In this document: positions 1 through 64,000 of the stretch, in pieces
Layout of the letters: every line of letters starts with the position of its first letter
How positions within the stretch are numbered: the first letter of the stretch is position 1
Origin: Candidatus Xenobia bacterium
Lineage (GTDB): Bacteria > Vulcanimicrobiota > Xenobia > Xenobiales > QWHO01
Length of the DNA stretch: 64,000 nucleotides
NCBI GenBank assembly: GCA_045863235.1
Contig: BTUM01000018.1
Span: 1-64,000, forward strand
Reading direction: 5' to 3'
The notes under the pieces: model-generated
What the model saw: only the letters and a program-made list of their open reading frames with translations
Database searches by the model: none
Told to the model about the DNA's origin: nothing
Made by a program: the position numbers and the translations under genes

Positions 1-992
1 CCCCCGGCCGAGACCAGGACGGCTCGATCGGCTCGGACCTGGGCTCCCCCGGCCGCGAGCCGGATGGTTCAGACTCGGGCGGGGTCAGCCCGGGTTCAGC
101 CCCGCAGCATAGCAGTGCTTGCTCTCCAGCTCTTGAACGAGACCTGGGTGAGCCGCTCATCCAGGTGGTCTTCCGCTTGACGCCCGCGCAACTGGCCCTC
201 TACGAGCGGGCTGAAGAGCGAGTGCGCCAGCGGCGCGGCAGGCGTCTCCCTCGGGCTGAGGTGTTGGTCTGCCTGGCTGAGGAGACTCTGGCCAGCGCAG
301 CTCCGCGCACCCGAGCACGGTTGCCCGTCCTGGTAAGGGTCGACGCCGCTTCGGGCCAGGGCTGGCTCGAGACGCGGCAGGGGCTCTATCCGGCCCGATC
401 CGAGCAGGTCGAGGCGGCCCTGGCGGGCGGCAAGGTCGCTCTCTATGCCGGCGCCGAGGCGCCCCCCGTGAACCAGAGCGAGTCCGGTCAAAGACCAGCT
501 CGCGAGTCTGCCGACGGGGCAGCGCCACCTCAAGCGAACGGTCACAGCGCGGCGGAACTCGGACAACACGCCCCGGGCCAGACCGTCGACCCCGATCAAT
601 GCGACCTGGTGGACGCCACGGCCCCGCCAGCACCTGACCCGGCCGATGAGGAGTGCTCGACCAGGAGCGAGCCTCAACCAGCTCGGGCAAAGGGTGCAAG
701 GCGGCGTCGACCCGTATCCGTGAGAGTGTTACAGGCGCTCTGGCAGCGCTCGGGCGGTCGTTGCGAGGTGGTCGGGTGTGGCGCCGGAGCCCCTCTGCAC
801 GTTCACCACGAGAAGGCGGTCAGCGATGGGGGAGACAACTCCCTGGCCGGGCTGAGCTTGCGATGCGCCGCCTGTCACGGGCTGCACCACGAGCCAGATT
901 TTCATCGTCGGCCCGAGTGGCGACAGGCGCGTGACAACCGGCGCAGGCGGCAGTGCGAGCGAAGCTCCGACAGAGTGCGAGCTGCGCCTTGA
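1..992 (+). CDS. HNH endonuclease domain protein (DUF222-like), 5'-partial
   Basis: Frame is open from position 3, so the gene starts outside the window. C-terminal RSGGRCEVVGC...LHVHH...GGDNSLAGLSLRCAACHGLHH is an HNH/zinc-binding signature. Confidence 0.75.
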   Translation, partial: PGRDQDGSIGSDLGSPGREPDGSDSGGVSPGSAPQHSSACSPALERDLGEPLIQVVFRLTPAQLALYERAEERVRQRRGRRLPRAEVLVCLAEETLASAAPRTRARLPVLVRVDAASGQGWLETRQGLYPARSEQVEAALAGGKVALYAGAEAPPVNQSESGQRPARESADGAAPPQANGHSAAELGQHAPGQTVDPDQCDLVDATAPPAPDPADEECSTRSEPQPARAKGARRRRPVSVRVLQALWQRSGGRCEVVGCGAGAPLHVHHEKAVSDGGDNSLAGLSLRCAACHGLHHEPDFHRRPEWRQARDNRRRRQCERSSDRVRAAP

Positions 993-1072
993 CCCTCCGA
1001 CTGACGAAGGTCATATCCCTGGCCACCGGTTCAGGGTAGCCTGAATGCGATCACGGAAATCGGGAGGAAACC

Positions 1073-2215
1073 ATGCACGCAGAAATCAGCGAGCTTCTCG
1101 CCATCGAGCCCAGTGAGGCACCTTTGATCAGTCTTTATCTCGACACCAGCTCGGTGCAACCCCGGCGAGATTACGAGCCCTGGTTGCGCGGGCGCATCAA
1201 GCAACTCTCGCAGCTCCTGGAGGACCCCCGCTTCGACAGGTCGGCCACCCGGGTTCAGGAGGCGCTGAGCAAGCTCGAGCCCCAGGTGCGAGGCGTGGCC
1301 GTGTTTGCCTGCCAGGAGCCTGACCTCTTGCGCGTCTATCCCTCCGACGAGCCTTATGAGAACCGCCTCAGCGCCGGACACGCGGCGGTCATCTACCCGC
1401 TGGTTCGTCGCCTGGACGAGCAGGTGGCTCTGGCCGTCGTACTCGCTGACAGTGAGCAAGCCCGCATCTACACCGTTCGTATGGGCAAGCTCGCCGAGGC
1501 GGCAGCCGTCACACAGACTCTGGAACGACCCGAGAAGCCCGGTCGAGGAGCGGCCGGGGCTCCCCGCCATGGGGCTGGCTACGGAGCCAGTCAGCTCAAG
1601 TATCAGCGTTACCTGCGCCAGCAGACCGAGCACTACCTCAAAGAGGTGGCTGCGGCCCTGCAACGCGTGGTCGAGAAAGAGCATCTCGAGGCGGTGATGC
1701 TGGCCGGCAACGAGCGCATCACGAAAGAGCTCGAGGGCCTGCTGCCCAACGGTCTGCAGGAGAAGTTGCTGGGCAAGGCGCGCCTGCAGCTCACCGCGGG
1801 AGAGGACGAGATCCTCAAGATCACCCTGTCCCAGTTGGGCAGCTCGCTCAAGGCGGCCCGCTTGAGCCGGGCCAGCTCGCTGGTGCAAGAGTTCCGCGAG
1901 GGCGGCCTGGCCGTGCTGGGAGTCAGCGGCTGCCTGCGCAACCTGGCCCGGGGCCAGGTAGAGGAGCTGCTCTTGCTGCCTACCTTCGCGGGCATGGGTC
2001 GTCTGTGCCTGAGCTGCCATCAGGTGGCCCCGGTCGGAGCCATCGCCTGCCACAACTGCCAGGGCGACCTGGGGCCGGAGGTCGACCTGCGTGAGCTGAT
2101 GGCCCGTCAGGCCGAGGAGACCGGCGCTCTGCTCGAGGTCGTGGATGCTCCTGAGCTGAAGGGCTGGGAAGGGGTGGGCGCCTGGTTGCGCTACCCTGAG
2201 GAGAGGGTTTCCTGA
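1073..2215 (+). CDS. Bacterial archaeo-eukaryotic release factor (baeRF/eRF1-like) family protein
   Basis: N-terminal [19 protein letters not shown], Gly-rich loop [23 protein letters not shown] zinc ribbon and C-terminal [17 protein letters not shown] upstream. Confidence 0.75.
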
Positions 2216-2217
2216 TC

Positions 2218-3950
<1,733 letters not shown>

Positions 3951-3954
<4 letters not shown>

Positions 3955-4913
3955 CCCCCGAGCTTGCCCGCGAGCTGCTGCGCCAGATGGTGCTGATCCG
4001 CCGCCTGGAGGATCGCTGCGCCGAGCTTTACACTCAGCAGAAGATCCGTGGCTTCATGCACCTTTACAACGGCGAGGAGGCAGTGGCTGTCGGGGTGATG
4101 CAGGCTCTTGGGCCCGAGGACTCGGTCGTGGCAACCTATCGCGAGCACGGTCAGGCGCTGGCCCGGGGCATGACCGCCCGCTCGATCATGGCCGAGATGT
4201 ACGGCAAGGTGGAAGGTTGCTGTCGCGGCCGGGGTGGGTCGATGCACCTCTTTGATGCCGCCACCCGCTTTTACGGCGGCAACGCCATCGTGGGGGGAGG
4301 CCTGCCCCTGGCGGTGGGCCTGGCCCTGGCCGACAAGATGTGCGGGCGGCCCCGGGTAACCTGCTGCTTCTTCGGCGACGGAGCCGTGGCCGAGGGCGAG
4401 TTCCACGAGTCCATGAACCTGTCGGCGTTGTGGAAGCTGCCCGTCCTCTGGGTATGCGAGAACAACCTGTACGCCATGGGCACGGCTTTGACTTTCACCG
4501 AGTCCGAGGTCGACCTGACCGTGAAGGCCTCGAGCTACGAGGTGGTCAGCAAGGCGGTGGACGGGATGGACCTGCTAGCCGTGCGCGAAGCGGCCCGGGA
4601 GGCGGCCGACTACGTACGCCAGAGCCAGGCCCCCTTCTTCCTCGAGTGTCGCACCTATCGCTTTCGGGCGCATTCCATGTTCGACGCCGAGCTTTATCGC
4701 GACAAGAACGAGGTGGCTCGCTGGAGAGAGCGTGACCCCATCCCCGGGTTCGTGGCCGCGGCCACCCATCACGGCTGGCTCTCACCGGGCGCTCTGGAAG
4801 CCATCCAGGCTGAGGTGGAGGCCGAGGTCGAAGACGCGGTGGCATTCGCCGAAGCCGGCAGCTGGGAGCCGCTGGAGGAGCTTGGCCGCTTCGTCTACTC
4901 GGAGGGCTCATGA
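3951..4913 (+). CDS. pdhA: Pyruvate dehydrogenase E1 alpha subunit
   Basis: [23 protein letters not shown] motif [15 protein letters not shown]...ENN and [12 protein letters not shown] overlap with acsA. Confidence 0.92.
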
Positions 4914-5872
4914 CCTATCGAGAGGCTGTGAAGCAGGCCATTCGAGAAGCGCTACAGCAGGATGAGCGCGTCTTTGTGGTGGGGGAGGACATCGGTCACT
5001 ACGGCGGCTGCTTTGCCGTCACCAAGGGCCTGCTGGCCGAGTTCGGGCCTCAGCGCATCCTGGACGCACCTTTGTCCGAATCGGCTTTCGTGGGGGCAGG
5101 CATCGGAGCCGCCCTCAACGGGATGCGTCCCATCGTGGAGATCATGACCTGCAACTTCAGCCTGCTTGCCTCTGACCAGATCGTGAACAACGCCGCTACC
5201 CTGCTGCACATGTCGGGAGGCCAGCTGAACGTGCCCCTGGTGATCCGAATGGCCACCGGCGGGGGACGGCAGCTCGCGGCCCAGCACTCGCGCAGCCTGG
5301 AGGGCTGGTACGCCCACATTCCTGGCATCAAGGTGATCGTGCCCGCCACCGTGGCCGATGCCCGCTGGATGCTGGGGCTGGCCCTGCAGGACCCCGATCC
5401 GGTGCTGATCTTCGAGAACGCCGGGCTCTACAACATGGAAGGCGAGGCCGAGCCGCGCATCACCGAGATGCACCGCGCCCGGGTGCGGCGCGAAGGTCGC
5501 GACCTGACCATCCTGGCCTACAGCGCCGGGCTTTTCAAGGCCCTCAAGGCGGCCGAGGAGCTGAGCGCGCTGGGGATCGAAGCCGAGGTGGTCGACCTGC
5601 GCAGTCTGCGCCCGCTCGACGATGAGACCATCGTGGGGTCGGTGTCGCGCACCCACCGGGCTTTGATCGTGGACGAGGGCTGGCGCAGCGTGGGGATCTC
5701 GGCCGAGCTCTCGGCTCGCATCATGGAGCAGGCTTTCTACGAGCTGGATGCTCCCGTCGAGCGCCTCGCCTGTGCCGAGGTGCCCCTGCCCTATGCGCGC
5801 CACATGGAGGAGGCCGCTTTGCCCCAGGTCGAGGGGATCGTGGCCCTGGCCAGGAAGTTGGTCGGTCGATGA
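4910..5872 (+). CDS. pdhB: Pyruvate dehydrogenase E1 beta subunit
   Basis: [25 protein letters not shown] and [11 protein letters not shown] motifs. ATGA overlap. Confidence 0.92.
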
Positions 5873-7380
5873 GCGAGTTTCGCATGCCCAGCCTGGGCAC
5901 CGACATGGAGGCCGGCACACTGACCGCCTGGATGGTGAAGGTGGGGGATCGGGTGCGGCGCGGCCAGGTGATCGCCGAGGTCAACACCGACAAAGGTGCC
6001 ATCGAGATCGAGGTGTTCCATGACGGGGTGGTGGAGGAGCTGCTCATCGGGCCCGGTCAGAAGGTTCCGGTGGAGACGGTGCTCGCTCGCATCCGAGAGG
6101 AGGGGGAAGCGCCTCTCTCGCCGCCCGCGCCCGTCCGGGCGGAGGCCAGGGCCGCTGCGGTCGCGTCCCCCCCCGCCCCGTCCGAGCCCCCGGGCGCCGT
6201 CGAGGCTGGCCCTGCTCCGGCCGGACGTGCCATGGACCCGGCCCGCCCCGCTCCGGTCGTGGCCGGACGTGCCATGGACCCGGCCCGCCCCGCTCCGGTC
6301 GTGGCTGGACCTGCCACGGACCTGGCCCGCCCCGCTCCGGTCGTGGCTGGACCTGCCGCGGACCCGGACCGACCCGCTCTGGTCGAGGCTGGACGTGCCG
6401 ATCAGGCCGGAGCGAGGGTGCACGCTTCCCCCCTGGCCCGTCGGGTAGCGGCCGACCTGGGAGTGGACCTGTCCCGGGTCCAGGGCACGGGGGCCGGTGG
6501 GACCATCACTCGCGAGGACGTCGAGCGCACGGCAGGGCAACACCCCGGAGCCCAGGCTCCAGCTCCCCCCGCGGCCCAGGCTCCCCCCGTGGCCCCGGCT
6601 CCGCCCGCGACCCAGGCCCCCCCCGTGGCCCCGGCCCCCCCCGCGACCCAGGCTCCCCCCGTGGCCCCGGCTCCGCCCGCGACCCAGGCCCCCCCCGCTG
6701 CCCGGTCAGTCGCTTTTGCCGCCAACATGCGTCGGGCCATCGCCGCCGCCATGGCTCGCTCCAAACGCGAGATCCCCCACTACTACCTCGAGACCCCGAT
6801 CGAGCTTTCGAAGGCCTTGACCTGGCTGCAGGCAGAGAACGCCCGCCGCCCCATCACCGAGCGCCTGCTCCCGGTGGTGCTGCTCTTGAAGGCGGTGGCC
6901 CGGGCGCTGGGCGACGTGCCGGAGCTGAACGGCTTCTGGATCGACGACCACCTGGAAGTTCGCCAGAACATCCACATCGGCTTTGCCGTGGCCCTGCGCC
7001 AGGGAGGGCTGGTCAACCCGGCCATCCACGATGTCGACCTCAAGAGCACCGACGAGCTGATGGCCGCCATCCATGACCTGATCCCCCGGGTGCGCGCCGG
7101 CCGTCTCAAGAGTTCGGAGATGACCGACGCCACCATCACCATGACCAACCTGGGAGACCTGGGGGTGGAGACCGTGCACGGCATCATCTACCCGCCTCAG
7201 GTGGCCCTGGTGGGTTTCGGGCGCATCAGCGAGCGTCCCTGGGCCGAGAACGGCATGTTGGGCATCCGTCCCGTGGTCACGGCCACCCTGGCGGGCGATC
7301 ACCGGGCCACCGACGGCCGGGTGGGCGCCCGATTCCTGGAAGCCTTGAATCGACACCTGCAAGAACCGGAGAAGCTATGA
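5869..7380 (+). CDS. pdhC: Dihydrolipoamide acetyltransferase (E2)
   Basis: Lipoyl domain (NTDKG), subunit-binding domain (ASPLARRVA...[13 protein letters not shown]), catalytic DHRATDG and Pro/Ala linkers. Confidence 0.9.
6220..6400 (+). repeat. 42-bp tandem repeat (about 4 degenerate copies; [14 protein letters not shown]) in the E2 linker
   Basis: Unit ggccggacgtgccatggacccggcccgccccgctccggtcgt recurs with progressive divergence. Confidence 0.85.
6550..6698 (+). repeat. 39-bp tandem repeat (about 3.5 copies; [16 protein letters not shown]) in the E2 linker
   Basis: cccaggctccccccgtggccccggctccgcccgcga-like units recur in tandem. Confidence 0.85.
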
Positions 7381-7616
7381 AACCTGTACGCGAAACCATC
7401 CTGCGCCTCCTGTCCGGGGTGGCCCCCGACGCCGACCTCGAAGAGCTCGACCCCACTGAGAATCTGCGCCAGGCCCTGGACATCGACAGCTATGACTTCC
7501 TGCAGCTTCTGGTGAAGCTGCACGGCGAGCTGGGGGTGGACATCCCCGAGTCCGACTACGGTAAACTGGCCAGCCTGCAAGACCTGGAGAGCTATCTCAC
7601 GGCCCGAGTCGCCTGA
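7377..7616 (+). CDS. Acyl carrier protein
   Basis: 79 aa, acidic, [12 protein letters not shown] phosphopantetheine Ser motif. ATGA overlap with pdhC. Confidence 0.85.
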
Positions 7617-7679
7617 GTGGGGTCGACGTTCTCCACCTCGCCAGAGGCTTTCGTCCAGCCAAGCGAGTAACAAGCCCTC

Positions 7680-7976
7680 GTGAAAGCAAAAGCAAGAATC
7701 CCCATCCTGGTCACCACCGCGAAGAAAGGGGTCTTCTTCGGCTACGTTGCGCCCGATACCGATCTGACCCGGACCACCCTGCGGCTCGAGAAGGCTCAGA
7801 ACTGCCTCTACTGGAGCGCTGAGGTGAAGGGCGTCTTCGGGCTGGCCGTCACCGGGCCGAACGAGAATTGCAGGGTGGGTCCCGCGGTCCCGGCCCTGAC
7901 CGTGCACGAGATTACCTCGGTGGCCGAGGCGACGCCCGAGGCCGCCAGAGCCTGGGAGGCGGCGCCCTGGAAGTGA
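7680..7976 (+). CDS. Small conserved protein, DUF6948-like (often phage-associated)
   Basis: ILVTTAKKGVFFGY...LEKAQNCLYWS...GLAVTGP...LTVHEITSV pattern recalled from this family; not searched. Confidence 0.6.
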   Translation: MKAKARIPILVTTAKKGVFFGYVAPDTDLTRTTLRLEKAQNCLYWSAEVKGVFGLAVTGPNENCRVGPAVPALTVHEITSVAEATPEAARAWEAAPWK

Positions 7977-8569
7977 CCGACGCGGAGACCGACGGCTCCG
8001 GGTGGGGCACGACCGGGGACCCTCCCGATGGCTGTGGTGACGGATGCGGCTATGGCTACGGTCACAGCTCATCGGCGGGCTGGGGAGAGGGCTCCGGCTG
8101 TGACTCTCGAGAGGGCTCGGGCTCTGGCTGGGATGAAGCCGGCCAGGGTCACGGACGCGGTGACGCTTGCGGCCACGGCGACGGTCGTGGTTACGGATAT
8201 GGCGGGGGCACCGGCTACGGTGAGGGTGCCAGCTATGGCTCCGGGTACGGCTGCGGGAGCGCCGAGGAGGATGGCTGGATCGACCCGGGCTATGGCTCCG
8301 GCACGAGTGCGGGCTTTGGCTCCGGGAAGGGGTTCTCCGCCGGCTACGTTCTGGCCGTGGCCGAAGCCTACCCGCCCGCAACGAAGATCGATCGTCGGCT
8401 CTTGCAGAAATGGGGAGTCTGCTCGGACCAGCTCGAGCTCTTTGGGACCGAATTCCCGGACGGGGCCTGGCCGACGGCCGAGAACCTGCGCAAGGCGCAC
8501 GCCGCGGGGGTGAACGTCGACTGGTTGATCGAGCAGGTCGGCTGGTCCCTCTGGAGGTCCGATGCATAA
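7973..8569 (+). CDS. Gly-rich (G-x-G repeat) hypothetical protein
   Basis: GTG start overlaps the upstream stop (GTGA). About 120 aa of GDG/GYG/GSG repeats, then a globular tail (LLQKWGVCSDQLELFGTEFPDG). Confidence 0.65.
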   Translation: MTDAETDGSGWGTTGDPPDGCGDGCGYGYGHSSSAGWGEGSGCDSREGSGSGWDEAGQGHGRGDACGHGDGRGYGYGGGTGYGEGASYGSGYGCGSAEEDGWIDPGYGSGTSAGFGSGKGFSAGYVLAVAEAYPPATKIDRRLLQKWGVCSDQLELFGTEFPDGAWPTAENLRKAHAAGVNVDWLIEQVGWSLWRSDA

Positions 8570-8681
8570 GCTGAAGGTCCCCTGGCAGAGTGATGCATAG
8601 GCAGACCGAGCAGGTGGATGTCACCCCGCCAGGCGAGCTTGTTCAGAAGGCTCCCTCGGATTGTCTGGGGAATTAGCCACT

Positions 8682-11132
8682 GTGCAGATCGTCCCCGTGG
8701 GCTCATCCGGCTGGGTCCAGGCCCCTAACCCTGCGGCCTCGGTGGCCACCGGGGCCCCCAGCGACGTCTTCAGCCCCACTCCCCCCGATCCGGCTTCGCT
8801 CGAGTCGAGGGGGCCTCTGCTCGCTCCCCCCGAGAAGGCCCCGGCGGGCGAGCCGCCCCGAAGCCTGGTGCTGGAGAGCCAGGCGAGTGTCCCCGAATCT
8901 GGTCGACCGCTGGAATTCACTCCGCTCGATCCATTGCGCCAGACCGTGTTTCACCACCCCGACTTGCTGATCGCGCGGTTCGCGCGCCAGATGCTGGGCC
9001 GCTCGGAGTCGTCCGTGGTCCGTCACCAGGACGCCTACGGCCCGGTGGAGGGGTGCCTCGAGGCCCTGCAAAATCCCGAGCTGGCCGATGAGGCCCTGGC
9101 TCGACTTCCCCTGGCCCTGGGAAACCGCCCTCCTCGTCCCGACGTGCTGTGGGCCGTGGCCAACCAGGCGCGCGAGCAGAGGCCGGCCGCGATCGGCCTG
9201 CTCAACCGGTGGAAGGATCAGGGTCACCTGGAGTTCTCCCAGGAGGTCCTGAGCGGGCCCTTCCAGGTGATCGGCCAACGGCTCGAGTCGTCGCCCGGGC
9301 TCGATGACCGCGACAGCGAGCGAGATCGCTTCCTTGAGGAAAGCGAGCTCTATGAGGTGAAAGACCGCCCTGCCGAGGTCGTTTCGGCTCTGGTGGAGCG
9401 CTGCGCCGCGCGCGCCAGCGAGAAGGACATCAAAGCACTGAGCTACCTGCTCGACTCCGACTTCAGCGAGCCCCTGGGGAAGGCCGCCGCCCGGGAGCAC
9501 TTCGAGCACGTCAGCACCGCCATCACGCGCTACCTGGGGCGAGGCGGAAAGTTCGAGGACAGCGACGTCCCCTTCAGCTTGCTGTGTCGCCTGGTCAAGG
9601 AGTTTCCCGAGCGGTGCGACGCCGGGTGGGTCAGGGCTCACCTGGCCCCCAGTTTGCGCCACCTGGACGGGAACATGGGCCCGTTGCTCACCCTGGCCTC
9701 CACCGAGCAGGTGGCCAGCCTGCTCGACACCGCCCTGCAAGACCGCCCCTCCACCATCGCCGATTGGCGTTTGACGGCGGCCCAGCGCCTGATGAGCGAG
9801 CCGGACTACCGGCCCACCGCCGAGCAGTCGCACTGGATGAGCCAGTTCTTGATCCTTCGTCCCGCGAGCGACCAGATGGACTTCGCCGCCGAAAGCCTGG
9901 CGGTGAGCTGGATGAGCCGGCTCAAGAGTCTGGACCAGGAGGCGTTCTCTCAGCTCCAGCTCCCCGACCTGTCCGGACAGATGAAACCGTTACCCGAGGC
10001 CCTGCTCGCCCGCCTCGAGCAGCGCCCCTCCGAGCAACTCCTCAAGTACTTTGACAACCCTGAAAGGCTCAACGCCCTGGTCTGCCTGCCCCCCGAAGAG
10101 GCAGCCCGTTTGCGGGCCGAGCTCAAGGCTCGCCCAACCTTCCAGCTTGATCTGGCCGTTCTGCTGGCCAACCAGGACCGGGCTGCGCTGGCCGAGGCGG
10201 TCAAGACCCGGCTGGGGACGATTCTCCCTCAAGAGGAGGACGCTGGCGTCCGGACGTTCATGCAGACACTGCGAATGAGCCTCTTGAAATCACCCGACGA
10301 GCATGGGGAGTGCCTGTTGCGCCACCAGGTTGCCCTGGCTTACCGGCCGGGTCACTGGATGTCCTCGATGCGGCCCTCGTTGACGAGCGCCCTGAGCGAG
10401 CCGAGCCTGGACCGCAAAGCCTTGCTCGACAGCGTGTCCGAAACGCTTCGAGCTCAAGTCCCGGGCCGACTGCCTGAGCTGACGGACGAACAGCTCCTGG
10501 ACTTTGGGAAAGCGGTCCGGATCGCCGAGCAGGAGCCCGAGCATCTCCCGGGGCTGCTCGCGGCTGCCAGCCCGTTTGTCGCCTGGCTGCCTGGGCGCCA
10601 GGACGGACCGCAGGTGGTGGCCCTGGGCTCGGCTTTGCGCGCGCTCGAATACATCGTCGTGGCCGACGACGAGTGGGTGAAGCATTGCCCGGGGTTGCGC
10701 GATGGGCTGGGCGTGCTGCAGCAGGTCCACAAGATCGCCCTGCGGGGAGGCGACCTGGCGGGGTTGCCAGCCCGAGCCGAGAGCGCCTGGCTGGACCAGT
10801 TGCGCAGCTCTGGCCCGGAGTGGGCCAGGACTCTGGCCGGCGTCGTGAAGGGGAAGGGCGAGCTCACCGAGGGGCTGGCCCTGCTTTTCGAGAGCCTCCC
10901 CGATTTGGAGGAGCACGGTCCGCTGGCCGCCCGGGTGGCTGGCCTGGTGGATGGTGATCCAGTGAAGACGGCCGAAGGAGTGCGTGCGGTGCTGGCTTCC
11001 GACCAGAGCCCGGACGAGGCGCTTCACCGGTGGCTGCGCGGCACCATGGCCGGGACCGGTCAGCTGGCTGTGGAGTTGGATGGATTGCGACCCTCGGTGG
11101 GAGGCGTGCTGCTCCGACGCAAGCGAACCTGA
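8682..11132 (+). CDS. Large hypothetical protein
   Basis: Long ORF with genome-typical codon usage. Start uncertain (TTG 8661 or GTG 8682). Pro/Ser-rich N-terminus, helical-looking body, C-terminal SVGGVLLRRKRT. Confidence 0.7.
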   Translation: MQIVPVGSSGWVQAPNPAASVATGAPSDVFSPTPPDPASLESRGPLLAPPEKAPAGEPPRSLVLESQASVPESGRPLEFTPLDPLRQTVFHHPDLLIARFARQMLGRSESSVVRHQDAYGPVEGCLEALQNPELADEALARLPLALGNRPPRPDVLWAVANQAREQRPAAIGLLNRWKDQGHLEFSQEVLSGPFQVIGQRLESSPGLDDRDSERDRFLEESELYEVKDRPAEVVSALVERCAARASEKDIKALSYLLDSDFSEPLGKAAAREHFEHVSTAITRYLGRGGKFEDSDVPFSLLCRLVKEFPERCDAGWVRAHLAPSLRHLDGNMGPLLTLASTEQVASLLDTALQDRPSTIADWRLTAAQRLMSEPDYRPTAEQSHWMSQFLILRPASDQMDFAAESLAVSWMSRLKSLDQEAFSQLQLPDLSGQMKPLPEALLARLEQRPSEQLLKYFDNPERLNALVCLPPEEAARLRAELKARPTFQLDLAVLLANQDRAALAEAVKTRLGTILPQEEDAGVRTFMQTLRMSLLKSPDEHGECLLRHQVALAYRPGHWMSSMRPSLTSALSEPSLDRKALLDSVSETLRAQVPGRLPELTDEQLLDFGKAVRIAEQEPEHLPGLLAAASPFVAWLPGRQDGPQVVALGSALRALEYIVVADDEWVKHCPGLRDGLGVLQQVHKIALRGGDLAGLPARAESAWLDQLRSSGPEWARTLAGVVKGKGELTEGLALLFESLPDLEEHGPLAARVAGLVDGDPVKTAEGVRAVLASDQSPDEALHRWLRGTMAGTGQLAVELDGLRPSVGGVLLRRKRT

Positions 11133-11134
11133 CG

Positions 11135-12346
11135 CTATCCAGCCAGCTGGGCCAGCTCAGCCTCGAAGCCCTGCACGATCTCCTCGGGATGAGGGATCAG
11201 CCCCGCGTCCGTCGCCACCCCGATGCGAAAGGTGTCCGCGTAGCTGATGAGGCTGATCCCCACCCCCAGCCGGCCCGACTGGGGAACCCAGAACATCAGC
11301 TCGCGCAGGGGCTGCCCGCGCAGCTCCATGGGCACTTTGGGACCGGGCACGTTGGTGACCACGGCCGTGGCCCGCGAGCCGAACAGGCGCACCAGCAGGC
11401 TCTCGAGCAAGCGCGGCAGCAGCCCGGCCAGCCACAGGATGCCGCACAGGATCACCGGCTGATACGAGCGCTTCAGGCGGGCGAGCTGGGCCCGCAGAAG
11501 CTCGATGCGTCGCAGAGGCTCGCTCTCGCCCAGGGGCAGCGAGACGAAGGCCAGCCCGAAGAAGTTGCCCAGCTTTTTGTCGTGAGGCTTTCTCAGGTCC
11601 ACCGGCATGACCACCCGGATGGCGGGGGCAGTCGCTCCTCGCTGGAGGAGGTAGGCCCGCAGGCTGCCGCTCAGAGCGCCCAGGAGCAGGTCGTTGAGGG
11701 TGCAGCCGAGCCGCTGGCGCGTCTTTTTGAGGCTCTCCAGGTCGATGGGCGCCGAGACGGCAACCCGCTTGGCGCGCCCCAGCGGCCCCTTGAGGCTGGT
11801 CATGGGCTCGGGTTTGAGCAGCACGTCGCGCACCAGGCCGATGGCCGAACGGGTCCAGGGCAGGGGACCCTGAGGCCGCTCCAGGTGGGGAGCGCGGTAG
11901 GTGTCGGGAACCCGGTCGGCCAGGTGGCCCAGCACGTGCATCAGGGCCACCCCGTCCCCGATGGCGTGGTGCAATCTTGCAATCAGGGCCCAGCCCTGAC
12001 GGTAGGGGAGGCAGTGCATCATCCAGAGGGGACGGCTGCGGTCCAGGGGCTGGCTCAGCAGCTCGCTGACCAGGCCAAACAGGTCCTCGGTCCGCTCGAG
12101 CACCACCAGGTGGCGGTCCAGGTCAAATTCGGGGTCTTCCTGCCAGCAGACTCGACGCATGGGAAGCTCGACCACCCGGCACCGGAAGGGGGCGAAACAG
12201 AGCAGGCGCTCCCGGAGAAGCTCTCTTAAGGAGCCCGGATCGAGCGGTCCTTCGAAGACGAACACCCCGCAGATGTTCATCAGGTTGCCGGGCTCCTCCA
12301 TATGGAGCCAGGCGGTATCGATGGCCGCCAGACGCTGGCCCTTCAC
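11135..12346 (-). CDS. Wax ester synthase/diacylglycerol acyltransferase (WS/DGAT)
   Basis: Catalytic HHAIGDG, PLDRSRPLW, TLNDLLL and TNVPGP motifs. Confidence 0.9.
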   Translation of the reverse strand: MKGQRLAAIDTAWLHMEEPGNLMNICGVFVFEGPLDPGSLRELLRERLLCFAPFRCRVVELPMRRVCWQEDPEFDLDRHLVVLERTEDLFGLVSELLSQPLDRSRPLWMMHCLPYRQGWALIARLHHAIGDGVALMHVLGHLADRVPDTYRAPHLERPQGPLPWTRSAIGLVRDVLLKPEPMTSLKGPLGRAKRVAVSAPIDLESLKKTRQRLGCTLNDLLLGALSGSLRAYLLQRGATAPAIRVVMPVDLRKPHDKKLGNFFGLAFVSLPLGESEPLRRIELLRAQLARLKRSYQPVILCGILWLAGLLPRLLESLLVRLFGSRATAVVTNVPGPKVPMELRGQPLRELMFWVPQSGRLGVGISLISYADTFRIGVATDAGLIPHPEEIVQGFEAELAQLAG

Positions 12347-12347
12347 A

Positions 12348-12647
12348 TCAGCTCAGGAGCCAGCGCAGATGGACCAGGTCCAGCACCCGGGCCACCGGAC
12401 GCGAAACGGTCAGGATCTGCAGGGCTCCCCCCATTTCCAGGAGCTCGCGCCGGGCCGAGATCAGCACGCTCAGTCCGTTGAGATCGACCTGGTCGGTCTC
12501 GGCCAAATCGAGGCAGACGTGGGTGTGTCCTTCCCGCATACACGTGCGAATGCGCTCTCTCAGGCGCTCGTGGGTCTGGTAGTTGAGCGAGCCACGCACC
12601 GACAGGCAGGGGCTCTGATCTTCGAGCTGGGCCATCTGGATGTGCAT
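12348..12647 (-). CDS. STAS domain protein (anti-sigma factor antagonist-like)
   Basis: VCLDLAETDQVDLNGLSVLI...VARVLDLV STAS pattern. The usual phospho-Ser (DSSG) is replaced by DLNG. Confidence 0.75.
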   Translation of the reverse strand: MHIQMAQLEDQSPCLSVRGSLNYQTHERLRERIRTCMREGHTHVCLDLAETDQVDLNGLSVLISARRELLEMGGALQILTVSRPVARVLDLVHLRWLLS

Positions 12648-12720
12648 ACTCTGAGCTTACGGGGTGCCGGCGCGGATGCCTATGACGTTGATCATTTCTG
12701 TGAGCTGCGAGGCCCTCGAC

Positions 12721-13785
12721 TCAGGGCTCCCCATCCTCGCCGAAGCTCTCGATGGTGAGCGACCGTTCCTCGAAACGGTAAGCCCGGACGCCCTTGCGCA
12801 GCACGGAGGCCACCGGCAACCATCTCTGGCCAGAAAAGGAGAGGACCTCCTCCTCGGTGGACAGTCCGAGCTGCTCTTCCAGGAAGCTGGCGCTGAGGTA
12901 GAGCCGGCCGCTGACGAGCAGGCCCAGGGTCGTCAGGGGGGGAGCCTGGTCGATCACGACCTCGATCTCTTCGCCGATCAGCGGCTCGGCACGCCCGCTG
13001 GCGGCCGCCACGATGGCGCGCAGACGGAGGGGGTCGGTCAACGAGGACAGACCTGCCCTGGAGAGCAGCTCCTGGGCTCGGGACAGGAGGTGGGTTCGGC
13101 CGTAGACGTCCGGGAAGACAGCCAGGAAGATACGACCGCTGGCCGGATCGCAGCCCAGCTTGACGGGCTCGTACTCGATCCGGACGCGCAGGCCTACCTC
13201 CACCCGGCCGAAGAGGTCGCGGATCGACTCGGGATACATCCGGATGCAGCCATGCGAGACGGCCCCGCCGATCGAGTCGGGGCGGTTGGTGCCGTGCATG
13301 CCATAGCCGCGCCGGCTCAGACCCAGCCAGCGATCGCCCAGCGGGTTGTCCGGGCCCGGTCCGACCGGGCCGGCCACTCCAGCCCAGGCGGGAGGATCCC
13401 AGGTGGGGTCGACTTCACGGGTGGCGATGGTGAAGGTTCCCACAGGCGTGTTCCAGCCCGGCATCCCGATGGCTACCGGGTAGAACTTGATGAAGGAGCC
13501 ATGGCGATAGAGGTAGACGCCTCGCTCGGGCAGGTTGAGCACCAGGCCGTCAGAAGGCGGGTTTGCCGGCAGGATGCGCCGGCGCGGCACGACCAGCTGG
13601 CCGTCCTTCAGGGGGGCCAGCGAAACCGGCAAGCGGTTGGCGAAGGCCAGGTGCTCCAGCGCCAGGCTGTGGGATCGGGCCACGGTGTAAAGATTGTCCC
13701 GCCCGGTCACCGTGAGCGTGAGGTCCTCTCCGCTCATCCCGGGCAACCCCAGGTTGAGGAGAACCGCTAAGAGCAGTGCGAGCAA
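12721..13785 (-). CDS. L,D-transpeptidase (YkuD family) with LysM-like N-terminus
   Basis: Signal peptide, YPVAIG, GPDNPLG and catalytic HGTN...SHGCIRM. Confidence 0.88.
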   Translation of the reverse strand: MLALLLAVLLNLGLPGMSGEDLTLTVTGRDNLYTVARSHSLALEHLAFANRLPVSLAPLKDGQLVVPRRRILPANPPSDGLVLNLPERGVYLYRHGSFIKFYPVAIGMPGWNTPVGTFTIATREVDPTWDPPAWAGVAGPVGPGPDNPLGDRWLGLSRRGYGMHGTNRPDSIGGAVSHGCIRMYPESIRDLFGRVEVGLRVRIEYEPVKLGCDPASGRIFLAVFPDVYGRTHLLSRAQELLSRAGLSSLTDPLRLRAIVAAASGRAEPLIGEEIEVVIDQAPPLTTLGLLVSGRLYLSASFLEEQLGLSTEEEVLSFSGQRWLPVASVLRKGVRAYRFEERSLTIESFGEDGEP

Positions 13786-13824
13786 TTTTCAGACTCCCCA
13801 CGCAGATGTTGTGGTGCTGGACTT

Positions 13825-14085
13825 CTAGCTCCGCATGGACTTAAGGGCCTGCTCCACCTTCTTGTAGCCGGCATAGAGCTCTTCGAGCAGTGTGCCCAGG
13901 GCCTGGCCTACGTCGGCCGCCGCCTCGCGGGTGGCCTCCTTGACCGGCTTGAGCCGGTGCTGCAGGGTCTCCCACTTGCGCTCGAGCTCGGCGAACAGGT
14001 CGCGGGTCTCGGCTTTGCCCAGGTGGATGTGCAGCTTGATTTCGTCGCGCATGCGCGCGATGTCTTGCATCAGGTCGTCGGACAT
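13825..14085 (-). CDS. Small helical hypothetical protein (86 aa)
   Basis: GGAGG RBS before ATG 14085. MSDDLMQDIARMRDEIKLHIHLGKAETRDLF is amphipathic and resembles a common small-protein family. Confidence 0.7.
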   Translation of the reverse strand: MSDDLMQDIARMRDEIKLHIHLGKAETRDLFAELERKWETLQHRLKPVKEATREAAADVGQALGTLLEELYAGYKKVEQALKSMRS

Positions 14086-14217
14086 GGCTTTGCGCCTCCT
14101 CTGACCGCAGCCTAGCTCAGGCCCGATTGCGGTGCACTGATCCAGGTCATTCGGGTCCACCCGCGAACCACCCGGCATGCCTGTCCTCTCTGGGCAATCT
14201 TGAGATACAATAGCTCC

Positions 14218-15621
14218 ATGCGCAGACGATCGCGGGGAGTGGTGCTGGTCACCTGCTTGTTCCTGGCCCTGTTGCTGTTCAGCCTGACCGTCATCCAGGT
14301 CACGCGCGTCACCTTCCTGGCCGGCGCTATCCGCCAGACGGCCCGCGATGCCCAGGCCAGCCTGCTGGCCCGCTCTGCCTTCAACATGGCCCTGGTGCAG
14401 CTGCGGCGCACGCCCGGTCAGCAGCCCCAGATGGCCGGAAATCTGGGAGGCGGCACCTACACCGTGACCAGTCGGCGGCTGTCCCCCTCGACCGTGGAGG
14501 TGACCGCTCGGGCGACTCTGGGCGGATCGAGCAGTCGGGTCGTGGGACGGATGAGCCAGCTGCAGCCCTCGCAGGTGCCTTTCTACGCCGTGCGCGGACC
14601 GCGCTATTCGAGCTCCGGCAACGTCCGTCCCACCTTCTGGTTCCCGAGCTCGAGCGGCTGGTCCGTGCTTCCGCCTCCCACCATCCCGGCAACCGACGGC
14701 TATTCTTATGGCTCTTTCGGGGGCAACCCGAGTGCCCTCACACTGGGGGTCGATCTCGACAATCAGCCCTATTTTCTGACCTTCCCTCAGCAGGCGCTCT
14801 ACCAGCCCTCTGCGCCCGGCCAGTTTACCTTCGTCAATACTCCCACCTACTCGGGATTGAGCACTCCGATGATGGGCACCCCGGTCAGCAGCGTCCGGGT
14901 TCGTTTGCACCGCTTCGTGGGGCAGCGCTGGACGAGCCAGGAGATCACGGTCCCGATGTCCAGCGACGGGCTGGAGATCACCGCCAGTCGCGACCAGATC
15001 ATGGCCACCCGGCTGGGCCGGGTCATGGCCTACTCGGTGGATGACGGCACCTGGAACGAGCTGGTCCCGGCTTCGAACACGCTGGTGGGTGGTCCTACAG
15101 TGGATGAAAATGGCCAACTCTACGCCATGGTGCGCGACCTGAACTCCTCTCCCTATTCGAGCGGCAATCAGGTCGGTCGCTGGGACGGACGTACCTGGCA
15201 GCGGACCTCCGCCCCGAGTAGCTCCTACGCCGCGCTTCCGGACGGGACGGTGGTCTCCAGCCCCCTGGTGACCACCTCCATCCAGCGAAGCTCCCCCACC
15301 GGCTGGACCAACATCCCCCTGCCTTCCTCGCTCAGCAACAATGTTCAGCGGCAGCTGATGGCGGTGGATCGAGATGGCTCTCCGATCGTGCAGCTGGTGG
15401 ATCGAGGAGGAGGCTTCGGCAACGACTTCCGCGTCTGGAAGCTCACGCTGGGAGCCCAGAGCGTCCCTTCCTGGCAGGTCGCCGACCCGCCCAACCAGCT
15501 CTACGACAGCGCTGGCCAGCTGCAGCCCGGGACCCTGGCCACCACGCCCATCATGGGCCTGACCGGGGGAGGCAACTCGGCCAACAACGCGCGTTTGCGA
15601 AAGGTATGGGAGTACCGCTGA
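14218..15621 (+). CDS. PilX/GspK-like N-terminal domain protein with a beta-rich extracellular region
   Basis: RRSRG-VVLVTCLFLALLLF hydrophobic helix, then AQASLLARSA. Ser/Thr/Gly-rich beta-type C-terminus. Confidence 0.6.
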   Translation: MRRRSRGVVLVTCLFLALLLFSLTVIQVTRVTFLAGAIRQTARDAQASLLARSAFNMALVQLRRTPGQQPQMAGNLGGGTYTVTSRRLSPSTVEVTARATLGGSSSRVVGRMSQLQPSQVPFYAVRGPRYSSSGNVRPTFWFPSSSGWSVLPPPTIPATDGYSYGSFGGNPSALTLGVDLDNQPYFLTFPQQALYQPSAPGQFTFVNTPTYSGLSTPMMGTPVSSVRVRLHRFVGQRWTSQEITVPMSSDGLEITASRDQIMATRLGRVMAYSVDDGTWNELVPASNTLVGGPTVDENGQLYAMVRDLNSSPYSSGNQVGRWDGRTWQRTSAPSSSYAALPDGTVVSSPLVTTSIQRSSPTGWTNIPLPSSLSNNVQRQLMAVDRDGSPIVQLVDRGGGFGNDFRVWKLTLGAQSVPSWQVADPPNQLYDSAGQLQPGTLATTPIMGLTGGGNSANNARLRKVWEYR

Positions 15622-16121
15622 GGCCGCGAGGCCTTACCCTGCCCGAGCTTCTGGTCACGGCCGCCGTTTTCGCGGCGCTGCTGGTGATCGTGGTGGGCCT
15701 GCAGCTTTCCATGACGCGGCTCAATCGCCAGGAGGAGCAGCGCGATCTGGCCCGGCGCAACGTCATCGTGGCGATGAGCCATGTGGGCTCGCTGCTCGGA
15801 CGCTCGCGGGTCAGCGCCCCGGCTCCAGGCAGCCCGGCCGTCGGGCAGGCCGACCTGAGGGTTCCCGCCGCCAGCGGCCAGATCGCCCCCAACGGAGAGC
15901 CGGTGCTGGAGGATCACCAGCTGCGCGTGGATGCCAGCGGCAATCTGCAACTGGTGGGCCCGGCCGGACCGCGTCGACTGGCCTCTCTGGGGGTGGCCGG
16001 GACGATCGAGCTGGAGTGGCTTCCCAGCGGATTGCTGCGGGTGCGGATCGTGTATGCCCGGCAGGCCGGCGTTCCCATGGGGGAGGCGGTGCAGGAGTTC
16101 GTGGTGCCCAACCAGAGCTGA
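15606..16121 (+). CDS. Prepilin-type N-terminal cleavage/methylation domain protein
   Basis: RG|LTLPELLV class III signal with Glu at +5. Confidence 0.8.
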   Translation: MGVPLRPRGLTLPELLVTAAVFAALLVIVVGLQLSMTRLNRQEEQRDLARRNVIVAMSHVGSLLGRSRVSAPAPGSPAVGQADLRVPAASGQIAPNGEPVLEDHQLRVDASGNLQLVGPAGPRRLASLGVAGTIELEWLPSGLLRVRIVYARQAGVPMGEAVQEFVVPNQS

Positions 16122-16127
16122 GCCAGG

Positions 16128-16499
16128 TCACGGTCGGGCGAAGTAGACCCAGGCGTCGTAGCGGTGGGGCCCCTGACGGTCGCTCCAGGTCACCTGCGCT
16201 TCCACCCGGGTCAGCTCAGGGTCGGGCCCGGGTTGCTGGGCGACGGCCACCTGGTAGCCTGGGTGGCCCGGGACGGGGACGGGCGGGTGGGCCACGTTCT
16301 GGGAGAAGTTCGCCTTGAGCTGCATCTCGACTCGATTGAGCTCGGTCTGGGCCACCAGCACCGCCGTGTAGAGCCCGTCGTCCTTGGCTTCGGCTCGCAG
16401 CGTGATGAAGTAGGCCGCGATCACGCCGAACACGGCGATGGTCAAGAACAACAATCCCACCATCACCTCGGTCAGGCTGAATCCGCCGCTCCGCCCCAT
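16128..16499 (-). CDS. Prepilin-type protein (PilV/GspI-like)
   Basis: GG|FSLTEVMVG class III signal and a C-terminal VEAQVTWSD strand. Confidence 0.8.
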   Translation of the reverse strand: MGRSGGFSLTEVMVGLLFLTIAVFGVIAAYFITLRAEAKDDGLYTAVLVAQTELNRVEMQLKANFSQNVAHPPVPVPGHPGYQVAVAQQPGPDPELTRVEAQVTWSDRQGPHRYDAWVYFARP

Positions 16500-16629
16500 T
16501 GAGCCTCTTTCGGCCAGGCCGCTCTGTAAACCTCGCCGACCCAATTCGTTCACACTTTGGCAATGCGTTTTCCAGAATCGGGTCGGCGGCCTGGCTCAAG
16601 CTATCCCCAACACGCAGGGAGGAAAACGC

Positions 16630-18294
16630 ATGACCATCGATGCCCAGAAGACCAATCGCATCCAGACCCCTCCAGAGCGCCCCCGCGCCGCCGAAAGGGC
16701 CCCGGAGCCGGATTCCAGGCCTGACCAGGTGACAACCTCGGCCCCCGAGCGCGAGGAGGACGAGCCGGCCATGCTCGCTGCCCTGAGGCAGAACTACTCC
16801 TCCCCCCTCGAGAGCGCCATCCAGGCCACCGAGGGAGACGGTGAGATGGGCCAGAAGCCGACCCACCTGGCCCACGCACTGGGGGCCATGACCCGCGGCG
16901 ACAAGAGCGGCCTGTGGGCCCGTCCCTACCTCGAGAACATCGCTCGCCAGGCCTACGAGCGCGAGTATGGAGCGGGCGAGATGCCCCCGAGCTACCTCGA
17001 TAGCTGGGTGGACGCCTGGTCGGGCGGCGACCAGGACATCCCCCTGGCTCGCGAGCTGAACGCCCAGTTGGGCGAGCACGGGGTGCGTTCGCCTCAGCAG
17101 GGCGGTGCCTACGACTGGCGCCAGGTCTACGGGCCGGACAAGCTGGCTCCCCCTCAGCTGGGCGGCAACGACTGCGGAGTGACGGCCTCACTCGCGCTCA
17201 TGCGGGCCGTTGGACTGGACGGCGACCAGGCGGCCATGTTCCGCGACGCTCAGGCGCGAGGCGCTCACAACGGCGACGAGTGGAACGGCCCGGGCTCCAT
17301 GCCGGGCTACCTCAGAAGCTTCGGAGTGAACGCTCACACCGAGCCCATGAGCTGGCAGCGCATCGACCAGGAGCTCGCCGCCGGCCGTCCCGTGGTGGTC
17401 AGCACCCGGGCCCACTACTTCGTGATCAGCGGCAAGGACGAGCGAGGCTACAACATGGGCTCCACCGGCCAGAAAGTCGGTGGGGGCACCCACTGGAGTC
17501 AGGCCGACCTGAACCGCTACTCGTCTCAGCACACCCTGGTGGTGCTCGACCCCGAACAGCAGCCACCCGATGAGCCGCGTCCCCCCGCCTTCCGGGTGGC
17601 GCCCTCCCGGGCCAGCAATCCCCGCGAGCTGTGGAGCCAGTCGGAGCCGTCCCCGACCGGGAGCCAGCCTGAGCCGACCCCCACCCGGCAGCCCATGGGC
17701 CAGCAGGTGGCTCAACCCGGCAACGGCAATGCCAACCACACCGTGCAGGCCGGCGACACCCTCTGGGACATCGCCCGGCGCAACGGCACCACCTACCAGG
17801 ACATCGCCCGGCTGAACGGGATCGCCAACCCCGACCTGATCTTTCCCGGGCAGCAGCTGCAACTGCCCGGGGCCGAGGCACCGGCTGCACAGAAGGCCCC
17901 TGGAGGCATGTCCAGCGACCCGGTCCAGATCTCCCGGCTGACCGAAGCCGCCGCCCAGCGTTACAAGATCCCACCCGACATCCTGAAGTCCATCTTTTAC
18001 GCCGAGTCGACCTGGAACCCGGGCGCTGTGGGGGATGGAGGCCACAGCTACGGCATCGGGCAGGTCTACTCCAAAGCCCATCCCGACTTCGACCGCCAGC
18101 GCGCCAGCCAGGACCTGGCCTACCAGATCGACTACAGCGCCCGATTTCTGGCTGGTCTCTACGCCCGGACCGGCAACTGGCAGTCGGCAGTGCGTAGCTA
18201 CAACGGCTCGGGCCCGGCCGCGGAGCGATATGCCAGTAAAGTGCTGGGCACGATCATGCCCTCGCGTCCCTGGACACAGTGGGGCGTCAGTTAA
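16630..18294 (+). CDS. Multidomain cell-wall hydrolase: C39-like peptidase + LysM + lytic transglycosylase (SLT)
   Basis: GGAGG RBS. QLGGNDCG...GRPVVV...HYFVISG (Cys/His), HTVQAGDTLWDIARRNG (LysM), and AESTWNPGA...GIGQV...AVRSYNG (SLT). Confidence 0.8.
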   Translation: MTIDAQKTNRIQTPPERPRAAERAPEPDSRPDQVTTSAPEREEDEPAMLAALRQNYSSPLESAIQATEGDGEMGQKPTHLAHALGAMTRGDKSGLWARPYLENIARQAYEREYGAGEMPPSYLDSWVDAWSGGDQDIPLARELNAQLGEHGVRSPQQGGAYDWRQVYGPDKLAPPQLGGNDCGVTASLALMRAVGLDGDQAAMFRDAQARGAHNGDEWNGPGSMPGYLRSFGVNAHTEPMSWQRIDQELAAGRPVVVSTRAHYFVISGKDERGYNMGSTGQKVGGGTHWSQADLNRYSSQHTLVVLDPEQQPPDEPRPPAFRVAPSRASNPRELWSQSEPSPTGSQPEPTPTRQPMGQQVAQPGNGNANHTVQAGDTLWDIARRNGTTYQDIARLNGIANPDLIFPGQQLQLPGAEAPAAQKAPGGMSSDPVQISRLTEAAAQRYKIPPDILKSIFYAESTWNPGAVGDGGHSYGIGQVYSKAHPDFDRQRASQDLAYQIDYSARFLAGLYARTGNWQSAVRSYNGSGPAAERYASKVLGTIMPSRPWTQWGVS

Positions 18295-18306
18295 CCAAGC
18301 GCCGGC

Positions 18307-19338
18307 TTACAGCGCCAGCATCATGTGATAGACCGGCAGAAAGGCAGCCAGCAAAACCACCCCGACCCCCAGGCCCAGCACCCCCAGCAGAAGCGGCTCG
18401 ACCAGCTTGAGAGCGGTCTCGAGCTCGAGCTGCAGAGCTTCCTCCTGGACGTCGGCAAAGCGGGCGAGCAGGGCTGGCAGCCGCCCGCTGACCTCGCCGG
18501 CGGCGACCAGGTGGCGCAGCATTCCCGGCACGGCCGGGTCGCTGCCCAGCGTCTCGGTGAGCGACTTCCCCAGCCGCAGGCCCTTGAGCGTGTCCTGCAA
18601 GATCTGGTCCACCCGCCGGCTCCCGGTGGGCTGCTCGGAGAGCAGAGTGAGCGACCGCAACAGGCTGATGCCCGAGCTGAGCATCACCGCAAGATCGCGG
18701 CTCAGACGGCACCAGATGGCCATGTAGGCCCCTTTCCCAAGGCCCGGGACGGCGTAGGCCGCATCCTCCATCTTCTGGCGACCTTCCGGATGTCGCCAGG
18801 TCAAAAAGAGCGCCTCGCCCACTCCCAGGGCCACCAGCAAGACGATCAGCCAGACCGTTCCCGGGAGGTCCAGGCTGACGGCCCGGGTGAGCCAGGGGAG
18901 CGGAGCTCCCAGCTGGCGCACCAGCACCAGGAATGAGGGCAGCATCCAGAATTTGAGCAGTCCCACCAGCACCAGGCTCAAGCCCAGAACGCAGGAGGGG
19001 TAGAGCAGGCTGGCCAGCAACTGGCGCCGCAGCGTTCCCTGGTGGGACAGGTGCTCGGCCAGGCGATCGAAGATCAGGGCCATGGCGCCGATCTGCTCGG
19101 AGAGCGCTACCAGGTGGACGTACATGGGCGGAAAGACATGCGGCTCGGCCTTCATGGCCTGGCTCAGGGCCGCTCCCCCGGCCACCCTCTCGCGCACTCT
19201 CCCCATGGCCTCCGACAGCCGCGGATCCTCGCCGGCGCCGGCCACTTTGAGCGCGTCCAGCAAGCGCACCCCCGAGCGCAAGAGCACCCCCAGCTGGAGC
19301 GAGAGGAGCTGCAGATTGCGCGGGCTCACACGACTCAC
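18307..19338 (-). CDS. pilC: Type II secretion F / type IV pilus PilC family platform protein
   Basis: Two T2SSF repeats (LLRSGVRLLDAL; MLSSGISLLRSL...AGEVSGRL) and EPLLL...AFLPVY terminus. Confidence 0.85.
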   Translation of the reverse strand: MSRVSPRNLQLLSLQLGVLLRSGVRLLDALKVAGAGEDPRLSEAMGRVRERVAGGAALSQAMKAEPHVFPPMYVHLVALSEQIGAMALIFDRLAEHLSHQGTLRRQLLASLLYPSCVLGLSLVLVGLLKFWMLPSFLVLVRQLGAPLPWLTRAVSLDLPGTVWLIVLLVALGVGEALFLTWRHPEGRQKMEDAAYAVPGLGKGAYMAIWCRLSRDLAVMLSSGISLLRSLTLLSEQPTGSRRVDQILQDTLKGLRLGKSLTETLGSDPAVPGMLRHLVAAGEVSGRLPALLARFADVQEEALQLELETALKLVEPLLLGVLGLGVGVVLLAAFLPVYHMMLAL

Positions 19339-19391
19339 GAAGCCTCCCTTTCTCTCCGGGAAGATCGATTCCCCGCCGCGAAGGGCGGGCC

Positions 19392-21716
19392 GTGCGCATC
19401 ATCGGCTGGACGCTCGTGGGGCTGGCCTGCCTGGCCTTCACCCTGGTCAGCTCGCCGGCCCGGCCTCTCACCCCGGAGCTGGCGGGCCTGGCTGCCTGCG
19501 CTCTGGTGCTGGAGCTGCTCTCCCCGCCCCTCTCGCTCGGTTTTGCCTGCCTGGCCGGGGCGCCCTACGTGGCCGCCGCCGCGCTGCACCCCCCATTCGC
19601 CTGCTTGCTGGCTCTGGCGGCGGTGCTGGTGCGCACCCTGCTGCGAGGCCAGCCGAGGGCCGCTCTTCCCAGCCTGGTTCCCGTGCTGGCCACGGCCGTC
19701 TTCTGTCTCTTGATCGGGCGCTGGCTGAGCTCGCCCGTCTGGTTGGCCCTGGCCGCCCTGGAGGTCTACCTGCCGCTGGCTCTGCTCCTGCCGGCCCAGT
19801 TCCAGCCCCGAGTGCAGTCCGAGCGCAACCCGGTGGTGTTTTTTGAGGTGGGGGCAGCCTTTCTGGCTCCCGGGCTGGTGAAGCTGGGGGCGCTCTGGTT
19901 GGCCCTGCCCCTGCTGGCTCTGAATCGGGCCGCCCGCCAGGCCCTGAGGCCCCCCGCCCACCCCCTGGACGAAGCCCTGACCGAGCAGCAGCTCGAGCGG
20001 GCCGAGGTTGGCCTGCAGCAGGGCCTGGCCTACCAGGAGCGACTGGGCCAGGAGCTGGCCCGCCGTAACCAGGAGCTGACCCTGCTGCGCGAGCTGGCCC
20101 GCTCGCTGGCCCGGCGTCCGGACCTGGAGCAGACCATGGAGCTGGTGCTGGGCAACCTGCAGCTGCTGGGGCAGGCCCGCAGCGCGGTCTTCTTCGAGCC
20201 CGACGAGGAGGGATTGCGCCCCGCTTTCTATCGCAGCCCGGAGGAGAGCCTCTTGCGCGAGGCTCCTCTGCTCAAGCTGCGCGAGCCCATGGTGGAGCAG
20301 GCCTGGCACGACCTGCGGGTGGTCAGCGACCCCGGTCCGCCCGGGGCTCGGATGCTGGCCATGGAGCCGGCCGCCGTGGCCATCCCGCTGGAAGAGCTGG
20401 GGGTGTTCTACGTGGGCGATTCGCGCTCGCAACCGTTCACGCGCGAGGAGGCTCAGGTGCTGGCCACCACCGTGGCCCAGGCCGGTCTGGCGCTGCTCTC
20501 GGCCGAGCGTTTCGAGACCCAGGAGCAGGCCCTCCAACGGCACAGCCGGGCCCGCCAGCGGTTGCGGGGACGGGTGGAGCAGCTCGGCCACCTGCTGGAG
20601 GCCTCCCGGGCGGTAGCCGGCAGCCTCGACCCCGGCGCGGTGACCGGGGCCATCCTGGCCGAGGCCAGCCGGCTGGCTCCCTATGACCACTACCGGCTCG
20701 AGCTGGGCGACCGGGTGGTGGGCGAGTCGGGTCCGGCCTGGGTGGAGACGGCCGCGCTGGTGCGCGAGAACGACCGTCCCCTGCTGCTCGAGAGCACCCG
20801 CGAGACACGCTTTGCGCCCCTGGGTGTGGAGAGCCTGCTGGGCGTCCCGCTGGCTCCCGAGGGTTCCCTGCTTCTGGGCCACTCCGATCCCGGCCAGTTC
20901 GACCGGGGCCATCAGGATCTGATGCTGGTGCTGGCGGTGCAGGTCGGCACGGCCCTGGAGAACGCTCGTCTGCATGCCGAGGTGGTCGAGGCCTACCGGC
21001 TGTTGCAGGAGTCCCAGGCTCAGCTCGTGCAGGCCAGCAAGATCGCGGCCGTAGGCCAGCTGGCGGCGGGGGTGGCCCACGAGCTGAACACCCCGCTGGG
21101 AGCGGTGGTGCTGGGCATCGACTCGGTGCTCTCGGGACCGGACGTGACCGAACGCATCCAGGGCCGTCTGCAGCGGGCCCGGAACGCCGCCCTGCGGGCT
21201 CGCGAGATCGTCAACAAGCTGCTCTTCTACACCCGCGAGGGCCGCTCGGAGGAGCGGCCGGTGGAGCTGTCCCAGGTGGTCGAGGACACGCTCGAGTTTC
21301 TCGGCTACCACCTCACCCGCGACAACATCAAGGTCGAGCGCCGCTGCGCGCCCGCTCAGGTCCTGGGCAACCAGCACGACCTGCAACAGGTCCTGACCAA
21401 CCTCATCCTCAATGCCCGCGACGCCCTGATCGACCTCCCCGAGAGCCAGCGGCTGGTCGAGGTCAGCTTGAGCGTGCAAGACCGGGAGGCGGTGCTCGAG
21501 GTGGTCGACCGCGGTCCGGGCATCCCGCCCGATGTGCTCGAGCGCGTCTTCGAGCCGTTCTTCACCACCAAGCCGGTGGGTCGGGGAACCGGGCTGGGGT
21601 TGTCGATCAGCCATCAGATCGTCGAGCAGCACGGTGGCACTCTGAAGGTGGTCTCTGAGCCGGGACAGGGAGCCCGGTTCGTGCTGCGGCTGCCTCTGCT
21701 CACAGCCGGCGAGTGA
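19392..21716 (+). CDS. Membrane-bound GAF-domain sensor histidine kinase
   Basis: N-terminal TM segments, two GAF-like regions, H-box AHELNTPL, N-box NLILNA, and D.GPG, FFTTK, GTGLGL boxes. Confidence 0.9.
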   Translation: MRIIGWTLVGLACLAFTLVSSPARPLTPELAGLAACALVLELLSPPLSLGFACLAGAPYVAAAALHPPFACLLALAAVLVRTLLRGQPRAALPSLVPVLATAVFCLLIGRWLSSPVWLALAALEVYLPLALLLPAQFQPRVQSERNPVVFFEVGAAFLAPGLVKLGALWLALPLLALNRAARQALRPPAHPLDEALTEQQLERAEVGLQQGLAYQERLGQELARRNQELTLLRELARSLARRPDLEQTMELVLGNLQLLGQARSAVFFEPDEEGLRPAFYRSPEESLLREAPLLKLREPMVEQAWHDLRVVSDPGPPGARMLAMEPAAVAIPLEELGVFYVGDSRSQPFTREEAQVLATTVAQAGLALLSAERFETQEQALQRHSRARQRLRGRVEQLGHLLEASRAVAGSLDPGAVTGAILAEASRLAPYDHYRLELGDRVVGESGPAWVETAALVRENDRPLLLESTRETRFAPLGVESLLGVPLAPEGSLLLGHSDPGQFDRGHQDLMLVLAVQVGTALENARLHAEVVEAYRLLQESQAQLVQASKIAAVGQLAAGVAHELNTPLGAVVLGIDSVLSGPDVTERIQGRLQRARNAALRAREIVNKLLFYTREGRSEERPVELSQVVEDTLEFLGYHLTRDNIKVERRCAPAQVLGNQHDLQQVLTNLILNARDALIDLPESQRLVEVSLSVQDREAVLEVVDRGPGIPPDVLERVFEPFFTTKPVGRGTGLGLSISHQIVEQHGGTLKVVSEPGQGARFVLRLPLLTAGE

Positions 21717-21872
21717 GGGCCATCCGGCGCAACTCGCGGGCTTGCTCGACGCCTGGCTCGGGCGCAGGCACCGAGCCCTGGTAGCCATCCCCCAGCGACC
21801 AACCGTAAGGGCACGGGCTGGGCGGCGGGGGAGGCGCGGTTGGACGCGGCGTCCCCGCCGCCCGGATGCTCT

Positions 21873-22799
21873 TCACCGCATCCGCCCCATGAACTGGTCG
21901 GCCGTGCCCATCGGCTCGAAGCGCCCGTTCTTGTCCTGCATGATGGAGGTCTGAGCGGGCTCGAGCTGGCCCAGGTTGACGCGCGCGCCGGGCAGGAAGA
22001 TGCGCACCGACTTGACCACGCCCTGCGGGTTGTCGGCCCCCATCAGCACCCGGGTGCCGTCTTGCAGGGTGAAGAGGGCATTCTTCTTGTCGAAGTCGCT
22101 CTTGGAGCCGTCCGGATGGTCGATGTGGGGATCGCCCCACACCCGCCAGTCGCGCGGCTTGAGGTCGGCGGCCGCGGCGGCCGAGGCCGAGGAGCTGCCG
22201 GTGGCTCCACCCAGCATGGGTCCGAAGCTCATCAGGGCGGTCTGCAGGGCGGTGCTGGCGCTGGCCGAGGCGCTGGCCGAGCCTCCTTCGCCGGAGGCCG
22301 AGGAGGCCGAGGCCGAGGCGGCGCTGGCCAGGATCAGGGCGAACTGGCGGCCAGGGTTGGCGGCGCCACCGGCCTGGTTGGCAGTTGCGCCCGCCCCTGA
22401 GGAGACGCTCTCGCCCGTCTCGTGAATCTTGACCTCATCGCCTTTCCAGGAGATGGTGCTGCCCGAAGGGGTGGTAAAGCTGTCGCCTTCCTTCAGGTCC
22501 ACGTAGCCTCCCTGGGGCGCGCCGGGCTCCTCGCCCCGGGTGGCCCCGTTGAGGGGAGAGGACATGCCCTGGTGGCGGGCATTGGCCAGCATCATGGCCA
22601 GCAGCAGCATGACTGCCTGCATGTCGGGGCTGGCCAGCTGGCCCAGGAGCTGCATCTGGTCGAGCTCCTCGGGCTCGTTGGAGAAGTGCATGGAGTCCTG
22701 CCCGAAGGGGTCCAGGGCAGGCGTGAAGGGTGTCGCAGACAGCGGGTTGGCGTTATGCATTGGGTGCAGCATGGTGGCGGCGGTCAGGCTAGCGATCAT
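21873..22799 (-). CDS. Ala/Ser-rich protein with a C-terminal DUF1521/MIIA-like GDPH domain
   Basis: GGAGGG RBS before ATG 22799. WRVWGDPHIDHPDG...FTLQDGTRV motif and ASASASA tracts. Confidence 0.65.
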   Translation of the reverse strand: MIASLTAATMLHPMHNANPLSATPFTPALDPFGQDSMHFSNEPEELDQMQLLGQLASPDMQAVMLLLAMMLANARHQGMSSPLNGATRGEEPGAPQGGYVDLKEGDSFTTPSGSTISWKGDEVKIHETGESVSSGAGATANQAGGAANPGRQFALILASAASASASSASGEGGSASASASASTALQTALMSFGPMLGGATGSSSASAAAAADLKPRDWRVWGDPHIDHPDGSKSDFDKKNALFTLQDGTRVLMGADNPQGVVKSVRIFLPGARVNLGQLEPAQTSIMQDKNGRFEPMGTADQFMGRMR

Positions 22800-22936
22800 C
22801 TTTGTTCCCTCCAGCGTTGTTGTTTGTGTCCTCAGCTTAGGGCACGCCCTGAGCGGCAAGCTGGAAACGGGTTGCCGATTTGTAAACTCGGGCGGGGGAA
22901 TTGTTAAGCCGCGCCAGTTTCTTGAAGCCGGCGGAC

Positions 22937-22970
22937 AAAAGAAGAGGCCCGAGCAGCTGGCTCGGACCTC
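22937..22970 (-). terminator. Rho-independent terminator
   Basis: Minus strand GAGGUCCGAGC-5nt-GCUCGGGCCUC stem (one G-U pair) followed by UUCUUUU. Confidence 0.7.
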
Positions 22971-23122
22971 TGGACACTCGGGATCGGCCTTGCAGGCGGT
23001 CCTCCCGATCCGGTGAGGCGCTGGTTGAGCAGTGCCCAGCCCCTCACCCTCTCCGGAAGACCTGCCTGCGCGGCTCGGCTCGCTCAGGTCGGGTCACCTC
23101 CTTTCTCACGCGGGAGGAAGGT

Positions 23123-23632
23123 CTACATCAGGGGAGGTTGTGCCCCGCCGGCCTGACCGCCCCCGCCGGTCAGCAGCTTGATCAGCATGGTCAGAAGCTG
23201 CAGGATCGGGTTCTGGGCAGCGCCCCCGGTGGGGTCAGCGCCACCGGCCCCGGGAGCCCCCCCGGCGCCGAGCGGCTGGGGAGCCGGAGCGGCCGGCTCG
23301 AACTGGGGAACGGCCGGATTGGCCGGGACCGGATTGGTCGGGTTGCCCTGCTCCCAGTTGCTGAAGTTGACCGGGCTGCCCGTCTCGTTGCCGGGCTCCT
23401 CGCCCGAGAGCTGGATCTGGTCTTGCTGGCTCAGCGGCAGCACAGCCACGGCCACGGCGCTGGAGCTGGCACTGGCACTGGCCGCGCCGTTGCTGCTGGC
23501 GGCGCTGGCCGAGGCGGCAGCCACCCCGGTCCCGGCGGCGGCTGCCGCCGAGGCCGCGGCCGAGCCGTTGCGGCTGATCTGGCTGTCGCGCATGTACTGG
23601 ACCGGCTGGCTGGTCGGAAGGGGAGTAGGCAT
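23123..23632 (-). CDS. Low-complexity Ala/Ser/Gly/Pro-rich protein (harpin-like composition)
   Basis: GGAGGA RBS before ATG 23632. No Cys, and a C-terminal amphipathic helix NPILQLLTMLIKLLTGGGG. Confidence 0.65.
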   Translation of the reverse strand: MPTPLPTSQPVQYMRDSQISRNGSAAASAAAAAGTGVAAASASAASSNGAASASASSSAVAVAVLPLSQQDQIQLSGEEPGNETGSPVNFSNWEQGNPTNPVPANPAVPQFEPAAPAPQPLGAGGAPGAGGADPTGGAAQNPILQLLTMLIKLLTGGGGQAGGAQPPLM

Positions 23633-23782
23633 CGTGGAATCCTCCTGCGTCTCGGGTTTTCCGGGCCGTCGCCGGCCACGTCCCGAATTTAGCCCCCGGG
23701 TCGGGCGAGGATCCAAAACGGTGATCCGCGATGTGAACAGGCTGTTGCAGGTTTGTGAACCGGGGCCGGGAAGCAGGCGGAC

Positions 23783-26149
23783 GTGTTTCGTGTGCTGGTC
23801 CTGGAAGACGACCCCGATATGCGCGAGCTGCTGGCCATGGCGCTGACTGACGAAGGCTATCAGGTCGAGTCTGCCTCGGGTGGGGCGCAGGCGCTCGAGC
23901 TGGCCCGGGCCGAGCCCTTCGACCTGGTGGTGGCCGACATCCGCATGGAGGGGATGGACGGCCTGGAGGTGATCCAGCGCGTCAAAGCCGATCGCCCCGA
24001 GACCCGCAGCCTGGTGGTGACGGGCTATTCGACCGAGGCCGACTCCATCCGCGCCATCCGCCTGGGGGTGGGCGACTACCTGAAGAAGCCCTTCGATCTG
24101 GGGGAGTTTCTCAAGTCGGTGGGACGACTTGCCGCCGAACGTCAGCGCGAGCTACGCCAGGTCGAGCCGGAACAAGCCATGCGGCGCACCGCCCTTTTTG
24201 CCCTCCGGGCCCTGGCCCAGACGCTGGACCAGGCCCAGATTCCCGAACGTCCGCCCGCAGGTCTGGTGGCCATCGGCAGGCTGGCCGCGGCCCTGGCCAC
24301 CGAGGTCGGGCTCAGCCTGAGCGCCTGCGAGGAGACCGAGCTGGCCGTGCTGGTCGCCTTGTTGCGCCGACTCCCGGCCGGAGCCGCCCTGGCAGGCATT
24401 CCCCTGGCCCCCTCGGTGGAGCAGGTGCTCACCCACCTGGAGGAGGGTTGGGCAGCTCAACCGGTCGAGGCCCGGGTCGCTTGCGTGGCCCTGGCAGCCG
24501 CCCCCATCCTGGAGGAGGAGGCCCCCACCGGCCTGGCGCTGGAGCTTTCCCGCCTTCATCCCGGTCGTTTCGAGCCGGCCATCCTGGAGGCTCTCGAGCG
24601 CCGCTCCGGCCAGCCCGAGCCGCCCTCCAACCGCGACGACGACCGGCGCCGCCGGGGCCTCTTGAGCCTGGCTCGCGCGCTGGAGGAGGCCGGCGACCGG
24701 GCCGGTGCCGAGGGAGCCTACCGCGAGCTGGTGGAGCAGGGCAACCCCTCGCGAGAAGCCGTGGCTGCCTGGCTGGGCCTGGCCCGCCTGGCCCGGGCTG
24801 CTTCTCAGGTCGAGCCTACCCGCGAGCACGCCCAGCAGGCCGTGATCACGGCCCGCCGGCTGGGTCCCGGGGCGGCCGGCGAGGCGGCCCTGGAAGCCGG
24901 CCTCACTCTGCTCTCGGTGCGCGATCCCAACGCCTGGGCCTGGTTGGAGGAAGCCGTCAACCTGAATCGCGGGCCGGGCGAGACGCTGGCCCGGCTGGCC
25001 CTGCTCTATCGCCAGGGTCAGCCCCCGCCTGAGAGCGAGCTGGTCGAGCCTTTGCAGGTCTTGACCCGGGCCGAGAATTCGGCGGCGCTGGCGGGGAACG
25101 TGCTGTGGCTCTTGCCGCTCTTGCTCGAAGCCCGCGAGCGTCAGAGCGACGGCCCCGCGGTGCGCGCCCTGGGCCGCCTGGCCCGCGACTTCCCCGGCCA
25201 GCTCGGACGCGCTCTGGCCCGAGGCAACCTGTCCGTGCCGGCCCGGCTGGCGGCCGTGCAGGCCCTGGTCGACTCCTCGGGCGCCTCCGCCGGCCAGCTG
25301 CTCGAGGGCCTGAAGGCCGATCCCGACCCCTCGGTGGCCGCGGCTGCCGGCAAGGCCCTGGAGCGCCTGGGCCAGGGGGACGGCCTGCCGGTGCTGCGGG
25401 TCCACTCGCTGGGGGCTCTGGAAGTCTTCCGCGGGGACGAGAAGGTGGACGAGGGCGACTGGAAGACCAAGAAGGTCAAGTATCTCTTCGCCTACCTGAT
25501 GGCTCGCCGGGAGCGGCCGGTGGGGGAGGACACGCTGATCGAGCTGTTCTGGCCCGATGACGCCGAGAAAGGTCGGCGTAACCTTTACTCGGCCACCTCG
25601 GCCCTGCGCCGCTCACTGCGGCCGAGCAGCTTTCCCGGAGAGCTGGAGTACGTGCTGCGGGTGCAGGCCATGCTCCAGATCAACCCCGCCCTGCCCACCT
25701 GGCACGACCTCGACGAGCTGGAGCGGGCCTTGAGCGAGGCCACCCGTCAGCGCGGAACCAGCCAGTCCATGGAGGCTGCCCGCCGGGTGGCCGGCCTCTA
25801 TACCGGCCCCTACCTGGACGGCTGTTACTACGACTGGGCTCTGGAGGTGCGCACCCGACTCGAGCAGCAGGTCAGCGAGCTGCTGCTCGAGCTGGCCAGC
25901 TTCACCGCCAGGCTGGGCGGAGAGCGCAGCCGGGCCGAGGCCCTGGAGCTGGCCCGCCGGGTGCTGGAGGTGGATCCATGCTACCAGGAGGCCCACCTCC
26001 TGGCCATGCAGCTCTTCCTCGATTCCAGCCGGCCCCAGGAGGCGGTGCGCCAGTTCGAGCAATGCAAGCGCGCTCTGCGCCAGGGGCTGGGGATGGAGCC
26101 CTCCATCGAAGTGATGGAGATCCACCAGCGAGCCTTGCTCAGCCTTTGA
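23783..26149 (+). CDS. Response regulator with REC, helical repeat, wHTH and BTAD domains
   Basis: REC (VLEDD, DIRMEGMDG, KPF) and C-terminal SARP-like region (LRVHSLG...LIELFWPD...YTGPYLDG...DPCYQEAH). Confidence 0.85.
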   Translation: MFRVLVLEDDPDMRELLAMALTDEGYQVESASGGAQALELARAEPFDLVVADIRMEGMDGLEVIQRVKADRPETRSLVVTGYSTEADSIRAIRLGVGDYLKKPFDLGEFLKSVGRLAAERQRELRQVEPEQAMRRTALFALRALAQTLDQAQIPERPPAGLVAIGRLAAALATEVGLSLSACEETELAVLVALLRRLPAGAALAGIPLAPSVEQVLTHLEEGWAAQPVEARVACVALAAAPILEEEAPTGLALELSRLHPGRFEPAILEALERRSGQPEPPSNRDDDRRRRGLLSLARALEEAGDRAGAEGAYRELVEQGNPSREAVAAWLGLARLARAASQVEPTREHAQQAVITARRLGPGAAGEAALEAGLTLLSVRDPNAWAWLEEAVNLNRGPGETLARLALLYRQGQPPPESELVEPLQVLTRAENSAALAGNVLWLLPLLLEARERQSDGPAVRALGRLARDFPGQLGRALARGNLSVPARLAAVQALVDSSGASAGQLLEGLKADPDPSVAAAAGKALERLGQGDGLPVLRVHSLGALEVFRGDEKVDEGDWKTKKVKYLFAYLMARRERPVGEDTLIELFWPDDAEKGRRNLYSATSALRRSLRPSSFPGELEYVLRVQAMLQINPALPTWHDLDELERALSEATRQRGTSQSMEAARRVAGLYTGPYLDGCYYDWALEVRTRLEQQVSELLLELASFTARLGGERSRAEALELARRVLEVDPCYQEAHLLAMQLFLDSSRPQEAVRQFEQCKRALRQGLGMEPSIEVMEIHQRALLSL

Positions 26150-26222
26150 GTGGGCTGCAGATCGGGACGGGAATCGAGCCCATCCGTCTCGAAGCGCCAT
26201 TCGCACAGTGAAAGGGGATTCA

Positions 26223-26534
26223 ATGGCGATTCTTGCATTGGTCACCGGTAAAATGACGCACGATCAGTACGAAGCCTTGCGACGCGAGGTCGAATGGGAG
26301 GGCCGCCAGCCCCCGGGGGCCATGTTCCACGTCGCTTCTTTCGATGAGCTGGGCAACATCCACGTGGCCGATGTCTGGGCCTCGCCCGGAGAGATGGAGC
26401 GGTTCTACAGCGAGCGTCTGGAGCCAGCGATGGAGAAGCTGAGCATCCTGCCGCCCAGCGTGATCCAGATCTATCCCTGCCACGATGTGACCGCCTATCC
26501 CACGCTCGACAAGCATCTGCTCCAGCGTACCTAG
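26223..26534 (+). CDS. Small hypothetical protein (dimeric alpha-beta barrel-like)
   Basis: PGAMFHVASF...IHVADVWASP pattern. GGGG RBS. Confidence 0.65.
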   Translation: MAILALVTGKMTHDQYEALRREVEWEGRQPPGAMFHVASFDELGNIHVADVWASPGEMERFYSERLEPAMEKLSILPPSVIQIYPCHDVTAYPTLDKHLLQRT

Positions 26535-26712
26535 AGCCACGTGATCTGGGTGTGGCAACCGTGGCCAGCAAGGCTGTCATCGAGCCGTGACCCTGGCGGG
26601 GCCGGGAGACCCGGTCACGCACAGTGACCTCGACGTCCAGCAGTTCTTCACAAAGCTGCGCTTGTCCTGATCACCGGTTGCCAACAGGGAGTCACCCGCC
26701 AAGCGAGAACCC

Positions 26713-29700
26713 ATGGTGATGCTGATGCGCCGGCTCATGGCCCTCTCGCTGGCGGCCCTCTCCCTGACCTCTCCCGCTCTGGCCCAACCTCAGGACGGCC
26801 GGGTGGTCTCGGGCCAGGCCGTGATTCAGGCCGGCCCGGGCGGCCTGACCATCCGCCAGGGCACCGACAAGGCCATCCTGGAGTGGCGCAGCTTCAGCAT
26901 TCCCACCAGCCAGTTCGTGCGCTTCCTGCAGCCCTCCCAGGCCTCGGCGGTGCTCAATCGGGTCACCGGCGTCAACCCCTCCCTGATCATGGGCGAGCTG
27001 TCGGCCAACGGCCGGGTCTTTCTGGTCAATCCCAGCGGCATCGTGTTCGGTCCCACCGCCACGGTCAACGTGGGCAGCCTGTTCGCCACCACCATGCAGC
27101 TCTCCAATCAAGACTTCCTGGACGGCCGCTACACCTTCACCCCTGACCCCACCCGGCCCGATTCCTTCGTGATCAACCAGGGAGCCATCCAGGCTGCAGA
27201 CGGGGGCTACGTGGTGCTGATGGCGCCGCTGGTGAGCAACCAGGGCAGCATCGTGGCCCGCCTGGGCACCGTGACGCTGGCGGCCGTGCCCCGCACCACC
27301 GTCAACTTTGACGGTCAGGGGCTGGTGCACTACGTGGTCCCTTCCACTCCCGGGCAAGACGTCGTGCTGCCGAGCGACCTGGTCAACGACGTCATTGGCT
27401 CGCTGGTGGCCAGCAGCACCACCGACGCCAGCGGGGTCGAGCTGCAGGACGGCCAGGTGCGGCTGATCGGCGCCGGCGGCATGGCCCTCAACGAGGGCCG
27501 CATCGAAGCATCCGGTGGGCAGGTGAGCTTGCAGGGCGACCGCGTCGGCCTCCTGGGGCCGGCCACGGTGGATGTCTCGGCCCCCTCCCAGGCCGGGCGG
27601 GTGGACCTGCAGGGTGAGCGTTACGCCTACGTGGGCCCTGAGGCCACCATCCGCGCCGATGCGACCGAGCAGGGCGACGGAGGAGAGGTGCGGGTCCTGG
27701 CCGGGGACAGCACGGTGGTGGACGGTCTGGTCTCCGTGCGGGGTGGCCCCCAGGGGGGCGACGGTGGCTTCCTGGAGACCTCGGCCGGGCGCGTCTCGCT
27801 CAATCGGGCCCCCGACCTGGCCGCGCCCGAGGGGAAGGCCGGGACCTGGCTGATCGATCCCAACAACATCACCATCTGGAACCTGACCGAGGGGAACACC
27901 ACTTCCCCCAGCCCGTTCATCTCGCTGGGCGACGACGCGTCCATTCAGCCCATCACGCTCGAGAGCGCCCTGGCCTCGGGCGGAACCGTGATCGTGCAAA
28001 CCGGAACCGGGGCCCCCAACCTGCAGGCCGGCGACATCTATGTGCGGGCTCCCATCAACCCGATCAGCACTCCTGGAACCTCGACCCTGCTTTTGCAGGC
28101 TCACCGCGACATCGTGGTCTCCGCTCCCATCGGAGGGCAGGCCCCTCTGAACCTTGAGCTGCAGGCCAACTGGCTGGGCACAACCACCGGAAGCGTGGTG
28201 CTCGCGGCCGATCCTCAGACGGGCGGTGGCAACGTCGCGACGCTGGGAGGAAGCTTCACCGCCAGCGGCTCGGACATCGTCCAGGATCCTGGCCTGCTGC
28301 TGGCCACCAGCGGGGGCAACGTCCAGCTGACCCAGACCGGGTCGGTGGCTCTAAACGGTCTGGTGGATGCCGGCCCGGGAGCCGTGACCGTTCAGGCCGG
28401 CGGGCCGGTGACGGCCAGCGGCGTGACGGCGCAAACTCTCAACGTGCAGGCCGGGGGCAACGTGCAGCTCAATTCCCAGGTCAGCCAGTTGGGCCTGGAT
28501 ACGCCCCTGGACGCGGTGGTGACCAACGTCGGCGATCTGACCGTGTCGGTGGGTCAACGCGCCCGCCCGAACTCGCTCACCCTGGCCAATTCGGGCGCAG
28601 TGACCAACCTGGCCACCGACCCCTTGCGAGCCGGCGCAGTCAACCTCACAGCCGCCGGACCGGTCACCTTGAGCACCGAGGTCGACGTGCTGGCCATCAT
28701 TGCCGGCACCCAGAACATCGACGTGCGCCAGGCGGGAAACCTTGCGCTGGCCGGCATCCGAGGAAACGATGTCGCCATCGCTGGCACGGCCGACCTGACC
28801 GTGCTCGGGGTGACGGCCGCCGGCTCGGCCGACCTGCGCGCGGGCGGCTCCATCCTGGGGGCTCCCCTCTCGGCCGGGGCAAACCTGACGGCCCGGGCCA
28901 ACTCCTCCCTGGTGGCGGGTGGGCTGATCGGGACCCTGGCCGTGCCGCTCTCAGTGGACGTGCTCGGCAGCCTGGCCACCACTGCCGGCGGCGTTCAGAG
29001 CGGAGTCTCGGCCAACCTGGTGGGAGCAGTCGCTCCCTCCAACACCCTGCTGGTTCCGGCACCGCTGCCCCCCGGCGAGGTTCGTTTCAACGGGGTGGAC
29101 GTGCTCGCACCGCCGGTGGTGCCGCCCGTCACTCCGCCGGTCACGCCGCCGGTCGTGCCTCCCGTCGTGCCTCCGGTCGTGCCTCCGGTTGACCCGGTCG
29201 GCCCGGTTCCGCCCCCGGTCGACCCGCCCCTGGTTCCGGTCGATCCCCCGGCGGCCGACCCGCCCGCGCTCACCCTCGACCCCGGGGTTCCGGCCATCGA
29301 TCCCGACCTGCCGGCCGAGATCGTCGAGGCCTACGGGGCCGGCCAGCAGCAGATCACCCACCCGATCCCTCCGGCCGACCCGGGCGCGCCGCCCGAGCCC
29401 GGCTCTCCGCCCGATACCAGCTCGGCCCAGGCCTCGCTGGGCTTTACCTCCACCATGTCCAACCTGGCTCCCCCGCAGCCTGGCAGCACTGATCGGTTCG
29501 TGCTGGCGGCCCTGCTGCAGGCCTCGGTCTCTGACCCCGGCATGAGCCTGGGCCAGCTGGAGAACCTGAGCCAGCCGATGCCCCTCTCGGAGCTCTCGGC
29601 TTTCCTGGTCGGCGTGCTGGGCTCGCCCGCTCTGAGCGGCGACCTTTCCGCGCCGGCGACCCTCGAGAGCCTGCTGCAGGCTCTCTTCAGCGTCTACCAG

Positions 29701-30135
29701 ATCAACGCCCAGGGCAACCTCGCGGGCACCGCCCGCGAGCTCGGCATCCTGCCCGACGACGTGACCGGCTCCTCGCTCACCCGGGGTCAGGTCTTTGCTA
29801 TCCTCGACAGCGTCTTCTTCAATCTGCGCCTCCCCGATGGCCGCACCCTGTATCAGACCCAGTTCGACTCCGAGCCCCCGGCCATCGCCGTGGTGCCGTT
29901 CCCGGCTGTGTGCAGCGAGAGCTCTGTCACCCTTTCGGGCAGCGTCAGCCCGGGCACCACCCTGCTGCGAGTTGGTTACAGTGACGCCGACGTGGTGGTG
30001 CCGGACGATGATTGGAACTGGAGCGCCACCATCCCCCTGCAGCCCGGTCTCAACACCATTACGGTCCAGGCTCACGACGCGGCCGGCAACGTCACCACCC
30101 AGACCATTCAGGTCCTGTGCACGGTGGGCTCGTGA
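26713..30135 (+). CDS. Filamentous haemagglutinin-family (TpsA-like) exoprotein
   Basis: Signal peptide (ALA|Q), TPS domain (AVLNRVTG...FLVNPSGIVFG), GDGGFLETS, WLIDP, Pro-rich linker and C-terminal Ig-like domain (LQPGLNTITVQAHDAAGN). Confidence 0.88.
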   Translation: MVMLMRRLMALSLAALSLTSPALAQPQDGRVVSGQAVIQAGPGGLTIRQGTDKAILEWRSFSIPTSQFVRFLQPSQASAVLNRVTGVNPSLIMGELSANGRVFLVNPSGIVFGPTATVNVGSLFATTMQLSNQDFLDGRYTFTPDPTRPDSFVINQGAIQAADGGYVVLMAPLVSNQGSIVARLGTVTLAAVPRTTVNFDGQGLVHYVVPSTPGQDVVLPSDLVNDVIGSLVASSTTDASGVELQDGQVRLIGAGGMALNEGRIEASGGQVSLQGDRVGLLGPATVDVSAPSQAGRVDLQGERYAYVGPEATIRADATEQGDGGEVRVLAGDSTVVDGLVSVRGGPQGGDGGFLETSAGRVSLNRAPDLAAPEGKAGTWLIDPNNITIWNLTEGNTTSPSPFISLGDDASIQPITLESALASGGTVIVQTGTGAPNLQAGDIYVRAPINPISTPGTSTLLLQAHRDIVVSAPIGGQAPLNLELQANWLGTTTGSVVLAADPQTGGGNVATLGGSFTASGSDIVQDPGLLLATSGGNVQLTQTGSVALNGLVDAGPGAVTVQAGGPVTASGVTAQTLNVQAGGNVQLNSQVSQLGLDTPLDAVVTNVGDLTVSVGQRARPNSLTLANSGAVTNLATDPLRAGAVNLTAAGPVTLSTEVDVLAIIAGTQNIDVRQAGNLALAGIRGNDVAIAGTADLTVLGVTAAGSADLRAGGSILGAPLSAGANLTARANSSLVAGGLIGTLAVPLSVDVLGSLATTAGGVQSGVSANLVGAVAPSNTLLVPAPLPPGEVRFNGVDVLAPPVVPPVTPPVTPPVVPPVVPPVVPPVDPVGPVPPPVDPPLVPVDPPAADPPALTLDPGVPAIDPDLPAEIVEAYGAGQQQITHPIPPADPGAPPEPGSPPDTSSAQASLGFTSTMSNLAPPQPGSTDRFVLAALLQASVSDPGMSLGQLENLSQPMPLSELSAFLVGVLGSPALSGDLSAPATLESLLQALFSVYQINAQGNLAGTARELGILPDDVTGSSLTRGQVFAILDSVFFNLRLPDGRTLYQTQFDSEPPAIAVVPFPAVCSESSVTLSGSVSPGTTLLRVGYSDADVVVPDDDWNWSATIPLQPGLNTITVQAHDAAGNVTTQTIQVLCTVGS
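29111..29240 (+). repeat. 12-bp degenerate tandem repeat (PPVV/PPVT/PPVD) in the TpsA linker
   Basis: ccgccggtggtg / cctccggtcgtg units recur in tandem. Confidence 0.75.
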
Positions 30136-30728
30136 GAGGCCTGGTCCCGGTGCTGCTCTTGCTGTTGCTGACCCTGGCGCCGGCCCCCGGGGCCATTTCC
30201 CGCGAGGATGAGCTGAAGGTGCTGGTGGTATACAACTTCCTCAAGTTCGTGGAGTGGCCCGAATCCAAGCCCAGGCTGGTGGTGGGCACCATGAGCACGG
30301 TGGGCAAGGACCCGCTGGCGGTGGCGCTGGCCGGTCTGAACGGGCGCATGGTGGCCGACAAGCCGGTGATGGTGCGGCCGGTGCGAACCCTGGAGGAGGC
30401 CTGCGAGGTGGATTGCCTCTACGTTGGCGCCTCGCGGGCCGCCCAGCTGCCTTCCATTCTGGAAGCGGTCAGCAAGTATCCGGTGCTGACCGTGAGCGAT
30501 CTACCCGGCTTTGCCGAGAAGGGTGGGGCCCTGGGGCTCTATCGCGACGCCGACCGAATTCGCTTTGCGGCCAACCTGCGCAGTCTGCGCCAGAGCGGAC
30601 TCAAGGTCAGCTCCCGGCTGCTCAGCCTGGCCCGGATCGTCGACCGCGATCCGCTGCGCAGTCACATCATCGAGATCGCCATGGACCCCGAGGCCTTTGT
30701 TCGCGCCGCTTCCGCCACCGGACGCTGA
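30132..30728 (+). CDS. YfiR family (DUF4154) periplasmic protein
   Basis: GTGA overlap with TpsA, signal peptide, LKVLVVYNFLKFVEWP, VLTVSD and LKVSSRLLSLA motifs. Confidence 0.85.
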   Translation: MRGLVPVLLLLLLTLAPAPGAISREDELKVLVVYNFLKFVEWPESKPRLVVGTMSTVGKDPLAVALAGLNGRMVADKPVMVRPVRTLEEACEVDCLYVGASRAAQLPSILEAVSKYPVLTVSDLPGFAEKGGALGLYRDADRIRFAANLRSLRQSGLKVSSRLLSLARIVDRDPLRSHIIEIAMDPEAFVRAASATGR

Positions 30729-30791
30729 TGTGCTCGCACAATCTGACGAAAGCGCTGTAAAGTACCAGGCCAAAGGCCTTGCCAGCTCCTG

Positions 30792-31817
30792 ATGGCCAGA
30801 CTGCTCGTTGCCCTGACCGCCCATGGTTTCGGCCATCTGGGCCAGTCAGCCCCCATCCTGAACAGCCTTCGGGGGGTCGAGCTGATCCTGGCCACCACCC
30901 TGCCGCAGGCGGTGCTGGAGCGTCACCTGACGGTGCCGTTCACTCGCATCGAGCGAGCTCTGGACGTAGGAGTGCGCAACCAGGACGCCCTCACGGTGGA
31001 CCGCCCGGGCACGCGGAGAGCTTACCAGGAGTTTCACGCCCGCTACCCGAGCGACCTGGACGAGGAGACAGCCTGGCTGCGCTCCTGCGCTCCCGATGCA
31101 GTGCTGGCCAACGTCCCCTATCGCGTGGCCGAGGCGGCTGCTCGGCTGGGAATCCCTTGCCTGGCGATGTGCAGCCTGAACTGGGGGGACATCGTGGCCG
31201 GCTGCCTGGGAGAGGTCGCCTGTCTGCCCGCCATCCGCCGCGCCTACGCCTCGGTGACCGAGTTCTGGCAGCCCATTCCCAGCATGCCCATGGAAAGCTT
31301 GCCTCGCCGGCGCGAACTGGGCCTGGTGGCGCGCCGGGGTATGCGGCGCTCGCTGGGCCTGAGCGGCAAGCTCGTGCTGGTCTCGCTGGGTGGCCTGCCG
31401 CTGCCCCGGCCTTCGGGCTGGCCTGACCTGCCCGGGGTCACCTGGCTGGTTCCCGAGGGCTGGCTGCCCGGCCACCCCCGGGCGGTGGCGGTGGAATCGC
31501 TGCCGGTGCCCTTCATCGACCTGGTGGCCAGTGCTGATTTGCTGATCACCAAGCCCGGCTACGGGAGCTTTGCCGAAGCCGCCAGCCACGGCCTGCCGGT
31601 TCTCTCCCTGCGTCGGCGCGACTGGCCCGAGGAGGCTTGCCTGTGGGAATTCATGCAGCGACGAGGCGGCCTGCGCGAGCTGGGGCGAGAGGCCTTCCTG
31701 GGCGGAGACTTCGGGGCGCTGGTGGAGGAGCTGCTCGAGGAGCCTCGACCCGAGCCGATCGAGCCGGAGGGGGTCGCGCAGGCGGTCGAGCGGTTGGGAG
31801 CTTACCTGGAGGGCTGA
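30792..31817 (+). CDS. Glycosyltransferase-like protein (GT-B fold)
   Basis: TAHGFGH N-terminal motif, VLVSLGG and DLLITKPGYGSFAEA. Confidence 0.75.
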   Translation: MARLLVALTAHGFGHLGQSAPILNSLRGVELILATTLPQAVLERHLTVPFTRIERALDVGVRNQDALTVDRPGTRRAYQEFHARYPSDLDEETAWLRSCAPDAVLANVPYRVAEAAARLGIPCLAMCSLNWGDIVAGCLGEVACLPAIRRAYASVTEFWQPIPSMPMESLPRRRELGLVARRGMRRSLGLSGKLVLVSLGGLPLPRPSGWPDLPGVTWLVPEGWLPGHPRAVAVESLPVPFIDLVASADLLITKPGYGSFAEAASHGLPVLSLRRRDWPEEACLWEFMQRRGGLRELGREAFLGGDFGALVEELLEEPRPEPIEPEGVAQAVERLGAYLEG

Positions 31818-31863
31818 AGCGAGCGTGCTCCCGGTGGGGCGTTCGTCGGTCCGACCCTGGAAA

Positions 31864-32145
31864 TCAGCGCGACGACCCGGGTGTTTGCGGTGTCTGCGGG
31901 TGAGCGATCTCGAATCGGCCCTCGGCGACTGGCTGCACGGGCGGCCTCATGACCATTCCCCCGTTGACGGGCGGCTCAGGTCTCGATGGGCGGCGATGCA
32001 TGGCAGGTTGGGTGCGCGGGGGTGGTGGCACAGGCTCGGGCTCGGGCTCCATGGCTCGGGCCAGCAGGGCGGCCGAGACCGCGGCCCCGCCCGCGAAGAG
32101 CAGGTCGGCCAGGAACTGGCGGCGCTTTCGGGTCGGCTCGCTCAT
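31864..32145 (-). CDS. Tat-signal Pro-rich small protein 3 (putative radical SAM substrate)
   Basis: KRRQFLADLLFAGG signal shared with two paralogs. ATGA overlap with the upstream gene. Confidence 0.75.
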   Translation of the reverse strand: MSEPTRKRRQFLADLLFAGGAAVSAALLARAMEPEPEPVPPPPRTQPAMHRRPSRPEPPVNGGMVMRPPVQPVAEGRFEIAHPQTPQTPGSSR

Positions 32146-32420
32146 TGCGGAGGAGCCACCACCTGTGGCTGGGGAGCCATCACCTGGCCCGGGACCAGCG
32201 GACGAGCGCCGCCGTCGACGTTCGGCTCGACCGGCTCGCAGGTGCTGACCGGCGTGGGCGTGGGCGTGTTGACGGGCGCCACCTTGCCCATGACCTTAGG
32301 CTCGGGCTCAGGAGGGGTGTTGCCCAGGTAGCGGGCTGCCAGGGCGGCCGCGCCCAGGGCCCCGCCCGCGAACAGGGCGTCGGCCAGAAATTGGCGTCGT
32401 TTCAGTTTGTCGCCACTCAT
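32142..32420 (-). CDS. Tat-signal Pro-rich small protein 2 (putative radical SAM substrate)
   Basis: KRRQFLADALFAGG signal. ATGA overlap. Confidence 0.78.
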   Translation of the reverse strand: MSGDKLKRRQFLADALFAGGALGAAALAARYLGNTPPEPEPKVMGKVAPVNTPTPTPVSTCEPVEPNVDGGARPLVPGQVMAPQPQVVAPPQ

Positions 32421-32704
32421 CGGGCTTTCACCTCGCCTTCCACGACCGGGGATGGGCTCTGGACGGGCCTCATCTCCCCCAGGGCCGGGGGAGCAACATC
32501 GCCCTTGACCCGGGGCGCCTCCACCTCGCCCCGCATGCGCGGGGGCTCGGGCGATGGGGTGGACGACGGACTGGGCGGCGGTGTCGGGGGCGGATCCTTC
32601 TGGGCCATGGCCCAGCGGCTCACCAGCCCGGCACCGGCCATGGCCGTGCCGGCGAACAGCATGTCGGCGATGAAGCGGCGGCGCTTGAGGCGATCTTCCG
32701 ACAT
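32417..32704 (-). CDS. Tat-signal Pro-rich small protein 1 (putative radical SAM substrate), 95 aa
   Basis: True start at ATG 32704 overlaps the rSAM stop (TGATG). KRRRFIADMLFAGT signal with an AMA|Q cleavage-like site. Confidence 0.78.
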   Translation of the reverse strand: MSEDRLKRRRFIADMLFAGTAMAGAGLVSRWAMAQKDPPPTPPPSPSSTPSPEPPRMRGEVEAPRVKGDVAPPALGEMRPVQSPSPVVEGEVKAR

Positions 32705-33735
32705 CAGGCGGCCACCATCTGCAGCTCTTCGAGATACTGCCGGGCGGCTTCCACCGAGTCGCCGATCAGCTCGGCGAAGAAGCGGTGTACGCTCAACTGC
32801 TGCTGGATGTCGCCCGGCATCAGCGACACGCAGGCGCAGGGGCCGCTGGTGCCGCACGAGGACATCTTCTCGGCCGAGCAGCTGGTCACCGCCTGCACCC
32901 GATCGAGCAGCGGGCCGGTGTCCACCGTGCCTACCTGCACATCCACCCTGGTATCGGTGCCCACCAGGCGCGAGCAGGGGTAGAGCTTGCCCCGCGGCGA
33001 GACGGCCACGTCTTTGACCCCGAAGCTGCAGTGAGAGGTACGCGGCGCGCGCGGGTGCTGATCGGCAAACGGCGAGACGTGGTAGGGCTCGGGGGTGGCC
33101 ATGGAGAGGAAGACCACCCGGGCCATGTCGTGATAGACCCGGCGGGCCGTCTCGCGGGCGGCCTCGTCCCAGGCGGCCTCCATGTTGGGCAGCAGCGAGA
33201 CGCGCGAGACGCCCAGGCGGTACATCTGCTCCAGGGCGGCCGGAACCCCGCCGATGGTCTCGGGGTTGAGTACCATCAGCACGTGCAGGCGCTCGAGCGC
33301 TTCGGTGGCCGCCTCCAGGTTGCGCCACACCAGCTCGGAGGAGCTGCGCCCGTTGACGAAGGGGCGATGGCGGTCGTGGTCGGCCCCCATCCCGTCGATG
33401 CTGAGGGCCACCCAGAAGCCGTAATGGCGCAGGAAGTCGAGCTGCTTTTTGGTGAGGATGGTGGCGTTGGTGGTCAACGACAGCTCCAGGCGCCGGCCCT
33501 GGCGCTCTGCAAGGCGCGTGGCCAGGCGGGTCAGCCGGCTCATGGTCTTGAACTGCAGCATCGGCTCCCCGCCAAAGAACGAGACCCCCACGGTCTCCTC
33601 ACGCGGCCCGTGGAAGGCCATCTTGAGAGCCTTCCAGCCCAACTCCACCGGCATCGAGCGGTTGAACTTGTCGCCTGTGTAGCAGTAGCTGCAGGCCAGG
33701 TTGCACTGATGGGTCAGAACCAGCGAGACGCGCAC
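32704..33735 (-). CDS. Radical SAM protein with a C-terminal SPASM/twitch-like Cys region
   Basis: CNLACSYC motif, FFGGEPML, TTNAT, LSIDG, and C-terminal HCSFG...GKLYPC plus C-x7-C-x5-CAC. Confidence 0.9.
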   Translation of the reverse strand: MRVSLVLTHQCNLACSYCYTGDKFNRSMPVELGWKALKMAFHGPREETVGVSFFGGEPMLQFKTMSRLTRLATRLAERQGRRLELSLTTNATILTKKQLDFLRHYGFWVALSIDGMGADHDRHRPFVNGRSSSELVWRNLEAATEALERLHVLMVLNPETIGGVPAALEQMYRLGVSRVSLLPNMEAAWDEAARETARRVYHDMARVVFLSMATPEPYHVSPFADQHPRAPRTSHCSFGVKDVAVSPRGKLYPCSRLVGTDTRVDVQVGTVDTGPLLDRVQAVTSCSAEKMSSCGTSGPCACVSLMPGDIQQQLSVHRFFAELIGDSVEAARQYLEELQMVAA

Positions 33736-33770
33736 GGGCTACCCCCTCGGGCGAAATGAGCTTTGCTTGC

Positions 33771-33779
33771 ATGGTAGCA
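33771..33779 (-). promoter_or_regulatory. Possible extended -10 promoter element of the rSAM operon
   Basis: TGCTACCAT on the minus strand about 36 bp upstream of the GTG start, followed by a GAGGGGG RBS-like sequence. Confidence 0.3.
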
Positions 33780-33830
33780 AACTCTCCCGGAATCTTCCCG
33801 GGCAACCGTCAAAAGGCCTGCGCTGGCTCG

Positions 33831-35255
33831 TCAGAGCAGGGGCACGAAAAGCCGGGCGACCCTGGTCCCCAGACGCGTGGCCAGGTTCAATCGCGTCAGC
33901 AGGTCGATGGAGAGCTTGCGAGCCACCGCAAAGTCGCTCGCGAGCATCGCTTCCATCTTCAGGGCGAAGGCCTGGTCAGCCACGATCAGGTTGCCCTCGA
34001 AGTTGAGGAACAAGGACCGGCTGTCCAGGTTCGAGCTGCCCACCCACGAGAGCCAGTCGTCCACCAGCATCACCTTGGAGTGGTTGTAATGGGGATACTC
34101 GTAGAACTGGATTCGGGTGTCACGAAGCTCGGGGATCAGGGCCAGCGCGGCCAGACGCATGGCGGGCTCGAAGCGAGCGGGGGGAAGAAGGATGCGCACC
34201 TCCACTCCCCGCAGATCGGCCATCTTCAAAGCTTTCAGGAGGGAAGAGTCGGGCAAGAAGTAGGGAGAGGCCAGCCACAGGCGGTGCCGGGCAGCGTTGA
34301 TGGACTCGAGGTAGGACATCACTCCAACCTGCATCGTATCGGCGGGCCCGCTGCTGAGGTAGGTGCAGGCCTGGTTTCCCCCGGCGGCCGGATGAGGCGT
34401 CCAGTCGACCGTGGGCAGCTCGCCCCGCGAGGCCCAGTAGAAGTCCTCGCAGAAGGCCAGCTGCACCCCCATCACGGCCGGCCCCTCGAGCACGGCATGA
34501 GTATCGCGCCAGGGGCCGAAGCGAGGGTCGCGGCCCAGGTGCCTGTCAGCGATGTTCATGCCTCCCACCAGGGCGACCCGCCCGTCCACCACGATGATCT
34601 TGCGATGGTTGCAGAAGTTCCACTGAAAGCTGTGACGCAGGCCTCGGGCGGCCCGGAAGGCCCTGGCATGGATGCCGGCTGCGCGCATCTCGTTGAGGAA
34701 GGCGCCTCGAATGGTGGGGCTGCCCAGCTCATCATAGACGAAGTAGACGCGCACTCCCTGGCGGGCCTTCTCGATCAGGTGTCGTTGCAGCGCCCGCCCG
34801 GAGTCGTCGTTGTGGACCTTGTAGAACAAGACCAGCACGTATTCCGTGGCCCGCTCGATCTCTTCGTGCATGCGAGCGTAGTGAGCCGGGCCGTCGATGA
34901 GTAGCTCCAGCTTGCACGAGTGGGTGAAAGGCGTGCGAGCGAGCTTCTCGAGCACCCGCAAGTTGGGGTCGTGGTAGCACCAGCGCGAAAGACCCTCCAG
35001 GATTTCGCGAATCGGCTGCGTCGAGCCTTGCCAGGCACTGGCTCTCAGCGGGTTGACGTAGCCTTCGAAGTGGGTGCTGCCGAAGACCAGGTAGAAGGGA
35101 AGCACCACGGCCGGGAAGGCCAGCAGGCTCAAAGACCAGGCCAGGGCTCCCTGGGGGGTGCTGGATTTCAAGATTGCATGCCCGGCGGCCAGCAGGCCCA
35201 GAAAGTGAAGGGTGGAGAGGACGATGAGCAAGGCTTCTCCCATGACGATGACCAT
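33831..35255 (-). CDS. cls: Cardiolipin synthase
   Basis: Two N-terminal TM helices, two HKD motifs (NHRKIIVVD, NHSKVMLVD), WRDTH and GSSNLDSRS. Confidence 0.9.
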   Translation of the reverse strand: MVIVMGEALLIVLSTLHFLGLLAAGHAILKSSTPQGALAWSLSLLAFPAVVLPFYLVFGSTHFEGYVNPLRASAWQGSTQPIREILEGLSRWCYHDPNLRVLEKLARTPFTHSCKLELLIDGPAHYARMHEEIERATEYVLVLFYKVHNDDSGRALQRHLIEKARQGVRVYFVYDELGSPTIRGAFLNEMRAAGIHARAFRAARGLRHSFQWNFCNHRKIIVVDGRVALVGGMNIADRHLGRDPRFGPWRDTHAVLEGPAVMGVQLAFCEDFYWASRGELPTVDWTPHPAAGGNQACTYLSSGPADTMQVGVMSYLESINAARHRLWLASPYFLPDSSLLKALKMADLRGVEVRILLPPARFEPAMRLAALALIPELRDTRIQFYEYPHYNHSKVMLVDDWLSWVGSSNLDSRSLFLNFEGNLIVADQAFALKMEAMLASDFAVARKLSIDLLTRLNLATRLGTRVARLFVPLL

Positions 35256-35336
35256 AGCGGTCTTTCCGCGGCCTGGGAATGACTCAGATCAATCCCGGGC
35301 AGGAGCGATCAGGCCGGCGGGACGAATCCGTCCCAG

Positions 35337-36305
35337 GTGCTGAGCCGACGCTGCTTTCTGGCCGGTCTGGTGGCGCTGGCCGCGGTCCCGGCCCGGGCCC
35401 GTCAGGCTACGGTCAGCCGGGCCCAGCTGAGCGACCTGATCAATCGCTCGAGCCCCCTCGCCCGCCAGATCCTGAACGGTTACGCGGCCGCCCCCGAGAG
35501 CTTTGGGGACGGCCTGCGCATTTCCCGCCTCGATCTCTGGCCCCTGGTCGAGGGCAAGCCGATGAACGACCTGGTGCAATGCGCCAACATCCTGGTCCAC
35601 GAGACATGTCATCTCTTTGCGCGCACTCAGGCCTTCGAGATGGATCGGCGGGCCCTGAGCGAGCCCGCCAGCCTGGTTGTTTTCCCAGAGCCGGGCAAGC
35701 GACTGTTCGTGCTCGGAGGGCCCAGCTTTCCGGCCCGTCAGGCGGTGAGCGCCTGCCCCGACTACCTGCGGGCCACTTTCCGCTTCAGCACCTACTTTGA
35801 CAGCTCCAACTCCCAACACGTCTGCCAGAAGGACGGCCTTTACGGCCTGCTCGACGAGATGAGCGCCTATTACTGCGGCAGCCGGGCGGCGGTCGAGCTG
35901 CTGACCTTCTTGAGCCAGAAACCGAAGCAGTATGCCGGCCTTTGGGCCGGGCTGCTGGCCGGTCCCGACGGTACCATGGCCGCCCAGCAAGAGTTCCGCG
36001 GCTACGTGCTGGCCTATCTCACCTGGGCTCGCGAGCACGAGAGCGAGGTGTTTCGCTCGCTGATGGCCAATCGCGGTCTGTGGCAGGCTTACGCGGCCAT
36101 CCAGAAGGCTTTCGCTGGCCTGGTGGAAGATTGGTATCATCGTCTGCCGGCACTGGCTCGGCAGGTGGGGGCCGAAGTGGCCCACGGGGCCATCCTGGTG
36201 CAGGGGCGGGGCTTGCGCCTGCAACAGGAGGGCTACCTCGAGCTCAAGTCCCGGTTGGACAAGGACCGCGAGCTGGGTGCCATGGAAGCTCGTTTGAAAG
36301 TATAA
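35337..36305 (+). CDS. Tat-exported hypothetical protein with an HExxH motif (possible metallopeptidase)
   Basis: SRRCFL Tat motif with ARA cleavage site, LVHETCH and a downstream LLDEMSAY. Confidence 0.65.
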   Translation: MLSRRCFLAGLVALAAVPARARQATVSRAQLSDLINRSSPLARQILNGYAAAPESFGDGLRISRLDLWPLVEGKPMNDLVQCANILVHETCHLFARTQAFEMDRRALSEPASLVVFPEPGKRLFVLGGPSFPARQAVSACPDYLRATFRFSTYFDSSNSQHVCQKDGLYGLLDEMSAYYCGSRAAVELLTFLSQKPKQYAGLWAGLLAGPDGTMAAQQEFRGYVLAYLTWAREHESEVFRSLMANRGLWQAYAAIQKAFAGLVEDWYHRLPALARQVGAEVAHGAILVQGRGLRLQQEGYLELKSRLDKDRELGAMEARLKV

Positions 36306-36329
36306 ACCTTCCAGGAGCGAGGAGGCGTC

Positions 36330-36686
36330 ATGGATCTCACCCCCGAGGATCGGATCAAGGTTTCTCAGGCCATCGCCAGCTGCTGGGCCATGCCCGAGTT
36401 CAAGGAACGCTTTCTGAGCGCTCCCCGCGAGGTGCTCGCCGAGCTTGGGGTGCAGATTCCTCCCGAGGTCGAGGTGCGCGTGGTCGCCGACACGCCCGAG
36501 GCGGTCTACGTCATTTTGCCTCGTCCCGATCTGCCCCAGTTCCTGGCCGCCGTGCTGCCCGGCGCCATCGGCCGCGAGCTGCGACTGGTGCAAAACGACG
36601 CGCGCCATCTGTACCTGCCGCTGCCCATGCCACCCTCGGGGTTGGTCAGCGCCATGCAGACCGGACTGGAGGGCATCGAGCCTTAG
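36330..36686 (+). CDS. NHLP (nitrile hydratase-like leader) domain protein
   Basis: CWAMPEFKERFLSAPREVLAELGVQIPPEVEVRVVADTPEAVYVILP leader pattern. GGAGG RBS. Confidence 0.75.
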   Translation: MDLTPEDRIKVSQAIASCWAMPEFKERFLSAPREVLAELGVQIPPEVEVRVVADTPEAVYVILPRPDLPQFLAAVLPGAIGRELRLVQNDARHLYLPLPMPPSGLVSAMQTGLEGIEP

Positions 36687-36765
36687 GTCCTGGGCTGAGG
36701 GGCCTGCAAGTGGCATAAACGGGATAGAAGACCCGGCGAGAGCTGGGTGACGAATCCTGAGACGG

Positions 36766-39447
36766 TCAGGGTCTGGCGAGGAGGTACACCTTGCCGTCCG
36801 CGGCGGTGACGAGCGAGAAATTACCTCGCATCATGCGGCCACCGAGCCAGTTGAAGGGTCCCTCTGGATCGGGGTTTCCGGTACGTCGGGTCGATGCCAC
36901 CACCGTATCCAGAGCCGTGGGTGCCCCACTGCGCGAGAACAGGACCGGCCCGCCGGCGTTGGCTCCCGCAACCTCGCCCTGGTCATTGATGGCCAGCCCG
37001 CTGCCGTTGCCCAGCGATCTGCCATCCACGGTGATCCGACCGTTGTCGGTCGCCAGGATCTGTCCTTCGTTATTCAGATCGATAGAGAACGGAGGCCCCG
37101 GAGTCGACAGGTTGCCGGGCGGGGGCGGCACCGGGATCGGAATCTTGAGCTCGGTCAGCGGATCGACATTGTAGAGGTTTTCGAGTACCGAAGGCTCCCT
37201 TCTGTGATCCTGAACATATGGGGTAATCACGGGTTTGAGCACGCCGCTGCTCAAATCCAGGCTGAAGTTCAAACCCACGATTCGACTGATCAAGCGGAGT
37301 GTAACCTTCACAGGAGTCTTGTCAAAGAGGCCCTTGTAGTTCGTGACCTCTAATGTGTCGCCCGGCTGAGCAGTGTCCGGCCGCGACCCGTTCCCGATCA
37401 GGAGCAGGTCGTCGTTGAGACCCGCGAGGGTGAAGCTCGCGGAGCCAAGCTTGCTTGGGATGCCGACTGCTTGGGTCGGCGCAAAACCCTGGTCCAGAAG
37501 GTCTTTGGTATCGGCTTGAACCGCCACGGCGACCCAGGCATCAAGCCCCTCCTGGAAAGTCCCGACCGCGTATGACCCCACACCCTGGGAACCCTCGACA
37601 CGGTCAGTCAAGAACAGGGGAATGAAGCTCGTTAGGCTCGCGCCCTTCGGAGGAGTGACTTCGAGTCTCTGCCCCTCGGAGGAGACATAGAAGACCTTCT
37701 TGGATGATTCGTCTTTGTACAAGACATCATCGTCACTGTTCAAAGCGGCAGCCTGGGACCCGGTAGACGCGATCTGCACCGGGTCTGCGCCAAAGGGTTT
37801 GAGGAAAAGGCCACTCTGGGTGGAGTCACCCGAAGCCGCGTTGTAGAGCACCGTGCCAGCGTCGTTCACGCCCAGGTATTGCACGCCCGGAGGATTAGGA
37901 AGTTCGTAGAGGCCCGGTGGAAGGACTCGAAATGTGATCAGAATGCTGCGACGGTCCACCATGAATTCATAGGTGGCTTCAGATTCGACTGGAGCTCCCT
38001 CCGGAGCAATAAACTCAACTGCCAGATCGGGCAAGTATTCTTTGACGTCATCCTTGGTGCCGGGAGTAGGCCTGAAAAAGGGCGGGTCAAAATGATGTAT
38101 CTCCTGGATGCCAAAGAAGCTCGTCAAGTATTTACCCGCGGTTCTTCCTGGCGGCGTAGGGACGTTAAGACGACCCCCGATCTCATTCCTGATTTCCTTG
38201 ATCTTTGTAATCCCAAAAGCACCGTTATTGTGCAGGACAAATCGCGCACGCCGGGAGAACCCTACCACCACCACGCTCGGTCGACGGGGAGAAGCCTTCA
38301 CGACTTTGTCTCCGGGCAATAGACAGGCGAGGTCACCCATGTTGATCATCGAGCAATTTCGGCCCTTATGATTCTGGTAGCATGAAAGGTCGGCAAATTT
38401 CAAAGTCGGATCGTCTTGCTTATCCGCCCGCAACCTGGTCAAGACGTCCTCGGCATTCTCAACCACGTTGTCGCCGGAACCCTCGGGGAAGAGCAACGCT
38501 GGCAGCACGAGCACGAGCGAGCGACGCAGAAGCTCGTACTCAAGGTCAGAGGCAAAGTTTTCGTTGAGACACGCGTTGACTTTGATGAACTGATCGCAAG
38601 TACTGAAGAAATACTTGACTTCGGCAGGAACGTCATCTCGGAACCTGGCTATCCCGTCATCAATGACGCAGTTCTGAACTGCCTCTGCAGGGGTGGCCGC
38701 CGCGTAAGGAACCTTCGGATCCGCGTAGGTCCCCAACCTCCCGGCGACCAGTTGGCGACGCTTGTTAAACGATAGAAGGGGAGGGAGCAGATCCGCCTCA
38801 GATGGAGGATCGAGTGTAGGGCCAATGGCGGCCGCTTGAATCGGGTCGGTCGTCCGAGGCTGGAGCCGGCCGCAAAATTCATCGATGTCACCGAAGCTCA
38901 TCCCACAGGGTCCATTGAAAATGAGCGGAACAATGACGGGATGGCCTCGGTCTCTGGCGATGCCCAGTTGCTCCACGGTGAACTCAAACGCTAAGCCAGG
39001 CTCAGAGGGGTGATAGAAGAAGCCGACGCTAGCGTCCGCTGGCTCCTGAAAGGCGAATGCACCATCCGCGTCCACCAGCACCTGCTGACTGCCCAACTCG
39101 GCTGTCCAACCGGCGGCAGGGGAGAGCGGCCAGATCACCATCTCTCCCTCCCCCAAAACCTGAAGATCACCCGACTCGATCTCGGCTTTCCCCTGGAGCA
39201 CTGCGGCACGTTCGCGTTCTGGAACCGCCATGACGGCAAGGGTTGCAACTCTCCCGGAGAAGGCCGGCGTGGTAGGGACTTGCGGTTGAGGGTTGACCTC
39301 ACCCCCGCCAGCCCCGACTGTGGTGGAACCCGATCCGCCGCAACCGCCAGCGACAGGAGCCAGAAGCAGGAGAACCAGGCCGAGCATCACTGCCCAATGC
39401 GTTGGGCCGACAACCGGTGGTCGGGAAACCGCTCGAGGGATTTTCAT
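36766..39447 (-). CDS. Large lipoprotein with a Cys-rich central region and C-terminal HAF-like repeats
   Basis: Lipobox AGGC followed by GGSGS. Repeats GVNDAG, LNSDDD, LNDDL, LNNEGQ and INDQGEVAG. Confidence 0.7.
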   Translation of the reverse strand: MKIPRAVSRPPVVGPTHWAVMLGLVLLLLAPVAGGCGGSGSTTVGAGGGEVNPQPQVPTTPAFSGRVATLAVMAVPERERAAVLQGKAEIESGDLQVLGEGEMVIWPLSPAAGWTAELGSQQVLVDADGAFAFQEPADASVGFFYHPSEPGLAFEFTVEQLGIARDRGHPVIVPLIFNGPCGMSFGDIDEFCGRLQPRTTDPIQAAAIGPTLDPPSEADLLPPLLSFNKRRQLVAGRLGTYADPKVPYAAATPAEAVQNCVIDDGIARFRDDVPAEVKYFFSTCDQFIKVNACLNENFASDLEYELLRRSLVLVLPALLFPEGSGDNVVENAEDVLTRLRADKQDDPTLKFADLSCYQNHKGRNCSMINMGDLACLLPGDKVVKASPRRPSVVVVGFSRRARFVLHNNGAFGITKIKEIRNEIGGRLNVPTPPGRTAGKYLTSFFGIQEIHHFDPPFFRPTPGTKDDVKEYLPDLAVEFIAPEGAPVESEATYEFMVDRRSILITFRVLPPGLYELPNPPGVQYLGVNDAGTVLYNAASGDSTQSGLFLKPFGADPVQIASTGSQAAALNSDDDVLYKDESSKKVFYVSSEGQRLEVTPPKGASLTSFIPLFLTDRVEGSQGVGSYAVGTFQEGLDAWVAVAVQADTKDLLDQGFAPTQAVGIPSKLGSASFTLAGLNDDLLLIGNGSRPDTAQPGDTLEVTNYKGLFDKTPVKVTLRLISRIVGLNFSLDLSSGVLKPVITPYVQDHRREPSVLENLYNVDPLTELKIPIPVPPPPGNLSTPGPPFSIDLNNEGQILATDNGRITVDGRSLGNGSGLAINDQGEVAGANAGGPVLFSRSGAPTALDTVVASTRRTGNPDPEGPFNWLGGRMMRGNFSLVTAADGKVYLLARP

Positions 39448-39457
39448 CTTACGCTCC

Positions 39458-42400
39458 TTAACGCGTAATGCCGAACGGGCTGTTGAACCCCGCGAACGGA
39501 GAACCCGTGATGGCGGTCAGTGCGGCTGTGGTCGGGTCCACCAGGAAGGCGGCCAACCGGGTCGAGGCGGTAACGTAGAGGCCGAACTGACCTCCGGTGA
39601 GGTTGAGGTCGGCAAACTGGTGCGGGTTTGCATTCCCGACCGGGACGGGAGCGCCAAGCGAGACCGGCTGACCGGCAGCATTGATGCTGAAAGCGGAGAT
39701 GGTGTCCTCCGGCGGACCGTTGGCGCAGAACAGCAGGTTCCCGACCACGGGATGCACCAGGTGGTGAAGAGCGCCGCTGGCCGCGCCTCCGGAAGGAACG
39801 CTTCCCAGGAAGCTCAGGCCGCCGGTAGCCAGATTGATGTCGAAGGCCGAAATCGTATCCGGAGCCGGGCCCTGGTTAGTGATATAGAGCCTGCTCCCGA
39901 CCACGGCCAGGCCTCCCGGATTCACGCCGACCCCGATGGGAGTTACCGGGCCCGGAGTCAAGAGCCCGGTCGCATTGTCGTAACTGAAGGAATGGACGTT
40001 GTTTCCGCCTCCGTTCCCCTGGATGACGAACAGGAGGTCGGGGCCCCCGCCGGTCGAGGCGCGGAACGCCAGCTCGTTGGGCTGCGAGCCGCCGGGAATG
40101 GGAACGGAGTTGGTGCTCAGCACATTGCCGGTGCTCGGGTCGAGGCGAATCGCGTAGACGTTGGCCTCGAACTCGGCCAGCACGAACACGGCATTCACCC
40201 CGTTGCTGGCGATGTGCAGCGGATTGAAGTTGGTGCTGAAGGGAGGGGCCGTTGGAGAACTGGCCGCCGGAGTCAAGGTCCCGGTCACCGAGTCATAATG
40301 GAAGACGCTGAGTTGGCAAGCTCCCGTCGCTTCCACGAGATCGGCACAGACGATCAGGTTCGACACCCTTTCGACTGCGTGCGTGCGGCCACTGGTCGCG
40401 AAGGGAGAGCCCGAGACAAGGACCGGAACGCCCCCCGAATCGACAGCCAGAGAATTGACCCCTCCGGTCCCGCTGTTGTCGTTGGCCACGAAGAGGTGAC
40501 CTACCAGAGCCATGCCAGGGTTCAACCTTACGTCGAACGCCTGCGTCGAAGCCGAGCCCAGCCCGGGGCTGGTGGCCAGAAGCACCCTGGAAAACCTCTC
40601 GGTATCCAACCTGAGGTTGTCGAACACGGCCACGCCGTTGACGGCCCTGCGCACCAGTTGGCCGCTTAGAGTGCCGTCAAATCCGGCGGCACTCTGGACG
40701 ATGGCCAGAGTGATCTCGTTGGTCGCTCCGGCCACCCGGCCATTGAGGTCCCAGACTTCTACAGTCAGGGTGAAAGGAGCGTTGGGGGCAACACTCGCCG
40801 GCGGCTGGCCGGTGACGACCAGGCGGACGGGTCCGAAGACCGTCACCTCCGCATCTGCAATCTCGTTGTCCAAAATCGCGCAAACTCTGGTCGTGCCGGC
40901 GGCCCGGGCCGTGGCCTGACCGTTGGCCCCGAACGAAAGAACCTCCGGGCGCAGGGAGATCCAGCGAACCCGATTCGTAAGGTCGCGAGACGAGCCGTCC
41001 ATGAAGACCCCCACCGCCCTGAACCCTGCGGTGGTCCCTTGATTGAGAGAAGCCGGCGATTGGATGCTCAAGCTCTGCAAGGCCGGATCCTGGACGAACA
41101 GGTCAACCCAGGTCCGGTTGCCTCCGAAGGAGGCCTCGATGTTCGTCCTTCCGGCCGCCAGGCCGGTCGCAAGTCCACCGCCCTCGATGCTGGCGACGGT
41201 CGCATCGCTGGAAGTGAAACGGGACTGGGAGGTGACCTCACGGACCGAGCCGTCGAGCAAGGTGCCGAGCACCCTGAAGGCGACCGTGGCACCGATCCCG
41301 ATGTAGTGGCCGACGGGCTCTCGATCCGTGATCGGCCGCGGCAGAAGTTGGAGGTGGCTTCCCGGAGGATACTCAATGGTGAACCGAGCGCTGCCGTCCT
41401 TCGCCTTCACGCGGGGAGAAGTGGGAAACGGAATGAGGGTGGGCCCGGACGGATTCAAGGTGGCGGTCACCGTGACCTGACCCGGGAATTCCCCACGCAA
41501 AAACTTCCCATCTAGAGAGGCGACTTCGCTGGCCTCGATCGAAAAGGCGGCCGAGTTCGTGACATCCTGGATCTCCCCGTCGCTCCAGGTCGCCGTGGCT
41601 CGAAGCGGGGCCACTTCGCCGGGCCGCAGCGGCCCCAGAAACTCGGTCTGCGAGACCTCGGGGGGCGCTCCCGGCGGAGCCAATTGGTCGCGCAGCGGCT
41701 CGCGAAGACTCACCGTGACTCTATCGACGGTGGGAGGCACGACCTGGATGAAGCCCTGGGTGGAGGCACCGCTAGGGTGTCGGCAAGTGATGATCACCAA
41801 CCCGTCCTTGAGGGCTTCCACCCGCGTCTTCTTGCCTCGGGCCTTGAGAACTCGGACTACCGTAGGATCACTGCTCTCCCATAAGCCAACGGCCGGGCTG
41901 AAAGGAGCTCCCTGGGCGAACGCGCCTTCTGCCTCCAACTCGAGGATCCGACCGATTCGCAAAAGCGTGGGCTGTTGGTCGAGCGCCTTGACGCTCATCG
42001 AAATGGGCAGGCGGGGATTCTCAAATGTCTTCCCCTGGAGAACGCGGTTGTCCGGGGGACCCTGGAAGTAGGATTTGTCCTTGCCAACCTGTTCCGTGAC
42101 GTCCACGGCCGAACGGTTGGACAGGTCCACGGCAAAACTGGTCCACTGGTGGTTGGCGGTCCACTGGAGAACGTGCTGCAGGGTGGACTCGAGAGTTGGA
42201 ACCTGGCCGCCGGTATCCGGGTAGCGGGTCTGCAAGCGTACCCGCAGCACATCCTGGCGAAGGGAGAGGTCATTGATGGCGATGGGTTGAGGAAACCCCG
42301 GCAAGCTCTGGAAGAACTTCGTCTTCGTGATGTCGGTCTTGATCTCCAGGAACCGCAGGTCGAAGTCGATATCGCTCTCCGGCGGCGTCACGACCTCGCC

Positions 42401-43429
42401 GGTCATGTTGCTGGCGTTGAATTCCTGGATCTGCGCCTGGCTGGAAAAGACGAACGCCTGGGAAATGTTGCCCGTGCGCGGGTCCGGGTAGCCCGTGAAG
42501 TAGCGCTGACCGAGCCGCGTCTCAACGCCCCAGTGCTCTTCGGGTTTCTCAGACTCCCTGTTTCCACCAGCAATCTTGAACTTGCAGGGAGTTTCAATGG
42601 ACCCGTTCCAGCGCAAGAAGAGTTGGCATTCGACGACCGGCGTGATGGCTCCCATAGGAGCCAGGTTAAAGGTTAGCGGCTTACACAGGTCAACTGTGCC
42701 GCCGCCTTCAGCGTCACTGACGGCTTCGAATTCAACATCGGCTCTGCAATGGCTGAACGGAACCAGGGAGAACTCAGCCACGCCTCCCCCTGCAACGTTG
42801 GCATCAGGCCGAACCAGGACGGACTGCTCGAAACCGTAAATGAGCTCGGCTTTGCCTTTCAGAAGACCGACGACCTGGCCGGTGTCATCCAGAACGGGGA
42901 CCTTGCCGAAGTCGATCTGAATCACCGGCGATGCGACGGCCCCGTCGGTCTCGTGGCGACCCTGAACCGTAGAGGCACTCAAGGTCAAGCCCGGGACAGC
43001 CGGCTCGAGTCGAGCCAGGACCTCGGACCCGATGAGCTGGGTTTGCTGGATATTGGCTGAGCTGTAGATTTCGGTCAGCCCGGCTGGTACGGTCTGCACC
43101 AGGGTCTGGGGGCCGTTCTGCTGGACGCTGACGACCTTGCGCTCGAAGACGAAGTCTCCCTCGTTCTTGATGATCACGGTATCGGGAACCAGCTCGGGAA
43201 CATTGCCGCCGAGGGTGACCGAGCTCTCCTCCACACTCACCACGGTGACATCCGGCCCCAGAATCAGGACGTTCCGCTGGAGGACGAACTCATTGGTGGC
43301 GGTGGTCACCAGACCGTCCGGCGAAGTGACCGGACCTTGCGCGCCGCCTGCCCCACTTCCCCCACTGCACCCGACGAAACAAAGGCAAGCAAGAGAGAGC
43401 AGACAAAGCCTGAGGAATGAATAGCGCAC
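39458..43429 (-). CDS. Surface lipoprotein with Ig-like (Big_2) repeats and a C-terminal lactonase-like beta-propeller
   Basis: Lipobox FVGC, repeated W/F-x-SSD-x-x-V and DG-x-x-x-D-V/L-T motifs, AVNGVAVFDNL, and GSPF-containing propeller blades. Confidence 0.78.
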   Translation of the reverse strand: MRYSFLRLCLLSLACLCFVGCSGGSGAGGAQGPVTSPDGLVTTATNEFVLQRNVLILGPDVTVVSVEESSVTLGGNVPELVPDTVIIKNEGDFVFERKVVSVQQNGPQTLVQTVPAGLTEIYSSANIQQTQLIGSEVLARLEPAVPGLTLSASTVQGRHETDGAVASPVIQIDFGKVPVLDDTGQVVGLLKGKAELIYGFEQSVLVRPDANVAGGGVAEFSLVPFSHCRADVEFEAVSDAEGGGTVDLCKPLTFNLAPMGAITPVVECQLFLRWNGSIETPCKFKIAGGNRESEKPEEHWGVETRLGQRYFTGYPDPRTGNISQAFVFSSQAQIQEFNASNMTGEVVTPPESDIDFDLRFLEIKTDITKTKFFQSLPGFPQPIAINDLSLRQDVLRVRLQTRYPDTGGQVPTLESTLQHVLQWTANHQWTSFAVDLSNRSAVDVTEQVGKDKSYFQGPPDNRVLQGKTFENPRLPISMSVKALDQQPTLLRIGRILELEAEGAFAQGAPFSPAVGLWESSDPTVVRVLKARGKKTRVEALKDGLVIITCRHPSGASTQGFIQVVPPTVDRVTVSLREPLRDQLAPPGAPPEVSQTEFLGPLRPGEVAPLRATATWSDGEIQDVTNSAAFSIEASEVASLDGKFLRGEFPGQVTVTATLNPSGPTLIPFPTSPRVKAKDGSARFTIEYPPGSHLQLLPRPITDREPVGHYIGIGATVAFRVLGTLLDGSVREVTSQSRFTSSDATVASIEGGGLATGLAAGRTNIEASFGGNRTWVDLFVQDPALQSLSIQSPASLNQGTTAGFRAVGVFMDGSSRDLTNRVRWISLRPEVLSFGANGQATARAAGTTRVCAILDNEIADAEVTVFGPVRLVVTGQPPASVAPNAPFTLTVEVWDLNGRVAGATNEITLAIVQSAAGFDGTLSGQLVRRAVNGVAVFDNLRLDTERFSRVLLATSPGLGSASTQAFDVRLNPGMALVGHLFVANDNSGTGGVNSLAVDSGGVPVLVSGSPFATSGRTHAVERVSNLIVCADLVEATGACQLSVFHYDSVTGTLTPAASSPTAPPFSTNFNPLHIASNGVNAVFVLAEFEANVYAIRLDPSTGNVLSTNSVPIPGGSQPNELAFRASTGGGPDLLFVIQGNGGGNNVHSFSYDNATGLLTPGPVTPIGVGVNPGGLAVVGSRLYITNQGPAPDTISAFDINLATGGLSFLGSVPSGGAASGALHHLVHPVVGNLLFCANGPPEDTISAFSINAAGQPVSLGAPVPVGNANPHQFADLNLTGGQFGLYVTASTRLAAFLVDPTTAALTAITGSPFAGFNSPFGITR

Positions 43430-43792
43430 GCCAACGACTCCCCGGTGGAAGGGCGTGCCAGTCGGTAGCCGGGCCCCTCTTAAAGTGCCCCGACCATTCG
43501 AGGCGCCGAGTGCTATCCCTTCCCCGCGACTACCGCGCTGTTCCGTTTCAGGCCATCTTCGGAATGGGCCGCCCCGCCAGCGGCAGCGCCCGCCAGCGGT
43601 TGGCCGTGTCCACCAGGCAAGTCTTCAAGGACCGCTGAGCTGGCTTGGATGGGGGACGACCGGGTGTTCATAATCTGGCAAGAAACCTGTTACTTTTTGT
43701 TTACTTGAAGGGGAACGACCTCGGGGTGCTTCCGGTTTTGACCTTCGAACGGCGCTGAGCAAGGCGCGATACGACGAAGGAGGAACTTCCCC

Positions 43793-43990
43793 ATGATCGA
43801 CTCCATCCGCGGCCTCAACTCCAACTACGGCAGCTACAGCCCCTCGGCGCTTTCGGGAGCCGGCTCTTCCTCGGGCGTGGGCTCCGCCGGCTCGGGCGAG
43901 GGAGGGGGGTGCTGCTGCTCGTGCAGCAGCCACGGGGACAGCCTCTCGCTCTCGCCCGAGGCGATGGAGCTGATGATGATGCAGCAGTGA
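43793..43990 (+). CDS. Small Ser/Gly-rich protein with a CCCSC cluster (65 aa)
   Basis: Strong AAGGAGG RBS and its own terminator immediately after the stop. Confidence 0.7.
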   Translation: MIDSIRGLNSNYGSYSPSALSGAGSSSGVGSAGSGEGGGCCCSCSSHGDSLSLSPEAMELMMMQQ

Positions 43991-44004
43991 CCTGCGCGAG
44001 CATC

Positions 44005-44033
44005 GGGCCGGCCTCTTCAGGCCGGCCCTTTTT
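44005..44033 (+). terminator. Rho-independent terminator
   Basis: Perfect 10-bp stem GGGCCGGCCT-cttc-AGGCCGGCCC followed by TTTTT. Confidence 0.88.
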
Positions 44034-44075
44034 GCGTTCAAGGGCGTTTTCGGCGGGGCGTCGAAGGCCCGGGCC

Positions 44076-44465
44076 ATGAACTGCCCACGCTGCAATGTGC
44101 CCCTCAAGACCGTCGAGGCGGGCGGCGTCCAGGTCGACATGTGCCCTCAGTGCGAGGGCAGCTGGTATGATCTGGCCGAGCTGAACCGCATGTTCGCCCT
44201 GCAGGACAGGACCCTCCAGCCCAGCGGCCTGGCCGTCCCCCGCACCCGCGCGGCCGATCTGGATCGGCCGGTGGCCTGCCTCAAGTGCTCGCAGGAGATG
44301 GAGCGCGGGCGCTACCTCTCCGACTGCGACGTGCTGGTGGACCGCTGCCCCGAGCACGGCATCTGGCTCGACGGAGGCGAGCTCAAGGCCCTGCTCGACC
44401 ACATGGCCGGCACGGTCCAAGAGAAGCCCGGCCTGCTGCAGGCTCTGCGCAAGCTCTTCGGCTGA
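44076..44465 (+). CDS. Double zinc-ribbon (zf-TFIIB) protein
   Basis: Two copies of CxxC...D-x-CP-x-C/H-x-G-x-W-x-D-x-x-EL. Confidence 0.82.
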   Translation: MNCPRCNVPLKTVEAGGVQVDMCPQCEGSWYDLAELNRMFALQDRTLQPSGLAVPRTRAADLDRPVACLKCSQEMERGRYLSDCDVLVDRCPEHGIWLDGGELKALLDHMAGTVQEKPGLLQALRKLFG

Positions 44466-44468
44466 CTT

Positions 44469-44969
44469 CTATAAGCTGCCTCGATCGGTCCAGTTGAGGT
44501 ATTCCCAGAGAGTGGGGTTGGGGTTGCCCGGGTTGCCCCGCTCGCCTGGCAAGACATCCAGCTCGGCCTGCAGGGTGCGCGTGGACACCACCGTTCCGGC
44601 GCGCAGCACGCGACCCTCGGCGGTGATCAACAGCACCCCGTAAGGAGGGCCGGCCCAGCGGCTGTCCACCGTAACCGAGCAGTTGCCCAGCCGGGTGACT
44701 CCGTCCAGGTCGAAGATTTCCTCGGTATAGCTGAACCAGGACTGGTCCTGGGCGCTCTTGGGGGGAAACTCAATGTCTTTACTCAGTTTGGCCCGGCAGC
44801 GCTCCAGGCCGGCCCAGGCCAGACCCAGGGCTTGTTGCGACAGGGCTGCCTGGGTCGAGCTGCGGTAGCTAAAGACCTGCTTGCCGAGAAAGGCCATCCC
44901 CAGCACCAGCAGCAGCAGCACCAGAAACAGCACGATCATGAGGGCCGCGCCCCGCTTCAAGCCTCTCAT
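44469..44969 (-). CDS. PilX/GspK-like minor pilin
   Basis: KRG|AALMIVLFLV hydrophobic helix lacking Glu5, then QALGLAWAGLE. Confidence 0.7.
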   Translation of the reverse strand: MRGLKRGAALMIVLFLVLLLLVLGMAFLGKQVFSYRSSTQAALSQQALGLAWAGLERCRAKLSKDIEFPPKSAQDQSWFSYTEEIFDLDGVTRLGNCSVTVDSRWAGPPYGVLLITAEGRVLRAGTVVSTRTLQAELDVLPGERGNPGNPNPTLWEYLNWTDRGSL

Positions 44970-45526
44970 CGGAGCGGCAGAAAGACTTCCGTGCTCAGGT
45001 CCTGGAAGCGGCTCCCCTCGTCGATCCGTACGGTCACGTTCAGATTCTGGTCGGTGCCAATACTGGCTTGAAAGCCGGTGATCCCGCGAGCCAGCACTTC
45101 CGTCCGGGTGGTTCCATCGCTCTGGGTGGCCTCTCGCACCAGCGAGCCACCAACGACGTGAAAGCGAACCCTGGTCAGATCCGCGGGGTCGGCCGGATCC
45201 CAGCCGCCGACACCGAGGGGCCAGGGGAGGCGAGAGTTCACTGCCTCCGGGTCGATCCGGTCGAAGGTCACGGTGGACTCGACGGTGGCCCCCGCGGGCT
45301 CGATCAGGTTCACTCCCTGACGGGTCTCGCAGCGGATGCGGTCCAGGGCCACCTGCATCACGTTCAAGGTTCGCTCCTTGCCGCTGTCAAAGAGCATCAG
45401 GTTGGTATAGCGAGAGGACAAAGTTCCCACCACGGCCAGGAAGGCGGCCATCAGAGCGGTGGCCACGATGGCCTCCAGAAGGGTGAAGGCCCGACTATTG
45501 CAGGTTGAGCGGTACGGTCTGTTCAT
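44966..45526 (-). CDS. Prepilin-type protein (PilW/GspJ-like)
   Basis: RA|FTLLEAIVA class III signal. Confidence 0.75.
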   Translation of the reverse strand: MNRPYRSTCNSRAFTLLEAIVATALMAAFLAVVGTLSSRYTNLMLFDSGKERTLNVMQVALDRIRCETRQGVNLIEPAGATVESTVTFDRIDPEAVNSRLPWPLGVGGWDPADPADLTRVRFHVVGGSLVREATQSDGTTRTEVLARGITGFQASIGTDQNLNVTVRIDEGSRFQDLSTEVFLPLR

Positions 45527-46274
45527 ACACATCCCCGAGATAGCGTGCTCGTGCCGTGACCCGGCAAAGACCCGGCCGAGGGATCAGAGTCTGGGTTCGC
45601 GGGTCGTAGAAGTGGTGCTTGACCGCCTGGCGGCGTCCATCACGGGTGCTCAGGCTCGGGTCAGGGGTGGCGTTGCCGGTCACGCCCACCACCTCCCAGC
45701 TGAAGGTGACGTCCTTGATTTCTGCCCCGCCGCTATCACGCAGTTGGGCCTCGTACTCCACCACGCCCAGAGGGGGAACCGGGTCCGGCGGCCCTCCCAC
45801 CCGATTGATGACCAGGGTTTGAGCCTGGCGTCTCGGCTCGGCCACCTCGGTCACCACCGTCACCTCTCGACTCGGCCCCCCGCCTTCCCAGCTGACCCGG
45901 ATGCGCACCGGCACGAGGGTGCTGGAGAGCTTGCGTTGAGCCGGGGCGTGCATATCCTCGATGCTCTGGCAGGGGGACATGATTTCGCGTCCGGCCGGAA
46001 TGCAGTCGGTCCGAATGGTGAACTGGGGCTCATCGGTCTCGCTCCAGGTGACCCCGTTGTAGGCTCCCCAACCGGTGGCGAACAGGGCGGGGTCGCGTGC
46101 GAAGGCGCGGATCCGGTCGGTAATGCGGTCGGCCAGCATGACCGCTCGGGCCAGCTTCTCGGCCCGCCGGTGCTCGCGCAGCGAGCTGTCGAACAGGGTC
46201 ACAACCACCAGCACCGAGGAGGCCAGCACGAACAGGGCCACCACGGTCTCGGCCAGGCTGAACCCGCGCTTCAC
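45495..46274 (-). CDS. Prepilin-type protein (PilV-like) with a C-terminal Ig-like extension
   Basis: KRG|FSLAETVVA signal. GTGA overlap with the upstream gene. Confidence 0.75.
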   Translation of the reverse strand: MKRGFSLAETVVALFVLASSVLVVVTLFDSSLREHRRAEKLARAVMLADRITDRIRAFARDPALFATGWGAYNGVTWSETDEPQFTIRTDCIPAGREIMSPCQSIEDMHAPAQRKLSSTLVPVRIRVSWEGGGPSREVTVVTEVAEPRRQAQTLVINRVGGPPDPVPPLGVVEYEAQLRDSGGAEIKDVTFSWEVVGVTGNATPDPSLSTRDGRRQAVKHHFYDPRTQTLIPRPGLCRVTARARYLGDVYEQTVPLNLQ

Positions 46275-48262
46275 GGGGCCCAGCACGGGTTCTTGTTGAC
46301 TCCCGCCGTGTTCGTTAGACGCTGGACCTGGGTCCCGTCGCTGTTCATGATGAAGATGTCCGAACCGCCGGAACGATCGGAGGCGAAGGCGATCTTGCTG
46401 CCATTGGGAGACCAGGTGGGAGCCCAGTCGCTGAAGGTGTCCGCGGTCAGATTGGTGCGCGCACCCAGAGCACCAGGCGCATAGTCTGCCACCCAGATGT
46501 CCCGGTTGGCCGACTCGGTGGATTCGAAGGCGAGCCGGGTGCCATCCGGGGAACAGGCGGCATCGTTGTGATCCCAGCCGTTGGCCGTGAGGGGCAGGGA
46601 GGTCCCGTCCAGGCGTCGCTCAAAGAGCTGCTGGTTGCCTGCGTTGGGTAAGTTGACCACGAAGCCTGCGGTGGGCGAGGTGAGGTCGTCTGGACGCCAA
46701 CCGGTGGTGCCCTGCTGGCCGGCCAGGGAGGTGGCGCCCAGCAGGTCCGGCTCGCGGAGCGAGGGATTGCTCGGCTTGCTGCCGTCAGAGTTGATCCAGT
46801 AGGTGTGCCAGCCACCGCCCGTCCTCCCCAGGAAGGAGATGCGGGTGCCGTCGGCCGACCAGCTCGGGGAGACGCACTCGAGAATCGTCGCCCAGGCTCC
46901 GCTTCCGTTCGTGTCCGTCAACCGTCGAAGACCGGTGCCATCCTCGTTGAGCACCACCAGATTGCCTGCCCCCATGAAACAGCTTTCGGCCACCAGCTTG
47001 CGACCGTCGGGAGAGAAGCGGGGCCGGGTGAAATAGCAGCCGAACTGGCCCTCGTTTCCGGTGATGCGGCGCTGGTTGCTACCGTCCCCATTCATGATGT
47101 AGAGCTGCGGGGCACCTCCATCCCGGGTGCTGTCGAAAGCGATCTTGCCCAGCCGGGTCAGCTCGACCTTGCCGGCGGCTCCCAGTGTTGCGGTGGAGCT
47201 GGCGCCGCGCTCGTCGGTCACGGTGCAGGTCAGCGTGACCACGTCGCCCGGTGCCAGGGCTGGCGGGGGAGGAGGCATCCAGGTCCAGATCGAGCGCCAG
47301 GCGCCGGCTCCTGCGTTGAGGGCCTGGTCCCACTCCATGTCGACCGCCGTGGAGGAAAAGGCTCCCCCCCGGTCACTTGTCCAGTTCACTCGGACTTTAT
47401 CGCCCTCGGCGTCATGGACCTCGGCGACCAGTGTGAGATGGCCTTCGTCCAGGTCCACGGTGGCGTCCGCTCCCGGGGGGAGGGTGGTCGAGTTGGGCCG
47501 GGGATAGAACTGGATCGCCACGCTGGGCGGGGTGTTGCCCAGCGCCGGTATGGCGGGTGGCGGGGCCGGCGCGGGCATGGCCAGGGTGGAACTGGCCAGC
47601 ACCTGCGAGGCATCGCTTCCCAACAGGCCCGGAGTGACACTGATCTCGCCGGCGCTGGTCAGGGTTACCGTCTGGGGCGCAAACACCTGCGAGATGGCGA
47701 AGCTGGCGGTGGAGCCCACGCTGGCGGGGGCCCAGCTGGCTCCTTCGCAGATCAAGATGTGGTAAGCCTGATCGAAGGCGACCCGATCGGAGACAACCCC
47801 TCCCGAAGGGGTGAAGACGAAGGTGTGGTCGCCCGGGCGGGGATGGTTCCAATCGCTCAGACTGAAGCCAGCTTCGGCGTTGGAGCTCAGCGAGCTGCTG
47901 CCAGGTGCGTTGGTGCCCGAGGTCAGCGCCCAGTGTCCGATGTAGATGTAGACGTCAGGCATCTCGGAAGCGAAGTGCTGCACCCGCAGGATGCGCGGGT
48001 TCTCGTTACCACTCAAAAGGTAAAGCGACTGGCTGTGGGGCAGGCTGACGCCTGCGCCGGGAAACACGACCGCCACGGGCTCCTTGCGGGAGATGGCCAG
48101 CTGGCGGGCGACCTTCAGCTCTCCCGCCACCCGCTCGGCCAGGGCCCGCGAGCTGGCCCGGGAGATGCCTCCCCGAAAGGAGAGAACCGCCAGCCCCAGC
48201 AGAAAGGCGAGCATGACCACGGTGATCACTACCTCGAGCATCGAGAAGCCGCGTCGGGTCAT
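46271..48262 (-). CDS. Prepilin (FimT/GspH-like) fused to PKD-like and TolB-like (PD40) propeller domains
   Basis: RRG|FSMLEVV signal, TLTCTVTDERG, and repeated P-x-W/F-SPDG-x-K/R-I/L-AF motifs. Confidence 0.8.
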   Translation of the reverse strand: MTRRGFSMLEVVITVVMLAFLLGLAVLSFRGGISRASSRALAERVAGELKVARQLAISRKEPVAVVFPGAGVSLPHSQSLYLLSGNENPRILRVQHFASEMPDVYIYIGHWALTSGTNAPGSSSLSSNAEAGFSLSDWNHPRPGDHTFVFTPSGGVVSDRVAFDQAYHILICEGASWAPASVGSTASFAISQVFAPQTVTLTSAGEISVTPGLLGSDASQVLASSTLAMPAPAPPPAIPALGNTPPSVAIQFYPRPNSTTLPPGADATVDLDEGHLTLVAEVHDAEGDKVRVNWTSDRGGAFSSTAVDMEWDQALNAGAGAWRSIWTWMPPPPPALAPGDVVTLTCTVTDERGASSTATLGAAGKVELTRLGKIAFDSTRDGGAPQLYIMNGDGSNQRRITGNEGQFGCYFTRPRFSPDGRKLVAESCFMGAGNLVVLNEDGTGLRRLTDTNGSGAWATILECVSPSWSADGTRISFLGRTGGGWHTYWINSDGSKPSNPSLREPDLLGATSLAGQQGTTGWRPDDLTSPTAGFVVNLPNAGNQQLFERRLDGTSLPLTANGWDHNDAACSPDGTRLAFESTESANRDIWVADYAPGALGARTNLTADTFSDWAPTWSPNGSKIAFASDRSGGSDIFIMNSDGTQVQRLTNTAGVNKNPCWAP

Positions 48263-48277
48263 CCGGACAGGTCTCCT

Positions 48278-48739
48278 TCAGTGGTGCTTGTGGGGTACAG
48301 CCCGGCTCACTCTCCGGGGTGCGAATGAAGGGGGTTGCTTCTTGAATTCTAGCACAGGAAGTTGCAGGCTGAGGGGATCGCCGCCGACCTGCAGGCCGCG
48401 GAGCACGATGCTCTGACAGCCGGGCAGGCGGGCTTCCACGCGGACCGAGCCTGGCAAACGATCGGGGGAGGTTTTGAGAGTGAGCTCTTGCTGGAACTGT
48501 CCAGGCTTCAAGTCGATGACAGTCAGATCGCAGGGCAGCTCGGGAAAGTGCAGCAACAGAGTCGCCTTCTCGGAGGAGGCTCCCACCGGGGCCTGCACCA
48601 CTCCCCGAAGCTGCAATACGACCTCGCGGGCCGCCGGCGGCCGCTCGATGCGAGCCTCGGCCGCGCTTCGTTGCCTCTCCCACAGGATGGAGACGATTCC
48701 GCCCAGGAGGATCAGTCCGCCCACGACCAGCGTGCGCAC
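48278..48739 (-). CDS. Membrane-anchored hypothetical protein
   Basis: N-terminal TM helix (TLVVGGLILLGGIVSILW). Start uncertain (GTG 48739). Confidence 0.55.
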   Translation of the reverse strand: MRTLVVGGLILLGGIVSILWERQRSAAEARIERPPAAREVVLQLRGVVQAPVGASSEKATLLLHFPELPCDLTVIDLKPGQFQQELTLKTSPDRLPGSVRVEARLPGCQSIVLRGLQVGGDPLSLQLPVLEFKKQPPSFAPRRVSRAVPHKHH

Positions 48740-48830
48740 GTTGGAAGGCAAGTCGGGCCTCCTCTCTTGCAGGCACCCCCCGGATGGGTGTAGTTCCTGG
48801 AAATGGTGAGGACTCCTGTGATCGGTCCGG

Positions 48831-48994
48831 TCAGGCCGCCGGGGAGGCACCGCCCTCCTCGAGTCGGCTCAGTCTCTCTTCGACTCGGACCCGCCAGGCC
48901 TGATGCTCATCGATCTGGGCGGCCATTTCTTGGAGGGTCGCCTGGACCTTCTGCAGGTGGGTTCGAGGCGCTTGACTCTCTCTTCCAGGCTCAT
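48831..48994 (-). pseudogene. Frameshifted small coiled-coil gene
   Basis: MSLEERVKRLE, then after a one-base shift near 48960 HLQKVQATLQEMAAQIDEHQAWRVRVEERLSRLEEGGASPAA*. Confidence 0.5.
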
Positions 48995-49113
48995 CGGAAA
49001 GAAGTTATCCACCCGGAGCCCATTTGCCTTCCAGGGGATTCGGGGCAGCAACATCCTCCCTTCGATCGACCGCATAGACGGGAAGTCTGCCCAGCACCCC
49101 TGTGCCCGGCTGG

Positions 49114-49178
49114 CTAGTCCTCCCGGGCCAGCCGCTGGCTGACCAGCGGCTCCCCGCAGCGCTCGGCAATGCGCCTGC
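49114..49178 (-). repeat. Direct repeat copy A: duplicate of the 3' end of the gene at 55176-57779
   Basis: Encodes RRIAERCGEPLVSQRLARED*. 49139-49178 is identical to 55201-55240. Confidence 0.92.
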
Positions 49179-49442
49179 TGCGCTCCGGGGTGCACGCGCC
49201 ACGAGAACCTGCAGGCCCACCACGTGGTGTTTCGCTCGCGCGGGGGCTCGAATGCCGACGAGAACCTGATCATGCTGTGCGTGGCCTGCCACCTGCGACT
49301 GGTGCACCGGGGCTACCTGCGCATCAGCGGGCAGGCGGGGGAGCTTCGTTTCGAGCGGGCCGGCGAGGTCTTGCTGGGGGAGATGCGGGTGGTGAGCGTT
49401 GCGCCGGGCGGAACAGGGTCGGTCGATCACCCCGAGACGTAG
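49176..49442 (+). pseudogene. 5'-truncated HNH endonuclease fragment
   Basis: CCAPGCTRHENLQAHHVVFRSRGGSNADENLIMLCVACHLRLVH. In-frame stop at 49140 and no start before the domain. Begins at the repeat boundary. Confidence 0.7.
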
Positions 49443-51061
49443 CCATTGAGTCGACTGAAGAACTCGTCCAGGGTCATGGTGACGCGCGACATGCCCACCC
49501 GCTCACGCTGAGGGCCCTGTCCTCTGCCGTCGGGATTGCCCTGCTCGTTGGGACCGTGGGGGTTGTAAAGATAGACCTTTCCCCCCTCGATTTTCTCGAC
49601 CATCATGGCGTGATTGCGGTCGCGGCCGTCCTTCGCGAAGCGGATCGACACGTAGGTCCCGGCGTAGCGTCCGTTGAGCTGACGCTCGAATTCTCGCCTC
49701 CCCTCGGGGCTATTCTTGAAATCGACGACCTTGCGGTTGCGATCTTTGCCCAGCAGGCCGTCCAACACATCGCTGGCGCCTTCCATGTGCATCCCCCCGC
49801 TGCGGCCTTCCCGGCCGCCCTTCTTCCAGCGGGCCTTGTCTGTTTCATTGTCATACTCGACGCCGGGCCCGATGGGCTCCCCGTAAGCTCGCCTGGTGGC
49901 GTCGTCGAATTCAGTCTCCCACACGCGCCTCTGCTCGTCGGCGCTCAAGTCTTTCCACTGGCGGCCGTCCTTGACCCGGAGGTCGGGAGGGACGCCGGGG
50001 ATCGTTCCTTCCCAACCCCGCTGCATGAGGCTGGACTGGACCAGGCGATCCACCTGGTTGCGATCGCTGTTGTCCTCGTTGATCGAGCTGGGAACCCGTC
50101 GGAGCGTGGTGCCGTCGCGCAGCCGCACCCTGTCATCCATGCCTTCGATCAGACCAGAGACGATCCGGGCATACTCGGCCGGGTCCCGCCTGGCGAGCAT
50201 ATACTGGATGGTGGCCGCGGCACAGGTGTCGCGGCCGCCCTGCTTGATGCGCTCCGGCTCGGCGAGCTGGCCCACGACGGTGTTCAGGATTTCGACCCGG
50301 TCGATGCGCTCGTCCACGATCCCCTGGCCGATGCCGATGTCGTGCAGGCGGTTGATCAGGGGGATGCCTTCCGAGTCGGTCTGGTCGAGCTTGTCGAGGA
50401 TTTTCTGGAGGTCGGCCTTGTTCTTGATAAGGGGGAGCAGGGCTTTGAGCCGCTCCTGCTGATAGGGCTCGAGGTTCTTGACGCTGGGATGCTCGAGGAT
50501 CTCCTTGTCGCTCGGTCCCCCGGGAGTGGGCTTGTCGCGGGCATCCGATTCGCGTGTTGCGGGGCGCTCGACGTCAGGCCTGGCCGGCCTGGCGCCGGGG
50601 CCGCCCGATTGTTTGCCGACCTCACGGTCCGGGCCGTCAGGCTGCGGGCCCACGGGTTTGGGGGTGGGCTGGTTCTGACGGGTCGGTGCGGGCGGTGTGG
50701 CCCCGGGCTTCGGGGGCGCACTCTTGGGTTGCGCCTGGTTGGTCATGAAGTCTTCCACCCGGATGTTCGTCTGCAGGGCGGGCGGCATGGGGCTATCTTT
50801 GGGGCCGGCCATCTCCAGGGTCATCAGCTGGTCGCCCGGGGAATCGCTCATCAGGTCGCGGGCGGCGCTCACCTGGGCGGTGAGCACGCGGCGGCTCCCT
50901 TCTACGGAGGACTCCAGGCCCACGGGGCTCACGTCCAGGGCCTGAAAGGCCGGCAGAGCGGTCCTTGAGCTCTCCAACTCGGGAGCCAGCTCCTCCCCGC
51001 CGGTTTGCCAGCGGACAGCCTCCAGGGGATCGAATGGACTGGTCGGTTGGATCCTGTGCAT
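49427..51061 (-). CDS. Putative papain-fold cysteine protease with a disordered N-terminus
   Basis: IKQGGRDTCAAA (Gln/Cys) and NHAMMVEKI...VYLYNPHG (His/Asn). Likely start ATG 51061. Confidence 0.65.
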   Translation of the reverse strand: MHRIQPTSPFDPLEAVRWQTGGEELAPELESSRTALPAFQALDVSPVGLESSVEGSRRVLTAQVSAARDLMSDSPGDQLMTLEMAGPKDSPMPPALQTNIRVEDFMTNQAQPKSAPPKPGATPPAPTRQNQPTPKPVGPQPDGPDREVGKQSGGPGARPARPDVERPATRESDARDKPTPGGPSDKEILEHPSVKNLEPYQQERLKALLPLIKNKADLQKILDKLDQTDSEGIPLINRLHDIGIGQGIVDERIDRVEILNTVVGQLAEPERIKQGGRDTCAAATIQYMLARRDPAEYARIVSGLIEGMDDRVRLRDGTTLRRVPSSINEDNSDRNQVDRLVQSSLMQRGWEGTIPGVPPDLRVKDGRQWKDLSADEQRRVWETEFDDATRRAYGEPIGPGVEYDNETDKARWKKGGREGRSGGMHMEGASDVLDGLLGKDRNRKVVDFKNSPEGRREFERQLNGRYAGTYVSIRFAKDGRDRNHAMMVEKIEGGKVYLYNPHGPNEQGNPDGRGQGPQRERVGMSRVTMTLDEFFSRLNGYVSG

Positions 51062-51065
51062 GTGC

Positions 51066-51500
51066 TCATTGCAGGGCCCGATCGGAGGCCCGTTCTCCTC
51101 CCCAGCGCAAGGTGATCTGGTCGTCATACTTGTCGGCGATCAGCACCACGGCCATCACCGAGCTGCGCAGCTCGGGCGGGTCGCAGGTGCTGCCCAACAC
51201 GGAGTGCTGGAAGAACACGTCTCCTTTGCCCTCCATCCCGAACCCTCCGAACAGGGCCCGGTTGTTCTCGTGCAGCAGAAATTCCAGCAGCTCATAGGTG
51301 GGATCCACGCCGGTGGCCACGTAGGCGCGGGTGACCAGCACGGAGTCCTCCTCGCCGAAGGGCTTGACGCTGACCTGCGCCATGGCCGACCCTACGGCCA
51401 CCCCCAACGTCAGCTCGTCAGGCGATGCCACCACCCGCTCCACGCCAAACAGCTCCACCAGCCACTGGCGGGCTTTCTCGTAGCAGGCCTCAGGCGTCAT
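51066..51500 (-). CDS. YbjN / type III chaperone-like domain protein
   Basis: VGSAMAQV...ELLEFLLHENNRALFGGF...ADKYDDQI...WGG pattern. Small and acidic. Confidence 0.75.
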   Translation of the reverse strand: MTPEACYEKARQWLVELFGVERVVASPDELTLGVAVGSAMAQVSVKPFGEEDSVLVTRAYVATGVDPTYELLEFLLHENNRALFGGFGMEGKGDVFFQHSVLGSTCDPPELRSSVMAVVLIADKYDDQITLRWGGERASDRALQ

Positions 51501-52050
51501 AGCTCGCTCCCGTCGTGGTGGTCTGCCGGTCGAGGTGGTCGCCGTAGGCGACCAGGGCGGCCAGGCGGCGAGAGGCGGATTCGACCAGGGGTGCGGCCTC
51601 TTCGTCTTGCCCCTGCTCGATCAGGTCGAAGGCTTCCAGCCACTGCTCGATGGCGGTCTTGAGGAAGGCGTGGATGAGGACGCTCTCCTGGGTGACCTCG
51701 TGTTGCTCGACGAGGAGATTGGCGTAAAGCTCCCAGCGCTTTTCGACTTCGGCGCGGGCGCCTTGCACGTCGCCCTGGGCGACCTTCAGATAGGGTCCCT
51801 GCTGCCACTCAGGCTCAATCAGCCACTCGCCGACCTGGATGAGGGCCGACTCCAGCGGGCGCTGCTCCCAGATCTCTTCGCGCCGACGCACGAAACTGGC
51901 ATAGAGATCCTCCACGTTCGAGTGGGGCTGTTCGGCCGCCCAGCGGTTGAAGAGAGCGCGGTTCAAATCACTGGTCAGGTTCTTTTGTCTGGAGTCTTCG
52001 TCCTGCGCCGGGATGGTCACAGAGGGCACAAAGGGACCAGGTGCCAGCAA
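51490..52050 (-). CDS. Hypothetical helical protein
   Basis: Genome-typical codon usage and overlap with the downstream gene. Start uncertain (52050 or 52020). Confidence 0.6.
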   Translation of the reverse strand: MLAPGPFVPSVTIPAQDEDSRQKNLTSDLNRALFNRWAAEQPHSNVEDLYASFVRRREEIWEQRPLESALIQVGEWLIEPEWQQGPYLKVAQGDVQGARAEVEKRWELYANLLVEQHEVTQESVLIHAFLKTAIEQWLEAFDLIEQGQDEEAAPLVESASRRLAALVAYGDHLDRQTTTTGASYDA

Positions 52051-52136
52051 GTGCGCACGAAACGTCTGCTAATCCTTCGGTGGGGTCGCACAACAGGGCC
52101 GGCACGCAGAACGGCAGCAAGCACGCGCTCGCCCCC

Positions 52137-53759
52137 TCACGACTCCCTGGTCACCGGCACCATCAGGTGCGCCTCGCCCAGGTGCAGCGTTACCCGCCCG
52201 GGCGGACCCGGTTGGTAGCCGGCGGGGAAGGCGCCCAGGATGGGGTTGCGCATGAAGAACCAGGTGCCCTGCAGATCCAGGCGCAGGACGTCGCCCGGGA
52301 AGAAGACCGTGGCGCTCGGCAGCAGTTGTAGCTCCAGCGTCACTTTCTGGCCCGGCGAGAGCGGCTTGAGCTCCGTGTGGCTGTGCACCGGCTCCCACGG
52401 CCTGGACTCCTCGAGCTGCCGGTGTGACGCCCGCAGCATGCCGATCGTGACAGGGCCCCGGTTGAAACCGTAGGAGCCCTCGAACGTGACCTCCTGGCCG
52501 CCGCGCAGCTTGCGCACCGCCGCGAAGAGGTGGACGTCCGGAGCCGCCGCCTCCAGCTCGACCAGCAGCTTCATGGGCCCCGTCAGCTCGATCTCGCGCT
52601 CGATCTTCCACGAGAAGCTGAGACGCCCGCCGCGGCTCTGAAAGCTCGGCGAGCCGCTTCCGGGCGTGAGCTGCAGAGTCTTGTCCGCGTGCAGGTAAAG
52701 CTTCGTCCAGCGCGTCGAGTCCAGCGGCCAGGCCGTCTCGGCCCGCACGTCGTGCACCGTGTCGCCCGTGTCCCGCACCTCGAGTCGGACGCGCGGAAGC
52801 TTCGGGGGCGGGCCGTCCTTGAGGAAGTGGTCCAGGAACTCCGTCTGGGCCGCCAGCCCCGCGGGCGAGTAATACTCGGCCCACTTGCCGCCCCGGTGCG
52901 TGTAGAGCCATTTCTGCTCGGACGCGATCCGGTCGAACGCGCGGAAACTGCCCCGCGTGTGGAGGTTGTGATCGGAGAAGCTGCCGCAGATCAGCGCGGG
53001 TGTGACGATCTGGCCGAGATTGGGCGTCAGCGCCCGGTACCACTCGTCGCGCAGGTCGCGCCTGGTCTGTTCCTCTCGCAGGCGCGTGCGGCAGCGCGGC
53101 TGGCGCCTCACGGCAAAGGACCAGATGATGGTGAACCCGTCCTCGCGCACCCCGCCGGGGCGGACCAGATCGCGGTAGAGGTCGCTAAAGCCCTCCCAGG
53201 CCACCATCGCGGCCAGGTGCGGAGGGCGCAGCGCCGCCATCTTCCACTGGCTGAGGCACAGGTAGGAGACGCCGTTCGTGGCCACCTTCCCGGTGCACCA
53301 GGGCTGCCCGGCCACCCACTCGATGAGGTCGTAATAGTCCTGCGCCTCCTGGTCGGAGAACAGGTCGCCCTCGCCCTCGGAGCGAAAGAATCCGCGCAGG
53401 TCGCAGTTCACCAGCGCGTAGCCGCGCGGCACCCAGTAGCCCGGGTCCGGGCCCTCCCAGCTCGTCCACTGGCTCACGCTGAACGCTCCGGACTGGCGCA
53501 TCACGCGGTAGGTGAACGGGATCTTGCCGATCGGCAGGTTGTCTTTGCCGTAGGGGTGGGCGCAGACGATCGCGGGCCAGGGGCCGTCTCCCTCGGGAAG
53601 GAACAGGTTGCAGCGCAGCACCGTGCCGTCGCGGACGTTGAGCTCCTGGTCCTTCAAGAACCGCACGCCCTCAGGGGGCTTGGTGAAGGTCACCGGAGGC
53701 GCCAAGAACCGCTTGATGCGATCCAGCGCGTAGCCCGCTCCTGGGAAGTCGTAGCTCAT
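52137..53759 (-). CDS. CocE/NonD family hydrolase (peptidase S15)
   Basis: VRDGTVLR, PYGKD, DLRG...SEG, nucleophile GVSYL and a C-terminal jelly-roll (ELTGP...GMLRASHR). Confidence 0.9.
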   Translation of the reverse strand: MSYDFPGAGYALDRIKRFLAPPVTFTKPPEGVRFLKDQELNVRDGTVLRCNLFLPEGDGPWPAIVCAHPYGKDNLPIGKIPFTYRVMRQSGAFSVSQWTSWEGPDPGYWVPRGYALVNCDLRGFFRSEGEGDLFSDQEAQDYYDLIEWVAGQPWCTGKVATNGVSYLCLSQWKMAALRPPHLAAMVAWEGFSDLYRDLVRPGGVREDGFTIIWSFAVRRQPRCRTRLREEQTRRDLRDEWYRALTPNLGQIVTPALICGSFSDHNLHTRGSFRAFDRIASEQKWLYTHRGGKWAEYYSPAGLAAQTEFLDHFLKDGPPPKLPRVRLEVRDTGDTVHDVRAETAWPLDSTRWTKLYLHADKTLQLTPGSGSPSFQSRGGRLSFSWKIEREIELTGPMKLLVELEAAAPDVHLFAAVRKLRGGQEVTFEGSYGFNRGPVTIGMLRASHRQLEESRPWEPVHSHTELKPLSPGQKVTLELQLLPSATVFFPGDVLRLDLQGTWFFMRNPILGAFPAGYQPGPPGRVTLHLGEAHLMVPVTRES

Positions 53760-53845
53760 GCTCGGCTGGCATTCCCGGCCCGAGAGGCCGAGCCCTGGTC
53801 CGGGGCGAACCCCGGCGCATGCGCACGGTTCGGGCCGAAGCTCAT

Positions 53846-54136
53846 ATTAAGACGATGGGTAGCAAAGTCGTCAAGCTACAGCCGATCAACGGCTTCGCCG
53901 CGGAATTGACTGCCGGCACCGTCCTGCTCACCAGCGGCACCCTGGGCTTCCCCGTCTCGACCACCCACGTCACCACCGGTGCCATTATGGGTGTGGGGGC
54001 CTCCAAGCGCGTCTCGGCCGTGCGCTGGGGTGTGGCCGGGAACATCCTGACCGCCTGGCTCCTGACCATTCCTGCCGCCGCTTTCGTGGGGGGCATGGCG
54101 ATGTTGCTCATTAAGGCCCTGTCTCCCAGCATTTGA
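53846..54136 (+). pseudogene. C-terminal fragment of an inorganic phosphate transporter (Pit/PHO4)
   Basis: IKTMGSKVVKL...GFAAE...PVSTTH...IMGVG...VRWGVA...AWLLTIP. The N-terminal two-thirds are absent. Confidence 0.8.
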
Positions 54137-54259
54137 TGGTGGCCAGGACCTCTACGATCGCCGGCCTGCGGGTTCTCGGCTGAAAGCGAGCCTGCAGCCA
54201 ACCTGGCCCACGCATCGCGTTCCTGGCCGATCTGGCTCATGCGCTGAGGAGGCGGGAGC

Positions 54260-55072
54260 TTAAGGTTTTGCCTGAAACACCAGAGACGTGCCTTTCAGGG
54301 ACACGGCCACCGGGTTCGGCTGCAGCGCGCAGGCCAGCGCCAGAGTCTGGGCCACCGGACGAGCCGAGACCCAGCACGTCACATTGCCCGAGGGAGGCTG
54401 CCCCTCGATCGACAGCTTCATCTCCTTGGCGCTGATCTGACAGACAAACGCCAGATCAGCCATCATGAAGTCCATCGAGACCTTTTTGACCGGCGCCTGG
54501 CTCAGAGAGCTCAGGTTCTGCTCGAAACGGGCCACGACGGCCTTCAGGCTGGTCTGCCGAGCCACGATGGTCACTCCTCGATGCTTCGTCCATCCAAAGG
54601 ACGTGTTCTGCAGGACCTGATCCATGGCCTGACTCGCCACGAAAACCGAGTGCAGCGTGACCTTTCCCGAGACGTCGGGTGCGATCTGCACTTCCTTGCG
54701 GTCGACCAGGCACACCAATTTGACCGCATGGGGAAGGCTGGCCCCTTGCAGTCGCAAGCTCGGACCCTGGGACAGCGCCGCGTTGGCATCGCCCGCCATC
54801 GCTATCGGAAACCTCGCCGAGCCGTAACCGAGCACGATCTGGTGGGGGTCAACCGCATGCACCACATAAGACCCGAGGCTCTGGCCCGGACGCACCAGGT
54901 AGGCCTCACCGCCAGTGACCCGGACGATCGCGTAGCGACCGCTCTTGCAGACGAGCAGGCCCTCCACAGAGACGCCCGGCTCGGAAACCTCCTCAGCGGA
55001 TACGGCCCCTGACAGACACAGGAGCGCCCACAACGCTACAATCAGCCGCGCAGAGAACGGGAATGCAAGCAT
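54260..55072 (-). CDS. Exported hypothetical protein (PilP-like N-terminal region plus secretin N/STN-like repeats)
   Basis: Signal peptide VSA|EE, AYLVRPGQSLGSYVV, IAPDVSGKVTL and VSMDF..ADL patterns. Confidence 0.5.
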   Translation of the reverse strand: MLAFPFSARLIVALWALLCLSGAVSAEEVSEPGVSVEGLLVCKSGRYAIVRVTGGEAYLVRPGQSLGSYVVHAVDPHQIVLGYGSARFPIAMAGDANAALSQGPSLRLQGASLPHAVKLVCLVDRKEVQIAPDVSGKVTLHSVFVASQAMDQVLQNTSFGWTKHRGVTIVARQTSLKAVVARFEQNLSSLSQAPVKKVSMDFMMADLAFVCQISAKEMKLSIEGQPPSGNVTCWVSARPVAQTLALACALQPNPVAVSLKGTSLVFQAKP

Positions 55073-55175
55073 GCCAGCATACTAATCCGAAACACAGAGG
55101 GTTTCAACTGCATGACAATCGGGCGAACGCGCAATCTGTTGAGCGGCGCCGGAACGAAGTTCCAGCGCAAGAGCT

Positions 55176-55240
55176 TCAATCTTCCCGCGCCAGCCGCTGA
55201 CTGACCAGCGGCTCCCCGCAGCGCTCGGCAATGCGCCTGC
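55176..55240 (-). repeat. Direct repeat copy B (current 3' end of the acyltransferase-fusion gene)
   Basis: Same peptide as copy A, differing only at four synonymous codons and the stop codon. Confidence 0.92.
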
Positions 55241-57779
55241 GCGCCTCGTGGGCCAGGGCGAGGGCTTGCTCGAACCCCGGGCCCTCCGGCTCGAGCAGGC
55301 CCAGGAACTCCACCACCAGACGCCCCGGCCGCGGGATCAGGCGCGGCCAGGGCAGGGCCCGCCGGGTGCCGCGCAGGGCCACCACGCACACCGGCACGCC
55401 CGCCTCGGCGGCGGCCAGGAACAGCCCGAGCATGAACGGCCGCAGCCCGATGCTGATCTCCAGCCCCCCTTCCGGATAGCCGGCGATCGTCTCCCCGGCG
55501 CGCAAGATGGACGCTTGCTCGCGAGCCTGCTCGGCGGCCGCGTCGGCCCGGCCGCGCACCACCGCGATCAGCCCCAGGTTGCCCAGCACGGGACGCACCA
55601 GGGGCAGGCGGGCTACCCAGCTGGCCACCACGAAACGAAGCGGCAGGGGGCAGGCGGCCATCAGGGCCAACGAGTCGAGCAAGCTGGAGTGGTTGGCCAC
55701 CAGCACGCAGGGTTGGCGGGGTGGCTCCCCGCTGACCGCCAGCTTCAGTCCGGTCAGGCGGAGCAGGGCCCGGCACAGGGGCCGGGTCAGCCTGCGCGCC
55801 TTGCGCGGCCCGGCCGCCAGCAAGGTCAGCCATGAGGCGGCCGCCAGCAGCCAGCACCAGCCTCCATAAGCCCGGCGGATCCCCTCTTTCAGGCCTGCGC
55901 GCAGGCGTCTTTTCAGCTCGGCCAGCACCAGCCTCAGGCCCGGGCGGTCTGGCCCGAGCTTACCCTCAAGCGCCCGCTTCTTGCACTCCGAGCGGCGGAT
56001 CTTCCCGCTTGGCGTCTTGAGCACGGCCCCCGGTGGGGCGAGCAGCACCCTGTCCGGCGCCAGGCCCAGGCCCTCGAGAATGCGCGTGCGCACGGCCTGC
56101 TCGAGCTCGGGGGAGGGCGCGCGGGTCTCGCACAGCACCCACAGCTCCTCGGTGCCCGACTCGCCCGAGCTCACCCCGAAGGCGGCCACGCAGCCGCGGC
56201 GCACGCCCTCCACCTCGGCGGCCAGATCCTCCACGTCTTCCGGGTGCAGGTTGCGGCCGGCCTTCAGGATCAGGTCCTTGAGCCGCCCGGTCACGTAGAG
56301 CTCACCCTCGAAGAGATAGCCCTGGTCGCCCGTATCCACCCAACCCTCGGGGTCCTTGACCGGCTCGGGACGGCGGTAGTACTCGCAGAGCGAGGACGGG
56401 CCACGGAACTCGACGGGGCCCTCCTGCCGCTCGCCGCTCGCGCCCCGGATGCGCACCTCCATGTCGGGCAGGGCGCTGCCGCACGAGACCACGGCTCGCC
56501 CCTCGAACAGGTCCGTCTTCAGTCCCCGCCCCGGGGGAGGAAAGGTCACCCCCAGCGAGGCCTCGGCCAACCCGTAGGCGGGGAAGACGGCTCCGGGCCG
56601 GAACCCGTAGGGCGCATAGCGGCGGCAGAAGCGCTCCATGGTCTCGGGTCGCACCGCCTCGGCGCCGTTGAGGGCGATGCGCCAGCTGGAGAGCTCCAGA
56701 CCCTCCAGCTCGGCGTCGGGAATGCGCCGGGCGCAGATCTCATAGGCGAAGTTGGGCGCCGGGGAGATGGTGGCCCGGTGGTGGCTGATGGCCTGCAGCC
56801 AGCGCGAGGGGCGGGCCAGGAAGTCCTGCGGCCCCATCAGCACCAGCGGGATGCCGTGGTACAGCGAGCCGAGCAGCGAGCCGATCAGCCCCATGTCGTG
56901 GTAGAGCGGCAGCCAGCTCACGGTGATGTCTTCGGGCCCGATGGCCATGCCGCGCCCGTAGGAGCGCAGGTTGGCCAGCAGGTTGGCGTGGCTCAGCACC
57001 ACCCCCTTGGGCTGGCCGGTGCTGCCCGAGGTATACTGGATCAGCGCCACGCCGCTCGGCTGGCAGGGAGCGGCCACCTCCAGGGGGAGGCTCTCCACCG
57101 CGGCCACCCGCCACGACCCGCGCATCAGGTCGGCCACGGCCCGGGCCGCCTCCAGCGTGACCAGCACCTTCACCCGGGCGTTCTCGAGGATGGCATGCTG
57201 GCGTTTGAGATACTCTTCGAGCTGGTCGAGCCGGAAGGGGGGATAGAGCGGCACCGGGATGGCTCCCAGCCGCAGAATGCCAAAGTGCAGGCCCAGAAAG
57301 GGCAGGCCGGTGGGGAGCATGCTGCCCACCCGGTCGCCCGGCTCCACCCCCAGCTCGACCAGCCCGGCGGCGTAACGCTCGGCCTCGCGCCACAGCTGGG
57401 CATAGCTGACGGGCGGGAGGCCCTCGAGGTAGAGGAAGGGGCGGTCGTGGGCGGCCTGGTAGGCCAGCACCTCGATCAGGGTCTCGGCTTTGTCGGGCAG
57501 GGGAGGAACGGCCGTGATCTGGGCGACCGGTTGCCTTTCGGGTGGGCGACCCTCCAGGGCGGCCACCAGGTCGGCCACGGTGGCGGCCTGAAAGACCGCC
57601 TGCTCGTTCACCCGCTGCCCCAGCTCGGCCTCCAGGCGCTGCACCAGCTGCACCCGCTCCAGGCTGCCCAGGCCGAAGTCGCGCTCGAGGTGAGCGTGCT
57701 GGCCCAGCGCATTGACGTCGCGCTCGGGAGTCAACTCGGCCGAGAGCTGCCTGACCGCCTGCAAGATGCGGTCGGTCAC
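55176..57779 (-). CDS. ACP + fatty acyl-AMP ligase + PlsC-type acyltransferase fusion
   Basis: GTG 57779 overlaps the upstream stop. FGLGSLERV (ACP), QYTSGSTGQPKG, WLPLYHDMGLIG, YGLAE, and NHSSLLD / YPEG (PlsC). Confidence 0.88.
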   Translation of the reverse strand: MTDRILQAVRQLSAELTPERDVNALGQHAHLERDFGLGSLERVQLVQRLEAELGQRVNEQAVFQAATVADLVAALEGRPPERQPVAQITAVPPLPDKAETLIEVLAYQAAHDRPFLYLEGLPPVSYAQLWREAERYAAGLVELGVEPGDRVGSMLPTGLPFLGLHFGILRLGAIPVPLYPPFRLDQLEEYLKRQHAILENARVKVLVTLEAARAVADLMRGSWRVAAVESLPLEVAAPCQPSGVALIQYTSGSTGQPKGVVLSHANLLANLRSYGRGMAIGPEDITVSWLPLYHDMGLIGSLLGSLYHGIPLVLMGPQDFLARPSRWLQAISHHRATISPAPNFAYEICARRIPDAELEGLELSSWRIALNGAEAVRPETMERFCRRYAPYGFRPGAVFPAYGLAEASLGVTFPPPGRGLKTDLFEGRAVVSCGSALPDMEVRIRGASGERQEGPVEFRGPSSLCEYYRRPEPVKDPEGWVDTGDQGYLFEGELYVTGRLKDLILKAGRNLHPEDVEDLAAEVEGVRRGCVAAFGVSSGESGTEELWVLCETRAPSPELEQAVRTRILEGLGLAPDRVLLAPPGAVLKTPSGKIRRSECKKRALEGKLGPDRPGLRLVLAELKRRLRAGLKEGIRRAYGGWCWLLAAASWLTLLAAGPRKARRLTRPLCRALLRLTGLKLAVSGEPPRQPCVLVANHSSLLDSLALMAACPLPLRFVVASWVARLPLVRPVLGNLGLIAVVRGRADAAAEQAREQASILRAGETIAGYPEGGLEISIGLRPFMLGLFLAAAEAGVPVCVVALRGTRRALPWPRLIPRPGRLVVEFLGLLEPEGPGFEQALALAHEARRRIAERCGEPLVSQRLARED

Positions 57780-58513
57780 AGCCGGACCCTCGTCGTGATG
57801 GGAAAGTGGTCGGAGGGGAACTTCCCGTTCAGGTGGCGGTGCACGATCTCGGCATGCAGCACTTGCAGGCGGGGGCTGGCGAAGATGAAGTCGATGCGCG
57901 GCCCGCTGCGCGCTCCGCTGAAGCCATGGAAGGTGCCCTGGCGCCTGGCGGTGGGGTGGCTCAGGCGGAAGGTGTCCAGCCAGCCGGCCTCCTTGAGCAG
58001 CCGCACCGGCCGCGAGCCTTCCTGGGCGTTGAAGTCGCCCAGCAGCAGAGTCGGGTGCTCGGGACGCACCCGCTCGAGCACGGCCTGCAGACCGAACAGG
58101 CGCGACTTCTGGCCTAGGTAGTCGAGGTGAAAGTTGAACACGTCCAGCTCCGCGCTGCGCACGAAGGTGCAGATGCGCGGCAGGGCTGCGTCCCAGGCCC
58201 GGCGGCCCAGCAGGCCTCTGGGGTGCAGCGCGAAGGTCCCCCCCTGCTCGACGTGGAGCCGGTCCGAGCGCCAGAAAATGCAGCACTGCTCGCCCCGTCC
58301 GCGCCCGTTGCGTCCCTCGCCCAGGCTGGCGTAGCCTGGCAGCGCCTGCTCGAGATCGCGCCGCTGGCCGGGGAGCACCTCCTGAAAGCCGATCAGGTCG
58401 GGACGCTCCTCGCGCAGCAGCTCCAGTGCCAGGGGGCGGCGTCGGCTCCAGGAGTTGGAGCCGTCCAGCACGGTGGCAAAGCGCAGGTTGAAGCTCATAA
58501 CGGTCAGCTCCAT
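57776..58513 (-). CDS. Endonuclease/exonuclease/phosphatase family protein
   Basis: VMSFNLR, DLIGFQE, GDFN, RIDFIF and SDHFP motifs. Confidence 0.9.
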   Translation of the reverse strand: MELTVMSFNLRFATVLDGSNSWSRRRPLALELLREERPDLIGFQEVLPGQRRDLEQALPGYASLGEGRNGRGRGEQCCIFWRSDRLHVEQGGTFALHPRGLLGRRAWDAALPRICTFVRSAELDVFNFHLDYLGQKSRLFGLQAVLERVRPEHPTLLLGDFNAQEGSRPVRLLKEAGWLDTFRLSHPTARRQGTFHGFSGARSGPRIDFIFASPRLQVLHAEIVHRHLNGKFPSDHFPITTRVRL

Positions 58514-58674
58514 GGCCTGGACGCTTCCCGGATTGTCAGTTGGGCCCTGCTGAAAGGTCTATCCGGGGGGCGGGATGGCTCCCAGCTGGACCAGAAGAGG
58601 TATCCGAGGGGGGTCAGCCCCTGCCCGCGATTTCCTGGCAGGGCGCCTTCGCGCGCCGGACGAAGCCGGTGAGC

Positions 58675-59586
58675 ATGGACTTCCTGCGAGGCCTGCTCAG
58701 ACGAGGGAAGAAGCCGCAGCCCAGCCAGAGCCCCCCCCTCGCGCACGAGCCCATCCCCAGCCTGGCGCCCTTCCCCGCCACCGCTCTGGGGCCCACCGCG
58801 CCCGCCTGCCTCAAGCATCCGCCCGCTCTGGTGGGCTACCACACCAGCCCTGGCGGACTCGAGAAGCTGAGGGCCTCCGGGCTCGCTTTCCAGGAGATCC
58901 ATTCCGACCCCGATGCCAGCGTGCATCCCCGCGACAGGCCAGGACTGCAGGAGATCATCGGACCGGCCTGCGGGGGGCGCTGGGAGTTCCTGGTCGTTCC
59001 GGAGCTGGGCGAACTGGCCGTGGGGGCCGACCAGATGGGTCTTGAGATGGAGTTCTTGCGCGACGACCTGGAGGTCTACTCGCTGGCCGACCCTGAGCGC
59101 GTGTTGAGCGAGGATTACCGGGGCATGCGGGCCACCCTCGACCATCTGCTGCAATGCACCCGCTGGCGCTATTCCGACGATGTGGCCGCCCCTGCCCCCT
59201 CCGGGCTGGCGGAATTTGGGTCCTATCGCATCGGGGTGCCCTTCGGTTTCATCCGCTGGCTTCCGTCCGAGGACGTCCTCTACCTGGTGCGCAAGGGCGC
59301 CTCGCACGACGTGGTCACCGTACGCGTCACCGCTCACGGCATGGAGCCCGCCGATGACGGGCTGTTCAGCGAGTACCTGGCCGGGGTGGCCACCGGGGTG
59401 AGCCAGAACGAGCTGCTCGGGGGGGCTCGCTGCCTGGAGTTCATGGGCGCCAACGAGACCTGGTTCTACGAGCGCTGGTTCAGCAACTCGTTTGCTCAGG
59501 CCGGGGTTTCGGGGCTGGGCGGGCCAGGCGAGCGCGGCAAGCGGATCGGTCGGCTGGCGGTGGACAGCTTCGAGCAGGTGAGATGA
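58675..59586 (+). CDS. Hypothetical protein
   Basis: Genome-typical codon usage from ATG 58675. No recognised motif. Confidence 0.6.
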   Translation: MDFLRGLLRRGKKPQPSQSPPLAHEPIPSLAPFPATALGPTAPACLKHPPALVGYHTSPGGLEKLRASGLAFQEIHSDPDASVHPRDRPGLQEIIGPACGGRWEFLVVPELGELAVGADQMGLEMEFLRDDLEVYSLADPERVLSEDYRGMRATLDHLLQCTRWRYSDDVAAPAPSGLAEFGSYRIGVPFGFIRWLPSEDVLYLVRKGASHDVVTVRVTAHGMEPADDGLFSEYLAGVATGVSQNELLGGARCLEFMGANETWFYERWFSNSFAQAGVSGLGGPGERGKRIGRLAVDSFEQVR

Positions 59587-59632
59587 CCTGGAAGTCCGTC
59601 CCGATGAGAACATCAGGGGGCATGCCGTTGGT

Positions 59633-60058
59633 TCACCCCTTGCTGACCAGAACGATTCCCGCCACGATCAGTGCCCCGCCGGCCAGGACCGAAGGCGTGA
59701 CGTGCACCTGGCGGAACAAGAGCCAGGTGAAGAGCACCGTGAAGATGGGGTAGGAAAGCTCCACCAACCCCGCCAGGGTGGCGTTCTTGGCCTGGATTGA
59801 GAGCGAGATCAGGAGGTTGCCCAACCCGTAGGTAGCCAGCGCCCCCAGCGCCACCACCAAGGTGGAGCGGTCCGCCTGCAGGGCCCGCAAGTCCCCGCCG
59901 ACCTTGGGAAAGCCGACAGCCAGGGCGATCATGGCGCTGGCCAGCCCCTGGAAGATGAGCAGCGTGGCGGGCGAGACTTTCCCCTGGAAGACGCGCTCGT
60001 TGAGCGAGTAGTTGAGGCCCCACAGCATCGAGGCGGACAGGGCGTAGACCAGCCACAT
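59633..60058 (-). CDS. EamA/DMT family transporter (single repeat)
   Basis: GAAGGAG RBS before ATG 60058, five hydrophobic helices, WLVYALSASMLWG and ELSYPIFT. Confidence 0.82.
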   Translation of the reverse strand: MWLVYALSASMLWGLNYSLNERVFQGKVSPATLLIFQGLASAMIALAVGFPKVGGDLRALQADRSTLVVALGALATYGLGNLLISLSIQAKNATLAGLVELSYPIFTVLFTWLLFRQVHVTPSVLAGGALIVAGIVLVSKG

Positions 60059-60155
60059 GGTGTTCGCTTCTCCTTCGAGCAGAGATTCCATCAGGATCGC
60101 CTGATGCGCGGTTTCTTGCTTCGATCAGGCGATCTCTTGACCTCCGGAGCAGGGC

Positions 60156-60539
60156 TCAGACCTTTTGCGCAAGGGAGATGGTCGTGCCGTCTGGATCGAG
60201 CACGATGGCCGCCCAGAAGCCGAAATCCTCCAGATTGGTGGGCGGCTTGAGCACCTTGACTCCGCGAGCGACCAGCTCGGCAAAGGCAGCCTGCAGGTCG
60301 CTCACATAAAAACCGAACGAGCAGGTGCCAGCGGTCGGACGGGCAGGCAGCTCGGTGAGGTGCGGCACCGGCTCGGGGTCGCCCCAACCGTGCAGCACCA
60401 GGGTGGTGGGGCCGGTCGAGAACTCGCTCCACCCCGGCGACTCGAACCGCAGCGTGAGCCCCAGAACGTCGCGGTAGAAGGCAACCGAGCGCTGCATGTC
60501 GGTCACCATGACCATCATGTAGTGGGGATGCTGAAACAT
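60156..60539 (-). CDS. VOC/glyoxalase family protein
   Basis: VTDMQRSVAFYRDVLG, F-x-V-x-D and DPDG motifs. Confidence 0.88.
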   Translation of the reverse strand: MFQHPHYMMVMVTDMQRSVAFYRDVLGLTLRFESPGWSEFSTGPTTLVLHGWGDPEPVPHLTELPARPTAGTCSFGFYVSDLQAAFAELVARGVKVLKPPTNLEDFGFWAAIVLDPDGTTISLAQKV

Positions 60540-60600
60540 GCTGGCGCAGTTCGGTCCTCGGAAGGCACGCCCTGCGTCGGCTGCGAAGCCTGGCAAGCTG

Positions 60601-61266
60601 ATGGCCTATCGCGCGGTTCTCTTCGACCTGGACGGCACCCTGATCGACTCCGAGCGCCACAACCTGGTGGCCTGGCGGGCGGCCTGCGCCCACCACGGAT
60701 TCGCTCTCAGCGACGCGTTCTACCACAGCCTGATCGGACTGAGCAAGGTGAAGGCCGACGAGCGCCTGCAAGAAGAGTTCGGGCCGGGGTGCGATGTGGT
60801 CGCCCTGCGCGAGACCCGTCGGGAGATTTTCTACCACGCCTGGGACAATGGCTCCCCCGTGCCCTGGAAACCCGGCCTGGATAGCCTGCTGCCCTGGCTC
60901 GAGCAGCGAGGCGTGGGTCGGGCCGTGGCCACCTCCAGCTCCCAGCCCGAAGCCTTCGCCAAGCTCACCCGGGCGCGTCTGGTGGAGCATTTCTCGGTGG
61001 TCGTGTGCGGCGACGAGGTCCCCGCCGGAAAGCCCGCGCCGGACATCTTCCTGGAGGCCGCCCGCCGACTCGACGTCGACCCTTCGCGCTGCCTCGTGGT
61101 GGAAGATTCGCCGTGGGGTGTGCTGGCCGCCCGCAGGGCGGGGATGGAGGTCGTCTACATTCCCGACCTGCTCGGCCCCGAGGGAGTCGAGGCGCGCGTG
61201 CTCGCGAGCCTGGCTGAGCTGCCGGTGCTCTTCGGGGGTCAACCTGATCAGAGGAGAAGCCCATGA
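60601..61266 (+). CDS. HAD family phosphatase
   Basis: FDLDGTLIDSE, ATSS, GKPAPDIF and VEDS motifs. Confidence 0.9.
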   Translation: MAYRAVLFDLDGTLIDSERHNLVAWRAACAHHGFALSDAFYHSLIGLSKVKADERLQEEFGPGCDVVALRETRREIFYHAWDNGSPVPWKPGLDSLLPWLEQRGVGRAVATSSSQPEAFAKLTRARLVEHFSVVVCGDEVPAGKPAPDIFLEAARRLDVDPSRCLVVEDSPWGVLAARRAGMEVVYIPDLLGPEGVEARVLASLAELPVLFGGQPDQRRSP

Positions 61267-62081
61267 ACCAGCTCGAGTATTGGAACGGTCGCGCCGGGGA
61301 AACGTGGACCGCGCAGCGCGACAACCTGGACCGGATGCTGTCGAGTTGCACGGCCGCGCTGAGGGAGCGGGCTGGCCCGGTAGCGGGCTTGCGCCTTCTC
61401 GACATCGGTTGCGGCACGGGGGAGACCTGCGCTGTCTGGCTGGCCGAGGGAGCCGAGGTGACGGGGGTGGACATCTCGCGGGCGATGCTGGCCGTGGCCC
61501 GCAGCCGCACCGAGGGCAAGGCCCTGCTCCTGGAGGCGGACGCGTCCCGATGGCGGGATGAAAGGCCTTTCGACCTGGCTGTCTCCCGGTTTGGAGTGAT
61601 GTTCTTCGACGATCCCGAGGGCGGCTTTGCCAACATCGCGGCCAACCTGCGTCCGGGAGGACGGATGGTGTTCTGCTGCTGGCGGGCGCCCGAGGAGAAT
61701 CCCTGGGCCACGGTGCCGATTGAAGCCGTGCGCGACCTCGTGCCAGAGGCTCCACCCGCGGCGCCCTTCGCGCCCGGCCCCTTCGCCCTGGCCGACCGAG
61801 AGCGGCTGGCCGGAATCCTGGCTCGAGCGGGGTTTGTGGAGGTGACGCTGGAGCCGCTGGACTTCCCGGCCTGCCTGGCGAGTGAAGGGGGCGTGCGAGC
61901 GGCGGTGGATTTTGTCATGCAGGTTGGCCCGGCCGGTGCCGCCCTGGCCGAGGTCGGCCCCGAGACCCGTGCCCGGGCCGCGGAGCGGCTCGAGTCCGCC
62001 CTGGCTCCCCACGAGCAAGACGGCCAGGTGAGGCTGAGAGGCGCCGCCTGGATGGTAACGGGTGTGCGCCCGACCAGATGA
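61263..62081 (+). CDS. Class I SAM-dependent methyltransferase
   Basis: LLDIGCGTG, GVDIS, SRFGVMFF and LRPGGR motifs. Confidence 0.9.
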   Translation: MNQLEYWNGRAGETWTAQRDNLDRMLSSCTAALRERAGPVAGLRLLDIGCGTGETCAVWLAEGAEVTGVDISRAMLAVARSRTEGKALLLEADASRWRDERPFDLAVSRFGVMFFDDPEGGFANIAANLRPGGRMVFCCWRAPEENPWATVPIEAVRDLVPEAPPAAPFAPGPFALADRERLAGILARAGFVEVTLEPLDFPACLASEGGVRAAVDFVMQVGPAGAALAEVGPETRARAAERLESALAPHEQDGQVRLRGAAWMVTGVRPTR

Positions 62082-63142
62082 TGCGCGAAACCTTTCTGAA
62101 CGCCGCTCACGAGATGTTCGACGGCTATTGCGACCTCTACGCGGCCCTGAGCCGGGCCGGCGCGGAGTCGCCCGACGTGCTGGCGCTGGCCGAGCACGCC
62201 CGCCCCGGGCAGTCGCAACCCCTCCTGCTGCTGGACGTCGTCCACTACCTCCTGCGTGAGCGGCCGGAGCACGCGCTGGCCGACTACTACCGCAGCCTCA
62301 GGCCCGAGCCTCTGCCTGCCGCGGAGGCGATCGGACCCTACCTCAGCTTCTGTCGGGAGCACCGGGCGCAGATTGAGCAGTTGTTGCCGCAGCGCCAGGT
62401 GCAAACCAACGAGGTGCGCCGCGCGGCCACGCTGCTGCCGGTGCTGGGCCTGGCCTGGAAGCGCGTGGCCGAGCAGCCCCTGGCGCTGGTTGCGCTGGGC
62501 GCCAGCGGGGGTTTGCTGCTGATGCTGGACCGCTACCGTTACGACTACGGTCCGGCCGGACAGGTGGGGGACCCGGCCGCGCGCCTGGTGCTGACCTGCC
62601 AGGCACGCGGTCCGGTGCCGATTCCGCAGCGCATCCCGGTCCTGGCCAGCCGGGCCGGCATCGACCTCAATCCCATCGACGTGCGGGAGGATTCCCAGCG
62701 TCGCTGGCTTGAGGCCCAGATCTGGCCGACCGAAGCCTTCGACGACCGGGTCAGGCGGCTCGACCTGGCCGCGGAGGTGACGGCCCAGGATCCGCCCCGC
62801 CTCATTCGGGGCGATCTGCTGGCCGAGCTGGCACCGCTGGTGGCCTCCGTGCCCGCCGAGCAGGCAGTGTGCCTGATGCACAGCTACACGACCTACGAGA
62901 TGCCTCCGGAAGGCCGCGCCCGGCTGTCGGCCCTGGTGCGCCAGCTCGGCGAGACCCGGCCGGTGCTGTGCGCCGGGCTCGAGTGGGACAGCCACCGGGT
63001 AACCTGGCTCAACCTGCAGCACTTCGCGCCCGGGCAGGAGCCCTGGGAGCGCCAGTTGGGGCACGCGCAGGTCCACGGCGAGTGGGTCGAGTGGCTCGCG
63101 GATGGGAAAAACTCACAGACCGAGCTCGCGCCGGTCGAGTAG
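62078..63142 (+). CDS. DUF2332 family protein
   Basis: VQTNEVRR, LGASGGLLL..DRYRY, GIDLNP and C-terminal HGEWVEW motifs. Confidence 0.82.
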   Translation: MMRETFLNAAHEMFDGYCDLYAALSRAGAESPDVLALAEHARPGQSQPLLLLDVVHYLLRERPEHALADYYRSLRPEPLPAAEAIGPYLSFCREHRAQIEQLLPQRQVQTNEVRRAATLLPVLGLAWKRVAEQPLALVALGASGGLLLMLDRYRYDYGPAGQVGDPAARLVLTCQARGPVPIPQRIPVLASRAGIDLNPIDVREDSQRRWLEAQIWPTEAFDDRVRRLDLAAEVTAQDPPRLIRGDLLAELAPLVASVPAEQAVCLMHSYTTYEMPPEGRARLSALVRQLGETRPVLCAGLEWDSHRVTWLNLQHFAPGQEPWERQLGHAQVHGEWVEWLADGKNSQTELAPVE

Positions 63143-63366
63143 AATGGGGTCACGGTTCCCCGAACCCGCACGAAACGCAAGAATCGTCGCTCTTACCCGG
63201 GGAACCTACATGGGGCTACTTGAATGGCGCCCCGACTGGGTTTGCAGAGCGTGCTGGGTGGGTTTGCTCACCTCTTGCTCACCAAATCCGAAATTGCTTC
63301 GTTGAGCCATTTCAAGAGTCACCAGCCGTCGTCCCTTTCGTGGCCCCCCGGTTCCCGGCTGCTCCG

Positions 63367-64000
63367 TCAGCTTCTTAGGAGCCAGCGCCAGACAGGAATT
63401 GTCTCCGCGCGTTCGACTCTGGCCAGCCGAGCATCTTCATTGGTCAATGTGAGCAGCAGGCCACACGCCTCGGGGAAATCTCTCAGGGCCTCCTCGAGAG
63501 CGCCAGCCTCCCGCTCGCGGGTGCCCTCCTCTGACATTCCCGCGCAGACCTGAATGAGCAACTCTGTGCCGTCATGAAGCCGAGCCTGAAAGTCCACCTC
63601 CTGGCCGCTCGCCGTGGTGCAGTAACCCCACTCTGAGCTCCGACGGGCCAACTCCAGGGCGACGGCCGTTTCCAGCCGAGAGCCGACGTTTCTCTTACCA
63701 CTCCGATCGAAAGCGCGGACCATTCCCGGATCGAGCGGGTAGATTTTGCGAGGGTTTGACTGGCGTCGGCGCTCGCTCGTGGTAGCCAGCGAGGCGGTCA
63801 CGAACAGGAATGCATCCTCCAGGTACGCCATCAACTCGTGCAGTGTCTGCTTGGAAACCGGCAGGCCCTGGCTGCGGAGGTCGTTGTAGAAGCGGTGTAC
63901 GCTGAATCGGCCGCCAGCGGCTCCAAGCAGTTGGCGAACGAGGCGCCGCAAAGCCTCGACGTTGGTGATCGAGTGACGCTCCACCACATCCCGCAAAATG
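63367..64000 (-). CDS. ATP-binding protein, AAA_14/DUF4143 family, 5'-partial
   Basis: RDVVERH, YLEDAFL, NPRKIY..DPG, ETAVALEL and EVDF motifs. Runs off the right edge. Confidence 0.82.
   Translation of the reverse strand, partial: ILRDVVERHSITNVEALRRLVRQLLGAAGGRFSVHRFYNDLRSQGLPVSKQTLHELMAYLEDAFLFVTASLATTSERRRQSNPRKIYPLDPGMVRAFDRSGKRNVGSRLETAVALELARRSSEWGYCTTASGQEVDFQARLHDGTELLIQVCAGMSEEGTREREAGALEEALRDFPEACGLLLTLTNEDARLARVERAETIPVWRWLLRS

Follow-up and report, generated by a model that had tools for sequence, protein, structure and literature searches.

A radical SAM enzyme encoded in one cluster with three small proteins raises the question of whether the small proteins are its substrates, how they would be recognised and where the modified products would go. 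The window analysed here is a stretch of 64,000 nucleotides from a Candidatus Xenobia bacterium (contig BTUM01000018.1). The cluster is formed by four minus-strand open reading frames, the radical SAM gene being followed by the three small genes (Table 1). The translational coupling of the four genes, claimed in an initial annotation of this DNA, is borne out by the junctions, which read TGATG, ATGA and ATGA. A scan of the locus for promoters and terminators gave no signal above that of shuffled sequences. Contigs from the RNA libraries of three studies cover the cassette at no less than 99% identity and some of them span the gene junctions; these contigs may include DNA, and differences in depth between the genes are not usable there.

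Table 1. Coordinates of the cassette genes and of the N-terminal modules of the small proteins.
Feature	Position	Strand	Remarks
Radical SAM enzyme, 343 aa, GTG start	32704..33735	-	CxxxCxxC at residues 11-18; no RRE; twitch-like C-terminal domain
Small protein 1, 95 aa	32417..32704	-	start and radical SAM stop share one base (TGATG); tail without Cys
Small protein 2, 92 aa	32142..32420	-	ATGA overlap; sole Cys among the three tails
Small protein 3, 93 aa	31864..32145	-	ATGA overlap; tail without Cys
N-terminal module of small protein 1, residues 1-35	32600..32704	-	predicted enzyme-contact part
N-terminal module of small protein 2, residues 1-35	32316..32420	-	
N-terminal module of small protein 3, residues 1-35	32041..32145	-	

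Distribution and surroundings of the gene pair

The initial annotation proposed a check for small genes of the RRxFxADxLF type beside homologs of the enzyme. Among the 22 assessable radical SAM loci (counted from 23 places and the metagenome locus L046), 19 have one to eight small genes with the conserved head directly downstream, and an adjacent small gene is absent at three (L018, L025 and L028). Both partners are found together in 17 of 301 genomes of the phylum and are both absent from 282; one genome has the enzyme only (G040, where the locus lies at a contig edge) and one has the small protein only (G106, which is 65% complete). The layout is no chance arrangement, since the gene pair recurs in relatives, and we regard the cassette as specific to a single Eremiobacterota/Vulcanimicrobiota lineage. 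It is carried by uncultured Eremiobacterota with large genomes, found in sludge and bioreactor samples. A contig scan with the single enzyme sequence recovered two true relatives only. Homologs of the enzyme also include some labelled Armatimonadota and Phycisphaerales. The metagenome scan with the enzyme alignment yielded 79 loci, mostly of remoter radical SAM proteins (25–41% identity) without such neighbours; L046 is the only complete family locus among them, L047–L049 being cut by contig ends.

The paralogs stand in tandem, their heads are conserved and their tails variable, they co-occur with the enzyme, and the pair matches no curated family; together these points support the view that the pair has the features of a peptide or protein modification system. 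The absence of a described family with this layout, suspected from the beginning, agrees with our results: no curated family was reached, and the literature searched contains no description of the radical SAM/small-protein family or of Tat-signal RiPP precursors.

Beyond the pair itself, no neighbour is kept across the 16 extended loci and the window. Among the clustered neighbours of these loci, called by a crude GC3 heuristic that leaves some shadow ORFs (clusters 7 and 9 are artefacts), no protease, transporter or RRE gene is conserved and no sulfatase was seen, nor was a C/S-x-P-x-R motif found. A gene with an NHLP-type leader lies 2.6 kb from the cassette (36330–36686; TIGR03793, 58.4 bits with a cut-off of 50.9) and is directly divergent to the radical SAM gene in the same-genus genome G054 (locus L002). 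Such a neighbour would suit an arrangement in which the small proteins accompany the enzyme as membrane-anchored partners while another molecule is the true substrate, for example the NHLP-type peptide or a non-peptide compound; the nif11/NHLP-type maturase family is also the second-best match of the enzyme, and the head of the small proteins could be an uncleaved anchor. However, apart from the window, the NHLP gene stands beside the radical SAM gene in just two genomes, both of the same genus (the two genomes account for four of the 19 loci searched for it, two of the four being re-fetches of the same places), and is absent from the other extended loci. Tandem arrays of as many as eight paralogs, in which the head is conserved while the tails are hypervariable and carry repeats, form the pattern of precursors, not of an anchor, and all the strong matches of the enzyme are to maturases of peptides or proteins. 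We consider a partner role of this kind improbable. The NHLP peptide as a general substrate was rejected, as its gene accompanies the enzyme within the genus only.

The radical SAM enzyme

The CNLACSYC motif named in the initial annotation is present, and its cysteines (C11, C15 and C18) are invariant in 42 enzyme sequences; together with the Pfam match to Radical_SAM (PF04055, 72.9 bits with a gathering cut-off of 29.5; Fer4_12 is matched as well) this places the protein in the radical SAM superfamily. The radical SAM core begins directly at the N-terminus, in agreement with the proposed lack of an N-terminal RRE. Positions 3–306 of the family profile align to residues 99–412 of CteB, so that the N-terminal part of CteB (about 98 residues) has no counterpart. 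The best relative in the PDB is CteB, both by profile comparison (E 1.8e-42) and by superposition of the AF2 model of the enzyme (pLDDT 92.3; TM 0.77–0.78), followed by anSME.

The C-terminal part contains four invariant cysteines (C236, C254, C300 and C302) and a fifth, C294, kept in 38 of the 42 sequences. The usual SPASM pattern consists of seven cysteines that serve two auxiliary clusters; here four or five auxiliary cysteines are conserved, and no Pfam SPASM match was obtained for the enzyme at E≤0.01. The tail had been described as SPASM/twitch-like, and of this description the twitch-like part stands while a full SPASM domain does not. The domain fits better a twitch-like or reduced SPASM, the fold of which still superposes on CteB and anSME.

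The score of the enzyme is below the cut-off of every curated family against which it was scored. The best NCBIfam match is the PapB family of ranthipeptide maturases (NF047865, 170.6 bits with a cut-off of 340, profile positions 5–308 of 330), followed by the nif11/NHLP-type maturases (TIGR04064, 118.1 bits, cut-off 518.7). Further matches are to the SCIFF maturase of CteB type (TIGR03974, 99.8 bits, cut-off 425, matched only from profile position 100), to HxsB (TIGR03978, 81.3 bits, cut-off 370) and to the anaerobic sulfatase maturase (TIGR03942, 69 bits, cut-off 349). The matched families (PapB, nif11, QhpD, CcpM and SCIFF among them) are maturases of peptides or proteins. As judged by sequence and predicted fold, the enzyme is a peptide maturase core of the CteB/PapB/anSME kind without an RRE. 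Membership in the PapB, CteB/SCIFF, anSME, NHLP/nif11 or HXS families was rejected, all scores lying under the curated cut-offs.

The closest relatives of the enzyme core belong to the systems CteB/CteA (SCIFF) and PapB/PapA (freyrasin), in both of which a small precursor gene adjoins that of the enzyme and the substrate carries repeated short motifs, as do the tails of the present family. Unlike CteB and PapB, the window enzyme scores far under both cut-offs, lacks the counterpart of CteB residues 1–98 and has only the four or five auxiliary cysteines. In contrast to CteA and PapA, the candidate precursors are poor in cysteine (none or one), rich in proline and provided with a signal-like head instead of a soluble leader. 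The anaerobic sulfatase maturases modify signal-peptide-bearing sulfatases in the cytoplasm before their export and recognise a short motif. They resemble the window enzyme in size, in the RRE-less architecture and as second-best structural match, but the TIGR03942 score is low, no sulfatase accompanies the enzyme and the candidate substrates are small, disordered and arranged in tandem. A further parallel is the HXS system (HxsA with HxsB, HxsC and HxsD), where, according to its description (bioRxiv 10.64898/2026.01.06.697848), radical SAM enzymes mature HxsA, a small repeat-bearing protein that has an N-terminal signal peptide and acts in the periplasm. The HXS system has two radical SAM proteins, HxsD, His-x-Ser repeats and a peptidoglycan-binding domain, and serves phage defence. 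The window cassette shares with it the combination of a signal-bearing small repeat protein with a radical SAM enzyme, and HxsB is a weak relative. It differs in having one radical SAM enzyme, another repeat and no extra domain; neither a second radical SAM gene nor HxS repeats were seen in the cassette.

The N-terminal head and its predicted docking on the enzyme

Small proteins 2 and 3 are 44% and 40% identical to small protein 1, and ten residues of the head are invariant in all three (K7, R8, R9, F11, A13, D14, L16, F17, A18 and G19), as expected from the initial description of 92–95 aa paralogs with a conserved twin-Arg F-A-D-L-F-A-G head. In small protein 1 the twin arginine is followed by F-I-A-D-M-L-F-A-G and an uncharged stretch. 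Small protein 3 gives the best match to the small-protein family profile in its own genome (E 2.2e-23). Throughout the family the heads consist of a twin arginine and a median of 19 uncharged residues, with Lys or Arg in the next stretch in 156 of the 209 members. The mean hydropathy of the head stretch (1.8 over 19 residues) also fits an uncleaved membrane anchor, and the A-x-A cleavage-site pattern matched Ala runs inside the hydrophobic stretch. The claim that the head is conserved beyond the needs of a Tat signal is upheld by D14, L16, F17 and G19, which lie past R-R-x-F-L and are invariant in 31 sequences.

The profile of the twin-arginine signal (TIGR01409, cut-off 16.7 bits) is matched by small protein 2 below the cut-off (9.9 bits) and by neither small protein 1 nor 3. 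It is the commonest weak match in the family (14 of 31 members, all with E≥0.014), and a genomic paralog with the same head (G000:C33) exceeds the cut-off with 18.6–20 bits. TatC is encoded in the genome (212.7 bits). The weak profile and language-model matches are all to Tat-signal proteins and serve as leads only; the same applies to the Protein Atlas feature scores, all of 0.79–0.81.

It is conceivable that the hydrophobic head is only a leader of a classical cytoplasmic RiPP, whose release and export would be carried out by unlinked proteases and transporters. Helical, conserved leaders are common among RiPPs, the model predicts binding of the head to the enzyme (see below) and the window paralogs remain under the Tat cut-off. 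On the other hand, the arrangement of twin arginine, uncharged stretch and following Lys or Arg, the uniform direction of the weak matches (as leads), the lack of a conserved protease or transporter near the cassette and the position of the head in front of a complete microviridin-type leader in paralogs argue against this reading, and we hold it to be hardly probable.

The last point deserves attention. In its own genome the same head also fronts microviridin-like and ChrA-like precursors, and one microviridin-type precursor preceded by the head is equipped with a PFF leader motif of its own, so that in this case the head must serve some other role than recruiting the modifying enzyme. The occurrence of the head on both kinds of precursor indicates that it is primarily a shared export or anchor module, and its use with ATP-grasp and MbnB/ChrH-type enzymes weakens the idea of a leader specific for the radical SAM enzyme. 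The head is thus probably above all a lineage-specific Tat-like export or anchor module and perhaps a docking site too. The initial hypothesis, in which one signal peptide serves as recognition leader as well as for export, is left standing in part: the resemblance to Tat signals, the presence of TatC and the modelled docking agree with it, while the head does not belong to this enzyme exclusively.

The modelling of the complex that had been suggested was carried out, and it placed the head on the enzyme with an ipSAE of 0.72 (0.02 for the best of three controls). Of solved complexes, 116 of 157 reach the ipSAE mark, as do two of 215 mismatched pairs, a calibration that holds only roughly here, where our own alignments were used. 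At least 28% of contacts are common to the runs, and the partner pLDDT is at least 47; what is scored is the hydrophobic helix, and the fold of the partner itself is uncertain. Confident contacts are confined to residues 1–31 of the partner (the RRRFLADLLF segment), with none on the tail, and the predicted enzyme side is formed by helices 161–175 and 191–218 and by the C-terminal helix. The interface residues E169, Y172, R173, R206, T214 and D/E215 are kept in enzymes paired with RRRFLAD heads; the same positions differ in those paired with RRRFLTD heads, also inside two genomes having both, a co-variation that separates two clades only and is confounded with phylogeny. Docking on the head is thus suggested by the model and by clade-level co-variation.

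The alternative is an enzyme independent of the leader, for which the head would be an export or anchor signal only, and which would read a tail motif or the context of a cysteine in its active site in the manner of anSME. The size of the enzyme and its lack of an RRE are those of anSME, two other RiPP classes with other enzymes use the same head, and the tail motif is a second conserved element that differs between the two radical SAM clades. Nevertheless, the modelled contacts fall on the head and spare the tail, the interface residues follow the head subtype, and the conservation of the head exceeds R-R-x-F-L. In our estimation this alternative is unlikely.

Two known arrangements are comparable to a head bound in this way. 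Tat proofreading chaperones (of TorD, DmsD and NapD type) are cytoplasmic proteins that hold a twin-arginine signal until maturation is done; the likeness applies if the docking model is right, with the difference that in the cassette the signal would be bound by the very enzyme that modifies the protein, and there is no relation in sequence or fold. In prochlorosin-type systems many precursors with one shared leader are served by one enzyme. Like them, the present family comprises tandem precursors and scattered ones (many members are orphans distant from any radical SAM gene) with a conserved head and variable tails; unlike them, its head is used by at least three enzyme classes and resembles an export signal.

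Tails, possible chemistry and significance

The tails contain a repeat, h-x-G-[DEK]-[VPM]-x-x-P, with 153 strict occurrences in 119 tails (mean 12.7 and maximum 24 in 500 shuffles). In its extended form, (E)P-x-h-x-G-[DEK]-[VPM]-x-x-P, it is present in two to four copies per tail. Small protein 1 has the motifs GEVEAP, GDVAPP and GEVKAR, and those of small protein 2 include GKVAPV and GQVMAP. The motif varies with the radical SAM clade (LDGDVAxP/LGGKPMAP versus PMPGQMxxP). This repeated motif, which the initial annotation had not named, is the foremost candidate for what the enzyme recognises or modifies.

As initially stated, the three window tails contain a single cysteine between them, which belongs to the 92-aa paralog, and past the hydrophobic stretch they have neither Trp nor Tyr. 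The conclusion drawn from it, that thioether chemistry is disfavoured, applies to the window tails and not to the family, where 169 of the 209 tails have at least one cysteine. CteB, PapB and SkfB join cysteine to other residues by a thioether, and the nearest characterised relatives of the window enzyme, PapB by NCBIfam and CteB by structure, are thus thioether-forming enzymes. The lone cysteine could accordingly be joined to a nearby residue in a ranthipeptide- or sactipeptide-like product, the Cys-less paralogs being no substrates. Exactly one cysteine is found in 137 of 209 tails, above the approximately 77 worked out for a Poisson spread of equal mean, and Asp/Glu is raised at +5 and +7 from the cysteine (0.28 and 0.23 versus 0.11). 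According to a study of PapB (PMC9413430), Cys-to-Asp spacings of zero to six residues are tolerated by this enzyme. However, a single subfamily of related sequences accounts for much of the Asp/Glu enrichment, 40 of the 209 tails have no cysteine, including two of the three window tails, and the residue is gained and lost among close orthologs (paralog 3 has one in L001 and none in the window). With respect to the motif, the cysteine of the family tails is placed no more regularly than by chance (49 observed; mean 42.9 and maximum 57 for random placement), so no fixed spacing was found, and the auxiliary cysteines of the enzyme number four or five versus the seven of the usual SPASM. PapB precursors are defined by several Cys-x3-Asp/Glu units, and the single cysteine of the window tails does not provide them. 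A single CteB/PapB-like thioether is thus rather doubtful. A Cys-independent change in the repeat (epimerisation, C-H functionalisation or a cross-link at or near the invariant Gly) is quite possible, if short of probable, and some other chemistry seems unlikely.

We lean modestly towards a two-component, lineage-specific cassette, in which the enzyme docks on the head, modifies the tail, and the head then exports the product. As judged by the gene association and the complex model, the small proteins are putative substrates of the enzyme, and they are putatively exported. The enzyme, with its radical SAM cluster and probably one auxiliary cluster and no RRE, would bind the newly made small proteins in the cytoplasm via the N-terminal RRRFLADLLFxGG helix. 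It would modify the disordered proline-rich tail, the likely targets being the repeated motif and/or the single cysteine. The N-terminal module would then serve as a signal or signal-anchor of the Tat type (or, less likely, of the Sec type), and the general export machinery would carry the modified tail to the periplasm or the cell surface. This route would explain why the cassette has no dedicated protease or transporter.

A wider proposal is tentative at most. The lineage may have placed one Tat-type signal before RiPP precursors of at least three chemically unrelated classes, so that general export took over from leader proteases and transporters of their own. The RRE-less radical SAM enzyme would dock on the signal as its own "proofreading" chaperone, export would await the modification, and an undescribed modification would be made on the h-x-G-x-h-x-x-P repeat, poor in cysteine and aromatic residues. 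The three classes of precursor in question are the radical SAM, the ATP-grasp/microviridin-like and the MbnB/ChrH-like ones.

Descriptions of radical SAM peptide maturases usually include either an RRE or a dedicated leader, together with a protease and a transporter that release the product. The window enzyme has neither an RRE nor partner genes of this kind, and the conserved head of its presumed substrates resembles a general export signal. Such systems may escape genome-mining tools that look for classical leaders, RREs and transporters. With respect to the literature searched, the radical SAM enzyme and its small proteins with signal-like heads probably extend radical SAM peptide modification by an undescribed variant. 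If the proposed mechanism is true, export signals can double as RiPP leaders or replace them, and the cassette would be a natural model for the coupling of cytoplasmic modification to Tat export. A repeat in which neither Cys nor Trp, Tyr or His is a fixed residue would indicate a radical SAM chemistry that the known cross-link classes do not cover, and the presence of the same head on microviridin-like and ChrA-like precursors would suggest a secretion strategy common to the whole lineage.

The cassette and its conservation

The cassette consists of a radical SAM enzyme gene (rSAM) and three small paralogous genes downstream of it. The junctions rSAM/1, 1/2 and 2/3 read TGATG, ATGA and ATGA, so that the start of each small gene overlaps the stop of the gene before. 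The other two show 44% and 40% identity to small protein 1. All three share K7, R8, R9, F11, A13, D14, L16, F17, A18 and G19 within the N-terminal twin-Arg module (residues 1–35, further called the head). After these residues come an uncharged stretch and a tail rich in proline. The initial annotation had described four overlapping genes of exactly this kind, and all its checkable points (ORFs, junctions, alignment) were correct. RNA-library contigs from three studies (sludge, wastewater and bioreactor) match the cassette at at least 99% identity. Individual contigs cover the point where rSAM meets gene 1 (32492–32743 and 32555–32763), and one extends from gene 2 across gene 1 into rSAM (32254–32802). 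This is a weak indication that the cassette is transcribed as one unit: RNA libraries may include DNA, and the contigs carry no strand or level information.

Features of the cassette, its surroundings and head-bearing genes elsewhere in the genome (contigs C1, C31, C33 and C93; loci L126–L128)
Feature	Position	Strand	Remarks
rSAM, 343 aa	32704–33735	minus	GTG start; CNLACSYC = residues 11–18
Small gene 1, 95 aa	32417–32704	minus	ORF reading; strict head
Small gene 2, 92 aa	32142–32420	minus	ORF reading; strict head
Small gene 3, 93 aa	31864–32145	minus	ORF reading; strict head
1140-aa secreted protein	26713–30135	plus	long (V/P)PP-rich stretch
YfiR/HmsC-like periplasmic protein	30012–30728	plus	PF13689, 123 bits; next after 1140-aa protein
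341-aa ORF	30792–31817	plus	convergent with small genes; no Pfam or NCBIfam match
Cardiolipin synthase	33831–35255	minus	TIGR04265, 311 bits (cut-off 290); 95 bases upstream of rSAM, same strand
322-aa ORF	35337–36305		beside NHLP gene; no Pfam or NCBIfam match
NHLP-leader-family protein, 118 aa	36330–36686	plus	TIGR03793, 58.4 bits (cut-off 50.9); single copy in genome
Orphan, strict head	C31		G-x-h-x-x-P type tail
Strict head, microviridin-type tail	C33:24439–24777 (= L126:5944–6282)	minus	NF033738, 15.1 bits (cut-off 26)
Strict head, microviridin-type tail	C93:28866–29219 (= L127:5842–6195)	minus	NF033738, 30.3 bits (cut-off 26)
Weaker head relative, 99 aa	C1:215722–216021 (= L128:5998–6297)	plus	head RRRLTDILYLGG; core N-C-P-A-C-G-M
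MbnB/TglH/ChrH-family gene	L128:6294–7187		PF05114, 155 bits; start overlapped by 99-aa gene

Search of a large protein database gave 441 relatives of rSAM at E<=0.001. The best 120 of them (276–373 aa) are named solely 'radical SAM protein', 'uncharacterized protein' or 'hypothetical protein' and are labeled mostly as Eremiobacteraeota, Vulcanimicrobiota and Xenobia, with single Armatimonadetes and Phycisphaerales. Homologs at E<=1e-30 occur in 18 of the 301 genomes of the phylum sample, at 23 places, two of which (L022 and L029) end at contig ends. At 18 of the 21 assessable places, rSAM is immediately followed by small genes (one to eight per place) whose head reads RR-x-F-L-x-D-x-L-F; the same-genus locus L002 (rSAM at 83% identity) has eight in tandem. 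No small head-bearing gene directly follows rSAM at L018, L025 and L028. A metagenome scan (79 loci) added one complete family member, L046 (45% identity), also with such a gene; none stands beside the remoter metagenome rSAMs (<=41% identity). The neighbors expected in the initial annotation are thus adjacent at 19 of 22 assessable loci.

The small-protein profile also matches 18 of the 301 genomes. Enzyme and small protein are both present in 17 genomes and both missing from 282; these figures describe co-occurrence and are no independent statistical test because the genomes are related. One genome has rSAM only, at a contig edge (G040), and one the small protein only (G106, 65% complete). 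Clustering of all neighbors of 16 extended loci and the window, with genes called by a crude heuristic, revealed no family-wide neighbor beyond the pair and no conserved protease, transporter or RRE (RiPP recognition) protein. The conserved unit is rSAM with one or more small proteins bearing the head and a tail repeat.

The cardiolipin synthase gene probably lies outside the cassette, since among the clustered loci its counterpart is found only in a 95%-identical relative and it is missing between the NHLP gene and rSAM in L002. Among these loci the 341-aa ORF, too, has a counterpart only in that relative; its N-terminus gives an impression of GT-B glycosyltransferases, and that of the 1140-aa protein a haemagglutinin-like one. 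The NHLP gene accompanies rSAM only within the genus (directly divergent in L002) and has no evident maturase gene as a neighbor. The second half of the NHLP protein resembles a repeat of the first. The G+C content dips to 0.55–0.59 at 37000–39000 (0.64–0.73 nearby), over an 893-aa ORF (36766–39447, minus strand).

The enzyme and its predicted contact with the head

In Pfam, rSAM matches Radical_SAM (72.9 bits) and Fer4_12, with no SPASM match at E<=0.01. Of the 67 NCBIfam families matched at E<=0.01, the top-scoring ones are maturases of peptides or proteins: PapB (170.6 bits, cut-off 340), nif11-type (118), QhpD-type (114), CcpM (108) and SCIFF (100). None of the best 25 matches reaches its own cut-off. 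In the family alignment C11, C15, C18, C236, C254, C300 and C302 are present in 42 of 42 sequences and C294 in 38. The 4–5 auxiliary Cys are more in keeping with a single auxiliary cluster (twitch-like) than with the two clusters of a full SPASM domain; for the SPASM/twitch-like C-terminus proposed initially, twitch-like is the better fit. The confident AlphaFold2 model (pLDDT 92.3, pTM 0.89) has CteB as the best solved relative (profile E 1.8e-42, Foldseek TM 0.77–0.78), followed by anSME, ChlB and SkfB. The profile alignment covers CteB residues 99–412, so that rSAM has no counterpart of the ~98 N-terminal residues, where the RRE of CteB is located. The enzyme therefore has no N-terminal RRE, as the initial annotation stated.

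The complex model of rSAM with the small protein gave ipSAE 0.72 in three runs (best of three controls 0.02), with contact agreement between runs of at least 28% and partner pLDDT of at least 47. Among solved complexes, 116 of 157 attained this ipSAE value, against 2 of 215 mismatched pairs; the calibration is only rough here because our own alignments were used. Confident contacts join small-protein residues 1–31 to enzyme residues 144–145, 165–175, 203–218 and 335–342, with the head Arg near 172–175 and 215–216. As a prediction, the model supports binding of the head by the enzyme. E169, Y172, R173, G175, R206, S211, T214 and D/E215 are kept in rSAMs adjoining RRRFLAD heads and differ in the clade adjoining RRRFLTD heads and in copies without a small-gene neighbor. 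In G050 and G082, genomes with one rSAM per clade, each of the two rSAMs goes with the head subtype and tail motif of its clade. This co-variation fits specific recognition but, with only two clades set apart, is confounded with descent.

Tails and candidate chemistry

A 31-sequence profile matched 91 proteins in a word-indexed database, all unnamed or 'hypothetical' and devoid of Pfam domains. Exhaustive search gave 244 clusters at 50% identity (132 at E<=1e-10), of 69–194 aa among the matches listed. The tails contain a repeat absent from the initial annotation. A set of 119 non-identical tails (27% Pro) contains 153 copies of the strict pattern G-[DEKGQANR]-[VPM]-[AMVPKEI]-x-P, versus a mean of 12.7 and a maximum of 24 in 500 shuffles; a looser pattern is present in 96 of the 119, usually in 2–4 copies. 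Position −4 favors Pro (0.64), −5 favors Glu or Pro, and −2 favors Leu/Val/Ile/Met, which gives the unit (E)P-x-h-x-G-[DEK]-[VPM]-x-x-P. These tails have hardly any Trp, and Tyr and Phe are rare.

The number of Cys per tail varies strikingly little: among 209 tails, 40 have no Cys, 137 one, 25 two and 7 three. Cys is located within the first third of the tail and is gained and lost between close orthologs; the spacing from Cys to the following motif is no better than random placement (49 observed, mean 42.9, maximum 57). The earlier argument from scarce Cys against sactipeptide-like chemistries is right for the window tails and not for the family. The nearest rSAM relatives form thioethers from Cys, yet two of the three window tails, like a fifth of family tails, are Cys-free. 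From this, and from the repeat with fixed Gly and Pro as the only strongly conserved tail feature, we rank the chemistries: a Cys-independent change within the repeat has almost an even chance, a single thioether from Cys is rather doubtful, and some other chemistry is a little less probable still.

Role of the head and proposed maturation route

The head has two, often three, Arg near residue 8 and a median of 19 residues uncharged save the conserved Asp (mean hydropathy 1.8); in 156 of 209 members the stretch after it contains Lys or Arg. The Tat signal model TIGR01409 is the commonest weak match (14 of 31 members, best E 0.014); among the window paralogs it gives one match, whose 9.9 bits fall short of the cut-off (16.7 bits). 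TatC is encoded in the genome (212.7 bits). Protein Atlas neighbors of the small proteins are Tat-signal proteins, at scores of only ~0.8 and hence as leads.

The strict head pattern occurs six times in the 8.36-Mb genome, and the profile adds a seventh, weaker match. In the C33 and C93 proteins the head precedes a PFF leader motif and YPSDxD repeats, as in microviridin/marinostatin-type precursors. No ATP-grasp gene adjoins either; the genome has eight MvdD-like ATP-grasp matches at other places. The C93 gene adjoins two caspase-domain (Peptidase_C14) genes, and genes similar to the C33 and C93 ones are found in G046, G074 and G106. The 99-aa protein of C1 we take to be a ChrA-like precursor with an export-signal-like head. 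Since the head stands before a complete microviridin-type leader, it is not there for recruitment of an ATP-grasp enzyme. Its common role in the three precursor classes would most simply be export or membrane anchoring. The proposal that the signal peptide doubles as enzyme-recognition leader is favored by the modeled contacts and weakened by the head's presence on the microviridin-type and ChrA-like precursors.

Orphans with G-x-h-x-x-P tails are frequent in other genomes too. A subtype with an RR-(E/Q)-F-L-A-N-L-L-F head (L129, L130, L140, L141 and L145, in G060, G100, G052 and G094) has an extra conserved (D/E)-G-W-x-L-P between the hydrophobic stretch and the proline-rich repeats; all its members are orphans distant from any rSAM.

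The cassette resembles RiPP maturation by the SPASM/twitch enzymes CteB and PapB, as well as anSME, which acts on signal-bearing proteins ahead of export. A third similar case is the HXS system, where a repeat protein with a signal is matured by radical SAM enzymes and is later active in the periplasm (bioRxiv 10.64898/2026.01.06.697848). The cassette belongs to none of these families: it falls short of every curated cut-off, lacks both the RRE and the complete set of SPASM Cys, and differs in its presumed substrates. Searches of full-text literature, with few subscription papers, gave no description of the family or of Tat-signal RiPP precursors, which agrees with the initial view of an undescribed layout; a large rSAM compendium (PMC10288494) may list the family as an uncharacterised cluster. 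In the best-supported route, the disordered tail would be modified in the cytoplasm by the RRE-less, CteB/PapB/anSME-like enzyme, docked probably on the N-terminal helix of the small protein, and the product would then be exported or inserted into the membrane by general, Tat-like machinery without a dedicated protease or transporter.

Follow-up and report, generated by a model that had tools for sequence, protein, structure and literature searches.

A conserved glycine motif in the small partner proteins of an apparently undescribed radical SAM enzyme family

Introduction

New enzyme chemistry comes in large part from radical SAM peptide maturases, and those known so far mostly need Cys, aromatic residues or a Tyr-Gly pair in the peptides on which they act. 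Cyclophane formation needs aromatic residues, and in the spliceases (PlpX type) a radical SAM/SPASM enzyme acts on an X-Y-G motif. PapB links CX3D-type Cys-x3-Asp/Glu motifs in its precursor (available part of PMC9413430). Cys-Gly sactionines exist, and the C-alpha of Gly is a proven radical SAM site in StsA (both in the available part of PMC10288494). In the system described here, the sole invariant residue is a Gly, and its proteins lack such handles.

The system lies in the window, by which we mean the whole stretch of 64,000 nucleotides that was analysed (contig BTUM01000018.1 of a Candidatus Xenobia bacterium). An earlier note on this DNA had counted nine copies of the heptamer P-x-[VMA]-x-G-x-[VMAF] in three small proteins and had taken them for the target of a multi-site modification or for a docking motif. 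This work confirms that the Gly motif is real, and its status as a conserved element of the partners of an apparently undescribed radical SAM family is well supported. The putative peptide-modification system, which recurs in several bacterial phyla, appears to be undescribed: our literature search, with its limited coverage of subscription chemistry journals, returned no description of it, and the available parts of PMC8939145 and PMC9259500 do not cover it.

Results

Cassette layout and the glycine heptamers

The cassette is read from the minus strand, beginning with a radical SAM enzyme gene (32704..33735, 343 aa), followed by precursor 1 (P0001, 32417..32704, 95 aa), precursor 2 (P0002, 32142..32420, 92 aa) and precursor 3 (P0003, 31864..32145, 93 aa). 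The genes are chained by overlaps, TGATG between the enzyme stop and the P0001 start and ATGA at the P0001/P0002 and P0002/P0003 borders; a Shine-Dalgarno-like stretch stands before each of the three precursor ORFs, and third-codon-position GC is 0.80-0.84. Two parts are missing from the range 31864..32560 given earlier: the head of precursor 1, which reaches 32704, and the enzyme gene, which reaches 33735. All three precursors are built of a head and a Pro-rich tail. Precursor 1, whose head is of the RRxF type, has four Gly motifs and no Cys, precursor 2 has three motifs and one Cys, and precursor 3 has two motifs and no Cys.

All nine heptamers are present exactly as first written. In P0001 they occupy residues 55-61 (Gly59, 32522..32542), 64-70 (Gly68, 32495..32515), 72-78 (Gly76, 32471..32491) and 86-92 (Gly90, 32429..32449); in P0002 residues 41-47 (Gly45, 32280..32300), 66-72 (Gly70, 32205..32225) and 74-80 (Gly78, 32181..32201); and in P0003 residues 58-64 (Gly62, 31954..31974) and 72-78 (Gly76, 31912..31932), all on the minus strand. 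Their centres account for 9 of the 12 tail glycines. The last copy of precursor 1 overlaps the ribosome-binding site of precursor 2: its Glu-Val codons are the Shine-Dalgarno-like GAGGTG, so that this copy is partly constrained at the DNA level. When the three tails were shuffled 20,000 times with their composition preserved, the heptamer occurred 0.16 times on average and at most three times, against nine observed, and the looser form h-x-G-x-h was likewise found nine times versus 0.68 expected (maximum 5). Because the heptamer pattern was fitted to these same nine copies, the enrichment in the window is after the fact, and homologues provide the independent test of the motif.

Orthologues of the three proteins at locus L001 keep all nine motif glycines and one of the three other tail glycines, small numbers in both cases. 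The Gly of the first copy is retained, and that of the third is retained in an orthologue that differs at -2, -1, +1 and +2; one orthologue of P0003 is just 62% identical and still keeps its motif glycines. As had been noted, the DNA around the motif copies is divergent, the tails of the three precursors agreeing at 48-53% and the heads at 63-71% by global alignment.

None of the three precursors has a match over the cut-off in NCBIfam or Pfam. P0002 matches PF10399 (Tat-signal) weakly, below the cut-off (E 0.037); its ESM Atlas feature scores (0.79-0.81) lie within the range reached by shuffled proteins, so that its Tat-signal neighbours there count as leads only. Structure matches of P0002 were set aside, the query model having a pLDDT of only 0.40. 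Contigs from RNA libraries (four runs) cover the cassette patchily and at low depth, and the flanks equally, so that strand and level are unreadable and DNA is a possible source. The cardiolipin synthase gene (33831-35255) and the glycosyltransferase-like gene (30792-31817) were not found as recurring neighbours beyond the closest relative and are left out of the cassette. The same applies to a 118-aa ORF with an NHLP leader domain (36330-36686, plus strand; TIGR03793, 58.4 bits, over the cut-off), for which no link to the cassette was found. Elsewhere in the window, large secreted-looking proteins are encoded at 39458-43429(-), 36766-39447(-) and 26713-30135(+), and GC drops to 0.60-0.62 across 36-40 kb, compared with about 0.68.

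The motif in homologous precursors

The precursor set comprised 47 distinct head-bearing sequences, which gave 40 non-redundant tails (cores), or 37 when the three window-like tails were left out. The exact heptamer matched 27 times in 20 of the 40 tails, against 1.8 in shuffles, and the 37 remaining cores held 19 matches where 1.6 were expected (maximum 7 in 2000 shuffles). Both conditions that the earlier note had set for rejecting its proposal were checked, and neither held: the motif stands above shuffled sequence in the window, and it occurs in homologous precursors. Around the 201 tail glycines, the enrichment of Pro is 2.0-fold at -4 and 2.1-fold at +5; that of Leu/Ile/Val/Met at -2 ranges from 2- to 5-fold, and that of Val/Met at +2 from 4- to 5-fold. 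Positions -2 and +2 also take Pro, Thr and Ala, and positions -1 and +1 are highly variable (-1 including Gly and Pro). The heptamer as first worded is therefore enriched but too narrow, since the -4 Pro is enriched only two-fold, the -2 residue is often Leu or Ile, and the +5 Pro is equally enriched; the refined consensus is P-x-h-x-G-x-h-x-x-P. A strict form, [LIVM]-x-G-x-[VMPI], had 69 matches in 35 of the 40 tails versus 10.7 expected, the broader patterns having been picked after the data were seen.

Pro makes up about 26% of the precursor tails. The motif was not enriched in 196 Pro-rich segments that served as controls and were taken from long ORFs of the same genome (37 versus 37.4 expected; 10 versus 8.5 for the exact heptamer). 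The origin of the motif as a chance product of Pro-rich low complexity in GC-rich DNA, or of tandem duplication, has a negligible probability and is already refuted: the Pro content, the one copy that overlaps a ribosome-binding site and the fitting of the pattern after the fact would all suit it, but independent homologues are enriched more than 10-fold and control segments are not, the tail DNA is divergent, and motif glycines survive in the 62%-identical orthologue.

Cys occurs in 34 of the 40 cores and exactly once in 28. This lone Cys often follows Thr, Ser or Glu and stands at no fixed distance from the Gly motif. An apparent enrichment of Cys-to-Gly spacings (14 versus 4.8 under full shuffling) was rejected, as it shrank to 12 versus 9.2 (p 0.19) once the motifs were held fixed. 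A strict genome-wide scan demanding two full copies of the motif gave no matches, the criterion being too narrow. Stand-alone genes with the head and the Gly motif, distant from the enzyme gene, were seen at G000 C31:44187-44531(+) and at most of the 26 loci that were read, which suggests that their products could be substrates modified in trans.

The radical SAM enzyme

The enzyme is likely the maturase of the adjacent precursors. It carries CxxxCxxC at residues 11-18 (C11, C15, C18) and matches PF04055 over the cut-off (E 4.6e-20); its C-terminus is of a shortened SPASM type with C236, C254, C294, C300 and C302, of which C236, C254, C300 and C302, together with G249, are invariant in a 44-row alignment. 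The first auxiliary motif of SPASM domains is defined as Cx9-15Gx4C, and it is present here as C236, G249 and C254; CX2CX5C and the last Cys of the full SPASM domain are missing. The second auxiliary motif CX2CX5CX3C was found in 0/17 clade members with an adjacent head gene, all of which have thus lost Cys of the second auxiliary cluster, versus 42/44 and 28/28 distant relatives. In the latter (70/72) an extra Cys extends it to CX2CX5CX3C-x-C, which is absent from three outgroups.

The open frame of 344 codons starts at the catalytic core without an N-terminal extension, and hence the enzyme has no fused RRE. A PF05402 (PqqD-like) profile has five matches in the genome, none of them on the contig of the window. 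Among the best 25 of 75 enzyme matches, no NCBIfam family reaches its cut-off, PapB (NF047865) coming first with 170.6 bits versus 340. The enzyme model (pLDDT 93.6) matches the radical SAM barrel fold; the top Foldseek match is CteB (5WHY, TM 0.77), followed by anSME and ChlB, and the epimerase EpeE is a distant match (TM 0.47-0.49, versus 0.77-0.78 for CteB). Among the named relatives, those from Vulcanimicrobiota (Eremiobacterota) assemblies come closest, being 95% and 83% identical.

The head as signal and docking element

The heads comprise residues 1-34 of precursor 1 (32603..32704; an uncharged run of 15 and an AxA site), residues 1-31 of precursor 2 (32328..32420) and residues 1-31 of precursor 3 (32053..32145, in the head alignment), all on the minus strand. 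Twin-arginine (Tat) signals follow the rule of an RR-x-F-L motif and then an uncharged stretch of at least 13 residues. RRxF is present in 62/65 heads, with an invariant Asp after it in a 21-row alignment, and an uncharged run of at least 13 is present in 65/65, including all three window heads; an AxA site occurs in 28/65, which is weak evidence in Ala-rich sequence. The host genome encodes TatC (E 2e-62). TIGR01409 (cut-off 16.7 bits) does not match the three window proteins, but it matches a homologous head (L216, 18.5 bits) and a distant partner (L035, 17.5 bits). Judged from its sequence, the head looks like a twin-arginine signal, export and cleavage being predicted; the invariant Asp, the low share of heads with an AxA site and the lack of a TIGR01409 match in the window heads count against it.

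The head would also serve as a leader. A complex prediction of the enzyme with P0002 residues 1-54 scored 0.80, the best control scoring 0.01; the mark used was reached by 116/157 solved pairs and 2/215 mismatched pairs, and the custom alignments and the ligands that were used lie outside this calibration. The runs agree in at least 57% of contacts, with a partner pLDDT of at least 63. In the model, R9, L12, A13, L16 and F17 of the head of precursor 2 pack on enzyme residues 165-175 and 206-218, and the Gly motif at residues 41-47 was not confidently placed. The complex model supports binding between enzyme and head, and its score may owe something to resemblance with solved complexes of a leader on its enzyme, for example ChlB-ChlA, one of the fold hits. 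Since the model docks the N-terminal head and not the motif, the alternative that the motif itself is the docking element is weakened for the window enzyme. The multi-site target, the other half of the original proposal, has indirect backing from gene linkage, co-occurrence, Gly retention and the recurrence of the motif beside distant enzyme relatives.

The patch E169-Y172-R173-G175 on the modelled interface is present in 13/14 enzymes that go with the window head subtype and in 0/6 of the sister-subclade enzymes shown. Two paralogous enzymes each are encoded in G050 (L164/L177), G082 (L166/L178), G096 (L169/L179) and G110 (L165/L176). The sister subclade has a different predicted docking patch and is accompanied by the head variant F-[LI]-T-D-L-L-F, hinting at matched enzyme-head pairs.

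The head is not exclusive to the window enzyme and is a shared module, because it also precedes microviridin-like and CPACGM cores, in which the Gly motif is not conserved. In the genome of the window, at G000 C33:24439-24777(-) and C93:28866-29219(-), the same head is joined to a PFFxxxL stretch and TxxYPSDxD repeats, resembling microviridin-like graspetide precursors to which an export signal has been added; orthologues of these two (among L216, L219, L220 and L223) score 24.5 and 21.9 bits with NF033738 (microviridin family; cut-off 26). ORFs with two to eight TxxYPSD repeats and without the head lie on C53, C57, C84, C114 and C156 of the same genome, with MvdD-like ATP-grasp genes on C53, C57 and C84 that are all below the TIGR04184 cut-off. 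Directly upstream of a gene of the DUF692 family (PF05114, E 6e-45), at C1 about 215716-216000(+) (L232), stand a weaker head, a Pro/Ser/Thr linker and a CPACGM core; the motif of ChrA is CPACGMG (available part of PMC10214503).

Enzyme-precursor linkage and the wider family

In the 151 genomes of the phylum, the enzyme had 22 matches in 18 genomes. Adjacent genes with a head and a Pro-rich tail follow 18 of the 22, up to eight after one enzyme gene (L002); three have none within 1.5 kb and one is cut by the contig end. The head profile matches 18 of the 151 genomes, and 17 of these coincide with enzyme-bearing genomes, which all belong to one class and so are not independent; the exceptions are G040, with the enzyme at a contig end, and G106, an assembly 65% complete. 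Neither inspection of ten cassettes nor neighbour clustering revealed a conserved flanking accessory gene, peptidase or transporter, and the lack of a recurring peptidase or transporter gene fits the use of general export machinery.

The wider family comprises 157 loci with enzyme relatives, to which partners were assigned by an automatic rule: the window head at 12, PxYP-led signal-bearing proteins at 35, globular proteins of 120-170 aa at 29, and nothing at 81. Of the 81, 13 were reassigned by eye to the PxYP/Pro-rich type, and short contigs and enzymes of greater distance account for many of the others. Among the named hosts are assemblies of Myxococcota, Planctomycetota, Ignavibacteriales, Verrucomicrobiota and Ca. 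Brocadia. A tree of 151 sequences was built with FastTree after three duplicates and all sequences shorter than 270 aa had been removed. In it the Vulcanimicrobiota enzymes form one clade (support 100) within a larger group that includes the distant relatives (86), the nearest sister having 53. The link between this clade and the distant relatives thus has moderate support.

Among 39 PxYP-type partners, 25 have a lipobox-like Cys and nine have RRxF. Their lipoprotein-like tails contain h-x-G-x-h-x-x-P 20 times versus 6.6 expected (maximum 19 in 1000 shuffles), and the exact heptamer is not enriched in them (2 versus 1.5). The globular partners have no signal-like head; in 23 of the 25 aligned members (of 29), G-x-h-x-x-[PAL] stands directly before an invariant H-x-H, and 19 of the 25 have no Cys. 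As the motif recurs in head-type, PxYP-type and globular partners, it is a feature common to three partner architectures. Eight distant partner proteins yielded no family-level name, with one Tat-signal domain match only. In the globular family (L044:6218-6646 and 28 other loci) G-G-h-R-x-P precedes the H-x-H, which is possibly a metal site beside a modified glycine. Two members had no NCBIfam match, and a model of the family (pLDDT 75) matched nothing above Z 4.0 among 48,161 chains and was uninformative.

Discussion

In our view the adjacent radical SAM enzyme very probably has the three small proteins as its substrates. Enzyme and precursor genes make up a minimal, coupled cassette, and more precursor genes are dispersed elsewhere in the genome. 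The N-terminal helix of the precursor (RRxFLADxLF) would dock outside the enzyme barrel in place of an RRE, as modelled, and the disordered Pro-rich tail would then feed each h-x-G-x-h-x-x-P unit into the active site. There the Gly C-alpha may lose a hydrogen to the 5'-deoxyadenosyl radical, and the resulting Gly radical may be oxidised to an alpha-imine by the one auxiliary cluster that is left. A backbone amide nitrogen (-2 Da) or water (+16 Da, possibly followed by cleavage) could trap this imine, with no Cys involved. The same head would finally act as a Tat signal for export of the modified tail, which would then be freed at an AxA site or stay anchored in the membrane; that the head is both leader and export signal seems to us reasonably probable.

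We place the radical at the Gly C-alpha because Gly is the sole invariant residue of the motif while -1 and +1 vary widely, and, given that the proteins are substrates, this is somewhat favoured. For the chemistry as a whole, in which the motif copies are the modified sites and Gly is oxidised to an imine that is trapped by backbone nitrogen or water, we see about even prospects. A Cys trap is unlikely, since two window proteins are Cys-free, the 41 Cys of the set face 92 motifs and are not positioned relative to them, and 19/25 globular partners have no Cys; Cys-independent trapping is thus favoured over epimerisation, docking of another partner, thioether formation and chance.

The strongest competitor, in our opinion still unlikely, is that the motif is the target and its Gly has a steric or recognition role only, the enzyme altering a residue nearby, most likely the -2 or +2 hydrophobe, by an epimerisation that leaves the mass unchanged or in some other way, with C302 as hydrogen donor. 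The substrates of peptide epimerases are aliphatic residues, with a Cys as the donor, and spliceases require the Gly of X-Y-G although they excise another residue; both precedents count for this alternative, as do the enrichment of L/I/V/M at -2 and +2, the extra Cys of CX3C-x-C across the family, and the loss of CX2CX5C and of the last Cys of the second auxiliary cluster in the clade, which fits non-oxidative chemistry equally. However, the -2 and +2 positions accept Pro, Thr and Ala as well, the -1 and +1 positions are highly variable, Gly alone is invariant across the three partner architectures, and EpeE is far more distant in fold than CteB.

It is rather improbable that the motif is instead a binding or processing signal for an extracellular partner (a receptor, a protease or self-assembly), with the enzyme acting on the head or elsewhere, or chaperoning the export signal. 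The complex model places the head only, the head has an invariant Asp and sits on other core types, and many genes with head and motif lie far from the enzyme gene, all of which this explanation would accommodate. Nevertheless, distant partners share the Gly motif and not the head, globular partners without a signal-like head carry the motif in 23/25, and no conserved accessory gene emerged at ten cassettes or from neighbour clustering.

Crosslinking was among the chemistries first suggested for the motif, but its Cys-based forms, either a Cys-to-Gly sactionine or a PapB-type Cys-to-Asp/Glu thioether, are now disfavoured and very improbable. The closest family (PapB) and the closest fold (CteB) are indeed thioether formers, and most cores have a Cys, usually just one. 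Yet P0001 and P0003 hold six motifs with zero Cys, the Cys that do exist are unplaced relative to the motif, and CX3D/E occurs in only 7/40 cores.

A broader reading, which we put forward tentatively and hold with less confidence than the chemistry above, is that an undescribed, widespread radical SAM family carries out a new, Cys-independent backbone modification of Gly in exported peptides, lipoproteins and small globular proteins of many phyla, and that in Vulcanimicrobiota a Tat signal serves as the leader and is shared with graspetide- and DUF692-type cores. If so, several classes of peptide modification within one cell would have the head in common as their leader and export module, and a Tat signal doubling as a leader would be an unusual link between peptide maturation and export. 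Only two components make up the system, and the Cys-free precursor 1 offers four candidate sites; protein engineering would gain a useful tool from a Gly-directed modification that is minimal and portable.

In its mode of action the proposed system is like a radical SAM peptide maturase that lacks an RRE and whose precursor has several sites, and it differs from each of the described systems. It resembles PapB/PapA and CteB/CteA in its best NCBIfam family (NF047865) and in multi-site action on a repeated motif, CteB (5WGG/5WHY) being the best solved relative by profile and fold (E 6e-43, TM 0.77). Unlike PapB and CteB, the window enzyme has no RRE and has lost Cys of the second auxiliary cluster; it scores half of the PapB cut-off (four distant relatives reach 190-246 bits), and the window substrates have no CX3D motif, two of the three being without Cys. 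With StsB/StsA and BlaB/BlaA it would share radical chemistry at the Gly C-alpha of a ribosomal peptide (available part of PMC10288494 for StsA), which is proposed here, but those systems need paired Cys and an RRE protein (StsC), whereas Cys here are absent or unpaired and not positioned relative to the Gly. The likeness to spliceases of the PlpX type is a short, repeated, Gly-containing precursor motif; however, none of the 40 window-type cores contains YG, position -1 is free, and the nif11-class family scores 118 bits versus a cut-off of 518.7. ChlB/ChlA (9GM3), a solved leader-on-radical-SAM complex among both the fold and the sequence hits, is a precedent for direct leader docking, although the window-type cores are nearly devoid of aromatics (Trp in 1/40). 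In HXS (HxsA/B/C/D), a radical SAM-matured, signal-bearing protein with short repeats is likewise exported after modification (available part of PMC13128918). The HXS motif is His-x-Ser, and the system uses two enzymes, HxsD and a peptidoglycan-binding domain, whereas the window cassette has one enzyme and no HxS repeats, its enzyme scores 81 bits against the HxsB family (cut-off 370), and nothing indicates a defence role. In function, HXS still offers the closest precedent for an exported protein that has a repeated motif and is matured by radical SAM enzymes.
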